DNA of 64,000 bases from Opitutales bacterium. GTDB lineage: Bacteria; Verrucomicrobiota; Verrucomicrobiia; Opitutales; UBA2987. This document shows positions 1-64,000 of this stretch, piece after piece. The translations under genes were made by a program, and so were the position numbers. The stretch spans positions 768,001-832,000 of the forward strand of contig CBDDEL010000017.1 of NCBI GenBank assembly GCA_965226885.1, read 5' to 3'. The notes under the pieces are model-generated. The model was not told the DNA's origin and ran no database searches. It saw only the letters and a list, made by a program, of their open reading frames with translations. Within the stretch, counting starts at the first letter, position 1, and every line of letters begins with the position of its first letter.

Positions 1-266
1 TGTATGAAATCATTTAGCTGGTTCCAATTTTCTATTTGATGCTTATCCTATAGCGGTCAGGTGGAACGCCTTGTTAGCAATCATTTTTGTTGAAGCTATG
101 GACCAGTTCTGGACGAACTGTCTTGTTATACACTGCACAAAAATGCTCATAAGAAATATCTCCTAATATCGGCTTGAGCTTTTCGAATAGATATTGACAA
201 TCTTTGACGATTCTGGGATACCGCATGAAAGTCAATGGTAATGCAGTATCAGATATCGCTAAGATA

Positions 267-2066
267 GAGGCTGTCCCAAAAGGGTGATTTTTGCGAGGGG
301 ATTTTGAAGAGTGTTCATTTTAGAGGTATTTTCTTTTGGGAGGGGGTGACTTTGCTCTCCTATGACGTTAGGATTCTGGTTTTGGGGTCCGTTTGCCTGG
401 TTTTCTTTGTATGGGCCGACAGTACGCCTGTGAAAAAGTATTGTCCTTGCTTTTCCGCTCTTTATTTAGGCCGCCGCTTTGGTTTTTAGTTCATCTTGCT
501 GGGCCAGCATCTTGGCCACTTTCCATAGATTGTGCGAGAGGACCGACCAGGCTACGCTGATCGAGCGGTTGGCAAAGCCTTTGGTGCGCAATCGCCCGGC
601 CTGCCAGCGATTCTTCAATACCCCGATCCGCCCTTCGGTGCTGGCCCGGCGCTTTTGCAATTGCCTGAAGTGTGGTTCCTCCATCCGTTTTTTCAACTGC
701 TTCGGATCGCGTGGACAGAGCGCATCGTAGATGCCCTCCTGGGCTAACTGCCGGCGGGCCCGCTGGGAGGCGAATCCCCGGTCCGCGCACATGGCCGCTA
801 TGGGTTCGGCTAGGTTGAAGCGGTTCTGTCTTTGCAAACTCTCTTGCATTTGTTCATTTTCGCTTGGCGTCCGGCTGCCGTAGAGTTTCCAGTCCAGCAG
901 GTATCCTTCAACGCTTTCACCCAAAAACAGGGTGTTGCCAAACTCAACCTCTTGGCCCGCTTTGCCTCGCACAATCACCTGCGTATCGGGTTCGTAAACA
1001 CTCAAAACTTTCTCTGCGTTTTTCACCTGGCGGCCGCCAATGATTCGCTCGTGCGCTTGCTTGATGACCACCGGGATTAGCTCGCTCATGCGCTCCATCC
1101 GGGTAAGGATCTGTTGGACCTGTTTTTCGCTGTAATCGCTTTGCTCCCAGCAGGCTTGCAATAATTCCCGGTGACTGCGGGCATGCTCCCCGATCCGTTT
1201 GAGCAGCTTTTTCATCTGCCTCAAGATACCCTTGCGTTGCCGCGCGCTGTCCTTTCGCCGCCGGCTGTGGGTCATCTGTATGCACAGCCGATTCATCTGC
1301 CGAGCCAAGGGCTCCGGTTCGATCGGCATGCGATGGCGCAAACCGGCCTTCTCACGGATCAGCCGGATCGCTTTGAGCAGCACCCAGTCCGTCGGCCAAT
1401 GAATGTTGACCTCCAAACAGGTGCCGTCGATCAGGCAAATGGTGGTGTCTATCGGCTTGTCCAATCCCACCACCTGCCGGGCCAGATCGGCATCGCCCAC
1501 AACCTTAGTCAAGGTCCGGTGCAAGGCCCTCAACTGCTCTTCGCTGAAAAACTTCGAGGCCCGTTCCAGGGTGCTCTTGGAGATGCCCCTTATGCCGTCG
1601 ATATGGCGGACACGACAAAAGTCAGCCAACAGATCGCTGCTGCCCAGAGCCCTCGACAAATGCCGAAACGAAATCCCACCGAGCAGATAACGCAGCGTTT
1701 CCATACGCAACGCCTTGAGGGCAAAATTAGCCCGCTTTTGCCGGGCCTTTACACTCATTGGCTGGCCTCTTTCCAAGGCCAGATCAACGCCCTGCGATTC
1801 CACCTCCGAATCGATCAGCAGCCGGTCGATACGCTCGATGGTGGCGCGAAAGTTATCGTAATCGAGGCAACGGTCGACCACAGTTAAAGCTGGACGCAGG
1901 AGGCATTGGATGGCTATATTTTTCATAGAAAGGGCTATATTGATTTTCGCTAACGCAATTATAGAACCCTTTTTTAGCCGGATCGAGCAAAAAAATGCTC
2001 TTTCCGGCTATTTTTATAAACGTCATCCAGTTGACTACAAAATCTTTATATTTTTGGGACAGCCTC
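267..2066 (-). mobile_element. IS5-like/ISNCY DDE insertion sequence, copy 1 (1800 bp, 24-bp internal deletion)
   Basis: TIRs GAGGCTGTCCCAAAA/TTTTGGGACAGCCTC; near-identical to the copies at 26429 and 37309. Confidence 0.92.
466..1926 (-). CDS. DDE transposase, 486 aa (lacks DVAGTLLK relative to the 494-aa copies)
   Basis: Motifs LIDGT, GKAGQEVEFG, ADRGF, RRASTEGRIGVLK. Confidence 0.9.
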   Translation of the reverse strand: MKNIAIQCLLRPALTVVDRCLDYDNFRATIERIDRLLIDSEVESQGVDLALERGQPMSVKARQKRANFALKALRMETLRYLLGGISFRHLSRALGSSDLLADFCRVRHIDGIRGISKSTLERASKFFSEEQLRALHRTLTKVVGDADLARQVVGLDKPIDTTICLIDGTCLEVNIHWPTDWVLLKAIRLIREKAGLRHRMPIEPEPLARQMNRLCIQMTHSRRRKDSARQRKGILRQMKKLLKRIGEHARSHRELLQACWEQSDYSEKQVQQILTRMERMSELIPVVIKQAHERIIGGRQVKNAEKVLSVYEPDTQVIVRGKAGQEVEFGNTLFLGESVEGYLLDWKLYGSRTPSENEQMQESLQRQNRFNLAEPIAAMCADRGFASQRARRQLAQEGIYDALCPRDPKQLKKRMEEPHFRQLQKRRASTEGRIGVLKNRWQAGRLRTKGFANRSISVAWSVLSHNLWKVAKMLAQQDELKTKAAA

Positions 2067-2395
2067 TAACATACCGTCTGCTTTCCGCAGCCGAATACAA
2101 ATCTCGGATGGGAATGAAAACATGCTCGATGATTATATCGTCACGGCATAAAACTTCTTCTGCATAATGACAAAACTTTGGGTGCTTTACAATATAGGGA
2201 CAGTCTATATGTCTTATGTCATGTTCTAATCCGGCGCGAGACTTTTTAAATTTCTTAGACTCAAACTCAATGTCTTCAGCACTAAATCCGGTTTCAAGGC
2301 CTAGATGTGTAAAAAGCTCGATCAAGAAAGTAGTTCCACTTCTCCCTGTGCCTGTTATTATTACATGATTTCTTGTGGACATAGTTTCTCCTCCC

Positions 2396-3416
2396 TCACC
2401 AACCGAAATTCTGTCCCAGCTTCTCATAAAGTTCCTCGTTATATGGCCTGGCCGGTAAAAATTATCCAGATATTCGTAGACTTCACCCCATTGTTTCATA
2501 AATTCAATCAGATTCAAGACTGTGATCCGCATAAACAAAGGGACTAACGTGCAAAAAAGGTATATTGCTGAACTTCACAAAAAGTGAAGATACAAAAATG
2601 GATTGATAGAGCGTTATTATGGTTGTTTATGCCGCATTCAGAAGGTTTTTACTCAATATTTATGAAACAATGGGGTTCACCATCGACTTTCTTCTTGTGG
2701 CGCCCGCGCCAGCGCACACTCAGGTCCTTCACAGTGTAATCCGGATCGATTTCCAGAAATTCGAATACTCTTCTTAAAGTAGCCTGCGGATCGGCGAAAA
2801 ATTTCTCACTGCACAGTATCAGCAATTGATCCCGGTCAAAAAGCCGCCAGTAACGTTCCAGATTTCTCATATACTTCCCCACTTCCAAATAGGTAAATTG
2901 ATAACGCCGGTCTCGGCCCAGAATGCGATCCCTAAGCCTCTGTTTTCGTTTGGAGAAAGCGTAATCCTTGTCAGCCTGCATGGCCTCCAGGATCGGCATG
3001 CTTTCGTAGTGCGCCCATAATTTCATAAAGTAGCGTGATATAACACTCTCTGTTGGGTTGCGCAAAAGACACAGCATTTTTACATTCGGCAACATCTTTT
3101 TAATGCGTTCACACACTAAAGGATTATCGAGGTAGCCCGGAGAGGCTTCTCCGGTTATGCTGTCGTGATTCATAGTTTTAAGCAGAGGAAAGTTTGAACG
3201 ATACCAATCCTCTCCCTTGTTGTAATTACGATTGAAAAAACGTACTTCTTTCCGCATTGCAGGAAGGACTTGGGGGTGTTCACTGATGTAGGCATACATT
3301 GAGGTGGTCCCACACTTTGCAGCTCCGATTATGAGAAAATCTGGAAGCGCCCGTTGTTTCGCGGTCGCAAACCTGTATGGTTTTTGTGCCATCAATTTGA
3401 GCTGCTTTAACTTCAT
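2396..3416 (-). pseudogene. PAPS-dependent sulfotransferase (heparan-sulfate 3-OST-like), 3' end disrupted
   Basis: Motifs PDFLIIGAAKCGTT, KEVRFF, GEASPGY, LLRNP. 190-bp MITE at 2486-2675 and a 5-bp TGGCC duplication at 2444-2453; removing both restores ...VDGEVYEYLDNFYRPYNEELYEKLGQNFGW*. Confidence 0.85.
2486..2675. mobile_element. 190-bp MITE, family B, copy 1
   Basis: 17-bp TIR CCCCATTGTTTCATAAA, 4-bp TSD TTCA; second copy at 17578-17767. Confidence 0.9.
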
Positions 3417-3449
3417 TCTCGAAAAAATGTTCTCTAATAGCCTAGTTTA

Positions 3450-3747
3450 GAGGCTGTCCCAAAAACCCGAATTTTGCGAATTGAAATATTCGACTCCGAA
3501 CTGTATGGGAACGTAAGTCATTCAATTCCGTCAAAAACGCTGTATAAGGCCTCTTTTCGTTATAAATATAATCGCGTCAGACAGAGGTCTATGGTAGAAT
3601 TGTATTTGAATATGCAAAACAAGAGAAAGGCTGACGGTGTTATAGACATCGAAATTGCCCAAAATCCCCTAAAAACGGTCTTTATAACAGCTTTATAAAC
3701 AAGTTAACTCACTGTAAAACAAATGGTTATAACTTTGGGACAGCCTC
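3450..3747 (+). mobile_element. 298-bp MITE, family A
   Basis: TIR GAGGCTGTCCCAAA; flanking duplication TAGTTTA. Confidence 0.93.
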
Positions 3748-4629
3748 TAGTTTAATGAGTGCATCACCGAATAGATCGAAGAATCTGGTTTGGTGTATGG
3801 GTTTGAAATACTTTTTCCATTGACCAGATTTTCCCGATCTTATGTGGGTAGAATGGTTAATTTTTCCAGAAAATAAGCTGTTTTTGTGAGCGATTAATAG
3901 TAAATAGGGAATCGTTTTTCCAGGGAAACCAAGAAAGATAAAGATTTTATGAAATAAGTTTAAATCCGTATCCAATATCAAGTTTTCGTATTTAATTTCA
4001 TAGAATGATGAGTAAGTATAATCCCATAGCAGCATATCTTCGATTGTTTTTCTACCGTAATTTTTCATTTCAAAGAGAATTTGATCATCAATATTGTTAT
4101 AGCTGTTGATTTTTTGTTGGTAGGTGAGCCCTTGAAATTCTTTCCTAGGCAAGTGAAGCCATTTTTCGACTGCTTTTTGATGATAGAAACATCCGGATAT
4201 GATTACGTCCCGTGGGTCACGAATCATGTGGAGGCCTCGAAACGGCGTTCCAATGGAATCGAGATCAAACGCACTGTGGTTTTCAAAATAAATATCATAA
4301 TGTGTGGGCAAGTTTTCTTTTTTGCCATTGTGAACTCTTATGCGATGGTGGAAAATCAAGGAGTGGATAAAGCAGATTTCGTTAAATATGGAGCCAAGCC
4401 AAATAGTGCCTGTTTTGTGGTGTGTGCCAATCAGTATTTTATGAGGGAGCTTAAATTTCGACTTCAAATTACGTGAAAGATTTCTGTAAAGCTCCAGGCG
4501 TTTAAAAGGCAGGAGAATTTTTTTAAATATCCTTATCTGATTTGGGTGGAGACGTTTCCTCAAATATTCTTTCATTCCGGGTTTCAGTAAGGTGTCAGAT
4601 CTGTTTCCAAGTGTTGATGCCGTATTCAC
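3727..4629 (-). CDS. Sulfotransferase domain protein; last codons replaced by MITE sequence
   Basis: Motifs GTHHKTGT (5'-PSB-like), IRDPRDVIISG, IKYE, HIRSGKSGQWK. Native end LIKLGY*, now LIKLEAVPKL*. Confidence 0.8.
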   Translation of the reverse strand: MNTASTLGNRSDTLLKPGMKEYLRKRLHPNQIRIFKKILLPFKRLELYRNLSRNLKSKFKLPHKILIGTHHKTGTIWLGSIFNEICFIHSLIFHHRIRVHNGKKENLPTHYDIYFENHSAFDLDSIGTPFRGLHMIRDPRDVIISGCFYHQKAVEKWLHLPRKEFQGLTYQQKINSYNNIDDQILFEMKNYGRKTIEDMLLWDYTYSSFYEIKYENLILDTDLNLFHKIFIFLGFPGKTIPYLLLIAHKNSLFSGKINHSTHIRSGKSGQWKKYFKPIHQTRFFDLFGDALIKLEAVPKL

Positions 4630-4883
4630 TGTAATCTGAAAAATTAATTAATTTATTCAAACCTATCAAAGGGAGCCAACCTATCGGTTGCTTGTTTTTG
4701 GGTTTTGTGGTAGAGTGCGGTTTGATGAAATTTCAGATGGGGATGGAGATTGAATTTTATTAATACGGATGAACGCAAATGTGGTTGAGGGAGGGGGAAA
4801 TTCTGTTTTGGTGGGATATTTTGGCGCATTTATGGTTTTTTTCAATCTTTGTTCAAACGCATCAAACGTAGCCAACCTATCCA

Positions 4884-4912
4884 TTGACATTTTTTTCGTT
4901 TTGCTGTATAAT
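4884..4912 (+). promoter_or_regulatory. Consensus sigma70-type promoter upstream of rodA
   Basis: TTGACA-17 bp-TATAAT, ending 83 bp before the rodA ATG. Confidence 0.75.
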
Positions 4913-4995
4913 GTGCGCTCATGTTGCAAAAGACTTCAGACAGGAATGGAAATATTTTTTAACCACGGATTGGAATAATTTTAACTTTTGAAATC

Positions 4996-6240
4996 ATGCA
5001 GGAGGCGGCTTTTAGAGGGGGGGGAAATCGGTATCGGGCTCTGATTCACCAGGCGGGGCGGGGGCGGACGGATTGGATACAGCCGGTTTGCATGGGGGTT
5101 TTGTGCGTCATGGGTGTTTTTTTTATTTATTCGGCGCAGGTGTATAGCGGGCAGTCGCTGTGGATTCGGCAGGTGGTGTGGATTGTTTTGGGGGCGGGTG
5201 TCTATATTGGGATTTCTTTGTTGGATTACAAGATTTTACTGGAGAAGGCGCACTTGATTTACTTTGGGTCGGTGGGGCTGTTACTGCTACTGTGGAGTCC
5301 TTTGGGGGATGAGCGGTTTAACGCGCTGCGCTGGCTGGATTTCGGGGTGGCCTCGTTTCAGCCGTCGGAGGCGGCCAAGATCGGGGTGCTGGTGATGGTG
5401 TCGAGTTTGCTGGCGAGGTCGGAGGTGGGGTCGGTGCGGGAGTCGGTTTCGGTGTTGGTGAAAGTGGGAATTGTGGTGGGGGTACCTATTTTGTTGATTT
5501 TTTGGCAACCGGACCTAGGCTCTGCCTTGGTAATTCCACCAATGGTCTTTTCTTTATTATACGTTTCGAAGCTTTCCAAGCGATTTTTCATGGCGGTTTT
5601 CGCGTTGTTTGCGCTGTTGTCGGCGGCGCTGGCCGTGGATATGTACCGGTATTTGAATTTTTTGCAGGTTAACGAGCTTTCGGCTTACGACAACCGGGGG
5701 GAATACGAAAAACATTCGTGGATTCCGCTTAAAGATTATCAACGAAACCGCATACTTACACAATTTGTGCCGGAGGCGATCGATCCAAGGGGGATCGGCG
5801 TCAGTTGGAACCAGCGGCAGTCTTTGCTTTCGGTCGGCTCGGGGGGGTTGCTCGGCAAGGGTTGGAGTGAGGGGACCCAGGCCAAGCTGGGTTATTTGCC
5901 GCAGTCCGTAGCGCACAATGACTTTATTTTCGCCGTGCTGGCCGAGGAGAAGGGTTATTTGGGGAGTATGGCCGTGGTTTTCCTTTTTGCCTTGATTGTT
6001 TTTAATGGCGTGCGCATTGCGGGGGTGGCGCGCGACCGCTTTGGCATGTTGTTGAGCATCGGGGTGAGTGTAATTTTCATTGTTCACATTTATATCAATA
6101 TCGGCATGACTATCAACTTGATGCCGATAACCGGCCTGCCTTTACCATTTCTTAGTTACGGCGGGTCCTTTATTTTAAGTTGTTGTCTTTTGCAGGGTTT
6201 GGTCCAGAGCGTTTATCGCTGTCGGAAGGAATTTTCATGA
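4996..6240 (+). CDS. rodA: Rod shape-determining protein RodA (FtsW/RodA/SpoVE, SEDS family)
   Basis: Motifs FQPSEAAK, QPDLGS, GSGGLLGKG, HNDFIFAVLAEE, PITGLPLPFLSYGGS. Confidence 0.92.
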   Translation: MQEAAFRGGGNRYRALIHQAGRGRTDWIQPVCMGVLCVMGVFFIYSAQVYSGQSLWIRQVVWIVLGAGVYIGISLLDYKILLEKAHLIYFGSVGLLLLLWSPLGDERFNALRWLDFGVASFQPSEAAKIGVLVMVSSLLARSEVGSVRESVSVLVKVGIVVGVPILLIFWQPDLGSALVIPPMVFSLLYVSKLSKRFFMAVFALFALLSAALAVDMYRYLNFLQVNELSAYDNRGEYEKHSWIPLKDYQRNRILTQFVPEAIDPRGIGVSWNQRQSLLSVGSGGLLGKGWSEGTQAKLGYLPQSVAHNDFIFAVLAEEKGYLGSMAVVFLFALIVFNGVRIAGVARDRFGMLLSIGVSVIFIVHIYINIGMTINLMPITGLPLPFLSYGGSFILSCCLLQGLVQSVYRCRKEFS

Positions 6241-6384
6241 ATTCGAGTTCGAATTGTATTCCCCACCCACATCAGCATCCGCGACCGCGATCGATTCTTG
6301 ATGCGGCCACAGGCGCAGGCAGGGGCGAAACATGGCAACTAAAGAAGATAAAGGGCCCGATTAACCCTTATCACAGGATTCATT

Positions 6385-8139
6385 ATGAACCAATCTCATT
6401 CGCCCAAGACGAATAACCCTAATATTTCCAGCAAACTAGAAAAAAAACTAAACGCCCCACCCAAGGAACAACCGCAAGTCGATGTCAACCCGGAGCAATT
6501 GCACCGAGATGCCCGCGAACGGGCCAAGAAGCAGCCCATTGTCCAGCGGATGGTCAAAGCGCTGAAAAAGGATACGGCGCCATTTCGGGAAATCATCATC
6601 AATTCAGAGCCTCTGGAGCAGCGGGTGGCATTGCTGGTGGAGGGCATCCTGGAAAAGTTCGAGATCGAGCGGATCGGCGAAGACCGCATGGTGGGGAGTA
6701 TTTTCAAGGGGAAAATTCAAAACCTGGAGCCTGGGTTGAAAGCGGCTTTTGTCGATATCGGGCAGCCCAAAAATGCCTTCCTGCACTATTGGGACATATT
6801 GCCGGCGGCCAACGATTCGTCCATCGAATTTGTCCGCGACACGCGCTCGGCGGAGCAAAAGAACAAGCGAGACAAAATCAGCCTCAAGGATATCCCCGGC
6901 CTCTATCCGGTGGGCAAAGAGATCGTTATCCAGGTGACCAAGGCCCAGATCGGCACCAAGGGCCCGCGCACCACCACCAACATTGCCTTGCCGGGCCGCT
7001 ATCTGGTGCTCATGCCATTTTCCGGACAGTGCGGAATATCCCGTAAAATTGAAAATTACAAAGAGCGGCAGCGGTTAAAGAGAATTCTACGCAAGCTGAC
7101 CATACCGGAAGGCATGGGAGTCATCATCCGCACCGCAGGGGAGGCCAAAAAAATCCGCTATTTCATCCGCGATTTGCATATTATGCTGCGCGAATGGGAG
7201 GAAATCCAGAGCCGCCTGGAGGAGGCCAAACAACCAGCCCGCCTTTACCAGGAACCCGATATTATCGAGCGTACGGTGTGCGACTTTCTAACCGAGGAGA
7301 TCGACCGGGTGCTCATCGACAACCCGGAAGACTATGAGCATATGTCCGAATTGGTGGCTGGCATTTCACCACGATCCAAGGGCAAGATCAACCACTTCAA
7401 CGAAAGCATCCCGATCTTCGAACGTTTCAATATCGAGCGCCAGATCGAGCAAACCTTCCAGCGCACCGTGCCGCTGCCCTCGGGGGGGGAGATTGTGGTC
7501 GAGGAAACGGAGGCCCTGGTCGCCATCGACGTCAATACCGGGGCCCATAAAAACAAGAACGGTAACGGCGGAAATTTCATCCTTCAGGTAAACCTGGAAG
7601 CGGCCCGGGAAATCGCCCGCCAAATTCACCTGCGCAATATCGGAGGTTTGATCATCATCGATTTCATTGACATGAAACAGCGCCGGGACCGCAATAGCGT
7701 TCTCAAGGTAATGCGCGACAAAATGTCCAAAGACAAAGCCAAGTGCCACATATTGCCCATATCCCAACTCGGCATCATGCAAATGACGCGCCAGCGCCAC
7801 AAAGAGAGTTTTTTCTCCGGCATCTACACCGGCTGCCCCTATTGCACGGCCCGCGGCATCGTTAAATCACCCCGCAGCATGAGCGTCGAGGTGCAGCGCA
7901 GGCTGGTCAGTGTGCTGCGGCGCTTGCGCGGCGGCAGCGATAAGCAAGAAGATCAACCGCTCAACCTGCGGGTGCTGTGCCACCCCAGCATACTGGAAAG
8001 AATGCGCCTGGAAGACGAACCCCACCTGATCGAGCTCGAAGACCTCTACAATGTCCGCCTCGCCTTCCGCGCCGACCCCTCCCACCACGTCGAAAATTTC
8101 ACCATCCTCGACGCCGTAACCGGCCAGGAAATGCGCTAG
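6385..8139 (+). CDS. Rne/Rng family ribonuclease (RNase E/G)
   Basis: S1 domain [44 protein letters not shown] Zn-link. Confidence 0.95.
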
Positions 8140-8622
8140 GGTTTAGTAAATCCGTGCCTCCGTGAGAAATAATATTTCCCGTCAGGCAACAAATATGTAT
8201 TTCAGGTAGCAACATTGGTTTTGCATAATACAAAAAATTTTTCGTCAATTATGATCTGCTTTCAATTTCAATTGAGCGCCTTTGCAAGAAATCATCAAAT
8301 TTATGATGGCAAGTAATCTCTTTTAAATGTTTCTTATTTTCTAACCTAATTTTAAATATCGTATAAAGATCGGTTCCGGGAAATTTTTTTGCATGGGAAT
8401 TCGCGGCACCAATAACTCCACTAATACTTTGTGAAAGAAATTTACGGTCTTTTATATCAATTCCTATTTCATCATATATATCTATGAGAATGATACTCGA
8501 TTTTCTCTTATCTTGGGATGATTTCTTAGTTTCGCAAATATTCGCTGTATTTATCCAATATATTTTTCCATCATAAACATCAATATCTATGATTTCAGCG
8601 TTGAGATTCAAATAATAATTTA

Positions 8623-8920
8623 GAGGCTGTCCCAAAAACCCGAATTTTGCGAATTGAAATATTCGACTCCGAACTGTATGGGAACGTAAGTCATTCAATT
8701 CCGTCAAAAACGCTGTATAAGGCCTCTTTTCGTTATAAATATAATCGCGTCAGACAGAGGTCTATGGTAGAATTGTATTTGAATATGCAAAACAAGAGAA
8801 AGGCTGACGGTGTTATAGACATCGAAATTGCCCAAAATCCTCTAAAAACGGTCTTTATAACAGCTTTATAAACAAGTTAACTCACTGTAAAACAAATGGT
8901 TATAACTTTGGGACAGCCTC
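8623..8920 (+). mobile_element. 298-bp MITE, family A
   Basis: TIRs; duplication TAATTTA. Confidence 0.93.
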
Positions 8921-9389
8921 TAATTTAAGTCTAACGAACTTCCCTTTAGAGGGGCTTCAAGCATTGTTTCTCGACTCTTCCCCGTATATTCGACAATTCC
9001 AAAATCAGATATTTTAACAAATATATACCCAGAAGATATAAGTTTTAAAATATTAAAACTTGTAGATAACCTTGATATGTTACACAGTTCAGAAAATTTG
9101 TAGACACCTTCAATACCGCCGTCTTTTATTATATTTATTACAATTTCATCAGGCAGTAAAAATTGAGCAGAAAAACGATTTGCTTCAGATTCAAGTTGAT
9201 GATAAGTTAAGTCAGCAAAATAAGAGTCCCACTCACCTGAATATTCGCTCGGTTTACAAGCAAAATTTCCTACATGCCAAGGGATTAAAATAGAGGCTGT
9301 CCCAAAGTTATAACCATTTGTTTTACAGTAAGTTAACTTGTTTATAAAGCTGTCATAAAGACCGTTTTTAGGGGATTTTGGGCAATTTC

Positions 9390-10191
9390 GGTAGTGTATA
9401 AAAAAAGAATGTTATTTTGTATTTTTAGCTTTACAAATAGCGTTAGGCAGTTTATTCTTAGTGCATGGTTACTAAAATTATTAATTGTCGGCACTGTGGA
9501 AGTGAAAATATCATTAAATTTGGCAAGACGCCCAACCATAAACAGCGCTACCGCTGCCATGATTGTGGTAAACAAAGCCGCGAAAACCCCACAGTGAAAT
9601 ACACCGAAGAGCAAAAAGAAATGATCCTTCGAGTCTATCAGGAACGCAGCAGTCTACGCGGTTTACAGCGCGCCTTCGGGGTGAGTCCCAACACCGTTTT
9701 GAGTTGGTTAAAAAAAACGACAATCGCTGCGACCGCTCAAAAGCACGATTCTTGCGGCCCGCCGCCATGATGTCATTGAACTGGACGAACTGTGGTCTTT
9801 TGTGGGACGCAAGAGCGATGCCCAATGGGTTTGGATCGCTCTTTGCCGACGCACCCGTCAAATCCTCTCATATGCCATTGGGCCTCGGGATTGGTATCGT
9901 TGCCGGGAACTTTACGAGCGTCTGCCACGGGCCTACAAAAGATGTGCCACCTACAGCGACTTTTGGTCCACTTATGATGAAGTCTTTCCTCATAACCGAT
10001 CCGTGGGAAAAGAAACCGGTGAAACGGCCCATGTGGAACGATGGAACAATACCCTGCGCCAACGACTGGGTCGTTTCACACGCAAAACCCTCTCCTTTTC
10101 CAAGCTTAAGAGTATGCATGAAACCTGTCTGAGACTTTTCATTCATCAATATAATCAAGAATTAGCCACCATTCCTACTTAATACACTACC
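9390..10191 (+). mobile_element. IS1-family element (802 bp)
   Basis: TIR GGTAGTGTAT, 8-bp TSD GCAATTTC. Confidence 0.93.
9465..10182 (+). CDS. IS1 transposase InsA/InsB, frameshifted at an A8C run
   Basis: Zn ribbon CRHC..CHDC plus HTH; Ins[10 protein letters not shown]...SDFW...[12 protein letters not shown]. Confidence 0.88.
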
Positions 10192-10648
10192 GCAATTTCG
10201 ATGTCTATAACACCGTCAGCCTTTCTCTTGTTTTGCATATTCAAATACAATTCTACCATAGACCTCTGTCTGACGCGATTATATTTATAACGAATAGAGG
10301 CCTTATACAGCGTTTTTGACGGAATTGAATGACTTACGTTCCCTTACAGTTCGGAGTCGAATATCTCAATTCGCAAAATTCGGGTTTTTGGGACAGCCTC
10401 TAAAATATGCCCTAATTCGTGTCCCAAAGTAAATGTTTTTCGGGTATCCGGTAGTTGATCATCAAGGATTATTAATGGCTTATTTTTATTATTTTGATGT
10501 GCAATTAGAATTGCATCTAAATTGAAAGGAATTTGGTCATATACAACATCAGCAAACTCTCGAATAACCTCCTCAATATTAAAAGGAGGTTTTAAATGTA
10601 GGCGATTAAGCCACGCATTCGCTAAATTTTCTTCAGATTTCATAAATC

Positions 10649-10960
10649 TTAAAGATAGGCTTTACTTCGTAACCATTCTTTAAGATTTTCCGAATCTTGC
10701 TGAGATTGAGATCTAGCGGCGAGTAAATGTATTTCAGGCCAATCAGCATCATTTACATTCTCGCCTGTTTTCTTGTGATAAAGGATTGATCCTAGTGCAT
10801 TGGGATTTTCGACCCATAAAGCATATTCATCAAAAGTCAGTCCAAGATAATCATGAAGTTCAAGATCTGAATCAGATTGATGCCAAATTTCAACGTACTG
10901 TGAAATAGCATCTTCAAATTCTAAACCTTGAAGAACTTTTTCTATGAAATTCGTTTTCAT
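10649..10960 (-). CDS. Acidic 103-aa protein, candidate antitoxin/immunity partner
   Basis: Start overlapped the toxin stop (ATGA) before the IS1 insertion; 5 nt from the peptidase start; LHDYLGLTFDEYALWV and LLAARS motifs. Confidence 0.75.
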   Translation of the reverse strand: MKTNFIEKVLQGLEFEDAISQYVEIWHQSDSDLELHDYLGLTFDEYALWVENPNALGSILYHKKTGENVNDADWPEIHLLAARSQSQQDSENLKEWLRSKAYL

Positions 10961-10965
10961 TTTAA

Positions 10966-11767
10966 GGTAGTGTATAAAAAAAGAATGTTATTTTGTATTT
11001 TTAGCTGTACAAATAGCGTTAGGCAGTTTATTCTTAGTGCATGGTTACTAAAATTATTAATTGTCGGCACTGTGGAAGTGAAAATATCATTAAATTTGGC
11101 AAGACGCCCAACCATAAACAGCGCTACCGCTGCCATGATTGTGGTAAACAAAGCCGCGAAAACCCCACAGTGAAATACACCGAAGAGCAAAAAGAAATGA
11201 TCCTTCGAGTCTATCAGGAACGCAGCAGTCTACGCGGTTTACAGCGCGCCTTCGGGGTGAGTCCCAACACCGTTTTGAGTTGGTTAAAAAAAACGACAAT
11301 CGCTGCGATCGCTCAAAAGCACGATTCTTGCGGCCCGCCGTCATGATGTCATTGAACTGGACGAACTGTGGTCTTTTGTGGGGCGCAAGAGCGATGCCCA
11401 ATGGGTTTGGATCGCTCTTTGCCGACGCACCCGTCAAATCCTCTCCTATGCCATTGGGCCTCGGGATTGGTATCGTTGTCGGGAACTTTACGAGCGCCTG
11501 CCACGGGCCTACAAAAGATGTGCCACCTACAGCGACTTTTGGTCCACTTATGATGAAGTCTTTCCTCATAACCGATCCGTGGGAAAAGAAACCGGTGAAA
11601 CGGCCCATGTGGAACGATGGAACAATACCCTGCGCCAACGACTGGGTCGTTTCACACGCAAAACCCTCTCCTTTTCCAAGCTTAAGAGTATGCATGAAAC
11701 CTGTCTGAGACTTTTCATTCATCAATATAATCAAGAATTAGCCACCATTCCTACTTAATACACTACC
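10966..11767 (+). mobile_element. IS1-family element
   Basis: 802 bp, TSD CATTTTAA. Confidence 0.93.
11041..11758 (+). CDS. IS1 transposase InsA/InsB (frameshifted)
   Basis: Near-identical to the other IS1 copies. Confidence 0.88.
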
Positions 11768-12003
11768 CATTTTAAATACAATCTCCTTCCCTTTGATGCC
11801 AGTTTTATAAAAGTTCCATTAACTGGATCTGCTGCACCAAGATGATGACCTCTCTCATCATATACTTCTATTTCACCATGTAATCCGTCCCATGTATAGA
11901 ATCTCTTTCCATCATTACTTCTCCATACTTTTTTATTTTTCACTACCTTCACCGACACCAAGTTGTCCAAGTAACATGGCTTCGGTCGTGGTGTATATGT
12001 CAT
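11755..12003 (-). CDS. Standalone colicin E3/pyocin S6-type cytotoxic RNase domain (78 aa native, +4 aa from IS1)
   Basis: KRFYTWDGLHGEIEVYDERGHHLGAADPVNG matches the colicin E3 YEWDSQHGELEGY..G.HLG..DP.TG motif; D/H/E catalytic residues present. Confidence 0.82.
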   Translation of the reverse strand: MTYTPRPKPCYLDNLVSVKVVKNKKVWRSNDGKRFYTWDGLHGEIEVYDERGHHLGAADPVNGTFIKLASKGRRLYLKWVVY

Positions 12004-12155
12004 ATATTAGCACTTTAAATATTCCCAAGATTCCAGTTTAGGTTTAGATAACCTTGCTTTATTTAATATTGGTTGTCAATAGATAAGAACTGATTTCAAA
12101 AAGGACATGTCGGTCTTTTTGATTTTTATCGTTATTTTTTTTAAACTTGTTATTT

Positions 12156-12268
12156 CCTGCGGTCTCTACCGCAGGGAGGTGACTGAAGGGAAAGTTTGAA
12201 AACCGTAGGTTTTCATGGGGCATGTGGCTTTTCTGACCTCACATACCCTGTGGTCTCTGCCACAGGGT
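12156..12268. repeat. Pair of REP/IS200-like hairpins
   Basis: CCTGCGGT-CTCT-ACCGCAGG (12156-12175) and ACCCTGTGGT-CTCT-GCCACAGGGT (12245-12268). Confidence 0.65.
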
Positions 12269-12285
12269 TCTTGATTAAATTGGAT

Positions 12286-13473
12286 TTAATCGGGCAATAT
12301 TTTGAAGAAGGTTCTTTTGCCGGCTTGGAGGGTGGTTTTTTGGTTGGGTTGGGGGCGTGATAGGGTTTGTTGGGGGTCTTCGGTGCGTTGGGTGTCAACT
12401 TTTACGGCTCCTTGCTGGATGAGGCGGCGGGCTTCTTTTTTGCTGGGGAAGAGGTTGGTGGCGGCCATGAGGTTGAGGAGGGTGTCCTCTTCTTTATCGG
12501 TTAGGTCGCTCCATCGAAAGGCGGGCATGTCGTCGCGGGTTTGGCGGCGGGTGAAGACTTTTTCGAATTGCTCCCTTTCGTGGCGGCCGGTCGCTTCGTC
12601 GTAGAGTTTGGCCGTCATTTCCTGGGCGAGGTTTTTTTTGGCTACCATGGGGTGCCCGGTGGCGAGGCTTTTAAATTGTTCCTTGGAAGCGAGAAGGAGG
12701 AGGCGGTGGTATTCGCCCATGGCCTCGTCGCTGACGGACATGATTTTGCCGAAGATGTCTTTGGGGCTGTCGTTGAAGGCGATGTAGTTTTCCATGCTTT
12801 TGGACATTTTTTTGACTCCGTCGAGGCCGACGAGGAGGGGCATGGTGAGGACGATTTGCCCTGGTTTGCCTTCGGTTTTTTGCAGGTTGCGGCCCACCAG
12901 CATGTTGAAGAGCTGGTCCGTGCCGCCCAGTTCGATATCGGCCTCGATGGCGAGTGAGTCGTAGCCTTGCACCAGCGGGTAGAGAAATTCGATGATCGAG
13001 ATGGGGGTGTTGTCCTTGTAGCGTTTGGCGAAATCGTCCCGCTCGAGCATGCGCGCGACCGTCATCCTGCGGGAGAGGGCGAGGGCGTCCTGGAAGGTCA
13101 TTTTCGTGAACCACTCGCTGTTATGGCGAACGGTGGTTTTGTCTTTATCGAGAATTTTGAAAGCCTGATCGAGGTAGGTGCGGGAGTTTTCCGCGATTTC
13201 CTCCTTGGTCAGAACGGGGCGGATGGCGGAGCGCCCCGAGGGGTCGCCGATCCAGGTGGTGAAATCGCCGATGATGAGAATGGCCTCGTGCCCCAGGTCC
13301 TGGAATTGCCGCAGTTTGTTAAAAACCACCATGTGCCCGAGAGTGAGATCGGGCCGGGTGGGATCGATCCCCAGTTTGACCTTCAGCGGGCGATCCTGGC
13401 CGAGCCGCTCTTGCAGGTCTAGCAGGCTGATGATGTCCACGGTGTTGCTTTGGATGGTTTCGAGGGGCGTCAT
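12286..13473 (-). CDS. tyrS: Tyrosine--tRNA ligase
   Basis: KLGIDPT..DLTLGH, YPLVQGYD, ELGGTDQLFN, KMSKS, C-terminal S4 domain. Confidence 0.97.
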   Translation of the reverse strand: MTPLETIQSNTVDIISLLDLQERLGQDRPLKVKLGIDPTRPDLTLGHMVVFNKLRQFQDLGHEAILIIGDFTTWIGDPSGRSAIRPVLTKEEIAENSRTYLDQAFKILDKDKTTVRHNSEWFTKMTFQDALALSRRMTVARMLERDDFAKRYKDNTPISIIEFLYPLVQGYDSLAIEADIELGGTDQLFNMLVGRNLQKTEGKPGQIVLTMPLLVGLDGVKKMSKSMENYIAFNDSPKDIFGKIMSVSDEAMGEYHRLLLLASKEQFKSLATGHPMVAKKNLAQEMTAKLYDEATGRHEREQFEKVFTRRQTRDDMPAFRWSDLTDKEEDTLLNLMAATNLFPSKKEARRLIQQGAVKVDTQRTEDPQQTLSRPQPNQKTTLQAGKRTFFKILPD

Positions 13474-13485
13474 GGGGAAGGAGGA

Positions 13486-13555
13486 GGTTTCAGGTGTCAG
13501 GTTTCAGGATGCTGGATGCTGGTTGCTGGATGCTGGTTGCTGGATGCTGGATGGC
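13486..13555 (+). repeat. Ten imperfect heptamer tandem repeats (GGTTTCA-type x3, GG[A/T]TGCT-type x7)
   Basis: Read directly from the sequence immediately upstream of tyrS. Confidence 0.85.
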
Positions 13556-13732
13556 ATTGAACTTTCATAGAGGCCATTGCGCTGTTTGAGTAAAGGATAA
13601 TCGATTGCGGCTCCAGATCAAAAAATTTCAATGCCGGAAAATTCGTTCTCTGGACGACCGATTTCGATTGCCGTGGAGGGCGATGGCGCTCATTTTATGG
13701 GGTTTACACTAATTCAATAACAAGGAACTACT

Positions 13733-14209
13733 ATGGCACTGGAAACTGGACAAAAAGCACCTGATTTCACTCTTAAAACGAAAACGGCCGATGGTTTGGA
13801 GGACGTCACCCTGAGCGCCAACTTTGGCTCGAAGCAGACCGTTCTGCTCTTCTTTCCCCTCGCATTCACCGAGGTTTGCACCGACGAGATGTGCAGCGTG
13901 AGCGGGGCCCTGGACGATTATGCGGCGCTCGAGGCGGCCGTTTACGGCATCAGCGTGGATAGCCCATTTGCGCAGGAGGGCTGGGCCCAGGCCAACAACA
14001 TATCGGTCACCCTGTTGAGCGATTTCAACAAAGAGGCGGCGACCGCCTACGATGTTCTTTACGAGGACCTGATCGGGCTCAAAGGCGTCGCCAAACGCTC
14101 GGCTTTCGTCATCAACAAGGAGGGCGGCATCGTTTATAGCTGGTCCTCCGATGACCCTCACAACCTGCCAACCTTTGACGAAATAAAAGCGGCCCTGGGC
14201 GGCTCCTGA
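13733..14209 (+). CDS. Peroxiredoxin (AhpC/TSA family)
   Basis: APDFTL, FFPLAFTEVCTDEMC, GISVDS, LLSDFN, KRSAFVI. Confidence 0.92.
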   Translation: MALETGQKAPDFTLKTKTADGLEDVTLSANFGSKQTVLLFFPLAFTEVCTDEMCSVSGALDDYAALEAAVYGISVDSPFAQEGWAQANNISVTLLSDFNKEAATAYDVLYEDLIGLKGVAKRSAFVINKEGGIVYSWSSDDPHNLPTFDEIKAALGGS

Positions 14210-14305
14210 TCGGCTGGAGGCGCAATCGGTTTCAGGTTGCAATATTCATGCAATCAAATCTCTCCTATTATTAAATTAAACCAGGAGTTGAAAAACGAAT
14301 ATTAA

Positions 14306-17035
14306 TTGATGAGCGATCTCAATTTGAACAATCCCTTTAACAGCCTGCGGGAATTCAAGAACGGCTTCCTCTACTCTTTGCCCGCTTTGGAAGAAGCCGG
14401 TCTGGGGGCCATCTCGCGAATGCCCGTCAGTTTGCGTATTGTGCTGGAATCCGTTCTGCGTAATTGCGACGGGCGGACGATTCGGGAAGAGGACATCAAG
14501 ACGCTGGCCGGCTGGCGGGCGGTTGAACCCTCCCCGGCGGAAATACCCTTTGTCGTCTCCCGTATCGTCTTGCAGGATTTTACGGGGGTGCCCCTCCTCG
14601 TCGATCTGGCGGCCATGCGGGACGCGGTCCAGAAAATCGGCGGCGATCCTTTGTTGATCGAGCCCCTGGTGCCGGTCGATCTGGTGGTGGACCACTCGGT
14701 GCAGGTCGATCGCTCGGGGACGGCGGCCGCTTTTGAGCAAAACCTGGAAATCGAGTTCGAGCGCAACCGGGAGCGCTACCAATTCCTCAAATGGGGGCAG
14801 CAAGCCTTTAAAACGGTCAGCATAGTGCCTCCGGCCATCGGCATCGTGCACCAGATCAACCTCGAATACCTGGCCAAGGTGGTTTTTGAAAAAGCGGCTG
14901 GTTCGAGCAGCATTTTTTACCCGGACACCCTGGTGGGGACGGATTCGCACACCACCATGATCAACGGCCTGGGGGTGGTCGGCTGGGGCGTTGGCGGCAT
15001 CGAGGCGGAAGCCGGTATGCTAGGCCAACCCGTTTATTTCCTCACCCCTGAGGTGATCGGGGTGCACCTGACGGGAGAACTGCGCGAAGGAGTCACCGCC
15101 ACCGACCTGGCTTTGCGGGCCACCCAGATGCTGCGGGAAGAAAAAGTGGTCGGCAAATTCGTCGAGTTTTACGGGGAAGGAGCGGCCAACCTGACCCTGG
15201 CCGACCGGGCCACCATGGCCAATATGGCGCCTGAATACGGGGCCACCATGGGGTTTTTCCCGGTGGACGAGAAAACCCTCGATTATTTGCGCATGACCGG
15301 TCGTTCCGAGGAGCGGCTGGATTTGATCCGCGATTATTTTGAAGCCCAGAAAATGTTTGGCATTCCGCGTCAAGGGGAAGTGGATTACAGCAAGAGCCTG
15401 GAACTCGACCTGGCCTCCATCGTGCCCAGTGTGGCCGGTCCCCGCAGACCGCAGGACAGGATCGACATGCCGGAGCTTAAAAACACTTTTTTGAGCCAAT
15501 TGGGGAAAGAGGAAAGCGCCGGAGGTTTCGGGCTGGCGGCGGACCAGTTGAGCCGGAAAATCAACCTCGGCGACAACGGCAATGGCGGAAATGGCCACAA
15601 CCCCGCCATCGGGCACGGCTCCGTGCTCATCGCGGCCATTACCAGCTGCACCAACACGAGCAATCCCAGTGTCATGATGGCCGCCGGGCTGCTGGCCAAA
15701 AAAGCGGTCGAGCGGGGCCTGCGGGTCAACCCATCGGTCAAAACCAGCCTGGCCCCCGGTTCGCGGGTGGTCACCGATTACCTGGCCAAAACGGGCCTGC
15801 AACCCTATCTGGACCAACTGGGGTTCAACCTCGTCGGCTATGGGTGCACTACTTGTATCGGCAACAGCGGCCCCCTCGACGAAGAGATCGAAAGGGCCTT
15901 GAAAACCGGCAACCTGGTGGCGGCCAGCGTGCTCTCCGGCAATCGCAATTTTGAGGCCCGTGTGCACTCCTCGATACGGGCTAATTACCTCATGTCTCCC
16001 CCTCTGGTGGTAGCTTTCGCCCTGGCGGGGAGGGTGGACATCAATCTTGAGAACGAACCTCTAGGCGAGGACGAAGTGGGAAATCCGGTTTATTTGAGAG
16101 ACTTATGGCCCTCGCAGGCCGAAGTGCAGGAAAAGATAGCCTCCGGCCTCACGCCGGAGATGTATGTTCGCCAGTATGCCGACATTCTGGAGGCCAATCC
16201 GAGTTGGGCTGCCATCGAGTCATCCACGGGGGCGCTCTACTCCTGGGACGAAAAGAGCACCTACATTCAAATTCCACCTTTTTTCGATGAATTTTCCATG
16301 CAGCCCGGCGCCATTGGGAAAATGGAAGGGATGAGGGCTCTGGCCCTGGTGGGCGATTCCGTCACTACCGACCATATTTCGCCGGCGGGGGCCATTCCGG
16401 CCGACGGGCCGGCCGGGAAATACCTGGTGGCGGCCGGTATCGAGCGGAAAAATTTTAATTCCTTCGGTTCCCGGCGGGGCAATGACCGGGTTATGACCCG
16501 GGGCACTTTCGCCAATGTGCGGTTCAAGAACCTTATGGCCGACGGACGGGTGGGCGGTTGGACCAAGCTGATGCCGGAGGGATATTTGGTTCATATTTAC
16601 GACGCCTGCCAGATATATGCGCAGAGGAAGGTGCCCTTGATCGTGTTTACGGGCCATGATTACGGGATGGGCAGCTCCCGCGATTGGGCGGCCAAAGGGT
16701 CGGCCTTGCTGGGAGTTCGCGCCGTGGCGGCCAGTTCCTTCGAGCGCATCCACCGCAGCAACCTGATCGGGATGGGCGTTCTCCCCTTGCAGTTTGAGGA
16801 AGGGCAGACCCATCAAAGCCTGGGCCTCGACGGGTCGGAAACTTTCTCCCTGCGAGGGCTGGGGGCGGACCCGCGGCCACGGCAGGAGGTTGTCCTGGAA
16901 ATCACTCGCGGGACGGGGGAAACCGAGTCCGTTTTCATGACCGCCTGTCTGGATACTCCGATTGAGATCGAATATTATCGACATGGAGGCATTCTTCCCT
17001 ATGTTTTAAGGAGTATCTTAGGTTCTGTAGGTTAA
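14306..17035 (+). CDS. acnA: Aconitate hydratase A
   Basis: [47 protein letters not shown]. Confidence 0.97.
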
Positions 17036-17045
17036 TGCTCTGCTC

Positions 17046-17555
17046 ATGCCCCTGAACAAGGAATCGGTCTTTCTCGTAAAGACCTATGTCGAGCCCATTG
17101 TGGTAAAAATCAATGGACGGGCCAGCTACCTCAATTCCGCTCCGGTGAGCGATTTTTTTGCTCGCATGATCAAGGGCGGGAAGAAAAGCTTTGTCGTCGA
17201 TTTTAAAGATTGCCAAACCATGGACAGCACATTTATGGGCATTATCGCGGGAGTGGCGCTCGATGTTGGCAAAATGCGGCCGGCCGGCAGCGTCTCTCTA
17301 TGCCGATTGTCGAGGCGAAACCTCGAACTGGTGCGCAATCTCGGTTTGCACCGGATCGTCAATGTCGATTCGGGGGAATTCCCGATGGATTTCGGGAGTC
17401 CGGAGGAAAAGCTCAATCCGGTGAACCACAAAGAGATCGAAAATGCCAAACTCATCCTCCAGGCCCATGAAAACCTGATCGATATTGAGGAGAGCAACAA
17501 ATCCAAATTTCAGGACGTGGTTGATTTCTTAAAAAATCAGATCGATTCGGGATAA
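17046..17555 (+). CDS. STAS-domain anti-sigma factor antagonist
   Basis: VVDFKDCQTMDSTFMG phosphoacceptor motif. Confidence 0.85.
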   Translation: MPLNKESVFLVKTYVEPIVVKINGRASYLNSAPVSDFFARMIKGGKKSFVVDFKDCQTMDSTFMGIIAGVALDVGKMRPAGSVSLCRLSRRNLELVRNLGLHRIVNVDSGEFPMDFGSPEEKLNPVNHKEIENAKLILQAHENLIDIEESNKSKFQDVVDFLKNQIDSG

Positions 17556-17577
17556 TCCAAGTGTGCTGTAACCTAAA

Positions 17578-17767
17578 CCCCATTGTTTCATAAATTCAAT
17601 CAGATTCAAGACTGTGATCCGCATAAACAAAGGGACTAACGTGCAAAAAAGGTATATTGCTGAACTTCACAAAAAGTGAAGATACAAAAATGGATTGATA
17701 GAGCGTTATTATGGTTGTTTATGCCGCATTCAGAAGGTTTTTACTCAATATTTATGAAACAATGGGG
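17578..17767. mobile_element. 190-bp MITE, family B, copy 2
   Basis: Same sequence as 2486-2675; TSD TAAA. Confidence 0.9.
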
Positions 17768-17773
17768 TAAATA

Positions 17774-18071
17774 GAGGCTGTCCCAAAAACCCGAATTTTG
17801 CAAATTGAGATATTCGACTCCGAACTGTAAGGGAACGTAAGTCATTCAATTCCGGCAAAAACGCTGTATAAGGCCTCTATTCGTTATAAATATAATCGCG
17901 TCAGACAGAGGTCTATGGTAGAATTGTATTTGAATATGCAAAACAAGAGAAAGGCTGACGGTGTTATAGACATCGAAATTGCACAAAATCCCCTAAAAAC
18001 GGTCTTTATGACAGCTTTATAAACAAGTTAACTTACTGTAAAACAAATGGTTATAACTTTGGGACAGCCTC
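17774..18071 (+). mobile_element. 298-bp MITE, family A
   Basis: TIRs; 6-bp duplication TAAATA. Confidence 0.92.
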
Positions 18072-18105
18072 TAAATAGCATCACACTAGAATAAAGGATC
18101 AAATC

Positions 18106-19545
18106 ATGTGGTTGTTTTTACTGGGCCTGGCTCTGGGAGCGTTCGTGGGAGGGATATTCTACCTTTCCACCCGCCGTGAGATAAGCCGCCTGGATGAGCA
18201 ACGGCAGCTATTGCACCAGGAGCAACAGATCGTCCTCGAATTCATGCACAACATGGTGGAAGCCATTGGCGAGGGGGTGGATCGGACAGAACTTTTTAAA
18301 CGGGTGGTGCATACCGCAATACTCAGCACGGGGGCCTTGAGCGCCTGCGTCTTCGAGAAAAATGTCGATGGGCGCCTGCGTGGAGTCGTTGTCGAGGGGC
18401 TTTTCCCGCCCCAAAAACCACTACCCATGAGCACGGCCATGAAAATTACCACGCGCACCAAATTTATCGAACAAGTGCTGCGCTCCGAAGTGCTTGAGAT
18501 GGGTGAAGGGCTGGTCGGTGAAGTGGCCAAAACGGGGCAAGGCATGCTCATCGCGGACGCTGGTAAAGACCCGCGCATCATCCGTCACGACGACCCCTCG
18601 CTCACCGTTTGGTCCATTGTGCTGGTGCCGATCCGCTTCAAAGAGAAAAATCTTGGAGTTTTGGCGGTGGCCAATCCCGCTGATGGGCTGTCCTTCAACG
18701 AAACCGATTTTTCTCTCGTCGACTCGCTGGCGGAGCAGGCCGGACTGGCCATCCACAACGCGGACATCATGAATCTGCAGATCGAGAAAAACAAACTCGA
18801 CCTCGATCTGGCGTTGGCGAGCAACATTCAGAGGATGCTGCTGCCGAAAAATTTTCCCCAAAAGCCGGGTCTCGAAGTCGATGCCCGCTACCTGCCGGCC
18901 CAAAAGGTGGGGGGCGATCTGTATGATGTTTTTAGCGTTGGGCGCGATAAAATAGGCGTCGCCATCGCGGATGTATCCGGCAAGGGCATCCCCGCCTCCC
19001 TGCTCATGGCCATCTGCCAGAGTAATCTGCGCCATTTCGCTAAAAATTGTTCTTCACCCGCCCTGGTCCTTTCGCGGCTCAACGCCGTGCTCAACGAAGA
19101 AATGAGCAAGGATATGTTCGTCACCCTGGTATATGCCATCGTCGATCCCAAAAAGGATGAAATAATCATCGCCCGCGGCGGTCATGAATTGCCTCTATTG
19201 GGGCATAAAGACGAGAAAACGAATCTATTTCGCACCCACACCGTCGGTTCCGAGGGCATGGCCCTGGGCATGGTTCCGGCGAAGCTCTTCGAAGAAGTCA
19301 TCGAGGACAAAATAATAACGTTTCAAAAAGGCGATATATTTGTTTTATATACCGATGGAGTGACCGAGGCATCTAATTTTGACGGGACCGAATTCAGCGC
19401 CGAAAGACTGGCCGACCGCATTAAAGAGTTGCGCGCCCTAACTGCTTCGGATTTGAATCAAGGCATATTGGACAGCGTGGCCCGGTTTTCCGGTTCCAAT
19501 GGGCAAACCGACGATATCACACTAGTTACCGTGAAACATAGTTGA
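18106..19545 (+). CDS. GAF-domain SpoIIE/RsbU-type PP2C phosphatase
   Basis: N-terminal TM, GAF, VGGDLYD, IADVSGKG, YTDGVTEA, DDITLV. Confidence 0.92.
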   Translation: MWLFLLGLALGAFVGGIFYLSTRREISRLDEQRQLLHQEQQIVLEFMHNMVEAIGEGVDRTELFKRVVHTAILSTGALSACVFEKNVDGRLRGVVVEGLFPPQKPLPMSTAMKITTRTKFIEQVLRSEVLEMGEGLVGEVAKTGQGMLIADAGKDPRIIRHDDPSLTVWSIVLVPIRFKEKNLGVLAVANPADGLSFNETDFSLVDSLAEQAGLAIHNADIMNLQIEKNKLDLDLALASNIQRMLLPKNFPQKPGLEVDARYLPAQKVGGDLYDVFSVGRDKIGVAIADVSGKGIPASLLMAICQSNLRHFAKNCSSPALVLSRLNAVLNEEMSKDMFVTLVYAIVDPKKDEIIIARGGHELPLLGHKDEKTNLFRTHTVGSEGMALGMVPAKLFEEVIEDKIITFQKGDIFVLYTDGVTEASNFDGTEFSAERLADRIKELRALTASDLNQGILDSVARFSGSNGQTDDITLVTVKHS

Positions 19546-19758
19546 AGATGGCTCCCGGCGCCTTAAAAATGGAGCCCTTCCGGCAATTCTTGCGGCCGGA
19601 TGCGAAATACATGATACATGATACTGGATGCAGGATTCTGTCTCCTATCCTTTGTCACCAGTTGTTAGGTCTCGACAAATCCATCGTGCATCACGTATCC
19701 TGCATCATTTAATTCATCGTTCCCCATAAAAACTGCTGAGGGGCCAAAAATAAAAAAA

Positions 19759-20991
19759 ATGCCCATAATTTCGGAAAAATCCACCATCGACCGGTTCTCA
19801 CTGCCCGACGATCGAGGTCATTTCGGCCCTTACGGCGGCATGTACGTGCCGGAAACCTTGATGACGGCGTTGTATGAATTGCAGGAAGCCTATGAGGAAG
19901 CCCGCTCGGATCCCGCCTTCGCCCAGGAATTGCAAAAACATTTAAAGGAATACGCCGGACGGCCCACCGAACTTTTCCATGCCCGCCATCTCAGCGAGCG
20001 CTTGGGTGGGGCCAAAATTTACCTCAAACGCGAAGACCTGCTTCATACCGGGGCGCACAAGATAAACAATTGCCTGGGCCAGGCGCTGCTCGCCCGGAGG
20101 ATGGGTAAAACACGCATCATCGCGGAAACGGGGGCTGGCCAGCATGGAGTGGCAACGGCGGCGGTCTGCGCCAAATTCGGCCTCCAATGCGTCATCTATA
20201 TGGGCTCCGTGGATATGGAGCGGCAGTCCCTCAATGTATTCCGTATGCGTCTTTGCGGGGCCGAAGTGCGGGCCGTCGATGCGGGGCAAAAAACTCTCAA
20301 AGAGGCCATCAACGAAGCCATGCGGGACTGGGTCACAAATATCCGCCACACCCATTACATCCTCGGCTCCGCGCTTGGCTGTCACCCGTATCCCATGATG
20401 GTGCGCAATTTTCACCGCGTTATCGGGCAGGAAACGCGCCGTCAGATACTCGAATACGAGGATTCACTGCCCCATGAAATGGTCGCCTGCGTGGGCGGTG
20501 GCAGCAACGCCATCGGTTTTTTCTGGGATTTTCTGGAAGACGAAACCGTTCAACTGGTGGGGGTTGAAGCCGGTGGGCGCGGCACCGGCACCGGCCGCCA
20601 TGCGGCCCGGTTTGCGGGGGGGCGAATCGGCATTTTGCACGGTTGCAAAACCTGGATATTGCAGAATCCCGACGGCCAGATAGAACCCACTCATTCCGTT
20701 TCGGCGGGGCTGGATTATGCCGCAGTCGGCCCCGAACATGCTTTTTATTACGATCGGGGCCGCATCAAATTCTGCAGCGCCACCGATGAAGAAGCCCTCG
20801 AAGCTTTTCAGATGCTCTCCTCCACGGAGGGGATTATTCCGGCGCTGGAATCCTCCCACGCGTTGGCCTACGCCATGAAACGCGCTCCGCAAATGTCTTC
20901 CGATCATATCATGTGCCTTAATTTAAGCGGACGGGGTGACAAGGATGTCGAGCAGGCGGAAAAAATTTTAACTTCCAGGATCAAGAAATGA
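19759..20991 (+). CDS. trpB: Tryptophan synthase beta chain
   Basis: [41 protein letters not shown]. Confidence 0.97.
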
Positions 20992-21860
20992 ATAGCATGA
21001 CGGGATATGGGCGGGGCAGCGTCTCCAGCGACGGCATGGATATGGTCGTGGAAATCACCTCCGTCAATCGCCGGAATCTGGAAACGCATGTCTCCATGCC
21101 CAAAGAATGGCAGTCCCTCGAACGGATGATTAGCGGGGAGATCGGGGCCGTCGTCAAACGCGGTCGAGTTCAAGTAAGCGTGCAATCCCGTGAATCGGGT
21201 TCCGATAGCGGCTTTGCCTGGGATCGGGAGGGGGCGGCATCGCTCTTGAAGAGCCTAACCGAATTTGCCCGGGACGAGGAAATCGCTTTTGAACCCGATG
21301 CGGCGCTGCTCTCTAATCTGGCTTTGCTCAGTCGCAAAAATTCCAATCTGTGGGAAGCTGAGGCAGCCATGCCCCTGGTCCAAACGGCTCTGGGTGAAGC
21401 CCTGCAAGAGCTACTTTCCATGCGCCTGCGGGAGGGCGCTTCCCTGCTGGCCGACCTAGCCGAACGCCACAAGGAACTGCAAAAAATTTTGGACGACATT
21501 CAGGAAAAATCCGGGGGCGAAGTTTCCCGTTACCGGGAAAACCTCTTTAAAAGGCTGCGCCAGGCGGGGCTCGAACTCGATCTTGATGATGAAAGGGTCC
21601 TCAAGGAAATAGCCCTGTTTGCGGACCGTTGCGATATCTCCGAAGAGCTCGTTCGTTTGGGCAGCCATTTGCAACAGTTTGGCGAAACCCTGCCGCAAGA
21701 AGGTTCCGTCGGGCGCAAACTGGAGTTTCTGCTACAGGAAATCCTTCGCGAATGCAATACCATCGGATCGAAATCAATCGCTGTCGAAATAAGCAAAAAC
21801 GTCCTCGATGCAAAAAATGAAATCGAGCGCATCCGCGAGCAATTGCAAAACGTCCAGTAA
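20988..21860 (+). CDS. yicC: YicC/YloC family endoribonuclease
   Basis: [48 protein letters not shown]. Confidence 0.93.
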
Positions 21861-21866
21861 ATATTG

Positions 21867-22333
21867 ATGGGTTATCAACTGTCGATATGCGCGGAGGCGG
21901 TATATCCGGAATTACCCTTTGCAGAGAAGGTGGCAAAAATTGCCGAAGCCGGTTTTCGAGTGGAATTCTGGAAATGGAGAGAGCATAAGCTGGACATTTT
22001 TAGTGATGAAAGTATTCACGTCAGCAGCTTCGTCGGTTCCGGCGCGGGCAGCATGGTGGATGCCGAAACAAGCGGGGAATTTATTGCGGAAACGAAGGAA
22101 TTCTTTCCGGTGGCCCGGCAAATCGACTGCCGCAGCATGATCCTTCTGGCGGGTGAACTTGGGCCCCGAGGCGAAGTCATTTATCGAACGGAACCTAATC
22201 CCATTACCCGGTGGATCACCGCTCACAAAACTTTGACCGAAATCGCGGCCCTGGCGGGGACGTCGGCCTGGAAGCCTTTCCGTCTGGAGACAGCGATGAG
22301 GCCCTGGAACGCTTCCGGGAAATATTCAGTTAA
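21867..22333 (+). pseudogene. Hydroxypyruvate/sugar isomerase TIM-barrel gene with internal deletion
   Basis: N-term YQLSICAEAVYPELPF..AGF.VEFW; after ~22258 another frame gives the family-like C-term VGLEAFPSGDSDEALERFREIFS*. Confidence 0.7.
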
Positions 22334-23190
22334 CGGCGTCAAGTTGCCGTATTCTGCCATTCCGGTTTGAAATAGCTCCCTGGCCTGTTTATGTGGGCTA
22401 AAAAGAGCGAGTTTGCTTTTTGTCTTTTTTTGATTGTTTTTGGCGCAATCACCTCCTATTCTTTATTCCGTAACTTGTTACCGAAACCTTATTGGCCCAG
22501 ATTAGAATAAAATGAAATTGCGCTACGCAGTGATGGTCAGCCTCGGGATTGCCGCTGTTTTTGCCTTCTGGTGGATCGCCAAAGAAAAACCCAAACCGGA
22601 AACGATTACAGATGAGCCGATATCTGAAGAACTTCCAGCCCTCGATGAGAATTTAAAATATTCAGCAGTTCAGGCCGATCCGTCACCCGAGATAGATCAA
22701 GAGGCTGCGATAAGATCGTCAGAATTGGTGAATTTCATTTTGATAACTTCAGCTAACAGTTTAACGCCAAAAAATACATTTGAATATCTCGCCGAGTTGC
22801 TATCCCTTGGGGATAAAGCATGGCCAATGATCGAGGGTTTGTTAGTTTCAGATTACGAATCTGAACGTATTTTGGGCATTTTTTTGGCTTTGGAAGTGGG
22901 TGGATACACTGACGAAATAAAAGAGATCGTTTCTGAAGACCCATCCCCTTTTGTCCAGGCACAACCAAGTCTCTGGCTATTTCTCAACCACCGTTTTGAT
23001 GAATGGGAGAAGTTTTCAGAACAAATGGGTGAGTCCCTATCAAATTATCAAATCCAGAAACTATTTGAGTCCTTTGATAAAAATCCTCCAAGGATGGAAT
23101 CAATTCCACCTGGATTAACACATCTGGGGCTAACAAATCCTCTTGAAATTTATACGCGAGGCATGATTTCCAAAAACAGTAAATTTTTTG

Positions 23191-23992
23191 GGTAGTGTAT
23201 TAAGTAGGAATGGTGGCTAATTCTTGATTATATTGATGAATGAAAAGTCTCAGACAGGTTTCATGCATACTCTTAAGCTTGGAAAAGGAGAGGGTTTTGC
23301 GTGTGAAACGACCCAGTCGTTGGCGCAGGGTATTGTTCCATCGTTCCACATGGGCCGTTTCACCGGTTTCTTTTCCCACGAATCGGTTATGAGGAAAGAC
23401 TTCATCATAAGTGGACCAAAAGTCGCTGTAGGTGGCACATCTTTTGTAGGCCCGTGGCAGGCGCTCGTAAAGTTCCCGGCAACGATATCAATCCCGAGGC
23501 CCAATGGCATAGGAGAGGATTTGACGGGTGCGTCGGCAAAGAGCGATCCAAACCCATTGGGCATCGCTCTTGCGCCCCACAAAAGACCACAGTTCGTCCA
23601 GTTCAATGACATCATGACGGCGGGCCGCAAGAATCGTGCTTTTGAGCGATCGCAGCGATTGTCGTTTTTTTTAACCAACTCAAAACGGTGTTGGGACTCA
23701 CCCCGAAGGCGCGCTGTAAACCGCGTAGACTGCTGCGTTCCTGATAGACTCGAAGGATCATTTCTTTTTGCTCTTCGGTGTATTTCACTGTGGGGTTTTC
23801 TCGGCTTTGTTTACCACAATCATGGCAGCGGTAGCGCTGTTTATGGTTGGGCGTCTTGCCAAATTTAATGATATTTTCACTTCCACAGTGCCGACAATTA
23901 ATAATTTTAGTAACCATGCACTAAGAATAAACTGCCTAACGCTATTTGTACAGCTAAAAATACAAAATAACATTCTTTTTTTATACACTATC
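23191..23992 (-). mobile_element. IS1-family element with a mutated left TIR (GATAGTG)
   Basis: 802 bp, TSD ATTTTTTG. Confidence 0.92.
23200..23917 (-). CDS. IS1 transposase InsA/InsB (frameshifted)
   Basis: Near-identical to the other IS1 copies. Confidence 0.86.
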
Positions 23993-24304
23993 ATTTTTTG
24001 AACTGGTTTCCCGGGAAATTTTGGATGAATCAATTCCGCTGGAAAGGCGATACTCATTACTGGAAATAGTTCACGAGGCAAATCCTCAGGGTTATGATCT
24101 ATTTTTAAAAGAAATCATAGATTCTGAAATATTAGACACAACAATTTATCGAAGCGGTTTGGTTTACTACGGGGCTAAATCGTTCAGTACGGAAGATTTT
24201 CAGGCTTTAGAAAAAGTACCCATTAACATGCAAGGTAATATGGTTGTTTCCAAAACAATTACCGATGTTGATAAAAAAATTAAGAGTAATATAGATAAAA
24301 GCTA

Positions 24305-25636
24305 TGAAGTGGACGGGGTTGTTTGGACAATTTTGACGTGGGATTAAGGTGGAAATCGTGTTCATATTATTTTTTAAAAATATATTTTGTCCTTAGCCAA
24401 AGACGGGCACGCAGGTGCCCGCAAGCTGTATTGGCGGGGAGGTTGGTTTTGCTCCGATTGCATGGACTTCGGCCGGGGTCCGGTAGCCCAGGGCTTGGTG
24501 GGGGCGCAGGTGGTTGTAGAAGTCCAGGTAGCGGGCTATCCCTTCGCTGGCTTCCTTTGCCGTGGCGTATTCGCGCAGGTAAATGTCTTCATACTTGAGG
24601 GTTCTCCAAAAGCGTTCAACAAATATGTTGTCCAGGTAGCGGCCACGCCCGTCCATGCTGATGCGCACCCCGGCTTGCCCCAGCACCGAGGTGAACTCGC
24701 TGCCGGTAAACTGGCTGCCTTGATCGGTGTTGAAGATTTGAGGTTGGGCCCGCCTCAGAGCTTCCTCCAGGGCGAGCACACAGAAGCGGCTCTCCAGGGT
24801 GTTGGAAAGCTGCCAGCTCAACACGTAGCGGCTGAACCAGTCCAACACCACGGTCAAGAAAAGGAATCCTCGGCTCAGCCGCAGGTAAGTGATGTCGCTG
24901 CACCATACCTGGTCGGGCCGCTCGACCGCCAAACCCCGCAGCAGATAAGGGAAAATGCGGTGCTGCCGGTGCCCCTGGCTCAAGTTTCGACGCGGATAAA
25001 TAGCCTCCAGGCCCATTTGGCGCATGAGCCGCTGGATGCGGCCTCGTCCCACTGCATGGCCCTCTCGACGCAGCCACTGGGTCATCCGGCGAGAACCAAA
25101 AAACGGATATTGGGTGTAGAGCTCATCCATGCGATGCATGTAGAGAACGTTCTGCTCGCACTGGGCACGGGCCCGATAGTAATAGCTGCCGCGGGCCAGC
25201 CCCAGCAACTGACATTGCCTGCCGATACTGATTTTTCCTTGAAGTGGTTGCACCATCTTGCGCCTCTCACCAACCGAGTTGTTCAGACTTTTTTTTAGCC
25301 AATCGCATTCTACTTTCAGCTTTCCAATCTCCTGGTAAAGGTGATCTTTTTCCGTCTCGTTGTCCTTGCTGAGAGTCTGCCGCTGGCGCGAAAACAGCTC
25401 CGTTGCTCCCTGCAAAAGCTGCTTCTTCCATTGGGTCACCTGGTTGGGATGCACCTCAAAACGACCGGCGATCTCGTTGATGGTATGAGCGCCCCTGATG
25501 GCTTCCAGGGCCACCCGGGCTTTAAACTCAGCACCGTATTGTCTTCTCTTTCGTGATTTAATAACATTCATAGGTTAGCGGATTTAGTGGTTCAAGACCA
25601 CCTTATTCCACTGTCCAGTTTTCCCCGTCCATTTCA
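24305..25636 (-). mobile_element. IS3-family element (1332 bp)
   Basis: TG...CA ends, imperfect IR TGAA[A/G]TGGACGGGG, 3-bp TSD CTA. Confidence 0.92.
24393..25571 (-). CDS. IS3 transposase with OrfA and OrfB in one frame
   Basis: HTH FKARVALEA; DDE motifs WCSDITY, NTDQGSQF, DNIFVERFW. Confidence 0.9.
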   Translation of the reverse strand: MNVIKSRKRRQYGAEFKARVALEAIRGAHTINEIAGRFEVHPNQVTQWKKQLLQGATELFSRQRQTLSKDNETEKDHLYQEIGKLKVECDWLKKSLNNSVGERRKMVQPLQGKISIGRQCQLLGLARGSYYYRARAQCEQNVLYMHRMDELYTQYPFFGSRRMTQWLRREGHAVGRGRIQRLMRQMGLEAIYPRRNLSQGHRQHRIFPYLLRGLAVERPDQVWCSDITYLRLSRGFLFLTVVLDWFSRYVLSWQLSNTLESRFCVLALEEALRRAQPQIFNTDQGSQFTGSEFTSVLGQAGVRISMDGRGRYLDNIFVERFWRTLKYEDIYLREYATAKEASEGIARYLDFYNHLRPHQALGYRTPAEVHAIGAKPTSPPIQLAGTCVPVFG

Positions 25637-26123
25637 CTACGAGGAATTTTCAGATCTTCAGAATCAACTAAATAATGTCTTAGATAACGAGGATTATGGG
25701 ACCTACAGAAAGTATTCAATGACTGTATATTACGCTGAACAATTGAAATATGATCCTAATAAAACACCAGATCCCGTTTTATTTGACCGCCTTTTTAACT
25801 ACCTTGAAGATTGTCAGGCTTTGGACTATGACCAGAAAAGAAATGTGGCGAATGCCCTTTATGTATTATGGCAACGCCAAAAACTTTTTTAGCCCATCAT
25901 GAAAGTTCTTTCATTCAAATACCACATCTTAACAGGATTTACGGGCTATTTTCTATTATCCTGTCTATCAGCCCTAGCAATCTATCCGGGGTTGCCTGAC
26001 CATCGGCCATTGGGTGAGGGAGAAAATATTACCTATAGCCTGAACGATCTTGATGATATTAGAGCAGTCGGAACCGAATTCGCCGACACAAGGTATGGAA
26101 ATTTTTTATCGTTTGATAATGTA

Positions 26124-26421
26124 GAGGCTGTCCCAAAAACCCGAATTTTGCGAATTGAGATATTCGACTCCGAACTGTAAGGGAACGTAAGTCATTCAAT
26201 TCCGTCAAAAACGCTGTATAAGGCCTCTTTTCGTTATAAATATAATCGCGTCAGACAGAGGTCTATGGTAGAATTGTATTTGAATATGCAAAACAAGAGA
26301 AAGGCTGACGGTGTTATAGACATCGAATTTGCCCAAAATCCCCCAAAAACGGTCTTTATGACAGCTTTATAAACAAGTTAACTTACTGTAAAACAAATGG
26401 TTATAACTTTGGGACAGCCTC
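26124..26421 (+). mobile_element. 298-bp MITE, family A
   Basis: Duplication TAATGTA. Confidence 0.93.
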
Positions 26422-26428
26422 TAATGTA

Positions 26429-28295
26429 GAGGCTGTCCCAAAAGGGTGATTTTTGCGAGGGGATTTTGAAGAGTGTTCATTTTAGTGGTATTTTCTTTTG
26501 GGAGGGGGTGACTTTGCTCTCCTATGACGTTAGGATTCTGGTTTTGGGGTCCGTTTGCCTGGTTTTCTTTGTATGGGCCGACAGTAGGCCTGTGAAAAAG
26601 TATTGTCCTTGCTTTTCCGGCCGACAGTAGGCCTGTGAAAAAGTATTGTCCTTGCTTTTCCGCTCTTTATTTAGGCCGCCGCTTTGGTTTTTAGTTCATC
26701 TTGCTGGGCCAGCATCTTGGCCACTTTCCATAGATTGTGCGAGAGGACCGACCAGGCTACGCTGATCGAGCGGTTGGCAAAGCCTTTGCTGCGCAATCGC
26801 CCGGCCTGCCAGCGATTCTTCAATACCCCGATCCGCCCTTCGGTGCTGGCCCGGCGCTTTTGCAATTGCCTGAAGTGTGGTTCCTCCATCCGTTTTTTCA
26901 ACTGCTTCGGATCGCGTGGACAGAGCGCATCGTAGATGCCCTCCTGGGCTAACTGCCGGCGGGCCCGCTGGGAGGCGAATCCCCGGTCCGCGCACATGGC
27001 CGCTATGGGTTCGGCTAGGTTGAAGCGGTTCTGTCTTTGCAAACTCTCTTGCATTTGTTCATTTTCGCTTGGCGTCCGGCTGCCGTAGAGTTTCCAGTCC
27101 AGCAGGTATCCTTCAACGCTTTCACCCAAAAACAGGGTGTTGCCAAACTCAACCTCTTGGCCCGCTTTGCCTCGCACAATCACCTGCGCATCGGGTTCGT
27201 AAACACTCAAAACTTTCTCTGCGTTTTTCACCTGGCGGCCGCCAATGATTCGCTCGTGCGCTTGCTTGATGACCACCGGGATTAGCTCGCTCATGCGCTC
27301 CATCCGGGTAAGGATCTGTTGGACCTGTTTTTCGCTGTAATCGCTTTGCTCCCAGCAGGCTTGCAATAATTCCCGGTGACTGCGGGCATGCTCCCCGATC
27401 CGTTTGAGCAGCTTTTTCATCTGCCTCAAGATACCCTTGCGTTGCCGCGCGCTGTCCTTTCGCCGCCGGCTGTGGGTCATCTGTATGCACAGCCGATTCA
27501 TCTGCCGAGCCAAGGGCTCCGGTTCGATCGGCATGCGATGGCGCAAACCGGCCTTCTCACGGATCAGCCGGATCGCTTTGAGCAGCGTGCCCGCTACATC
27601 CTTGAGCAGCACCCAGTCCGTCGGCCAATGAATGTTGACCTCCAAACAGGTGCCGTCGATCAGGCAAATGGTGGTGTCTATCGGCTTGTCCAATCCCACC
27701 ACCTGCCGGGCCAGATCGGCATCGCCCACAACCTCAGTCAAGGTCCGGTGCAAGGCCCTCAACTGCTCTTCGCTGAAAAACTTCGAGGCCCGTTCCAGGG
27801 TGCTCTTGGAGATGCCCCTTATGCCGTCGATATGGCGGACACGACAAAAGTCAGCCAACAGATCGCTGCTGCCCAGAGCCCTCGACAAATGCCGAAACGA
27901 AATCCCACCGAGCAGATAACGCAGCGTTTCCATACGCAACGCCTTGAGGGCAAAATTAGCCCGCTTTTGCCGGGCCTTTACGCTCATTGGCTGGCCTCTT
28001 TCCAAGGCCAGATCAACGCCCTGCGATTCCACCTCCGAATCGATCAGCAGCCGGTCGATACGCTCGATGGTGGCGCGAAAGTTATCGTAATCGAGGCAAC
28101 GGTCGACCACAGTTAAAGCTGGACGCAGGAGGCATTGGATGGCTATATTTTTCATAGAAAGGGCTATATTGATTTTCGCTAACGCAATTATAGAACCCTT
28201 TTTTAGCCGGAGCGAGCAAAAAAATGCTCTTTCCGGCTATTTTTATAAACGTCATCCAGTTGACTACAAAATCTTTATATTTTTGGGACAGCCTC
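26429..28295 (-). mobile_element. IS5-like/ISNCY element, copy 2 (1824 bp plus a 43-bp tandem duplication)
   Basis: TIRs; TAATGTA on both sides; duplication at 26576-26661. Confidence 0.93.
26671..28155 (-). CDS. DDE transposase, 494 aa, intact
   Basis: Same protein as 37449-38933. Confidence 0.92.
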   Translation of the reverse strand: MKNIAIQCLLRPALTVVDRCLDYDNFRATIERIDRLLIDSEVESQGVDLALERGQPMSVKARQKRANFALKALRMETLRYLLGGISFRHLSRALGSSDLLADFCRVRHIDGIRGISKSTLERASKFFSEEQLRALHRTLTEVVGDADLARQVVGLDKPIDTTICLIDGTCLEVNIHWPTDWVLLKDVAGTLLKAIRLIREKAGLRHRMPIEPEPLARQMNRLCIQMTHSRRRKDSARQRKGILRQMKKLLKRIGEHARSHRELLQACWEQSDYSEKQVQQILTRMERMSELIPVVIKQAHERIIGGRQVKNAEKVLSVYEPDAQVIVRGKAGQEVEFGNTLFLGESVEGYLLDWKLYGSRTPSENEQMQESLQRQNRFNLAEPIAAMCADRGFASQRARRQLAQEGIYDALCPRDPKQLKKRMEEPHFRQLQKRRASTEGRIGVLKNRWQAGRLRSKGFANRSISVAWSVLSHNLWKVAKMLAQQDELKTKAAA

Positions 28296-28753
28296 TAATG
28301 TAGCGTACCTAACATTTGAAGAAGATGCAGACTTGTCTTTTAACAATCTGACAGGAATTCACTTCCGTTCGGATTCAGATTACCATGATTGGTTTACAAG
28401 AGGTAGCCGTCAGCTTGATCCTTTTTCTTCATTTAAAAACGATTTGTTCGTTTTACGAATTGGCAGTTATTTCAATTTACTGTTCGATGTAACTACAGAA
28501 TGGTCAAGCAATAAACTGGTAATCAAGAATGTGAGGGGGAGAGCTTTGTTGAACCCAAGCATTTTATTTGAACTCTACAGATATTTTCATTTCAGGAATA
28601 AATTGCAAAATGAAATAGACGGACAGCAAATAGGCAGAGACTCCAGAAAAGCTATAGTTGTTATTCATGGTTGGAATCGGACGTCCAATGATGATTCCTA
28701 TGACACATCAGATAACACTTGGGAGCTTTTGAAAAATAATTTAATTACAATAC

Positions 28754-30201
28754 CATCCCATAGGGGCGAGGCAAGCTTCGTAACCCATTGATAATCAATG
28801 TGAGTTTTTGACTTTTGGGGGAATCGAATTTTTGAAATTTTATCACATGTTTCTCTTTTATTGCTTTTGCCACCTTGTGCTGTCCCATAGGTTTTCAACC
28901 AAACCCAGGGAAATAAGCCTGCTGGGGAGTCGCTCGCATTCTAAAGCGTTCACCGGCTGTCCCATAGAAATCGAGCAAGTCCCGCAGGTTAAAGCGATCC
29001 CAAAGCACGCCTCTGACAAGTGTGAACAGGCGGACAAAACTATGCTCCCAGCGGCTCAACCAGGCCTGGAACCGGAGCAGCACATAGAGCAGCAAAGCGC
29101 TCCAAATCTGCCAGCGCACGGCATTGGCGCTATGGCCGAGGAAATCGCACAAGTTGAGCGTTTGTTTGATTTGGCGGAAGAAGGTTTCAATGGACCAGCG
29201 GCAGCGATACAGTTCGCTGATCGTATGGGGCGACCACTGCAAATTATTAGTCAAAAATTCCATCACTCGCCACTGGCCATCAATCTCCACCCATGCCGTT
29301 ACCCGGCGCATCGGCTGGGGATAATCCTGACGGGATTTTTTGTTCTTAAGGACCACCAGATCATCGCGCAAAATATTGCCCTTGGGCTTCTTGAGCAGCC
29401 TCTTGACACAGCGCAAGGCCATGTTCTTTTTGGCCCGGGTGACAAAGTAAATGCCCCTCAAGGACAAGTCAAAGAGGTGGGCCAAATCGATGTAGGCCTT
29501 GTCAAACAATACGATTTCACCGGCTTTGAGGGCGGCGCACATTTCACGGGCTCGTTTGGCGTCATTGTCCCTGGCCGTGTCGATGATGGCAAACCGGGGC
29601 AGAAAACTTTGCAAATCCAGGCGCAAGTGACATTTGGCAGCCGCCTTTCGCCGACGATGTTTAGCCCAATCCATGCAGTTGGCGACCAAACCGATAGTGG
29701 ACGAATCGACGATGTTGATAACGCGTTTGAAACGTCGGGGAAACCCCTTGAATTTACCACCCGCAAACCCCGGAGACAACGACTGCAAGTGCTTGAGCAC
29801 CGACCAAAACAGTTCTCCCGACATCGCGGCATCGCGATGCTTGTTGGCGTAGGAAAGCCCGTTGCGACTGGGAGCGCTGGCCCCCCGGATACTGGCCAGC
29901 AACCCTCTGTGATGAGCGAGTCCGTCACAGACATCATTAAGCCCAATAGCATGAGTGATCTGAGCATAGAGCAAACTAACGATATGGCTCCATGAACTGA
30001 AACTGCGAGCTTTCTTATCGACACCCTACTGGCGGGCCAACTTGGCCACCAGATGTCCCGGAATAAAATTGCAAAGCTGTCGCAGAACGCACACCTTGCA
30101 TTTGGCTGGATTTGCTTTTTGTTTTTTCATAGTAACCTGCTTCTAGTGAAACAGGCGAACAAGAGCAATTCCAGCCGTTTTGCGTTATTTCCTATGGGAT
30201 G
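28754..30201 (-). mobile_element. IS4-family element (DUF4372-type), no TSD
   Basis: TIR CATCCCATAGG. Confidence 0.88.
28895..30130 (-). pseudogene. IS4 transposase with in-frame TAG at codon 35
   Basis: VDSSTI, FDKAY, YRCRWSIETFFRQIK (YREK-like); stop at 30026-30028. Confidence 0.85.
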
Positions 30202-30338
30202 CTATTGAATAGTTTTGAATTATTTTTATGGCTTAGGCGCCGAACTTACCTTAAGCGCAATAGATAATTTTATTCAACGTTTGATAGTTGATGCGAAAAT
30301 TGCAAGATATTGTAATAAATGGTTTTTTAACTACACTA

Positions 30339-30636
30339 GAGGCTGTCCCAAAAACCCGAATTTTGCGAATTGAGATATTCGACTCCGAACTGTAAGGGAA
30401 CGTAAGTCATTCAATTCCGTCAAAAACGCTGTATAAGGCCTCTATTCGTTATAAATATAATCGCGTCAGACAGAGGTCTATGGTAGAATTGTATTTGAAT
30501 ATGCAAAACAAGAGAAAGGCTGACGGTGTTATAGACATCGAAATTGCCCAAAATTCCCTAAAAACGGTCTTTATGACAGCTTTATAAACAAGTTAACTTA
30601 CTGTAAAACAAATGGTTATAACTTTGGGACAGCCTC
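30339..30636 (+). mobile_element. 298-bp MITE, family A
   Basis: Duplication TACACTA. Confidence 0.93.
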
Positions 30637-31225
30637 TACACTACTCCGCACCTTTTTGTTGGACTATTATTTAATATTGGATTTTTAGGATTTCGAAAAG
30701 GAAACAAAATATTTTACCGAGGCACAGGAGAAGAAGATACTCCGAGTCCAAAAAATTCTTCAAAATACGACTTTCGTAATTCACCCCTCTTATTATGATG
30801 CTCTTAATCTGCGTGAAGCGATACTCACTGAAATAAGTGATGATTTCATATTAAAGGACGAGGGTATCCTTGACGATCTTCCGGAGGATTTTACCTTTGA
30901 AAGGTATCAGGAGAATTTGTGTTCTTCCCTTGAAAAACTAAAAGTAATTTCGGTTGGAAAAATACAATGGAAAAAATATGAAGAACTGATTGGCGAGATT
31001 ATAAAGCTTTGTTTTTTTCGCACCCTGACAAATGTAAAACCAAAAGAAAGAAATAGCGAGGGAATAATAATTCGTGATTGGATTGCTTCTAATCGTGCGG
31101 AAAGTGGATTTTGGGAAATGGTTCGACAACGTCATAAAGCAACACAAATCGTTTGGGAATGCAAGAATTATAGAGAACTTAAAGCTGATGATTTTCACCA
31201 ATGCAGTTATTATCTCAATAAGGTA

Positions 31226-31523
31226 GAGGCTGTCCCAAAAACCCGAATTTTGCGAATTGAGATATTCGACCCAGAACTGTAAGGGCACGTAAGTCATTCA
31301 ATTCCGTCAAAAACGCTGTATAAGGCCTCTATTCGTTATAAATATAATCGCGTCAGACAGAGGTCTATGGTAGAATTGTATTTGAATATGCAAAACAAGA
31401 GAAAGGCTGACGGTGTTATAGACATCGAAATTGCCCAAAATCCCCTAAAAACGGTCTTTATGACAGCTTTATAAACAAGTTAACTTACTTTAAAACAAAT
31501 GGTTATAACTTTGGGACAGCCTC
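31226..31523 (+). mobile_element. 298-bp MITE, family A
   Basis: Duplication TAAGGTA. Confidence 0.93.
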
Positions 31524-31723
31524 TAAGGTAAGTGGTAGCTTTGGTATCATTGTATTTCGTGGGGATAAGATTAAGAGCGGGTATTACTCACATCTGAAAA
31601 GAATTTCGATTCAACATGAAGGGGCAATTTTACTTCTATTAAGAGACAAGGATATTTTTGTATTTCTACGGCAAGCGATTAATGGAAAAATAAAAGAGGA
31701 CCATATTAACGATATCTATGATA

Positions 31724-32021
31724 GAGGCTGTCCCAAAGTTATAACCATTTGTTTTACAGTAAGTTAACTTGTTAATAAAGCTGTCATAAAGACCGTTTTT
31801 AGGGGATTTTGGGCAAATTCGATGTCTATAACACCGTCAGCCTTTCTCTTGTTTTGCATATTCAAATACAATTCTACCATAGACCTCTGTCTGACGCGAT
31901 TATATTTATAACGAATAGAGGCCTTATACAGCGTTTTTGACGGAATTGAATGACTTACGTTCCCTTACAGTTCGGAGTCGAATATCTCAATTCGCAAAAT
32001 TCGGGTTTTTGGGACAGCCTC
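31724..32021 (-). mobile_element. 298-bp MITE, family A
   Basis: Duplication TATGATA. Confidence 0.93.
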
Positions 32022-33446
32022 TATGATAGAACTGTTAGAGCTATTTCTTGATTACTAATGAGAGGCTGTCCCAAAAATATAAAGATTTTATAGTCAAAGG
32101 GATGACGTTGATAAAAAGAGCCGGAAAGAGCATGTTTTTGCTCGATCCGGCCAAAAAAGGGTTCTATAGTGGCGTTAGCAATAACAAACCGAGCCCTTTC
32201 TATGAAAAATATAGCCATCCAATGCCTCCTGCGTCCAGCTTTAACTGTGGTCGACCGTTGCCTCGATTACGATAACTTCCGCGCCACCATTGAGCGAATC
32301 GATCGGCTGCTGATCGACTCGGAGGTGGAATCGCAGGCCATCGAGCTGGCCTTGGAGGGGTGGCAGCCAATGGGTCTAAAGGGCCGGCAGCAGCGGGCCA
32401 GTTTTGCCCTCAAGGCGTTGCGTATGGAAACGCTGCGTTATCTGCTCGGTGGGATTTCGTTTCGGCATTTGTCGAGGGCTCTGGGCAGCAGCGATCTGTT
32501 GGCTGACTTTTGTCGTGTCCGCCATATCGACGGCATAAGGGGCATCTCCAAGAGCACCCTGGAACGGGCCTCGAAGTTTTTCAGCGAAGAGCAGTTGAGG
32601 GCCTTGCACCGGACCTTGACTGAGGTTGTGGGCGATGCCTTTTTGGCCCGGAAGGTGGGATTGGACAAGCCGATAGAGACCACCATTTGCCTGATCGACG
32701 GCACCTGTTTGGAGGCCAACATTCATTGGCCGACGGACTGGGTGCTGCTCAAGGATGTAGCGGGCACGCTGCTCAAAGCGATCCGGCTGATCCGCCAGAA
32801 GGCGGGTTTGCGCCATCGCATGGCGGTCGAACCGGAGCAATCGGCTCGGCAGATAAATCGGTTGTGTATGCAGATGACCCACAGCCGGCAGCGAAAGGAC
32901 AGTGCGCGGCAGCGCAAGGGTATCTTGAGGCAGATGAAAAAGCTCCTCAAACGGATCGGGGAGCATGCCCGCAGGCACCGGGAATTATTGCAAGCCTGCT
33001 GGGAGCAAAGCGATTATAGCAAAAAACAGGTCCAACAGATCCTTGCCCGGATGGAGCGTATGAGCGAGCTAATCCCGGTGGTCATCAAACAAGCGCACGA
33101 GCGAATCATCGGAGGCCGCCAGGTGAAAAACGCCGAGAAAGTCTTGAGTGTTTACGAACCCGATGTGCAAGTGATTGTGCGAGGCAAAGCGGGCCAAGAG
33201 GTAGAGTTCGGCAACACTCTCTTTTTGTGTGAAAGCGTTGAAGGATACCTGCTGGACTGGAAACTCTACGGCAGCCGAACCCCAAGCGAAAATGAACAAA
33301 TGCAAGAGAGTTTGCAAAGACAGAACCGCTTTGCCGTGGCAGAGTCCATAGCGGCCATGTGCGCGGACCGAGGATTTGCCTCCCAGCGGGTCAGCCTCCA
33401 GTTAGCCCAGGAAGGCATCTACGATGCGCTCTGTCCACGCGATCCG

Positions 33447-34248
33447 GGTAGTGTATAAAAAAAGAATATTATTTTGTATTTTTAGCTGTACAAATAGCGT
33501 TAGGCAGTTTATTCTTAGTGCATGGTTACTAAAATTATTAATTGTCGGCACTGTGGAAGTGAAAATATCATTAAATTTGGCAAGACGCCCAACCATAAAC
33601 AGCGCTACCGCTGCCATGATTGTGGTAAACAAAGCCGCGAAAACCCCACAGTGAAATACACCGAAGAGCAAAAAGAAATGATCCTTCGAGTCTATCAGGA
33701 ACGCAGCAGTCTACGCGGTTTACAGCGCGCCTTCGGGGTGAGTCCCAACACCGTTTTGAGTTGGTTAAAAAAAACGACAATCGCTGCGATCGCTCAAAAG
33801 CACGATTCTTGCGGCCCGCCGTCATGATGTCATTGAACTGGACGAACTGTGGTCTTTTGTGGGGCGCAAGAGCGATGCCCAATGGGTTTGGATCGCTCTT
33901 TGCCGACGCACCCGTCAAATCCTCTCCTATGCCATTGGGCCTCGGGATTGGTATCGTTGCCGGGAACTTTACGAGCGCCTGCCACGGGCCTACAAAAGAT
34001 GTGCCACCTACAGCGACTTTTGGTCCACTTATGATGAAGTCTTTCCTCATAACCGATCCGTGGAAAAAGAAACCGGTGAAACGGCCCATGTGGAACGATG
34101 GAACAATACCCTGCGCCAACGACTGGGTCGTTTCACACGCAAAACCCTCTCCTTTTTCAAGCTTAAGAGTATGCATGAAACCTGTCTGAGACTTTTCATT
34201 CATCAATATAATCAAGAATTAGCCACCATTCCTACTTAATACACTACC
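33447..34248 (+). mobile_element. IS1-family element
   Basis: 802 bp, TSD GCGATCCG. Confidence 0.93.
33522..34239 (+). CDS. IS1 transposase InsA/InsB (frameshifted)
   Basis: Near-identical to the other IS1 copies. Confidence 0.86.
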
Positions 34249-34859
34249 GCGATCCGAAGCAGTTGAAAAAACGGAGGGAGGAATCACTGTTCAGGTAATT
34301 GCAAAAGCGCCGGGCCAGCACCGAAGGGCGGATCGGGGTATTGAAGAATCGCTGGCATGCAGGGCGATTGCGCAGCAAAGGCTATGAGAACCGCTCGATC
34401 AACGTAGCCTGGTCGGTACTCTCGCACAACCTATGGAAAGTAGCCAAGATGCTGGCCCAGCAAGATGGGCAAAAAACCAAAGCGGCGGCCTAGAGAGCGG
34501 AAAAGCAAGGACAATACTTTTTCACAGGCGTACTGTCGGAGGCGTACTGTCGGCACATACAAAGAAAACCAGGTAACCGGACCTCAAAACCAGTACCCTA
34601 ACGTCATTGAAGAGCAAGGTCGCCCCATCCCAAATGGAAATACCACTAAAATAAACGCTCTTCAAAATCCCCTCGCAAAAATCACCCTTTTGGGACAGCC
34701 TCTAATGTAAATGTTCTGCCCAGGGGCATCATTACTTTGTATTATATTCAAAATGGTTCTTTATGTCTATGTGTCTATGTGTCGAATCAATTATCGAGTT
34801 TATGTTAATAAAGAGAACCCAAAGCCACTAACTCAGATTGCCTAATAGACAGATAGACG

Positions 34860-36314
34860 CTAAACAGGATTAGGCATTGAATAGACCCGGAAAACACGTC
34901 CCTTTTTCGGCTTTCTCATTTCTGACTTCAGGTCGTGTTCTTTCACCATCCGCTCAAGGATTTCGTGGGCCTCAGCTGCGGTTGAAGTAATGCCAAGCCT
35001 TTGAACCTCCCTCGCAGTAATGTCTTTTTCTCCATCTTTTCGAAATATCGCTCTTAATATTCTACTTCTCTTGGTTTTTTTGGTCTGATGTCCAACCGCT
35101 TCCATTATATCAATTTGCTCTTTATTAAACCATTTAACAAGCTCAATAGCTGCACTTGCGGTTTCCACTGAAAGCGGTACTTGGTGGGCGCAACCACCAT
35201 TCTCAGCGGCGTGGAGTACTACTGCGATTCGCCACGCCTGCTCCGCCCAACGGGCTATAAAACTTTCAAAAAGGTTATATTTTTCGTTCCGAATATCGAC
35301 AGTTAGGTTGAAGAAGTCAACAAGCTTCCGGGAGGCTTCTGACTCTGTTTGAATAGTGAAAGTAGCATTTGCAAACCGGTAGGTCCTCAGAAGATCAAAG
35401 ACAAGGTCGCGGTAAGCCAGCTTCACATCAGACGGGATGGACATTGATTCGTGTCCGGTGATTTTTGTGGCCTGGGCCCGCGAATCGGCAATGAGAAATC
35501 TCGGCATTAGCCCGCTGGCGATCAGGCCATTCTTCGTAAACATCAAGTTCATCATATCGGGTTGCAATAACCAGAGTACTGATAGACAAGGAGATTGAAG
35601 ATAAATCGGATTGCGTCCAAGCCGATTCACGCGAAGTGGATCACCGCTAAAAGCTTTCAAATATATGGCTTCATCAGTTTCTTCGTTGCTTCTCCGGTAT
35701 CGACCGCAAATGTTTTTGATGATATCTCGCGAATCAGAAGAAAAACTCGCTAATGTTTCTTTGTTAGCAGCAAGCAAAACGCCGAGGGACTCGGAAAGAA
35801 TATCTTCGACCGCGAGTACCGGTGCACACATGACTTTTTCCAATGCGTTGAATTCCGCGATATCTTTTTGAAGCTCTTCAAACTCCTTGCCTTTCGGTGT
35901 ATCCTTCGCGCGGTTCAGCGTCATTTTTTTTCGATGAATGCTGATTTCGAGCTCTATTTTCCGAGCCTGCATTTTTGGTAATTCTTTGGTTTTCCATTTT
36001 TCAATTATCGATTGCTCAAATTGATAAAACGGCTCCAGTGCTTCCCGAAGTACTTCTGATTTACCAACCCCTGATTTCGCAGAACTTGCGAGAAATAAAT
36101 TTCCTCGTGTGACGCGTCCGGATGCGGATTGTATTTGCAATTCGCTTCCAAGGGAAGCACTTGCAACGCCCAAAACACAGACCCCAGGCAATGCCCTTGG
36201 AACTCTTTTGCTTTTGGCAATCGCAATGGCCATGTCCCTCAAAACTGGTGGTAGAGAGTGGATCGGGAATGGATTTGAATCTGGATTCATTTTTCCTAAC
36301 ATTGATTTCTTCAT
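34860..36314 (-). CDS. DUF3987/YfjI-family P-loop protein, associated with mobile-element replication
   Basis: FPIHSLPPVL, NLF...AKSGVGKS, YLKAFSGD..RVNR, ASGLMPRFL, AWRIAVVLH. Confidence 0.82.
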   Translation of the reverse strand: MKKSMLGKMNPDSNPFPIHSLPPVLRDMAIAIAKSKRVPRALPGVCVLGVASASLGSELQIQSASGRVTRGNLFLASSAKSGVGKSEVLREALEPFYQFEQSIIEKWKTKELPKMQARKIELEISIHRKKMTLNRAKDTPKGKEFEELQKDIAEFNALEKVMCAPVLAVEDILSESLGVLLAANKETLASFSSDSRDIIKNICGRYRRSNEETDEAIYLKAFSGDPLRVNRLGRNPIYLQSPCLSVLWLLQPDMMNLMFTKNGLIASGLMPRFLIADSRAQATKITGHESMSIPSDVKLAYRDLVFDLLRTYRFANATFTIQTESEASRKLVDFFNLTVDIRNEKYNLFESFIARWAEQAWRIAVVLHAAENGGCAHQVPLSVETASAAIELVKWFNKEQIDIMEAVGHQTKKTKRSRILRAIFRKDGEKDITAREVQRLGITSTAAEAHEILERMVKEHDLKSEMRKPKKGRVFRVYSMPNPV

Positions 36315-36584
36315 AATTTATGGTGTGTTATTCAGTCTGATGAATGGGCCATTTCTGTACGGGTTAAAAGTTGCTCCTTCTTTGCTTTTGGGGTTTTCAT
36401 AGTATACTAAATACATCGGTCGAAATTTTTTTTTGATTTGGTAGTACACGCAGAAAAACCAGTAGGGTTAAAAAAAATCAGTCCACATCTGTAAGTCATT
36501 GTTTTAAAGCGGCTTGTCGATAATAGTAAGTTAACATACCACCCACGCGTTTCTTTGAGGATATGTCCCCGTCCCTGCTCAAGA

Positions 36585-37308
36585 TGTAAACGCCGGGGAA
36601 AAACCGGTAAGGTAAAGAGGGCGCTTTAAAACCGGTAGGCTCACCCTAGAAAGGAGGAGTGTATCGAGACATGAAGCAATGGACAAGTGTGCGGCACAAA
36701 GTGCTGCGGGACAAGCAGAGCAAGCGCTCTGTGATGCGAGAAGAGGGACTGCACTGGGAGACCCTGGGGAAGGAGACCCTGGGGAAAATGCTGGCCTAAT
36801 CACAGCCGCCGGGATACCGGCGCAAGATCGACCCGAATGTGGGCTGGATCGAGGAGGTGCTCAAAGCCGACCGGAACGTGCCCAGGAAGCAGCGCCACAC
36901 GGCCAAGCGAATCTACTCCAGCGCTTGGCTCAAGAGAAGGGCTACCAAGGGGGCTACACGGCGGTCAAGGAGGTGGTGGCCGAATTGCGAGCGAGGCGGC
37001 GGGAAGTGTTTGTGCCGCTGGAGCACCGCCCCGGGCAGGGGCAGGTGGACTTCGGTCATGCCCTGGTAAAGGAGGCGGGGCAATTGCGCATGCGGCCATT
37101 TTTTGCCATGAGCCTGCCCTACAGCGATGCCTTCTTCGTGCAGGTTTTCCAACGGGAATGCACGGAGAGCTTCTGGGAGGGGCACCTGCGAGCTTTTGAG
37201 TTTTTCGGGACGGTGCCCCGGCGCATCAGCTACGACAACTCGAAGGTGGCGGTGGGCAAGATCATCGGTTCGCGCGAACGCAAGCTGACTGACGGGTTTT
37301 TGCAGTTA
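36585..37308 (+). mobile_element. istA: Truncated, degraded IS21-family element (istA pseudogene)
   Basis: TGTAAACGCC end with AAAACCGGTA repeats; RBS plus GTG at 36659; HTAKRI, FVPLEHRPGQGQVDFG, YDNSK; stop codon and frameshifts. Confidence 0.82.
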
Positions 37309-39132
37309 GAGGCTGTCCCAAAAATATAAAGATTTTGTAGTCAACTGGATGACGTTTATAAAAATAGCCGGAAAGAGCATTTTTTTGCTCGCTCCGGCTA
37401 AAAAAGGGTTCTATAATTGCGTTAGCGAAAATCAATATAGCCCTTTCTATGAAAAATATAGCCATCCAATGCCTCCTGCGTCCAGCTTTAACTGTGGTCG
37501 ACCGTTGCCTCGATTACGATAACTTTCGCGCCACCATCGAGCGTATCGACCGGCTGCTGATCGATTCGGAGGTGGAATCGCAGGGCGTTGATCTGGCCTT
37601 GGAAAGAGGCCAGCCAATGAGTGTAAAGGCCCGGCAAAAGCGGGCTAATTTTGCCCTCAAGGCGTTGCGTATGGAAACGCTGCGTTATCTGCTCGGTGGG
37701 ATTTCGTTTCGGCATTTGTCGAGGGCTCTGGGCAGCAGCGATCTGTTGGCTGACTTTTGTCGTGTCCGCCATATCGACGGCATAAGGGGCATCTCCAAGA
37801 GCACCCTGGAACGGGCCTCGAAGTTTTTCAGCGAAGAGCAGTTGAGGGCCTTGCACCGGACCTTGACTGAGGTTGTGGGCGATGCCGATCTGGCCCGGCA
37901 GGTGGTGGGATTGGACAAGCCGATAGACACCACCATTTGCCTGATCGACGGCACCTGTTTGGAGGTCAACATTCATTGGCCGACGGACTGGGTGCTGCTC
38001 AAGGATGTAGCGGGCACGCTGCTCAAAGCGATCCGGCTGATCCGTGAGAAGGCCGGTTTGCGCCATCGCATGCCGATCGAACCGGAGCCCTTGGCTCGGC
38101 AGATGAATCGGCTGTGCATACAGATGACCCACAGCCGGCGGCGAAAGGACAGCGCGCGGCAACGCAAGGGTATCTTGAGGCAGATGAAAAAGCTGCTCAA
38201 ACGGATCGGGGAGCATGCCCGCAGTCACCGGGAATTATTGCAAGCCTGCTGGGAGCAAAGCGATTACAGCGAAAAACAGGTCCAACAGATCCTTACCCGG
38301 ATGGAGCGCATGAGCGAGCTAATCCCGGTGGTCATCAAGCAAGCGCACGAGCGAATCATTGGCGGCCGCCAGGTGAAAAACGCAGAGAAAGTTTTGAGTG
38401 TTTACGAACCCGATGCGCAGGTGATTGTGCGAGGCAAAGCGGGCCAAGAGGTTGAGTTTGGCAACACCCTGTTTTTGGGTGAAAGCGTTGAAGGATACCT
38501 GCTGGACTGGAAACTCTACGGCAGCCGGACGCCAAGCGAAAATGAACAAATGCAAGAGAGTTTGCAAAGACAGAACCGCTTCAACCTAGCCGAACCCATA
38601 GCGGCCATGTGCGCGGACCGGGGATTCGCCTCCCAGCGGGCCCGCCGGCAGTTAGCCCAGGAGGGCATCTACGATGCGCTCTGTCCACGCGATCCGAAGC
38701 AGTTGAAAAAACGGATGGAGGAACCACACTTCAGGCAATTGCAAAAGCGCCGGGCCAGCACCGAAGGGCGGATCGGGGTATTGAAGAATCGCTGGCAGGC
38801 CGGGCGATTGCGCAGCAAAGGCTTTGCCAACCGCTCGATCAGCGTAGCCTGGTCGGTCCTCTCGCACAATCTATGGAAAGTGGCCAAGATGCTGGCCCAG
38901 CAAGATGAACTAAAAACCAAAGCGGCGGCCTAAATAAAGAGCGGAAAAGCAAGGACAATACTTTTTCACAGGCCTACTGTCGGCCCATACAAAGAAAACC
39001 AGGCAAACGGACCCCAAAACCAGAATCCTAACGTCATAGGAGAGCAAAGTCACCCCCTCCCAAAAGAAAATACCACTAAAATGAACACTCTTCAAAATCC
39101 CCTCGCAAAAATCACCCTTTTGGGACAGCCTC
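37309..39132 (+). mobile_element. IS5-like/ISNCY element, copy 3 (1824 bp), flanks not duplicated
   Basis: TIRs; flanks GCAGTTA/TAAACTA. Confidence 0.93.
37449..38933 (+). CDS. DDE transposase, 494 aa, intact
   Basis: Motifs as in the other copies. Confidence 0.92.
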   Translation: MKNIAIQCLLRPALTVVDRCLDYDNFRATIERIDRLLIDSEVESQGVDLALERGQPMSVKARQKRANFALKALRMETLRYLLGGISFRHLSRALGSSDLLADFCRVRHIDGIRGISKSTLERASKFFSEEQLRALHRTLTEVVGDADLARQVVGLDKPIDTTICLIDGTCLEVNIHWPTDWVLLKDVAGTLLKAIRLIREKAGLRHRMPIEPEPLARQMNRLCIQMTHSRRRKDSARQRKGILRQMKKLLKRIGEHARSHRELLQACWEQSDYSEKQVQQILTRMERMSELIPVVIKQAHERIIGGRQVKNAEKVLSVYEPDAQVIVRGKAGQEVEFGNTLFLGESVEGYLLDWKLYGSRTPSENEQMQESLQRQNRFNLAEPIAAMCADRGFASQRARRQLAQEGIYDALCPRDPKQLKKRMEEPHFRQLQKRRASTEGRIGVLKNRWQAGRLRSKGFANRSISVAWSVLSHNLWKVAKMLAQQDELKTKAAA

Positions 39133-39157
39133 TAAACTATGGCCGAAGTGGCTCTCG

Positions 39158-39304
39158 CCCATGAAAAGGATCGGCATCAACGATTGTTTCGCCAGTAACG
39201 GTCCCTACGAAGATCTTATCGGCCTCTACGGCCTGCTCGGTTCGCAGATCGCCGAAACCGTGGAAGCCTTCTTGCAGAGTTCTGCCTGTGCCTTTTCGCC
39301 ATGA
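39158..39304 (+). pseudogene. 3' remnant of a transketolase C-terminal-domain gene
   Basis: PMKRIGINDCFASNGPYEDLIGLYGLLGSQIAETVEAFL. Confidence 0.6.
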
Positions 39305-39518
39305 ATCCCGAAAACAACTCTTTTTTCGATTTATCAATACGGCTAAACAATTATTGGTTGCTATTCTTCTGAACTTCTGAAAAATCAATTATTGGTTGCT
39401 ATTCTTCTGAAAAATCATATAGATATCTATATATGTAATGATTTAATGAAAATGGGATCTAGATGGTGACCGTTGACCAGTGGATCCTGCAAGTCTGAAT
39501 CACATCAATAGACCGGTC

Positions 39519-40634
39519 ATGAAAACAAGCAAATTAGAACCAACCGTAAAAACAAGCAAAGTAGCGATATTCCATGCCCAGAATCAACCCTTTACGATGG
39601 ATGAGGTTGAGGTGCCGGATCTTCGAGATGGTGAAATTCTGGTCAGAAACGAATACACGACTCTGTGCCGAAGCGATTTAAACACGTTTACGGGAAAGCG
39701 CACGGAGAAAACGCCTACGATTCTCGGGCATGAAATCGTTGGACGTATCGAAGAGTTTGGTCCGGGTGCCCGGACGACAGATTGCCGGGGCGGAACATTG
39801 CGAGTAGGCGATCGGGTTACGTGGGGGATTTATGCTTCCAACCCGGACAGCTACCTATCGCAGATCGGCATTCCGCAGAAAGGGGATGGGCTGTTCAAAT
39901 ACGGGCATGAGGAAATCAGGAAGGACAATCATCTCCACGGCGGGCTCAGTGAATACTGCATTCTGCGTAAATACACTCCGGTCATCAAAATTGAAAAGCC
40001 TCTTCCGCTCCCCGTCATTGCGCTCATCAACTGTTCTGTCGCCACGGTTGCCGGAGCCCTTCGTCTGGCGGGCTCCGTTGAGGATCGGACAGTGCTTGTC
40101 AGCGGAGTGGGAATGCTGGGAATAATTGCCTGTGCCATGTGCAGGACAGGCAAAGCGAGGAAAATCATCGCATTGGACATCGACGTTGAGCGACTCGACA
40201 AAGCCCGCAAATTCGGCGTCGACGTCACTTTGAAAATGGAGGCGGAAGGGAGTTCCCTGAAGGAGCGGCTCGGGCCTATGGCGGAAGGAGAACAGATTCA
40301 GGCGGCCCTCGATTTCAGTGGAGTACCGGAAACGATGGAATCGTCCCTATCGCTCCTCGGCATTGGTGGAACCGCCGTATGGGTAGGAGCAACGTTTCCA
40401 CAGCGTGACCTGCATATCAACGCGGAAAAATTTGTACGCAATTTGCATACCATACGAGGCCTTCATAATTATAATGAAGAAGATCTGGTGACTGCGGTTG
40501 CCTTTATGGAAAAATATTACACAAACTTTCCTTTTGAAGGTCTCGTTCATGATGCATTTGACCTCGATACGATTAATGAATCTTTTAATTACGCGATTGC
40601 ATCAGGCGCTTACCGTGTGGGAGTTCGCATATAG
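39519..40634 (+). CDS. Zinc-binding alcohol dehydrogenase (phosphonate-catabolism-associated-like)
   Basis: TLCRSD, PTILGHE, LFKYGHE..LHGG, GVGMLG, IRGLHNY; start uncertain (39480 or 39519). Confidence 0.85.
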   Translation: MKTSKLEPTVKTSKVAIFHAQNQPFTMDEVEVPDLRDGEILVRNEYTTLCRSDLNTFTGKRTEKTPTILGHEIVGRIEEFGPGARTTDCRGGTLRVGDRVTWGIYASNPDSYLSQIGIPQKGDGLFKYGHEEIRKDNHLHGGLSEYCILRKYTPVIKIEKPLPLPVIALINCSVATVAGALRLAGSVEDRTVLVSGVGMLGIIACAMCRTGKARKIIALDIDVERLDKARKFGVDVTLKMEAEGSSLKERLGPMAEGEQIQAALDFSGVPETMESSLSLLGIGGTAVWVGATFPQRDLHINAEKFVRNLHTIRGLHNYNEEDLVTAVAFMEKYYTNFPFEGLVHDAFDLDTINESFNYAIASGAYRVGVRI

Positions 40635-40795
40635 AATTGCATTACCACTGCGGAGGATTTCTGCCAATGAACAGGAGGCGGACTATCGGGTTATCAAGAG
40701 ACTAATATCCGAACTCTGGCGGGATTACTTTTTGTTGGGTCTCCCCGTCTCGTCGATGATGCATTAAAGCTACGAATAAAGAATAAAAGGAATAC

Positions 40796-41597
40796 GGTAG
40801 TGTATAAAAAAAGAATGTTATTTTGTATTTTTAGCTGTACAAATAGCGTTAGGCAGTTTATTCTTAGTGCATGGTTACTAAAATTATTAATTGTCGGCAC
40901 TGTGGAAGTGAAAATATCATTAAATTTGGCAAGACGCCCAACCATAAACAGCGCTACCGCTGCCATGATTGTGGTAAACAAAGCCGCGAAAACCCCACAG
41001 TGAAATACACCGAAGAGCAAAAAGAAATGATCCTTCGAGTCTATCAGGAACGCAGCAGTCTACGCGGTTTACAGCGCGCCTTCGGGGTGAGTCCCAACAC
41101 CGTTTTGAGTTGGTTAAAAAAAACGACAATCGCTGCGATCGCTCAAAAGCACGATTCTTGCGGCCCGCCGTCATGATGTCATTGAACTGGACGAACTGTG
41201 GTCTTTTGTGGGGCGCAAGAGCGATGCCCAATGGGTTTGGATCGCTCTTTGCCGACGCACCCGTCAAATCCTCTCCTATGCCATTGGGCCTCGGGATTGG
41301 TATCGTTGCCGGGAACTTTACGAGCGCCTGCCACGGGCCTACAAAAGATGTGCCACCTACAGCGACTTTTGGTCCACTTATGATGAAGTCTTTCCTCATA
41401 ACCGATCCGTGGGAAAAGAAACCGGTGAAACGGCCCATGTGGAACGATGGAACAATACCCTGCGCCAACGACTGGGTCGTTTCACACGCAAAACCCTCTC
41501 CTTTTCCAAGCTTAAGAGTATGCATGAAACCTGTCTGAGACTTTTCATTCATCAATATAATCAAGAATTAGCCACCATTCCTACTTAATACACTACC
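40796..41597 (+). mobile_element. IS1-family element, no TSD
   Basis: 802 bp; flanks AGGAATAC/CCTTCAAG. Confidence 0.92.
40871..41588 (+). CDS. IS1 transposase InsA/InsB (frameshifted)
   Basis: Near-identical to the other IS1 copies. Confidence 0.86.
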
Positions 41598-42271
41598 CCT
41601 TCAAGAAAGAAGTTCATTTTTTCGATGGAGGATTAAACCCAAAAATAGACAACTTTGCAGAAGGACCAGCCTGGTATCGTGCTCACTTCCCGTTCAGTAA
41701 AAATGTGGGTGCTCATTCCAGGACGTTTGAAGCATCGTCTATCACTATTTTTAATCCACTCACACCGAGACGGATTTTCGATCTTGTCCCTGAAGTAAAG
41801 CTGATTGCGGTATTGAGAAATCCAACAGAACGGGCTATATCTCATTATTTCCATGAAAAGCGGAGAGGTCGCGAGTCGTTACCCATTATGGAAGCTCTAC
41901 AGAAAGAGGAAATACGATTGGAGCCTGTAATTGAAAATAAAGACTATAAGAGCGACCATTTCATACATCACTCATACAAGAGCCGTGGCCTCTACAGGCA
42001 ACAGATAGAAAGGTTTCTCAAATACTTTCCTTGGAAGCAAATTCTCGTCCTAAGCAGTGAGGAGTTATTTTGTGAACCAGACAAGACACTTAAACAGGTA
42101 TTTGAATTTGTTGGAGTAGATACAGGATTCAAGGCCAAAGATTTGAGACCCCGCAATGTTGCAAACAACAGAAGCGAAGTCGATCCTAAAGTCTATAAGT
42201 ATCTAGACAATTATTTTTTGTCTCATAATCAGGCCCTCTACGAACTAGTAGGAAAATATTTTGAGTGGTAA
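41598..42271 (+). pseudogene. 5'-truncated sulfotransferase
   Basis: Begins FKKEVHFFDG..WYRAHFP; LRNPTERAISHY present; KxGTT PAPS loop absent. Confidence 0.82.
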
Positions 42272-42315
42272 AAATGCTTACAACAAGGGATATAAATGAC
42301 AGAAAATAAGGAATT

Positions 42316-43329
42316 ATGTCAATTTTCATAGATTCTTCGTTTGAACCCGGTTTGGTTAGTGTAATTATACCGACCTACAATAGGGCTCATTTCTTAAAGG
42401 AGTGTATCCAATCGGTATTTGAACAAACATACCGGAAATTTGAGATAATTATCATTGATGATGGATCAACGGATAATACTGAAGAAGTGGTCAACACTAT
42501 TAAATCTAAGTATGCTAATCAAAATTTAAAATATTATTATACTAAAAATGAAGGTGCTCCTTCAGCCCGCAATAAGGGTCTAACCCAATCTAGCGGAGAA
42601 TATATTCAATACCTTGATTCAGATGATTTGCTCTTGCCGAGTAAAATCCAGTCACAGGTTGATTTTTTAAGTAATAATCCAGATTCAGAAGCTGTTTACA
42701 GTTATTCCCGCAGTTTTAATGATGACAACCGAAAACGCCTTGGCGCGCGAATATATCATGATCCAAAAGATAAACTTGAATTTGCATTAAGACCTTGGGT
42801 GATTCTATTTCACACAGAATCCCCGTTATGGAGGCGATCAGCTACAATTCTAATTGGACCATGGGATGAAAATATTACTCATGGTCAAGATTTTGAATAT
42901 TTGATTCGTTTCCTGGTTACCGGAAATAAATTGGGTTGTACTCGAAAATTGCATTCTCATTATCGAATACATGCATCTCGAATGTCGGTCGGTGCTACGG
43001 GGAAAAGAGATCTAGAAAGCTGCACATACTTAAGTCATAAATTATTTTCATTTTTTTCTTCATATAAAAATGGTTCTTATCTTACAGCGCTTTCAGAGAG
43101 AATTTGGCGTGAATGGACTAAATTAATTAATTTTGGTTTTAAAAAGGAAGGAGATATTTTACTGCAATTATTAAAAGATATTGAATCGAAAGGGGAATTG
43201 TCACGTTTTGTGAAACTAGCCATTCAGGATACGAATAATCCAAACTTAAAAAGATCCTTATTTTTTATGCGCCATTATAGATATTGGAGAATAATTAATC
43301 GTTTAAGAGGAATCCGTTTTACTAATTAA
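42316..43329 (+). CDS. Glycosyltransferase family 2
   Basis: VSVIIPTYNR, IIDDGSTD, ARNKG, YLDSDD, QDFEY. Confidence 0.92.
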   Translation: MSIFIDSSFEPGLVSVIIPTYNRAHFLKECIQSVFEQTYRKFEIIIIDDGSTDNTEEVVNTIKSKYANQNLKYYYTKNEGAPSARNKGLTQSSGEYIQYLDSDDLLLPSKIQSQVDFLSNNPDSEAVYSYSRSFNDDNRKRLGARIYHDPKDKLEFALRPWVILFHTESPLWRRSATILIGPWDENITHGQDFEYLIRFLVTGNKLGCTRKLHSHYRIHASRMSVGATGKRDLESCTYLSHKLFSFFSSYKNGSYLTALSERIWREWTKLINFGFKKEGDILLQLLKDIESKGELSRFVKLAIQDTNNPNLKRSLFFMRHYRYWRIINRLRGIRFTN

Positions 43330-43761
43330 TTCGAAGAAGCGATCATAACATTGCATTTGGAAGAGCATTTTATGTTCCCGGGGAAGGTCGAGGACGAGTC
43401 AAAATGGTCCCTTTAAGGGAAGGCCGATCTGTTTGTGCTACCGACTTATAGCGAGAATTTCGGATTGGTCGCGGCGGAAGCTTTTGCTTACGGAACGCCG
43501 GTAATCACGACCAAGGGGGCCCCATGGGGTAGTTTGTTAACTCATCGTTGCGGCTGGTGGATCGAAACCGGCATCGACCCTCTGGCTGGGGCTCTGATAG
43601 AGGCCATTTTACTGAACGATGCGGATCGAGCGGCGATGAGCATCGGAGGGAGGAAATTAATTGAGGAGCGATTTTCCAACGTCAAGGCCGTTCAACCAAT
43701 GATCGAGGTTTACCAATGGGCGCCAGGTAATGGGTCGAGGCCGGAGTGTGTTTTATTTTGA
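43330..43761 (+). pseudogene. C-terminal remnant of a GT4 glycosyltransferase
   Basis: ADLFVLPTYSENFGLVAAEAFAYGTPVITT preceded by an in-frame stop; N-domain absent. Confidence 0.78.
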
Positions 43762-43806
43762 ATGATTGAATAGTGGGCGGTTTTTGTCCTTAATGGGTTT
43801 TGCCAA

Positions 43807-44379
43807 ATGAGCGACGTACCACAGATAGATGTTTCCGACCACCGGAAGAACCTCAATTATAACAAGAGGGTATTGCTGATCCGCGTGGCCTGGGCGTTGG
43901 CAAGGCCGTTGTTCAGGTTAAGCCCGCGCCATTTTTACGGATGGCGAAATATGCTACTACGCTTATTCGGGGCCAAAGTCGGGCGGAAGGTGCGGATTTA
44001 CCCGTCGGCCAATATTTTTTATCCCTGGCAATTCAAAATCGGTGATTGGTCCTCCATTGGCTGGGGGGTGGATATTTACAGCCTGGGCAAAATTTCCATC
44101 GGGGCCAATGTGTTGATTTCGCACCGGGCGCACCTGTGCGCGGGCACGCATGATATAAGCAAATCCAACCTGCCGCTGCTAACGCCGCCCATATCCATCG
44201 GTGATGGCAGTTGGGTGTGCAGCGAGGCCTTTATCGGCCCCGGCATATCCGTCGGCCGGGGGACCGTGGTGGGAGCTCGGGCAGTGGTTGTCAAGGATGT
44301 GCCGGATGGGGCGGTTGTGGCGGGCAACCCGGCCAAGATCATCAATAGGAAGCCGTTTAAAGAGAGCCGCACTGAGTAA
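43807..44379 (+). CDS. wcaF: WcaF-like polysaccharide acetyltransferase
   Basis: LLRLFGAKVG, hexapeptide repeats, LCAGTHD, VAGNPA. Confidence 0.85.
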   Translation: MSDVPQIDVSDHRKNLNYNKRVLLIRVAWALARPLFRLSPRHFYGWRNMLLRLFGAKVGRKVRIYPSANIFYPWQFKIGDWSSIGWGVDIYSLGKISIGANVLISHRAHLCAGTHDISKSNLPLLTPPISIGDGSWVCSEAFIGPGISVGRGTVVGARAVVVKDVPDGAVVAGNPAKIINRKPFKESRTE

Positions 44380-44392
44380 ACGGTTATTGGCC

Positions 44393-45760
44393 ATGAGCAG
44401 AATTTTTTTCAAACTATTCCTCCTTTTGCTGGACGTTTTTTGTCTGACCGGGTTTTACGTGTTGTCTCTGCGGGTGAGGTTTTCGGAAAATTTCGCCTCC
44501 TATTTCGATCCCTACGTGTTCTCTATTTTGCTCCCATCGACTATCCTGACGATGGTTGTTATCGGAGGCTACAACCGTTCCAACGATTTGATCGGTTTAC
44601 GCTTTGCCAGTGAACATGTCATCGCATCGGTCATCAATTTTTTCCTCGTTTTGTTTCTCATCTATTTTCTAACGGGCGTCATTGCGGCGCGGGCCAACGT
44701 GGCTATAGTTTTGATTGTCTTCCCTCTCTGGTCGCTGGCGGTGCGCTACATACTGGCAACCTTGACGCGCAAAACACTGGTCAAACGGTCCCTTTACATA
44801 GTGGGCGCGGGAGAACAGGCAGTGGACTTTTTTCATGTTCTCAAAACCAACAAATGGCCCCAAAATCTGGTCTTTTTCGATCCCACCCTGAAAAGAAAAG
44901 GGGATCACCTGGTTGCCGGGGATTCATCGTCACCCATAATTCAAGGGGACATTGTCGAAGCACTGGACACTGAGGGATCTGAAGTGGATTCCATTGTCAT
45001 CGCTGAAAAAGCGGAGAATTTGCCGCAATCATTGATGGAAAAATTGGTGTCCATTCATTTCATGAAAGCCCAGGTGCAGACACTCTACACTTTTTTTGCC
45101 ACCCATTGGAAAATGGTGCCTGTTTCCCAGGTATCGCCTTATTGGGCTTTTGAAGAAGGCTTTCGGCTCAACAGCAGTTTGACCTATGAAAGAGCCAAAC
45201 GAATTTTCGATATCATTTTCGCGCTGACAGGAATCTTTATTCTATGGCCGATACTACTGATTGTAGCCATGATGGTCAGGCTGAGCAGCCCCGGCCCGGC
45301 CGTATTCAAACAAATCCGGGTGGGCCGCGATGAAAAACCATTCACCCTGTATAAATTTCGCACCATGGTCGTAGGATCGGAAGATAAAGATCTTTACACG
45401 CGGCCCGAAGATAAGCGCATCACCCGTGCCGGTTCATTCCTGAGAGTTACCCGCTTGGACGAACTGCTTCAAATGTGGAATGTTCTGCGGGGCGAAATGA
45501 GCGTCATCGGACCGAGGGCCGAATGGATAAAAATCGTTGAGGAATACGAAAAAAAAATTCCTTATTATCATTTTCGCCATCTTGTAAAACCCGGCATAAC
45601 GGGCTGGGCGCAGGTCAACTATCCCTATGGCGAAAGCGACCGCGACGCCGTGGAAAAATTAAAATACGACCTCTATTATGTCCGCCACTATTCGCTTTTG
45701 CTCGATTTGTCCATCTGCCTGAAAACCATATACGTCATCCTATTTGGCCAAGGACGTTAA
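44393..45760 (+). CDS. Polyprenyl-phosphate priming glycosylphosphotransferase (WcaJ/WbaP-like)
   Basis: N-terminal TMs, KRIFDI, YKFRTM, RLDEL, GEMSVIGPR, KPGITGWAQV. Confidence 0.92.
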   Translation: MSRIFFKLFLLLLDVFCLTGFYVLSLRVRFSENFASYFDPYVFSILLPSTILTMVVIGGYNRSNDLIGLRFASEHVIASVINFFLVLFLIYFLTGVIAARANVAIVLIVFPLWSLAVRYILATLTRKTLVKRSLYIVGAGEQAVDFFHVLKTNKWPQNLVFFDPTLKRKGDHLVAGDSSSPIIQGDIVEALDTEGSEVDSIVIAEKAENLPQSLMEKLVSIHFMKAQVQTLYTFFATHWKMVPVSQVSPYWAFEEGFRLNSSLTYERAKRIFDIIFALTGIFILWPILLIVAMMVRLSSPGPAVFKQIRVGRDEKPFTLYKFRTMVVGSEDKDLYTRPEDKRITRAGSFLRVTRLDELLQMWNVLRGEMSVIGPRAEWIKIVEEYEKKIPYYHFRHLVKPGITGWAQVNYPYGESDRDAVEKLKYDLYYVRHYSLLLDLSICLKTIYVILFGQGR

Positions 45761-45800
45761 ACCCGCCCGGACCGGCTGAAACTCCGGCCAATGAGCAACC

Positions 45801-48095
45801 ATGACGCTCTCCAATAAAAAGATAAAATACATCCAGCGGTTTTCGGGCAAAAAAGCAGCCTCGCAAATGGCCCGCGATTTGAAAATCCCGGTGGAGCAGG
45901 TATTGGCCGTTATGGGAAGCGACTCCGCAGCCAAAGCCATTCAGGAGAGGGATGTCTGGGAAACCTGCGGAGACCTGATTCTGCCCGTTATTATAGTCGT
46001 TGCTCCGCTTCTCGTTATTGAGCGCAATTGGGATTACACCAATATGCCGAAAGCGGTTTTTATCCAATTCGGAACTATGTTCTGGCTAACTTTTTGGTTT
46101 GTTCAGGCATTTCGCAAAGGTCGTTTGGAAATATTAAAATGCCCACTGTATTTTCCTCTGGCTGGATTTGTGGGGTGGGCGCTGATGTCGTTGTTCTGGG
46201 CCCGGGAGCCGTTTGGAGGTTTTATCGTGTGGACTCGCTGGTGCGCCTGCGGGGTGGTATTTTTCCTCGCCCTGCAATCCCTGGGCAGGCCCGGCCAAAT
46301 CAATCGCCTGTTTGTAGCCATCGCTATTTCCGGAACGTTGGTCGCCCTGCTGGGGTGCGCCCAATATTTATACGGCGTTGATCTGGTAAAACAAACCGCC
46401 AAACCTGCCTCAACTTTTGCCAATAAAAACATGGGGGCGCAAATGATGATCATAACCCTGCCGGCCGCGGCAGCGGTGTTTCTATCGGCCCGCAGGGCCC
46501 TCGCCATCTGGTTCGGCTCACTATCGGCACTCGTTATGGCGACCTATCTGTTTTACACATTTACGAGGGCGGCCTGGCTGTCCGTCATGGCGGAGATCAT
46601 TCTGGCCCTCCTCATTTTCGCCCTATTTATGTTAAAGAAAAAGGGAAAACGGCCTTCTCTAAAGCGCCGGTTATTTATTCCCGGCGCAATTTCATTGATC
46701 CTTCTCGCGCTGACCACAAATTACACTCGCGACGGCATGGCCTGGCAGTGGGGAAAAGCGGTCCGCGAATTAAAGGGTTTGAGCTCGGCCCTCCAGGATA
46801 AAGAAAAAGTGGTCAAAAATAGTGAAAGCGACGTTGACGTCCGGGTTAAAGACCACGGCGGTAGCAGCCGGGAGCGTTTGGCCCTCTGGAGCAATATTCT
46901 GGAGATGGTGAAGGATCATCCGGTAAAGGGCGTCGGTCTGTATAATTTTATCGTTTATTATCCACTGGCAGCCAGTAAAGGAGGTTCGCAAAGGGGATTG
47001 ACCATGATCCGGAGGCCGGCCGAAGCCCATAACGATTACCTGCAGGCAACGGCAGAATTGGGGATCCCATTCGTGGTTTTTCTATTCTGGTCGCTAACTT
47101 TAATGGCTCGACAAGCGTGGAAGGTGGCCGGGGTTCCCGGTTCGGGCAAAGACCGATTGGCGGCGGCCGCCTGTTTGGCGGGAATCTGCGGACTAGGGGT
47201 GGACGCGCTTTTCAGTTTCCCTTTTTACCGGGCCATGCCGCCCTTTGCTTTGGCGTTATATGGGGCGGGACTTTTTTCGGTGGATCCGGTCAACCATAAA
47301 GAGGGGACATCTTCCTGGCGGTTGGAAAAAAAGGGTTGGGCCCTGGGTGGAGTGGCGGCGGGGCTGATCCTTATCGTGGTTTGGTCATCGCTGCAATACC
47401 GCTGGATGAAAGCCGACCGTTTCTTTCGCTCCCAACGGCACGCCATGACCTTGAAAAAAGACTGGCAAATCGTCATCAACCTGGGGGAAAAGGTCCTCAA
47501 ATACAACCCCTTGCGCAAAGATGCCAAACACCTTATCGGCAGGGCCTACGCAGTAACCGGCAGGCCGCAGGAAGCCCGCAAATACCTGGAGTCATTTGAT
47601 CGGTATTATCCCCATGATGGCTTCAACCTCTTTTACCTGGCCCAGGCATACGGCGACCTGCAAGAGTACGACAAGGCAACAATGGTTCTCGAACACGCAA
47701 CGAAAATTTTGCCGCACGATGGATTTTTGCAAGGTGGGCTGGGCCAGGTTTACCAAATTAAAGACCGCCATGAGGAGGCTTTGCGGCAATACCGTCTGGC
47801 GACCGAATTATTGCCCAAAAACAGTTTTTATTATTCCTTGCTGGGAAGCGCGTCCGCAACTCTGGGGAAAATCGAGGACGCGGAATCGGCTTTCTCCAAA
47901 TCCTTAGCCTTGAAGGAAAATTCGCCCCGCGCCCATAAAGGCATGGGGGAATTGCTGATCAACATACCCAAACGCAAGCCGGAAGCTATCACACACCTGG
48001 AAAGAGCGTTGGAATTGGACCCAAATATCGAAAATGCCCAAAAATACCGCAAAATTATCTCGAAATTCAAAAAACATTCCGGCCGCCAAAATTAA
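45801..48095 (+). CDS. HTH-like/O-antigen-ligase-like (Wzy_C)/TPR protein, paralog 1
   Basis: STFANKN, FTRAAW, GVGLYNF, AHNDYLQ..ELG, C-terminal TPRs. Confidence 0.88.
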   Translation: MTLSNKKIKYIQRFSGKKAASQMARDLKIPVEQVLAVMGSDSAAKAIQERDVWETCGDLILPVIIVVAPLLVIERNWDYTNMPKAVFIQFGTMFWLTFWFVQAFRKGRLEILKCPLYFPLAGFVGWALMSLFWAREPFGGFIVWTRWCACGVVFFLALQSLGRPGQINRLFVAIAISGTLVALLGCAQYLYGVDLVKQTAKPASTFANKNMGAQMMIITLPAAAAVFLSARRALAIWFGSLSALVMATYLFYTFTRAAWLSVMAEIILALLIFALFMLKKKGKRPSLKRRLFIPGAISLILLALTTNYTRDGMAWQWGKAVRELKGLSSALQDKEKVVKNSESDVDVRVKDHGGSSRERLALWSNILEMVKDHPVKGVGLYNFIVYYPLAASKGGSQRGLTMIRRPAEAHNDYLQATAELGIPFVVFLFWSLTLMARQAWKVAGVPGSGKDRLAAAACLAGICGLGVDALFSFPFYRAMPPFALALYGAGLFSVDPVNHKEGTSSWRLEKKGWALGGVAAGLILIVVWSSLQYRWMKADRFFRSQRHAMTLKKDWQIVINLGEKVLKYNPLRKDAKHLIGRAYAVTGRPQEARKYLESFDRYYPHDGFNLFYLAQAYGDLQEYDKATMVLEHATKILPHDGFLQGGLGQVYQIKDRHEEALRQYRLATELLPKNSFYYSLLGSASATLGKIEDAESAFSKSLALKENSPRAHKGMGELLINIPKRKPEAITHLERALELDPNIENAQKYRKIISKFKKHSGRQN

Positions 48096-48163
48096 TCTAT
48101 GAAATCCATTACTGGAAGAAGAGTTTCGGTAGATAATTTACCGGGTTGGTTGGACGACAAACC

Positions 48164-50446
48164 ATGGCGCTCTCCAAAAAGAAGTTAAAATTCCTGCAAC
48201 GGCACGCCGTGCGCAAGAGCCCGGCTGAACTTGCGCGCGAGCTGAATGTGCCGCTAAAGGAGGTCATGGCCCACCTGGGTTCGCTTCCAGACAAGGCGGC
48301 AGAGAGCAACACTGCCGCTCACAATTCGGATAAATATTTGGTCCGGGTGCTGGGCGGAATTATCTTTCTGGCGCCATTCATAATCCTGCAAGAATTATAC
48401 GACTTTTCCGATACTCCAAAAAAAGCATTCATCCAACTGGCTTCCTTGATTTTATTCGGGCTCTGGCTGCACAACCTTTCCCGGTCGACCGTTGTTGAGA
48501 TTCGCAAATGTTTTTTGTATTTACCATTAGGTATTTTTCTCCTATGGGCGCTTATCTCCAACAGTTGGGCCAGCGACCATTATAGGGCGTATACAATCGC
48601 AATTCACTGGGCGGCCTGCGGATTAGTTTTTTTCCTTGCCACACAAATCCTCGATAGCGCCCGCAAGCAGAACCTCATTTTAAGAATCATCTTCATCACC
48701 GCCATCCTGGTAGCCCTCCTCGGCCTGGCCCAGCAAATCTTCGGAGTCGAATGGGTTCGGCAGATTGCCATCCCGGCATCCACATTCGCCAACCGAAACG
48801 CCGCTTCCCAGTATGTCGTATTAACTTTCCCCCTGGGATTGATATTATTATCGACGGCCAGGAGGAGAGTCTTGATCTGGGCCATCGCCCTGTCCCTGGC
48901 AATAATAGCGTCCTACCTGTTTCATACCTTTACCCGGGCGGGTTGGCTGGCGGTCAGCGGCCAAATAACTCTTTTCCTGATTTATCTGGGCTATTGCCGA
49001 TTCAGACTCAAACAGGCGTTATATTGCGGCGGGCAAAAGCTGGCCGCAGTGGGGGCCGCCTTTTTGGTCTTCGTGCTATTGGCCAACCTATCGGAAGAAG
49101 GTTTGGGGTGGGGAAACCGTGGCGCCTTCGCACGGTTATCCAGTTTATGGAAAAACGATGCCAAAGAGATGCAATCCGCCAAAGAGAAATCTCCCTATAA
49201 GCGCTATAGATTGAACAGTGTCTCAACCCGCAAGACTCTCTACCGGAATACCTTGGAAATTATACGTGAATATCCCTGGAAGGGCGTGGGGCTGAATAAT
49301 TTCGTGGTCTATTACCCGAAAAGCACTCTCACCGGATGGCCGGACCGGGAAATCAAAATTAACAAACAACAGGCCAACACACACAACGATTACCTGCAAA
49401 TAACATCGGAATTGGGCATTCCGGCCGTAGCCGCCCTCCTTTGTTTTCTAGCTGCCCTGGCCGGCAGATTACCGGTTTTTTTTAGCAGACGGCTATCTCA
49501 GGAAGAGCGGGACACGGGCTGCGCCTTCCTGATCGGCATTCTGGGGCTTTGCTCCAACGCGGTGGTCAGTTTTCCCCTCTACTTGGCCATGCCTCCGTTT
49601 ATGCTGGGGATTTATACGGCCATTTTTTTCCTCATCACCGATAAAAGGGAAGATGGGAAAAATGCCAAATGGGTATTTTCCAACGGCAAAATGGCTTTCC
49701 TCGGCGTCATCCTGACGGCTATGATTTTGTGCTTCTGGATCTATTGGCAATATCGTTTTTTGCGTTCAGAATTTAATTACAACCTGCAAAGCATCGGTCT
49801 GCGCGACAGGTACTACAAAGCGTCCGTCCATTGGGGATTAAAGGCTCATGAAATGAACCCATGGCGCAAAGACGTGCACAATTATCTGGCCCGGGCGCTG
49901 CTAAAAATGGAAGACCGCGAGAGGGCCATAGAGCATTTTAAGCGATTCCATGAATCCTATCCCGACGCCACCTACAACCTTTACTACATGGCGCTTTGCT
50001 ATAAGGAACTCAATCAATTCGAAAAGGCCAGACCGCTGGTGGAAAGAGCCATCGAAATCCTGCCCGATGACGGCAGGCTGCGCGACCTCATGGGCTGGGT
50101 TTACAGCAGCCTCAAGCAGCCGGAGAAGAGCATCGAGGAATTTCGTCTGGCGGCCAATTTGATGCCTAAAAAAAGCAATTACCACTACAACCAGGGCGTA
50201 ACGGCGTTCTTGATGGGTAAATATGAGGAAGCCGCCGAGGCATTGGGAAAATCGGTGGAATTAAAAAGCGATTACTTTTTAGCCCGCAAATTTTTGGGGT
50301 TGACCCTGGTCTCGCATCTGGGACGGACGGAGGAAGGCCTCGTCCACCTCAAAAAGGCTCTGTCCCTCAAGCCCACCGGCAAAGATGCGAAAATGTTGCG
50401 GAAACTCCTGGAAAAGTTCGACCAGCCGGAACCATCAAACTTATAA
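48164..50446 (+). CDS. HTH-like/O-antigen-ligase-like/TPR protein, paralog 2
   Basis: STFANRN, FTRAGW, THNDYLQ, TPRs. Confidence 0.88.
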   Translation: MALSKKKLKFLQRHAVRKSPAELARELNVPLKEVMAHLGSLPDKAAESNTAAHNSDKYLVRVLGGIIFLAPFIILQELYDFSDTPKKAFIQLASLILFGLWLHNLSRSTVVEIRKCFLYLPLGIFLLWALISNSWASDHYRAYTIAIHWAACGLVFFLATQILDSARKQNLILRIIFITAILVALLGLAQQIFGVEWVRQIAIPASTFANRNAASQYVVLTFPLGLILLSTARRRVLIWAIALSLAIIASYLFHTFTRAGWLAVSGQITLFLIYLGYCRFRLKQALYCGGQKLAAVGAAFLVFVLLANLSEEGLGWGNRGAFARLSSLWKNDAKEMQSAKEKSPYKRYRLNSVSTRKTLYRNTLEIIREYPWKGVGLNNFVVYYPKSTLTGWPDREIKINKQQANTHNDYLQITSELGIPAVAALLCFLAALAGRLPVFFSRRLSQEERDTGCAFLIGILGLCSNAVVSFPLYLAMPPFMLGIYTAIFFLITDKREDGKNAKWVFSNGKMAFLGVILTAMILCFWIYWQYRFLRSEFNYNLQSIGLRDRYYKASVHWGLKAHEMNPWRKDVHNYLARALLKMEDRERAIEHFKRFHESYPDATYNLYYMALCYKELNQFEKARPLVERAIEILPDDGRLRDLMGWVYSSLKQPEKSIEEFRLAANLMPKKSNYHYNQGVTAFLMGKYEEAAEALGKSVELKSDYFLARKFLGLTLVSHLGRTEEGLVHLKKALSLKPTGKDAKMLRKLLEKFDQPEPSNL

Positions 50447-50517
50447 TTCCATTTATTATTTGTCTCCCCTACCCTCCATGATGGATAAAAATCCGGTTTT
50501 GCCGCAGCGATTTCAAG

Positions 50518-52794
50518 ATGAGTCTTTCCAATAAAAAACTGAAATACATCCACCGCTTTGCGGGCAAGCAATCGCCCCAGGAGATGGCCAAAAAACTGCG
50601 CCTGCCGGTGGCCAAAGTGCAATTGGAAATTGAAAAACTTTCCGGCTCAAAGGTAAGGCCAAAACCAAAAAAATCCGCTTATTTTACCAGTTTTTACATC
50701 CTGGCGATTTTGGTTTTTCTGGTCCCGTTCCCAAACTTCGGGGAAATCTACGCCAGTTCCTATCTGCCCAAGGCCGCGCTCATCCAGATAGGTTCCCTGC
50801 TACTGCTGACGGTGTGGTTGTTCGAGCAGTTTCGCGCCAATACCCTGACCATTGTCAAATGCCGCCTTTACCTGCCATTGGCCGCTTTTCTTTTATGGGT
50901 GTTGTTGTCCATAACCTGGTCCTTAAACACCTACTCCGTATTATCGAAATGGACGCATTGGGCGGCCTGCGGGCTCATCTTTTTCCTGGCCGCGCAAATC
51001 ATAAAGAACAGGCAACAGGCGCGTTTCATTTTTATTATGATCGTGTCCTCGGCTGTGGTGCTGTCGTTTTTGGGATTTTTTCAATATTTGCTGAGGGTGG
51101 ATTGGTTTCCGCAAACGGCTCGTCCGGCCATTACCTTTGCCAATAAAAATATGGCCGCGCACTTTTTCGTGCTGGTCTTCCCGGCCGGCCTTTATCTGTT
51201 GCTGAGCGCTAAAAATAAACGGGCGATCTGGCTCTACGCCTTCTTCCTGGCCTGTTTAAATACCTATGTATTCTACACTCACACCAAAGCGGCATGGGTT
51301 TGCGTTACCTTCGAGTTCCTGCTTTTCATTTCCGTTTTCGTTTTCGAAAAGATTCGGTTCAAAACAAAAACCGATTTTGGTAAACATAAAGCGGCCGCTT
51401 TCGGGGTGGCCATTGCCCTGACTATTGCGATGTCCTTCCTGACGCCGGATGGCTTGCGCTGGCGAGGCCCAGAGACTTATAATTACATAGCGGGGATGTG
51501 GGATGCGGAAGCCCGCGTAGCCGATGAGAAATTGCAAAAGCTGCGTAAGTATTCCTCCATAAGCGTCGAATCGCGCCTGATATTATATCAGAACACCCTC
51601 GAGCTGTTCGCCAAAAAACCACTATTGGGAGTTGGGGCGGGCAATTTCAGCATCCACTACCCGACGGCCTCCATCAAACGGCCCAGAGATAATAAGAGCC
51701 TCATACTGAAACAAGCGGTGCATGGCCACAACGACTTCCTGCAACTGCTGTCGGAACTGGGCCTGCCATTCGCCATAATTTTCATTTGGGCCTGCGTCCT
51801 GTTTATCCAGGGAATTGGCAAATTGGGAAGAAAAGCATGTCCGCCCGAAGACCGCCAAATGGGCGCGGCGGCGTTGATTGCCCTGGCCGGGATAGCGCTC
51901 AATGCGAACTTTAGCTTTCCCTTCTACCGGGCCGTAGCACCGTTTTTACTGGCCGTTTACTCTGCCATATTCTTCACCGCATACCGAGGGTTTGCGGTTA
52001 AAAACCAGAATCGCGGAGATACCTGGTCAGTGGCCGGAACCCAATGGAGCAAAGTGTGTTTCATTCTCTCTCTGGCCGGATTGATCCTCTGGTCGATGGC
52101 GCAATACCGAGTCATTAAATCGGATGAGCATTATCATTCCATGCATGTGGCCATCAGGTTGGAAAAATATGAGGAAGCGCTGGCCCAGATAGAATTGGCA
52201 AAACATTACAACCCGCTGCCCAAAGAAACCATGAAGATGAAAGGCCAGATCTATCTGAAACTCGGAAAAGTGAAAAAAGCGAGGGATTTGCTGACTGCTT
52301 ACCAGAAATACAACCCCTATTACGCCCAGGGCCTGATGCTTCTGGGGAGAAGCCACCAGTTGCTGAAAGAATACCAGGAGGCAGAAAAAGCACTCCAAAG
52401 GGGCATCGAAATCGACCCCCATGTAGAGAGAATGCACGATTTGCTGGCCAGCGTAAAATCTTCCTTGGGCAAGCACGAAGAGGCTCTGAAGGAATTTCGC
52501 AGGGCCGCGGAACTGAAACCGGACAACTTCAACTACCAATACAATCTGGGGATCAAGGCCAGAGAAATGAAACGATTCGAGGAAGCCGCCGGCGCTTTCC
52601 GCAAAACGATCGATTTAAAACCCACCTTCGATAAAGGGCATTTGCTGCTCGGCCTGATCCTCTTTTACGAACTTGATGAACAGGATCCCGGCATCATCCA
52701 CCTGAATATAGCCCTTCGGTTGAATCCCCGGATCAAAGACGCCGGGCAGCTCAGGCAGATCATAGCCGCACACGAATCCAGTTCCGAGAGTTAA
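50518..52794 (+). CDS. HTH-like/O-antigen-ligase-like/TPR protein, paralog 3
   Basis: TFANKN, HTKAAW, GHNDFLQ, TPRs. Confidence 0.88.
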   Translation: MSLSNKKLKYIHRFAGKQSPQEMAKKLRLPVAKVQLEIEKLSGSKVRPKPKKSAYFTSFYILAILVFLVPFPNFGEIYASSYLPKAALIQIGSLLLLTVWLFEQFRANTLTIVKCRLYLPLAAFLLWVLLSITWSLNTYSVLSKWTHWAACGLIFFLAAQIIKNRQQARFIFIMIVSSAVVLSFLGFFQYLLRVDWFPQTARPAITFANKNMAAHFFVLVFPAGLYLLLSAKNKRAIWLYAFFLACLNTYVFYTHTKAAWVCVTFEFLLFISVFVFEKIRFKTKTDFGKHKAAAFGVAIALTIAMSFLTPDGLRWRGPETYNYIAGMWDAEARVADEKLQKLRKYSSISVESRLILYQNTLELFAKKPLLGVGAGNFSIHYPTASIKRPRDNKSLILKQAVHGHNDFLQLLSELGLPFAIIFIWACVLFIQGIGKLGRKACPPEDRQMGAAALIALAGIALNANFSFPFYRAVAPFLLAVYSAIFFTAYRGFAVKNQNRGDTWSVAGTQWSKVCFILSLAGLILWSMAQYRVIKSDEHYHSMHVAIRLEKYEEALAQIELAKHYNPLPKETMKMKGQIYLKLGKVKKARDLLTAYQKYNPYYAQGLMLLGRSHQLLKEYQEAEKALQRGIEIDPHVERMHDLLASVKSSLGKHEEALKEFRRAAELKPDNFNYQYNLGIKAREMKRFEEAAGAFRKTIDLKPTFDKGHLLLGLILFYELDEQDPGIIHLNIALRLNPRIKDAGQLRQIIAAHESSSES

Positions 52795-52813
52795 GGCTTT
52801 ATACCGGCCGGAT

Positions 52814-55067
52814 ATGGCGATTTCCAATAAAAAACGTAAATACATCAAGCGCCACGCGGGGCGAAAACCAGTGGCGGAGATTGCCCGTGACCTGGGCCTA
52901 TCGCCGGAAGAGGTCAAAGCGGAACTGCATCCGGCGGCGGGAGGAAACATGGACACGGCCCTGGCCTCGGCCTCCGGCCAACCACTGCGTGAAAGCCTGG
53001 TTTTCCGGCTCATCCTGGCCCTCATGTTTCTGGCCCCTTTCATCCTCATCAACGGAATCACCGATTACAGCGATTTGCCCAAAAAGGCATTCATTGGAGT
53101 GGGCGCGCTCCTCCTCCTGTCGATCTGGTTAGCCATCAACCGCAGCCGCGCGGTGGAAATTTATTCATGCCGACTGTTCATGCCTCTGGCCTTTTTTATC
53201 GGTTGGTCGCTCATTTCACAAACCTGGACCACCTACCGGTTTCTGGCATTTTCCCAATGGGCTAATTGGGCCGCCTGCGCCGTGATTTTCTTTTTGGCGG
53301 GGCAAGAGTTTCGCAACAAAGACCGATGGGAGAATTTTTTGAAAGTCCTGGCCCTGTCCGCAATGCTCATTTCCCTTTTAGGAATCTTGCAGCATTTGCT
53401 GGCCGTTGACTGGGTGATGCAAACGGCCAAGCCCGCCGCCACCTTTGCCAATCGCAACATGGCCGGGCACTTTATCGTGATGGCTTTTCCGGCCGCCGCC
53501 TGGGTGTGGGCCATGGCGGGCACGGCAATGGCGGCCTACGCCTTTTACACATTCACGAGAGCCGCCTGGGTCTGCATGGCGCTGGAGATTGGCCTTTTCG
53601 CGCTCTATTGGCTGCACGATCGTTTTGTGAGGGCAAACAAACGGTCTCTAAATCGAAGCAAATCCTGCGCCTTGGCGGGGGCCCTGCGCCTTGGCGGGGG
53701 CATTGGCCCTCCTGGCAATATTGACTCATCTCGGTCCCAAAGGCTGGGAATTTCGGGAGAAAGAAATCTACTACCGCATCGCCGGCATGTGGGAATCCGG
53801 CGCCGTGGTCGAAGAAGGAACCGATGGGCATAAGCAACTGCGAAGATCCCATAAATCGATCCAGGACCGATTTTTTGTCTGGAGCAATTCCCTGCGCATG
53901 ATCAGGGATCATCCCTGGATCGGGGTCGGGGTGCAAAATTATCGATTATTTTTTCCCGCCACTTTGAATGAAGTCACAAGCGAAAACAGATTGGTCATCT
54001 ACCGGCACCGCTACCAGGCTCATAACGATTACCTTCAGCTGACGGCAGAATTGGGACTGGCGGGATTGCTATTAATGCTCTGGATGGCCTGGGAATTTCT
54101 CCGTATGGCAATACGGCTTCTCGGTTCCGGCAGCCGGGAGGATGACCGGTTTCTAGCTGCGGCGGGGTTGGCGGCAGTGGCCGGGATGTCGGTCAATGCC
54201 CTCTTCAGTTTTCCTCTCTATAGCGCCATCCCGCCGCTCATATTCGCTCTTTACGCCGCCATGCTGGCACGGATTTGCAGCGCCGGCGCCAGCCCGCCGC
54301 GCATGTATCTCACGGCACCCCGCTTATATATGGGATTGGCGATTGCCCTGATTGCCTTGGGGTGGTTCGGATACCTGCAATTCCGGTGGTTGTGGGCGGA
54401 TCATTACATCAGCCTGCAAAGGAGGTCGATCAGCAAGCAAAGGTGGGAATACGCGATTGTTTATGGAGAGAAGGTGCGCTCTTTCAATCCCTACCGCAAA
54501 GACACCCTGAACTACACCGGAAGGGCGCACCTGGCCCTTGGGGAGTTGGATACAGCCATCGAATTTCTGACAAAAGTGGGTCGTCTTTCTCCTCATGACG
54601 CCGGAAACTTCTATCATCAGGCCACTATTTATTACAAGATGGGGAAATTGGACAAAGCCCTCGAATCTGCCCGCAAGGCAGCCGCATACTCATTGCGGGA
54701 CGGTGGCATCCACTACCTGTTGGTTCAGATCCTGGGAGCGCAAGGGAAAGACCGTGAGGCGCTGGAAAGCTTTCGTAGGGCGGCCCAATACACTCCCCGG
54801 AAATACCTCTACCATTACAATTTCGGTTATTACGCTTACAAAGAAAAAATGTATGCAGAAGCAGTCCGGGCCCTGCGGGAATCCGTCAAACTGGACGATA
54901 CTTTCGATCTGGCACTCAAATATTTGGGCTATTCGCTTTATTATGGATTGAAAAAGAAAAAGGAAGGCATTCGGCGCCTAAAAGCTTCCCTGGAGGCTAA
55001 TCCGAAACAGAGAGATGCAAAAAGCCTTCGAAAAATCATTGCCGAATTTGAAAAGACCTCCCAATAA
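52814..55067 (+). pseudogene. HTH-like/O-antigen-ligase-like/TPR protein, paralog 4 (frameshifted)
   Basis: 19-bp tandem duplication CCTGCGCCTTGGCGGGGGC at 53664-53701 splits the ORF. Confidence 0.87.
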
Positions 55068-55107
55068 GCCCAAGTTAGTTTATTAATCTCTGTATTCATA
55101 TCGGTTA

Positions 55108-57420
55108 ATGGAACTGTCCAACAAAAAACGGAAATACATTGAACGGTTCGCAACGCGCAAACCGGCGGAGACTATTGCGGGCGATTTAAAGCTGCCCCTG
55201 GGACTGGTTGTGAGGGAGATCGAAAAAATAACGGGGCGGCCGGTCCGGGAAAGGGAACCGGCGCTGGAAAAACTTTGCTGGCTGCTCTTTTTAGCCATCG
55301 CCCTGCTGCTTCCTTTTCCCATTTTTCGAACTACTTTCGATTATGCCAATTACCCGAAAACCATTTTTCTGCAATTAGGGGTCCTGGTCCTGCTGGCGGT
55401 CTGGCTGCTCCATTGCCGCCGGGAAAAATCTTTTGCCGTATTGAAGTGCCCATTGTATCTTCCCCTGGGCATTGGTTTTGCCTGGGGCGGGCTGAACATA
55501 CTCCTGGCCGGCTATGCTTATCTTAGTTTAGTGCAGTGGATTCATTGGTTCGCCTGCGGTCTGGTTTTTTTTCTGGCCGTCCAGTTGCTTCATCGGCCGA
55601 AACGCAATATCCAATTGATGGGCTGCCTTTTACTCGCGGGGTTTCTCGTTTCCGTGATGGGCATTGCGCAGCATTTGATCGGCCTCGACTGGGTTCACCA
55701 GAACGCAGCGCCGGCGGCGACATTCGCCAACCGGAATATGGCCACGCATTATGTGGTGGGCACGCTTCCGGCGGTTATGCTAATACTCGGGGCCAGCCGA
55801 ACCAAAATTTTTACCTGGTTCAGCGCGGTGGTTCTGGCCGCCATGCTGATTTTTGTTTATTATACGATTACGCGCGCCGCATGGTTGGCCGTTAGTTGTC
55901 AATTTTTCTTCCTCGGAGCGTATTTTCTTTGGGATCGCTTGAGGCGCAATCCTGTTCACCGGCTTGATTATAAAAAAATCGCCGCCTTTTCGGCCGCCTT
56001 GGCAGCGACCATCTGCGTGGCCTACCTGACGCAATTGAATAATGAGGGGGCAAAGCGAAAAAGGGCGGAGGCCGGGACAATCCGAAAAAACCCAGTCGCT
56101 CATAAAGTCGGGAAATTCGCCAAGTTGACCAGCACTTCGTCAATGCGGTATCGCCTCATCTATTGGGAAAATACACTGAAGATGATTAAGGATCATCCTC
56201 TAACCGGGATCGGCGCGCAAAATTTCCGGGCGCAATATCCTTACTATCATGAAGCGCAAAGGAAAGATAATGAACTGAATCTGTTTAAATCGCCCCGGTA
56301 TGCCCATAACGATTTTATTCAATTGGCAGCGGAACTGGGCATACCGGGCTTTTTGGTTCTGCTGTGGTTTATTTTTCTTTTATTCAAGCTGAGTTGGCGG
56401 GTGTTTTTTCTGGAGGAGGGAAAAACCAGCCGCTTGATGGCGATCAATCATCTGGCGGCCCTGTTGGGAATAGGCTTGGTGGCTTGTTTCAGCTCCCCAT
56501 TTTATCGGGCCACTCCACCCTATTTAATGGCGTTGCATATAGCCTTATTGGTGCGATTGACTCCCCGGCCCGTAAAGATGCCAAACATTGTCCAACGCGT
56601 TAAGACTCTTTGGGCACCCGGTCATACCCTTCTGGCTGTCGGGGGAGCGGCCGTTTCGATTCTTTTGGCGATATTCTGGGGCTCCCTGCAATACCGCTGG
56701 AAAAAGGCGGATGGTTTTTATGAATACCAACGGTTTTCCATTGATCAGCAGGACTGGAAGAATGTCATAAGTTTCGGAAATAAAGTCAGAAAGTACAATC
56801 CCTACCGGGCGGATACCCTCAATTCAAGCGGCGCAGCCCTCCTCAAGTCCCATAAATATGAGGAGGCCAAAGAAATCCTGGAGCGTTATACACGCTATCA
56901 CCCGCACTCCTCCTCGGCATTGTTCTACCTGGGGCAATGCTATGAATATTTAAAGGAATACGACAAAGCCATCGCCACCCTTTCTCACGCCGCTGAAATT
57001 GTGCCTTACGAAGGCTGGGTGCACCGCATACTGGGGCGGATTCTGATGACGACGGGCAAAAAAAAGGAGGCTTTGGAAGAATACCGTCTGGCTACATCGT
57101 CATCGCCCGGCAATCGATCCTTTCATTATTATCATGGCCGCCTGGCTGCGGAATTCGGGTTCCACGAAGAAGCGGCGGAACAGCACCTCAAAGCTGTCCG
57201 GGCCGATGAAAATTGGGACATCGCTCAAAAAGATTTGGGCCTTATTCTTTTCAATGAAATGGGACAAAAAAAGAAAGGTGTTGAGCACATGAAAAAAGCG
57301 CTCCAGTTGAACCCCAAAATCCACCAGGCCAAAAGGCTCAAAGCCTTGATCAAACAATACGAAGCGTCAGGCTTGTCTGATCCAGATACGGTTGAGGAAA
57401 AGGATTTCCAGATACAATAA
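55108..57420 (+). CDS. HTH-like/O-antigen-ligase-like/TPR protein, paralog 5
   Basis: TFANRN, ITRAAW, AHNDFIQ, TPRs. Confidence 0.88.
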   Translation: MELSNKKRKYIERFATRKPAETIAGDLKLPLGLVVREIEKITGRPVREREPALEKLCWLLFLAIALLLPFPIFRTTFDYANYPKTIFLQLGVLVLLAVWLLHCRREKSFAVLKCPLYLPLGIGFAWGGLNILLAGYAYLSLVQWIHWFACGLVFFLAVQLLHRPKRNIQLMGCLLLAGFLVSVMGIAQHLIGLDWVHQNAAPAATFANRNMATHYVVGTLPAVMLILGASRTKIFTWFSAVVLAAMLIFVYYTITRAAWLAVSCQFFFLGAYFLWDRLRRNPVHRLDYKKIAAFSAALAATICVAYLTQLNNEGAKRKRAEAGTIRKNPVAHKVGKFAKLTSTSSMRYRLIYWENTLKMIKDHPLTGIGAQNFRAQYPYYHEAQRKDNELNLFKSPRYAHNDFIQLAAELGIPGFLVLLWFIFLLFKLSWRVFFLEEGKTSRLMAINHLAALLGIGLVACFSSPFYRATPPYLMALHIALLVRLTPRPVKMPNIVQRVKTLWAPGHTLLAVGGAAVSILLAIFWGSLQYRWKKADGFYEYQRFSIDQQDWKNVISFGNKVRKYNPYRADTLNSSGAALLKSHKYEEAKEILERYTRYHPHSSSALFYLGQCYEYLKEYDKAIATLSHAAEIVPYEGWVHRILGRILMTTGKKKEALEEYRLATSSSPGNRSFHYYHGRLAAEFGFHEEAAEQHLKAVRADENWDIAQKDLGLILFNEMGQKKKGVEHMKKALQLNPKIHQAKRLKALIKQYEASGLSDPDTVEEKDFQIQ

Positions 57421-57554
57421 GGAACCCGTGCCGGTTTTTATCCACAACCGTCAGTCTTCCTGAAACGCCATCTGAGTTCGTAAACCTCCGGCCGCAGGTC
57501 AAGGAGTGGAAAATTCGACATTGCCAGGAATCGGGTATCAGTTATCAACGTATC

Positions 57555-58400
57555 ATGCGTATTAAGATTCTTTCTCTTCTTCTGACGGCTATCGGATTAA
57601 GTGCGTCCGCGCGGGCCGAATTCACTGAGATCGACGTTACCGTAGCCGAGGGAGTGGCGGATAAGATGATAACCCCTGCGAAGGGTGGGAGCGTGCCGGC
57701 GAGGGCGGTCCTATTGTTTCACGGCTGGACCGGAAAGATGGATGAAGTGGGCGATATGTACAAACGGTTGGCGGGAGAACTGGGCGACGCTGGAATCGCT
57801 TCTCTGCGCATTAACTTTCGGGGTGAGGGGGAGAGAAACGGGCACCGGTTGACCTCGACCTTTGCTACGCGTATCGCCGATGCGGAGGCCGCCTTGGCGA
57901 TGATCGAGGATAAATTTCCGGATGCAAAAATCGGGGTGGTCGGATTCAGCCTCGGCGGGGCTACTGCCATGGCCCTCACGGGAAGACACCCCGAAGCGGT
58001 TAGAAGTCTGGTGCTCTGGTCAAGCGCGGGTAATCTGGCGGTCGATTTTTTCGGAGACCCAGAAAGGATCGCGGGCCACCGGGAAGCGATCGAAAAGGGT
58101 CAATCAACGATTCAGGATTGGGCGGAAATGACCCTTACGCGGGAGCATCTCATCGGTTTTATCGGCTATGATCTTATGGGTCCGTTGAAGGCCTACGAGG
58201 GAGCCCTCCTTTCGATCCGCGGGAGTGATGATTTCCTGAAACGCTACGAGGACGAGTTTCTCGAGGCCGCTTCCGGATGGCGGGAAGAATTCATAATTCT
58301 CGGCGGCGCCAACCATATCTTTCACACCTTCGATCCACAGAGCGCGTATGACGAGAGGGTGATCGCGGCAACGCTGCTCTGGCTTGGGGAAACTTTGTAG
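57555..58400 (+). CDS. Secreted alpha/beta hydrolase
   Basis: Signal peptide, FHGWTG, GFSLGG, GSDD, GANHIF. Confidence 0.88.
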   Translation: MRIKILSLLLTAIGLSASARAEFTEIDVTVAEGVADKMITPAKGGSVPARAVLLFHGWTGKMDEVGDMYKRLAGELGDAGIASLRINFRGEGERNGHRLTSTFATRIADAEAALAMIEDKFPDAKIGVVGFSLGGATAMALTGRHPEAVRSLVLWSSAGNLAVDFFGDPERIAGHREAIEKGQSTIQDWAEMTLTREHLIGFIGYDLMGPLKAYEGALLSIRGSDDFLKRYEDEFLEAASGWREEFIILGGANHIFHTFDPQSAYDERVIAATLLWLGETL

Positions 58401-58445
58401 AAAACCTCACCCCGGTGTTTCCATTTTAATCTATATTTTTGGATA

Positions 58446-58883
58446 ATGGAAAACTTCAGCTTTCCGGCCCTGAACGCTAGTTTAAACGCCGCCGCAGTGG
58501 TTCTTTTGACGATTGGCTATCTGCTCATCCGGTCGGGTAAAAAGGACGCCCACCGCATAGCCATGTCGTGCGCCTTTCTCATTTCCTGCCTCTTTTTAAT
58601 CGGATATGTGACGAACCGAATCCTGGTTAAAGGTATGCATACAGAATTCGCGGGCACGGGAATCTGGCCCCTGATTTATTACCCAATGCTGATTTCGCAC
58701 ATTATCCTGGCAATGGCCATAGTGCCGTTGGTTCTGAGGACTCTTTACCTCGCGGTGAAAGGAAATTTCGTAAAACACCGCCGCTGGGCCAGGATTACGT
58801 TTCCCCTCTGGTATTACGTCTCTCTGACAGGGGTGCTGGTGTATTTCTTCCTCTACCAGTGGTTCCCCGCCACTACCGGGTGA
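58446..58883 (+). CDS. DUF420 membrane protein
   Basis: PALNASLN, H..AM, LISHIILA, KHRRWARITFPLWYYVSLTGVLVY. Confidence 0.88.
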   Translation: MENFSFPALNASLNAAAVVLLTIGYLLIRSGKKDAHRIAMSCAFLISCLFLIGYVTNRILVKGMHTEFAGTGIWPLIYYPMLISHIILAMAIVPLVLRTLYLAVKGNFVKHRRWARITFPLWYYVSLTGVLVYFFLYQWFPATTG

Positions 58884-58904
58884 GTGGGTAAGAGGTGTCA
58901 GGTT

Positions 58905-59435
58905 TCAGGAGCCGGCTTTGACGGTCATCAGGCCCTTCATTCCAGCCATAAGGTGACCGGGAAAGGTGCATAAATAGGGATATTTACCGGGTTCCGATGG
59001 CGCAGTGAAGGTGATTTTGACGGTCTCTCCCGGCCCAGCCAGTCCGGTTTGGGCAATGACTTTGTCCTGCATGCCCGGCGATACGTAGTCGTTGCCTTTG
59101 GCGGCGATTCCGGCCATGGCAAATTGCATCACATCGGTACCCATTTTCACCACAACCACATTATGCGACATGGCCACTTTGGGCAGTTTTCCGATATTTT
59201 TCAGAACGATGGTCACCTCCTGACCGGCCGTACCTTCAAAGTTGGAAACATTGTATTTCATCTGGTCATTGCCGGTGATTTCGATAACCCCATCGGGATT
59301 CGGCATCGTTTCATCGGCGGCCAGCGGGGGAGTATTCAGCAGGGGAAGAACGGCGGCCAAAAGTCCCATTTTTAAAAAAACGTAGATGTATTGCGCGTTG
59401 TTCCGTTGGTGTGTTTTTTCAATTCTATTGTCCAT
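58905..59435 (-). CDS. Azurin/auracyanin-like blue copper protein
   Basis: GNDQMKY, MSHN, YLCTFPGH...MKG copper ligands; start uncertain. Confidence 0.88.
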   Translation of the reverse strand: MDNRIEKTHQRNNAQYIYVFLKMGLLAAVLPLLNTPPLAADETMPNPDGVIEITGNDQMKYNVSNFEGTAGQEVTIVLKNIGKLPKVAMSHNVVVVKMGTDVMQFAMAGIAAKGNDYVSPGMQDKVIAQTGLAGPGETVKITFTAPSEPGKYPYLCTFPGHLMAGMKGLMTVKAGS

Positions 59436-59546
59436 GGTGATTGTTAATTTCATGTTTTTATCTAACATAAACAGGATATTACAAAACACAAATTTGGCAA
59501 GCAATCTCAAAGAACGGCCACCTTTCCAATGAATGAATAAATCACC

Positions 59547-61364
59547 ATGACCTGGGAAATTGCCTTTATCTTCCTCCTTTTGGCGTTTGCGGTAGTCAGT
59601 TTTACGCTGGAAAAACTGTCTACGGACCTGACCGCTATCACCCTTTTCGGGGCTGTCATGCTGGCCGGTTTGCTGCCGTGGGCGGAAAAACTGCCCGGTC
59701 CGGAGAGGTTGATAAAGGTTTTCGCAAATCCCGCCCCGATCACTATTGCGGCCATGTTTGTGGTGAGCGCGGCGTTGCAAAAATGCGGGGCCATCGATAT
59801 TCTGGCGGGTTTTCTCACCCGCGTGGCCAGCATGGGCATGAGGAGATTCCTGCCCCTGATGATCTTGTCCGTCGCCTTCATATCGGCATTCACCAACAAT
59901 ACTCCGGTGGTGGTGGTTTTTATGCCGGTGGTGCTGAGCCTGGCCCGGACCATGGACGTGCCGGCCTCTAAATTGTTGATTCCCTTATCCTACGCTTCCA
60001 TCTTCGGCGGAACCTGCACCCTGGTGGGAACAAGCACCAATATCCTGGCCAGCGAATTTATGGAAGAGGCCGGCCAACCCCCGCTGGCCATGTTCGAGCT
60101 GGCCTGGGTGGGCATTCCCCTCCTGCTGGTGGCAACCGTTTACCTGACTTTGTTCAGCAACCGTTTGCTGCCGAAAAGAGAGACCATCACTTCGATCTTG
60201 AGCGATGAGGAGAGAAAGGAATTTCTGACCGAAGCATACGTGAAAAAGGGGTCCGAACTGGCCGGTAAAACGGTGGAGGAGTCCGGCATTTTAAAAGGGA
60301 AAAGCCTGAGGGTTCTGGAACTTGTGCGCAGCGAGGTGGTTCTCCGGGTCAACCCCAAAACCATACCATTGGAGGAGGGGGACCGCCTGGTGCTTTCCTG
60401 CCGGCCTTCCGGTTTTGCCCACGCGCGCAGCCTAGTGGGCCTGGAACTGTTCGCGGAGATGAATCTTGGCCTGGAAGCCATTGCCGCGCACGAGGGTTCT
60501 ATCGTGGAAGCGGTCATCGGCCCACGCTCCACCTTAACCGGAAAAAAGGTCAAAGCCGTCAATTTCCGCCAGAGGTTCAACATGATCATATTGGCCATGC
60601 ACCGCAGAGGCATCAATGTGCGCGAAAAAATCGGTCAAATGGAATTTGATTTCGGCGACATCTTGCTGTTGATGGGAACGGATCGGGCGATCGAGGAATT
60701 GCGCAAGAGCGACGATATTTTATTACTCGACCGGCCGGCCACCCCGGCCCAGAGCGGGCGAAAAAAGATGCCTCTGGTGGTGGTGACTCTGGCAGCCATC
60801 ATCCTGCTGGTTTCATTGAATCTGGCTCCCATCGTGGCGGTCTCCCTGATTGGATGCGGTTTTCTCTTCCTGACCGGCTGCCTCAAAACGAAGGAGGCCT
60901 ACCAATCCATCGACTGGAGCATCCTTTTCCTCATTTACGGAATGCTCGGTATCGGCCTGGCCATGCAGGATACGGGCGCGGCCCACCTGATTGCCGGAGG
61001 CATGGTTTCGGTGGTGGAAAACGTTTTTTCCGACCCGCTCAAGCCTTACGCCATATTGGCCGGTATTTATCTGTGCACGGCCATACTCACCGAATTGCTC
61101 TCCAACAACGCCACCATTGTGTTAATGGCCCCCATTACTCTGTGGGTGGCAACCGATATGGGGATCGACCCCCGGCCCTTGCTGGTCGCCACCATGATCG
61201 CCGCCTCGGCCAGCTTCTCAACACCCATCGGCTACCAGACAAATACCTACGTCTATGGCGTGGGAGGCTATAAATTCAGGGATTTTGTCAAAATCGGGCT
61301 TCCCCTTAATTTTCTCTACTTCACCCTCAGCGTAATCCTGATTCCCCTCATCTGGCCATTGTAA
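59547..61364 (+). CDS. SLC13-family permease with two TrkA-C domains
   Basis: SAFTNNTP, GGTCTLVGTSTN, LSNNAT, TPIGYQTN..GGYKFRDF. Confidence 0.92.
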   Translation: MTWEIAFIFLLLAFAVVSFTLEKLSTDLTAITLFGAVMLAGLLPWAEKLPGPERLIKVFANPAPITIAAMFVVSAALQKCGAIDILAGFLTRVASMGMRRFLPLMILSVAFISAFTNNTPVVVVFMPVVLSLARTMDVPASKLLIPLSYASIFGGTCTLVGTSTNILASEFMEEAGQPPLAMFELAWVGIPLLLVATVYLTLFSNRLLPKRETITSILSDEERKEFLTEAYVKKGSELAGKTVEESGILKGKSLRVLELVRSEVVLRVNPKTIPLEEGDRLVLSCRPSGFAHARSLVGLELFAEMNLGLEAIAAHEGSIVEAVIGPRSTLTGKKVKAVNFRQRFNMIILAMHRRGINVREKIGQMEFDFGDILLLMGTDRAIEELRKSDDILLLDRPATPAQSGRKKMPLVVVTLAAIILLVSLNLAPIVAVSLIGCGFLFLTGCLKTKEAYQSIDWSILFLIYGMLGIGLAMQDTGAAHLIAGGMVSVVENVFSDPLKPYAILAGIYLCTAILTELLSNNATIVLMAPITLWVATDMGIDPRPLLVATMIAASASFSTPIGYQTNTYVYGVGGYKFRDFVKIGLPLNFLYFTLSVILIPLIWPL

Positions 61365-61412
61365 GGAACGAAAATTTCGTTTTTTATTAAAATGGATAGT
61401 CCGTGGTTAATT

Positions 61413-62504
61413 TCAGTCAAAAACGATCAGATTTCGCAGCACTTGGCCTTGTTCCATTGACTCGATGGCTTGGTTGATCTCTTCCAGGCGATACCTTCCG
61501 CTGATCAACTCCTCGAGTTTCAGGCGGCCTCCTTGGTGGAGTTCGATGAGGCGGGGCACGTCCACCGCCAACCGGGTCGAGCCCATGCGGCTGCCGATGA
61601 GGCGCTTCTCGGCGCGCACGAAAGACAGGGCTGAAATGGAAGCGAGCGTGTCCACCGGCGGAAGGCCCACTATGACAACGGTTCCTCGTTTGCCCACCAG
61701 TTCCACGGCCTGCTCGATGGCCTTGACGCTCCCCACCGTGACAAAGGCATAATCGGCCCCACGGCCCGAGGTGATTTTGCGAATCTCCTCCGCCACATTT
61801 CCCTCGGCCGCATTCAGGCAATGGGTGGCTCCAAACTCTTTTGCCGTCACAAGCTTGCTGTCCAATAAATCAATGGCGATTACGGGATAAGCCCCCGCCA
61901 ATGCCGCCCCCTGGAGGGAATTGAGACCGACGCCCCCGGCGCCGATTACGGCAACGCTGGAACCGGTTTCAACTTCGGCCGTATTGACCACCGCCCCCAC
62001 GCCCGTGACCACTCCACAGGCCAGCAAAGCGGCCCTCTCCAGCGAAAAATCCACCGGCACCGGGACCACCTGGGATTGGTCCACGACCACGCATTCGGCA
62101 AAACCGGCCGTAAACAGGCCCGGCGCTAAAGTTTCCCCCCGCAGGTTCCTCAAACGGCTTTCCCGGGCGAGGGCAAAATCCCCGGAGCACATTTGGGGCA
62201 TTCCCTTGGTGCAATAATAACAGCGTCCGCAATTGCGCACCAGACAAACCACTGCCGGATCTCCCACCTTGGCTGTGGTTACATCAGGGCCAATTTCTTC
62301 AACCACTCCGGCCACTTCATGCCCCGGAACGAGGGGAACCGGGCCGCCCCATTCCCCTTTGATCAAATGAATATCGCTATGGCAGATGCCCGTTGCGGCC
62401 ACCCGCACTTTTATTTCTCCCTGCTGGGGCGGATCGATTTCGATTTCCTCGATTTCGAGGGGTTTCCCAAATTCATAACAAACGGCTGCTTTTATTTTTG
62501 GCAT
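61413..62504 (-). CDS. Zn-dependent alcohol dehydrogenase (class III-like)
   Basis: GICHSD, GHE, CGRCYYC..C, LACGVVTG, GAGGVG. Confidence 0.92.
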   Translation of the reverse strand: MPKIKAAVCYEFGKPLEIEEIEIDPPQQGEIKVRVAATGICHSDIHLIKGEWGGPVPLVPGHEVAGVVEEIGPDVTTAKVGDPAVVCLVRNCGRCYYCTKGMPQMCSGDFALARESRLRNLRGETLAPGLFTAGFAECVVVDQSQVVPVPVDFSLERAALLACGVVTGVGAVVNTAEVETGSSVAVIGAGGVGLNSLQGAALAGAYPVIAIDLLDSKLVTAKEFGATHCLNAAEGNVAEEIRKITSGRGADYAFVTVGSVKAIEQAVELVGKRGTVVIVGLPPVDTLASISALSFVRAEKRLIGSRMGSTRLAVDVPRLIELHQGGRLKLEELISGRYRLEEINQAIESMEQGQVLRNLIVFD

Positions 62505-62537
62505 GTGGGTTCTTCTAACATTAATTGGGAGGCGGAA

Positions 62538-63071
62538 TCAAAGGTTTTCCGCCTTGTATTCCTGGGCAAAGCGGTCGAGCAACTGCCGGGCGCCCACTTC
62601 GATGTAGTATTTTTTGTTGGTCATTCCCAAAATTGTTTTTTCCCAGGTGGGCGCATAGATTCCCGCCAGGTTTTCGGTCGGCCGTTCCAGCGAAACCATT
62701 TCCTGCAGGGACAGGTTGATGGAAAAAATATAACCGCTGCCATCCCTCACTTTACGCAGAAGAACGGTCAGTTCCAGAATCGGATGACCCGGCAGGGTGG
62801 TCAATTTTTCCTCGGAAACAAGCGGCAGACCCGCCTCCCGCAAATGCTTGACCAAGACCTCACGCAGTTTTTCCTGGGTGACCCCTAATTTTTCGGCATC
62901 GGGTGTCAGCCTGAGGACATTGACGGCGAAACCGGGCAGGTTCTGGAGGGAACTCAAGGAAAACCCGTGGGTCTTTGCAAAGGGCACAATGGCCAGAAAA
63001 ATCGCGCATCCCAAAATCGAAAATCGCATTTTGTGGTTAGTCTTATTTCTAATATTGAACTTGAAGAGCAT
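62538..63071 (-). CDS. Hypothetical exported protein
   Basis: ORF with a signal-like segment; start may be the internal MRFSILG. Confidence 0.6.
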   Translation of the reverse strand: MLFKFNIRNKTNHKMRFSILGCAIFLAIVPFAKTHGFSLSSLQNLPGFAVNVLRLTPDAEKLGVTQEKLREVLVKHLREAGLPLVSEEKLTTLPGHPILELTVLLRKVRDGSGYIFSINLSLQEMVSLERPTENLAGIYAPTWEKTILGMTNKKYYIEVGARQLLDRFAQEYKAENL

Positions 63072-63100
63072 CCCCGGATGTTAGATGAGTTACCGTAAAA

Positions 63101-64000
63101 ATGAAAGCGCGCTTTCTTATTCTACTATTTTTTTTCATCAACTTCCCGTCCATGCGGGGAGAGATGGTTATTGAAAAACCGGAAGCCCCGCCGCCATCTT
63201 CATTGCCCAAAGGGGTCGTGGCGGTTTCCGATCTTGTTTATCGAGAGGTGGCATCCAAACCGTTGAAACTGGATATCTATCGGCCTGAGGTGGAAGTATC
63301 GGAAGCCTTGCCCCTGGTCGTTTACATCCACGGCGGCGGCTACCGCAGGGGGAAACGTTCCGAAATCCTGGATATTCCTTTTTTCCGGAATTCACTTCTC
63401 GAACTTGTGGCGGACAAAAAAGTTATCCTCGCCTCTATCGATTTCAGCAAAGGCAGCAAGAAATCGCCCCTCAGCGCATTGTTCGATGATTGCCGGAGCG
63501 CCGTCGTCTGGTTGAAAGAGAATGCGGGCGAATACGGCATCGATGCCTCCAAAGTGGGATTATTAGGCAATACCAGCGGTGGGCATCTCGCTCTCATGAC
63601 CGGTCTCGATGACGGAGCGATTTCTTTTATCATCGCCTTTGGCCCGGTCACCGATTTGTGCAAAATCGCCCTGTCGGTGGCCGACAGCGAGGAAAAAGAT
63701 GATAAAAAAATTCGCACCCAACTGAAATACGGCCTCGGCGGGACGGTGGAGGAAGTTCCTCAAAACTACATCGATGCCAGCCCGGTGAATTTTATCGGCA
63801 AATCTTCCCCGCCCGTCCTTTTGATCACCGGTGAAGAGGATATACTTTTTAAGCAATCCCAAATACTGCAGGACAAAAGCCTGCAAATGGGAGCCGATTT
63901 GCGGCTGCTGAAAGTGAAAAATGCCGGGGAGGCGGTCTATGTTGTTGAGGATTATCCTGAAAGATCGCCGGATTTGTGCGAATTGACTAAAATCGCAAAC
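63101..64000 (+). CDS. HSL-like alpha/beta hydrolase fold protein, runs off the window edge
   Basis: Open frame from ATG 63101: LKLDIYRP, YIHGGG, WLKENAGEYGIDASKV, GNTSGGHLA. Confidence 0.85.
   Translation, partial: MKARFLILLFFFINFPSMRGEMVIEKPEAPPPSSLPKGVVAVSDLVYREVASKPLKLDIYRPEVEVSEALPLVVYIHGGGYRRGKRSEILDIPFFRNSLLELVADKKVILASIDFSKGSKKSPLSALFDDCRSAVVWLKENAGEYGIDASKVGLLGNTSGGHLALMTGLDDGAISFIIAFGPVTDLCKIALSVADSEEKDDKKIRTQLKYGLGGTVEEVPQNYIDASPVNFIGKSSPPVLLITGEEDILFKQSQILQDKSLQMGADLRLLKVKNAGEAVYVVEDYPERSPDLCELTKIAN

Follow-up and report, generated by a model that had tools for sequence, protein, structure and literature searches.

A decaying candidate toxin-antitoxin-protease module with a colicin-E3-fold toxin in an Opitutales bacterium

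[quoted passage not shown] The two proteins form a regulator pair that has been linked to CBASS and other defence operons. In VapB52 (PMC13273310), an antitoxin is fused to a CapP-like peptidase, and self-cleavage at an FR motif is reported to be ssDNA-dependent. A three-component toxin-antitoxin system of the COG2856-Xre-RelE/PIN type was predicted earlier by Makarova et al. in 2009 (PMC2701414); neither an E3-fold toxin nor the partner family described below was found in the portions of that paper covered here. A literature search found no paper describing the use of the colicin E3 fold as an intracellular toxin-antitoxin toxin. RelS-RelI was set aside as a precedent, since RelS is RelE/ParE-like and not E3-fold.

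The locus described here has all three components, with a different toxin and antitoxin. It lies in a 64,000-nucleotide stretch of an Opitutales bacterium contig (CBDDEL010000017.1, positions 768,001 to 832,000), hereafter the window, and all coordinates are those of the window.

Layout and decay of the locus

The ORF listing places an island of minus-strand genes between the convergent neighbours rne (plus strand) and tyrS (minus strand). The coding GC content is 33.5% in the island versus 55-57% in the rne and tyrS flanks, which bears out a sequence-only reading that had called this an AT-rich island. As found, the island contains an 82-aa ORF (12003..11755) with the motif WDGLHGEIE, a 103-aa ORF (10960..10649), and three fragments of a peptidase gene.

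The island is interrupted by two IS1-family copies, each 802 bp in length, identified by Pfam and repeat finding. Copy B (10966..11767, plus strand) carries an InsA zinc ribbon and a DDE_Tnp_IS1 domain. It is inserted exactly at the toxin stop and partner start, and is bordered by an 8-bp target duplication (10958-10965 and 11768-11775). Copy A (9390-10191) is nested inside a MITE. The copies differ at 7 of 802 positions, both with 8-bp target duplications, and the element has 178 near-full copies across the genome.

Two MITEs of approximately 312 bp, with 21-nt inverted ends and 7-bp target duplications, were located by repeat finding, and 18 near-full copies exist in the genome. The core of MITE copy 2 (9293..10400) is split by IS copy A and breaks the peptidase gene after codon 81; its target duplication lies at 9286-9292 and 10401-10407. 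The core of MITE copy 1 (8623-8920, target duplication 8616-8622 and 8921-8927) forms the second break in the same gene.

The original gene order was restored by in-script excision of the two IS copies and two MITEs, together with one copy of the target duplication per element. The restored order, all on the minus strand, is a 78-aa toxin, a 103-aa partner, and a 324-aa M78 peptidase. The partner start and toxin stop share an ATGA overlap, and the peptidase, which bears HELGH...ESEANRF, starts 5 nt past the partner stop. Repeat finding and excision thereby confirm that three packed minus-strand genes are uncovered once the IS1 and MITE copies are removed, as first read from the sequence. The IS-free junction between toxin and partner exists as a real allele: a contig from public run X4 links position 10957 to position 11768, skipping 810 bases, with 8 letters compatible with both sides.

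Contigs from X4 and X7 also match up to exactly position 10401, the MITE boundary, and their onward letters match nowhere in the window. This break is compatible with a MITE-free peptidase allele, which is not claimed here. A promoter scan at the locus returned 14 sites against 11.7 +/- 3.0 in shuffled sequences, which is the chance level, and no promoter is claimed.

In its present state the peptidase gene, a single copy in the genome, has been destroyed by the two MITE insertions, which leave it in three pieces; one of the MITEs itself harbours an IS. The toxin and antitoxin genes are also parted by an IS. With the peptidase gene lost, this genome lacks the proposed trigger, and the module cannot work here as proposed below. 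For this genome the locus is another casualty of massive IS expansion.

The three proteins and their association

The toxin gene (11755..12003, minus strand) originally encoded 78 aa (12003..11770, plus a stop within the ATGA overlap). IS copy B, which sits at the stop codon, adds the residues WVVY and so lengthens the present reading frame to 82 aa. The colicin-E3-type domain proposed from the sequence was recovered in an HMM search, where the toxin matches Pfam Cytotoxic (PF09000) at 44.5 bits against a cut-off of 22 bits (E 2.1e-11). Toxin homologues in 17 loci also pass this cut-off; NCBIfam gave no match for the toxin. With phmmer the toxin matches colicin E3 chains (E 2.4e-7), and D39, H42, and E46 align on chain positions 510, 513, and 517 of 2b5u/1jch, the catalytic Asp, His, and Glu of colicin E3. 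W38, D39, H42, E46, G52, and R73 are invariant across 35 toxin homologues.

The toxin is basic (pI 9.8) and has no receptor, translocation, or export domains; the whole gene spans 78 aa and has its own start. Complete toxin genes of 72-84 aa, each with its own start, are likewise found in most related loci, across several phyla. On these alignments gene 1 is a stand-alone ribonuclease of predicted colicin E3 fold in which the E3 catalytic positions are kept, and it presumably acts inside the producing cell.

The partner gene (10649..10960, minus strand) is intact and encodes an acidic protein (pI 4.5) of 103 aa. The predicted structure has a helical N-domain (approximately residues 1-66) with a pLDDT of about 90, and a C-terminal tail with a pLDDT of 52-62, which contains LLAA-R83-SQ and a WL helix. 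No family in Pfam, NCBIfam, or PADLOC matches the partner, and Pfam showed no HTH or other DNA-binding family in it. Foldseek against the PDB gave no match at E <= 0.001 for the model, and VIA-align against 48,161 chains found no relative, with a best Z of 3.1, which is not proof of a new fold; neither fold search listed an immunity protein. The ESM Atlas search returned only unnamed clusters. The family is large, with 1030 cluster representatives at E <= 0.001, and some homologues carry an additional MarR or ROS/MucR DNA-binding domain, which suggests that the N-domain itself has none. Orphan N-domain genes occur in phage and viral records.

The toxin gene is directly upstream of the partner gene in 56 of 70 related loci, and half of the misses (7 of 14) have less than 240 nt of upstream sequence. 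The intergenic gap is -11 to +9 nt in most loci, and one protein (P0101) is a fusion of toxin and partner. Co-folding of the two proteins gave ipSAE values of 0.80, 0.81, and 0.74, versus 0.00 in three controls (best control 0.00). Of 80 solved complexes, 58 reach the pass mark used, as do 2 of 110 mismatched pairs. The partner has a pLDDT of 82 in the co-fold, the runs share at least 89% of contacts, and tail residues 78-79, 81-83, and 85-87 contact the toxin. The co-fold, a model and not a measurement, supports direct binding of toxin and partner. With conserved adjacent or overlapping genes and predicted binding, the pair resembles a type II toxin-antitoxin system, and the initial proposal, that the toxin acts inside the cell and is held in check by the 103-aa protein, gains support from both. 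Gene 2 represents a previously unnamed family, whose helical N-domain is the constant genomic partner of the toxin and its predicted binder.

The peptidase gene has three fragments, all on the minus strand. Fragment 1 (10401..10643, residues 1-81) ends in ...HELGHIL and matches Pfam Peptidase_M78 (E 1.3e-6) and the PADLOC capP model (E 3.6e-10). Fragment 2 (8923..9285, residues 82-202) contains IPWH, a conserved Cys, and ESEANRF, and matches capP (E 3.8e-7) and M78 (E 0.006). Fragment 3 (8249..8614, residues 204-324 plus stop) is a family-specific C-terminal part; Pfam holds no family for it, and it was assigned by full-length alignment to the C-terminal part of intact homologues. Against the 22-bit cut-off of PF06114 (COG2856), fragment 1 scores 28.6, fragment 2 scores 16.8 and falls below it because it is fragmentary, and intact homologues score 46-57. 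The ImmA/IrrE peptidase named in the sequence-only reading was thus correctly identified.

Both HELGH and E-x-EANRF are conserved in the alignment with intact homologues, and no N-terminal HTH is present in that alignment. The fold was examined on the intact homologue from locus L001 (model pLDDT 87.7). Foldseek matched this model over 254-265 alignment columns to IrrE (3dti, 1.6e-8), PprI with ssDNA (8sln, 4.8e-8), and CapP (7t5t, 2.4e-7), so the homologue is predicted to have the three-domain IrrE/CapP fold. The family profile matches CapP with an E of 2.4e-12. In alignment, the switch Cys of CapP (7t5t) is matched by a family Cys 12 residues past the second His, a position at which IrrE has no Cys. 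By homology, gene 3 is a zinc peptidase of the IrrE/CapP type that appears to keep the cysteine switch of CapP.

The full triad occurs together in 19 distinct other loci and in one phage-labelled record, and the co-occurrence expected of a functional unit therefore withstood the check. A search of 400 other sampled genomes of the phylum turned up no full-length peptidase relative, and the module is rare on this basis. The other matches listed in that search reach no further than position 181 of the 321-position profile, and most cover approximately positions 44-181.

The partner tail, in which an [LIVM]-A-A-R motif is near-invariant, follows the distribution of the peptidase. The motif was counted in 93 sequences with a tail, made up of the window sequence and 92 cluster representatives (50% identity); the first position is L in 44, I in 20, M in 12, and V in 10, followed by A in 84, A in 89, and R in 88. 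The peptidase is present in 20 of 23 assessable distinct tail-bearing loci, the window included (the exceptions are L003, L006, and L010), and in 0 of 22 assessable tail-less loci. Near relatives change tail and peptidase together, as seen in L032 vs L062 and in L021 vs the DUF433 fusion L039. A tree-corrected test was not significant (p 0.25), with four independent pairs on supported branches, of which about 2.8 go in the same direction and 0 in the opposite. The partner and peptidase genes overlap or abut in related loci.

Proposed mechanism and alternative readings

The reading preferred here, to which we assign a probability of roughly 55%, is that the locus is a horizontally acquired three-component toxin-antitoxin-protease module, decaying in this genome, in which the protease triggers toxin release. 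At rest, the antitoxin would keep the RNase inactive, and the peptidase would be locked by its cysteine switch. A signal of the CapP/IrrE type, such as ssDNA from DNA damage or phage replication, would open the peptidase, which may then dock on the tail and cleave just before the conserved Arg, as CapP does on CapH at F|R. Either part of the toxin interface would be lost or the antitoxin remainder would be marked for degradation. The freed RNase would cut 16S rRNA and stop translation, with abortive infection or addiction as the possible outcome.

A candidate cut at LLAARS, as first suggested, fits the motif conservation, the peptidase linkage, and the CapP cut at F82|R83. The predicted cut lies outside the N-domain, which is the whole antitoxin in tail-less relatives, so the cut alone need not free the toxin. 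The tail also contacts the toxin in the co-fold, so AAR could be conserved for toxin binding rather than as a protease site.

A more tentative version of the mechanism adds a second step. The ssDNA-opened peptidase would cut at Ala|Arg, leaving a new ...LAA, VAA, or IAA end that may mimic the ssrA tag, and ClpXP would then destroy the toxin-bound N-domain and free the toxin. Tail-less pairs would be plain toxin-antitoxin pairs, and the phage and viral orphan N-domains might act as decoy antitoxins. The ssrA tag of this genome ends in YALAA, clpX is present, and one partner homologue reads ...EYALAA|RAES, where the bar marks the predicted cut. In RseA, a site-specific cut is described as exposing VAA at the new C-terminus, by which the fragment is directed to ClpXP; exposure of a degron by the tail cut is, for the present partner, solely an inference by analogy.

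The partner might instead be mainly the repressor of its operon, with cleavage raising expression rather than releasing toxin. Type II antitoxins often autoregulate, which would suit such a role. CapP/CapH, IrrE/DdrO, and ImmA/ImmR are all described as transcriptional switches as well. This reading is nevertheless unlikely for the present locus, where the partner has no DNA-binding family in Pfam and no structural match above Z 3.1, and where the MarR or ROS/MucR domains added in homologues suggest that the N-domain lacks such a function. The genes are co-directional and overlapping, unlike the divergent capH-capP, and an E3-type RNase inside the cell would, even then, have to be inhibited; the co-fold has the partner bound to the toxin.

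More doubtful still is a role for the peptidase as co-antitoxin or maintenance factor, needed to hold the toxin in check (by degrading it, for instance) rather than to trigger its release. The ImmA-domain protein RmrA of RosmerTA is described as the antitoxin of that system, and PADLOC RmrA models do match the peptidase fragments, weakly and locally around HExxH (E 4e-4 to 0.05); the capP match is far stronger, and the peptidase carries no fused HTH. Here both the toxin and the antitoxin ORF remain whole with the peptidase gene destroyed, and L006 has a whole toxin and tailed partner without a peptidase, so the peptidase is dispensable for viability. In at least 22 tail-less loci the toxin is accompanied by the N-domain partner alone.

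Least probable is an orphan interbacterial cassette, a displaced polymorphic-toxin C-terminal domain with its immunity gene and an unrelated peptidase. Colicins, pyocins, and polymorphic toxins are the most familiar carriers of the E3 fold. Against this reading, the toxin gene is small and complete, with its own start, in most related loci across several phyla, the partner showed no likeness to Im3 in the Pfam and fold searches, the peptidase gene overlaps the partner gene and tracks its tail, and Pfam searches of flanking genes in 25 loci and in 11 of 12 listed triad loci found no secretion genes beside the toxin, save a conjugation TrbI gene in L001.

If the preferred reading of protease-triggered release is true, the ribosome-cutting fold of colicin E3 works as an intracellular toxin-antitoxin toxin with a large cognate antitoxin family. 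It would also represent a natural split of the CapP/VapB52 mechanism, with the sensor-protease, substrate tail, and toxin-binding domain on separate small expressible proteins. The split would make the long-open question of on-demand antitoxin removal directly testable, and [LIVM]AAR would give a precise, mutable prediction of the cut site, and possibly of degron exposure.

Comparison with described systems

Neither PADLOC nor NCBIfam names the triad as a system, in keeping with the sequence-only reading, which did not recognise it as one. The concept, though, has precedents in the 2009 COG2856 prediction and the fused VapB52.

Colicin E3/Im3 shares the toxin fold family, the conserved Asp/His/Glu, and the combination of a basic toxin with an acidic inhibitor. 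It differs in that the present toxin lacks receptor and translocation domains and the helical partner has no detectable relation to Im3. RosmerTA (RmrT/RmrA) is likewise described as having an ImmA-type peptidase in a toxin-antitoxin or defence module, with varied toxins. RmrA is itself the antitoxin and has a fused HTH in that description, whereas here a separate small antitoxin is present and RmrA matches are weak. In toxin-antitoxin-chaperone (TAC) systems the third gene is a chaperone; here it is a protease.

The peptidase shares the M78 zinc site and the IrrE/CapP fold with CapP/CapH, IrrE(PprI)/DdrO, and ImmA/ImmR. The likeness to CapP is closer, as the switch Cys is aligned, the PADLOC capP model matches, and the conserved Arg of the partner fits the reported F82|R83. 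The present peptidase adds a family-specific C-terminal part that distinguishes it from CapP. CapH is an HTH repressor encoded divergently from the operon it regulates, whereas the partner here is a predicted toxin binder with no HTH family in Pfam, and the genes for the partner and the peptidase lie downstream of the toxin gene in the same orientation, with overlaps. Both CapH and VapB52 have Phe before the Arg at the cut site, where the partner has Ala.

The 2009 prediction (PMC2701414) likewise has a COG2856 protease cleaving the antitoxin of an adjacent toxin; as outlined there, the antitoxins are Xre-HTH proteins, often protease-fused, and the toxins are RelE or PIN. VapBC52, as described in PMC13273310, has a CapP-like cysteine-switch peptidase in VapB52 that cuts the antitoxin before an Arg, with ssDNA as the trigger, and is proposed to free an RNase. 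There, antitoxin and peptidase are a single self-cutting protein and the toxin is a PIN tRNase. In the present locus each has its own gene, the antitoxin domain bears no relation to that of VapB52, and the toxin is of predicted E3 fold. By these analogies the module is best read as a split version related to both CapP/CapH and M. tuberculosis VapB52, and its general scheme was anticipated in 2009.

Mobile elements and restored genes of the rne–tyrS locus

The triad lies in a low-G+C stretch between rne (6385..8139, plus strand) and tyrS (13473..12286, minus strand), where coding GC is 33.5% against 55-57% in both flanking genes. Three genes are present, all on the minus strand. These are a toxin ORF of 82 aa with the motif WDGLHGEIE (12003..11755), an intact partner ORF of 103 aa (10960..10649), and a zinc peptidase in three fragments (10643..10401, 9285..8923, and 8614..8252).

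Four mobile elements break up this stretch. The IS1-family element (IS) is 802 bp in length and has two copies (9390-10191 and 10966-11767) that mismatch at 7 of 802 positions. It has 8-bp target duplications and encodes InsA-type and DDE_Tnp_IS1 proteins. The MITE is approximately 312 bp in length, has 21-nt inverted ends and 7-bp target duplications, and also has two copies (8616-8927 and 9286-10407), one of which itself carries an IS insertion. Genome-wide, the IS gives 258 blastn matches in the 5.48-Mb, 17-contig assembly, including 178 near-full copies at about 96-99% identity, a copy number that represents a very large recent expansion. All 18 near-full copies of the MITE fall on contig C17 (at about 729-895 kb) or contig C4, a clustered rather than genome-wide spread.

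The genes were restored by a script that cut out the four elements and one duplication copy of each. The restored toxin gene encodes 78 aa, the 103-aa gene begins in an ATGA overlap with the toxin stop, and the 324-aa peptidase gene (HELGH...ESEANRF) begins 5 nt past the 103-aa gene. The three packed minus-strand genes of the sequence-only reading, of 78, 103, and 324 aa, are regained exactly by this removal. The IS-free toxin/partner junction is more than a reconstruction. In another public sequencing run (X4), a contig passes directly from 10957 to 11768, leaving out 810 bases, and the 8-letter duplication fits both sides.

The IS at the toxin stop lengthens the toxin by four residues and parts the antitoxin (partner) start from a ribosome-binding site formerly within the toxin 3’ end. 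The peptidase gene is wrecked, with the toxin and antitoxin ORFs still whole. The triad, present as one copy in this genome, is inactivated here. Contigs from X4 (record 20) and a further run, X7 (record 26), match up to exactly 10401, the MITE boundary, and then run into letters matching nowhere in the compared stretch. This break is consistent with strains having an unbroken peptidase gene.

Two similar GC-rich hairpins (CCTGyGG..AGAGACC..CAGG) are located between the tyrS end and the toxin gene, at 12245-12268 and 12156-12175. These island-border features may be terminators or REP-like elements.

Toxin and partner

The 78-aa toxin is basic (pI 9.8) and scores 44.5 bits against the Pfam Cytotoxic family, the colicin E3 RNase domain, where the cut-off is 22. 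In the PDB, colicin E3 chains are matched with an E value of 2.4e-7. Where that alignment runs without gaps, D39, H42, and E46 are opposite residues 510, 513, and 517 (full-length numbering), the catalytic residues of colicin E3. The site cut by colicin E3 in 16S rRNA is close to the decoding centre. One of the matched entries, the ribosome complex 4v5k, has Ala at the position of the His. Across 35 homologues, W38, D39, H42, E46, G52, and R73 never vary. These comparisons show that the first gene encodes an E3-fold protein with predicted RNase activity.

The partner is acidic (pI 4.5), and its family has no match in Pfam, NCBIfam, or PADLOC. A word-indexed search returned 13 relatives, while an exhaustive search extended this to 1030 cluster representatives (50% identity) with E ≤0.001, 66 of them at E ≤1e-10. 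The structure model has a helical N-domain (residues 1-66) with pLDDT about 90 and a tail with pLDDT 52-62. Neither Foldseek nor a Foldseek-independent search found a solved structural relative, the best Z being 3.1.

Scans over genome and metagenome collections yielded 70 related loci (L-numbers). In 56 of them a toxin homologue immediately precedes the partner, and 7 of the other 14 have less than 240 nt of upstream sequence. The two genes usually overlap by 4-11 nt, and a single database protein (P0101) fuses them. When the window toxin and partner were co-folded, with an alignment supplied for each, ipSAE was 0.80, 0.81, and 0.74 versus 0.00 in three controls. The runs shared at least 89% of contacts, and the pLDDT of the partner was 82. 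Of 80 solved complexes, 58 attain the co-fold mark, as do 2 of 110 mismatched pairs; these counts are only a rough guide here because the alignments were our own. On the partner, the interface comprises the invariant W26/H27 and YALWVE segments, plus tail residues 78-79, 81-83, and 85-87. By computation, the partner is a constant companion of the toxin and is predicted to bind it.

The N-domain is modular. It is found fused to TIR_2 (L015 1714-2442), DUF433 (L039 593-1453), HD_4 (P0152), MarR (P0154), ROS/MucR (P0180), and, in P0101, the toxin itself. Orphan N-domain homologues (67-88 aa), lacking a neighbouring toxin gene, are present in viral contigs L071-L076 and in phage records, and in Pseudomonas phage UFJF_PfPro (L107 2507-2731) such a gene immediately follows the integrase. 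These orphan proteins may be phage-borne decoy antitoxins.

Peptidase and partner tail

The peptidase fragments match Peptidase_M78 and PADLOC capP (E 3.6e-10, 3.8e-7) and align end to end with intact homologues of 314-351 aa. L001, the closest intact homologue, was modelled with pLDDT 87.7, and its structure model matches IrrE (3dti, 1.6e-8), PprI with ssDNA (8sln, 4.8e-8), and CapP (7t5t, 2.4e-7) over about 255-265 alignment columns, and the family profile matches CapP with an E value of 2.4e-12. The family has a conserved Cys 12 residues past HExxH that aligns with the CapP cysteine-switch residue, a position at which IrrE has no Cys. The third gene is shown by these alignments to be of the CapP type, with a predicted cysteine switch. 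In CapP, this Cys is described as capping the zinc until ssDNA binding shifts the loop. The opened enzyme cleaves CapH between F82 and R83, and the R83A mutant is uncut.

The partner can be sorted into two forms. The long form, about 100-116 aa, has a tail with [LIVM]-A-A-R-[ASG] and a ...WL..tGRL helix. The short form, about 70-88 aa, is tail-less. The best 150 representatives include 92 tailed, 56 tail-less, and 2 intermediate sequences. Across 93 tailed sequences, including that of the window, [LIVM]-A-A-R is the most conserved stretch of the tail (L44/I20/M12/V10, A84, A89, R88, then A35/S33/G15).

The tail and peptidase were tallied in 51 distinct loci and the window. Excluded were 14 loci with identical partners, three without a callable start, and two with an incomplete N-domain; seven more had too little downstream sequence to assess. 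L007 (LLARG) was scored as tailed and L016, with a tail-like end but no Arg, as tail-less. The peptidase is present in 20 of 23 assessable tail-bearing loci, including the window (the exceptions are L003, L006, and L010), and in 0 of 22 assessable tail-less loci. On a tree of the N-domain only, tail state changes at least 7 times and peptidase state at least 8 times. Among close kin, L032 has tail and peptidase and L062 has neither; likewise, L021 has both, while L039 has the DUF433 domain in place of the tail and no peptidase. Computation shows that the tail tracks the peptidase, with phylogenetic contrasts giving p 0.25 in an underpowered test (supported branches supplied 4 pairs, with about 2.8 in the same direction and 0 opposite).

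In six loci of one soil-metagenome lineage (L043, L044, L048, L049, L055, and L060), the gene downstream of a tail-less partner is an adenylate/guanylate cyclase, with AAA_16 in five of six and TPR in L049. No toxin was detectable in L055. The cyclase gene may be a one-lineage coincidence or a further linked component.

Distribution, proposed mechanism, and known systems

Named records with triads include those of Verrucomicrobiota, Leptospira, Planctomycetota, and Kribbella. The locus was correctly read as a three-gene module, and this module is real and recurrent. It is also rare, the peptidase profile having matched only generic M78 cores across 400 further sampled genomes of the phylum. 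Neighbouring genes vary, being defence or mobile genes in some loci and housekeeping genes in others. Among the defence or mobile neighbours, L013 (Kribbella) has a methylase, a ResIII helicase, and an nSTAND1 NTPase, L068 an Eco57I/MmeI-type methylase with DUF7008, L001 TrbI, L028 a resolvase, L032 an integrase, and L006 AbiEii.

A complete triad is also present on MT835780.1, an unverified "Bacteriophage sp." record (L106 2769-4613). It has a 78-aa toxin, a 105-aa partner with the tail LVA-R, and a longer peptidase of 433 aa. Upstream, a 202-aa protein has an N-terminus that looks XRE-like by eye.

Judged from co-occurrence, homology, and a single co-fold, protease-triggered release of the toxin is the most likely mechanism. 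The peptidase would be both sensor and trigger, as CapP/CapH and VapB52 suggest by analogy. Opened by ssDNA, it would cut the partner tail just before the invariant Arg and set the toxin free. An essential co-antitoxin role for the peptidase fits less well than a trigger, given the destroyed peptidase gene beside whole toxin and antitoxin ORFs in the window, and L006, in which the peptidase is missing beside a tailed partner and a whole toxin.

The weak point of cut-and-release is that the predicted cut site is outside the N-domain, which is the entire antitoxin in tail-less relatives. There are two possible answers, which are not mutually exclusive. The AAR segment of the tail may form part of the toxin interface, as in the co-fold. 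A cut before the Arg would also leave a new C-terminus (...LAA, ...VAA, or ...IAA) of the ssrA/RseA ClpXP-signal type, from which we infer a possible degron-exposure step. The genome of the window has clpX and the tmRNA tag GENEYALAA, and the L034 homologue reads ...EYALAA|RAES around the predicted cut. LexA is a further case of a cut-exposed degron. Published accounts describe a cut-exposed VAA in RseA and Ala-Ala or Val-Ala ClpX degrons in antitoxins. The [LIVM]AAR motif provides a sharp, testable cut-site prediction.

The triad shares with CapP/CapH the peptidase fold, the cysteine switch, and, as predicted, an Arg after the cut site. It cannot be placed in that system because the putative substrate is not recognisable as an HTH repressor and the gene layout differs. 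The toxin is in the E3 RNase domain family but is rejected as a colicin, having 78 aa and no receptor, translocation, or secretion domain. The literature searches turned up no paper that places a toxin of the E3 fold in a toxin-antitoxin or protease-linked module; supplementary lists of CapP-like neighbourhoods or NetFlax nodes could include the triad. VapB52 joins an antitoxin and a CapP-like peptidase in one protein, which on addition of ssDNA cleaves itself at an FR motif (PMC13273310). VapBC52 as described there likewise pairs an RNase toxin with a protease-cut antitoxin (the cut being predicted here), but is fused where the triad is split, and its antitoxin and toxin domains are unrelated. 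A three-component COG2856 system with Xre antitoxins and RelE/PIN toxins was predicted in 2009 (PMC2701414); the idea is the same in outline but the antitoxin and toxin families differ. The triad would add to the known protease-cut antitoxin scheme a variant with different antitoxin and toxin families.
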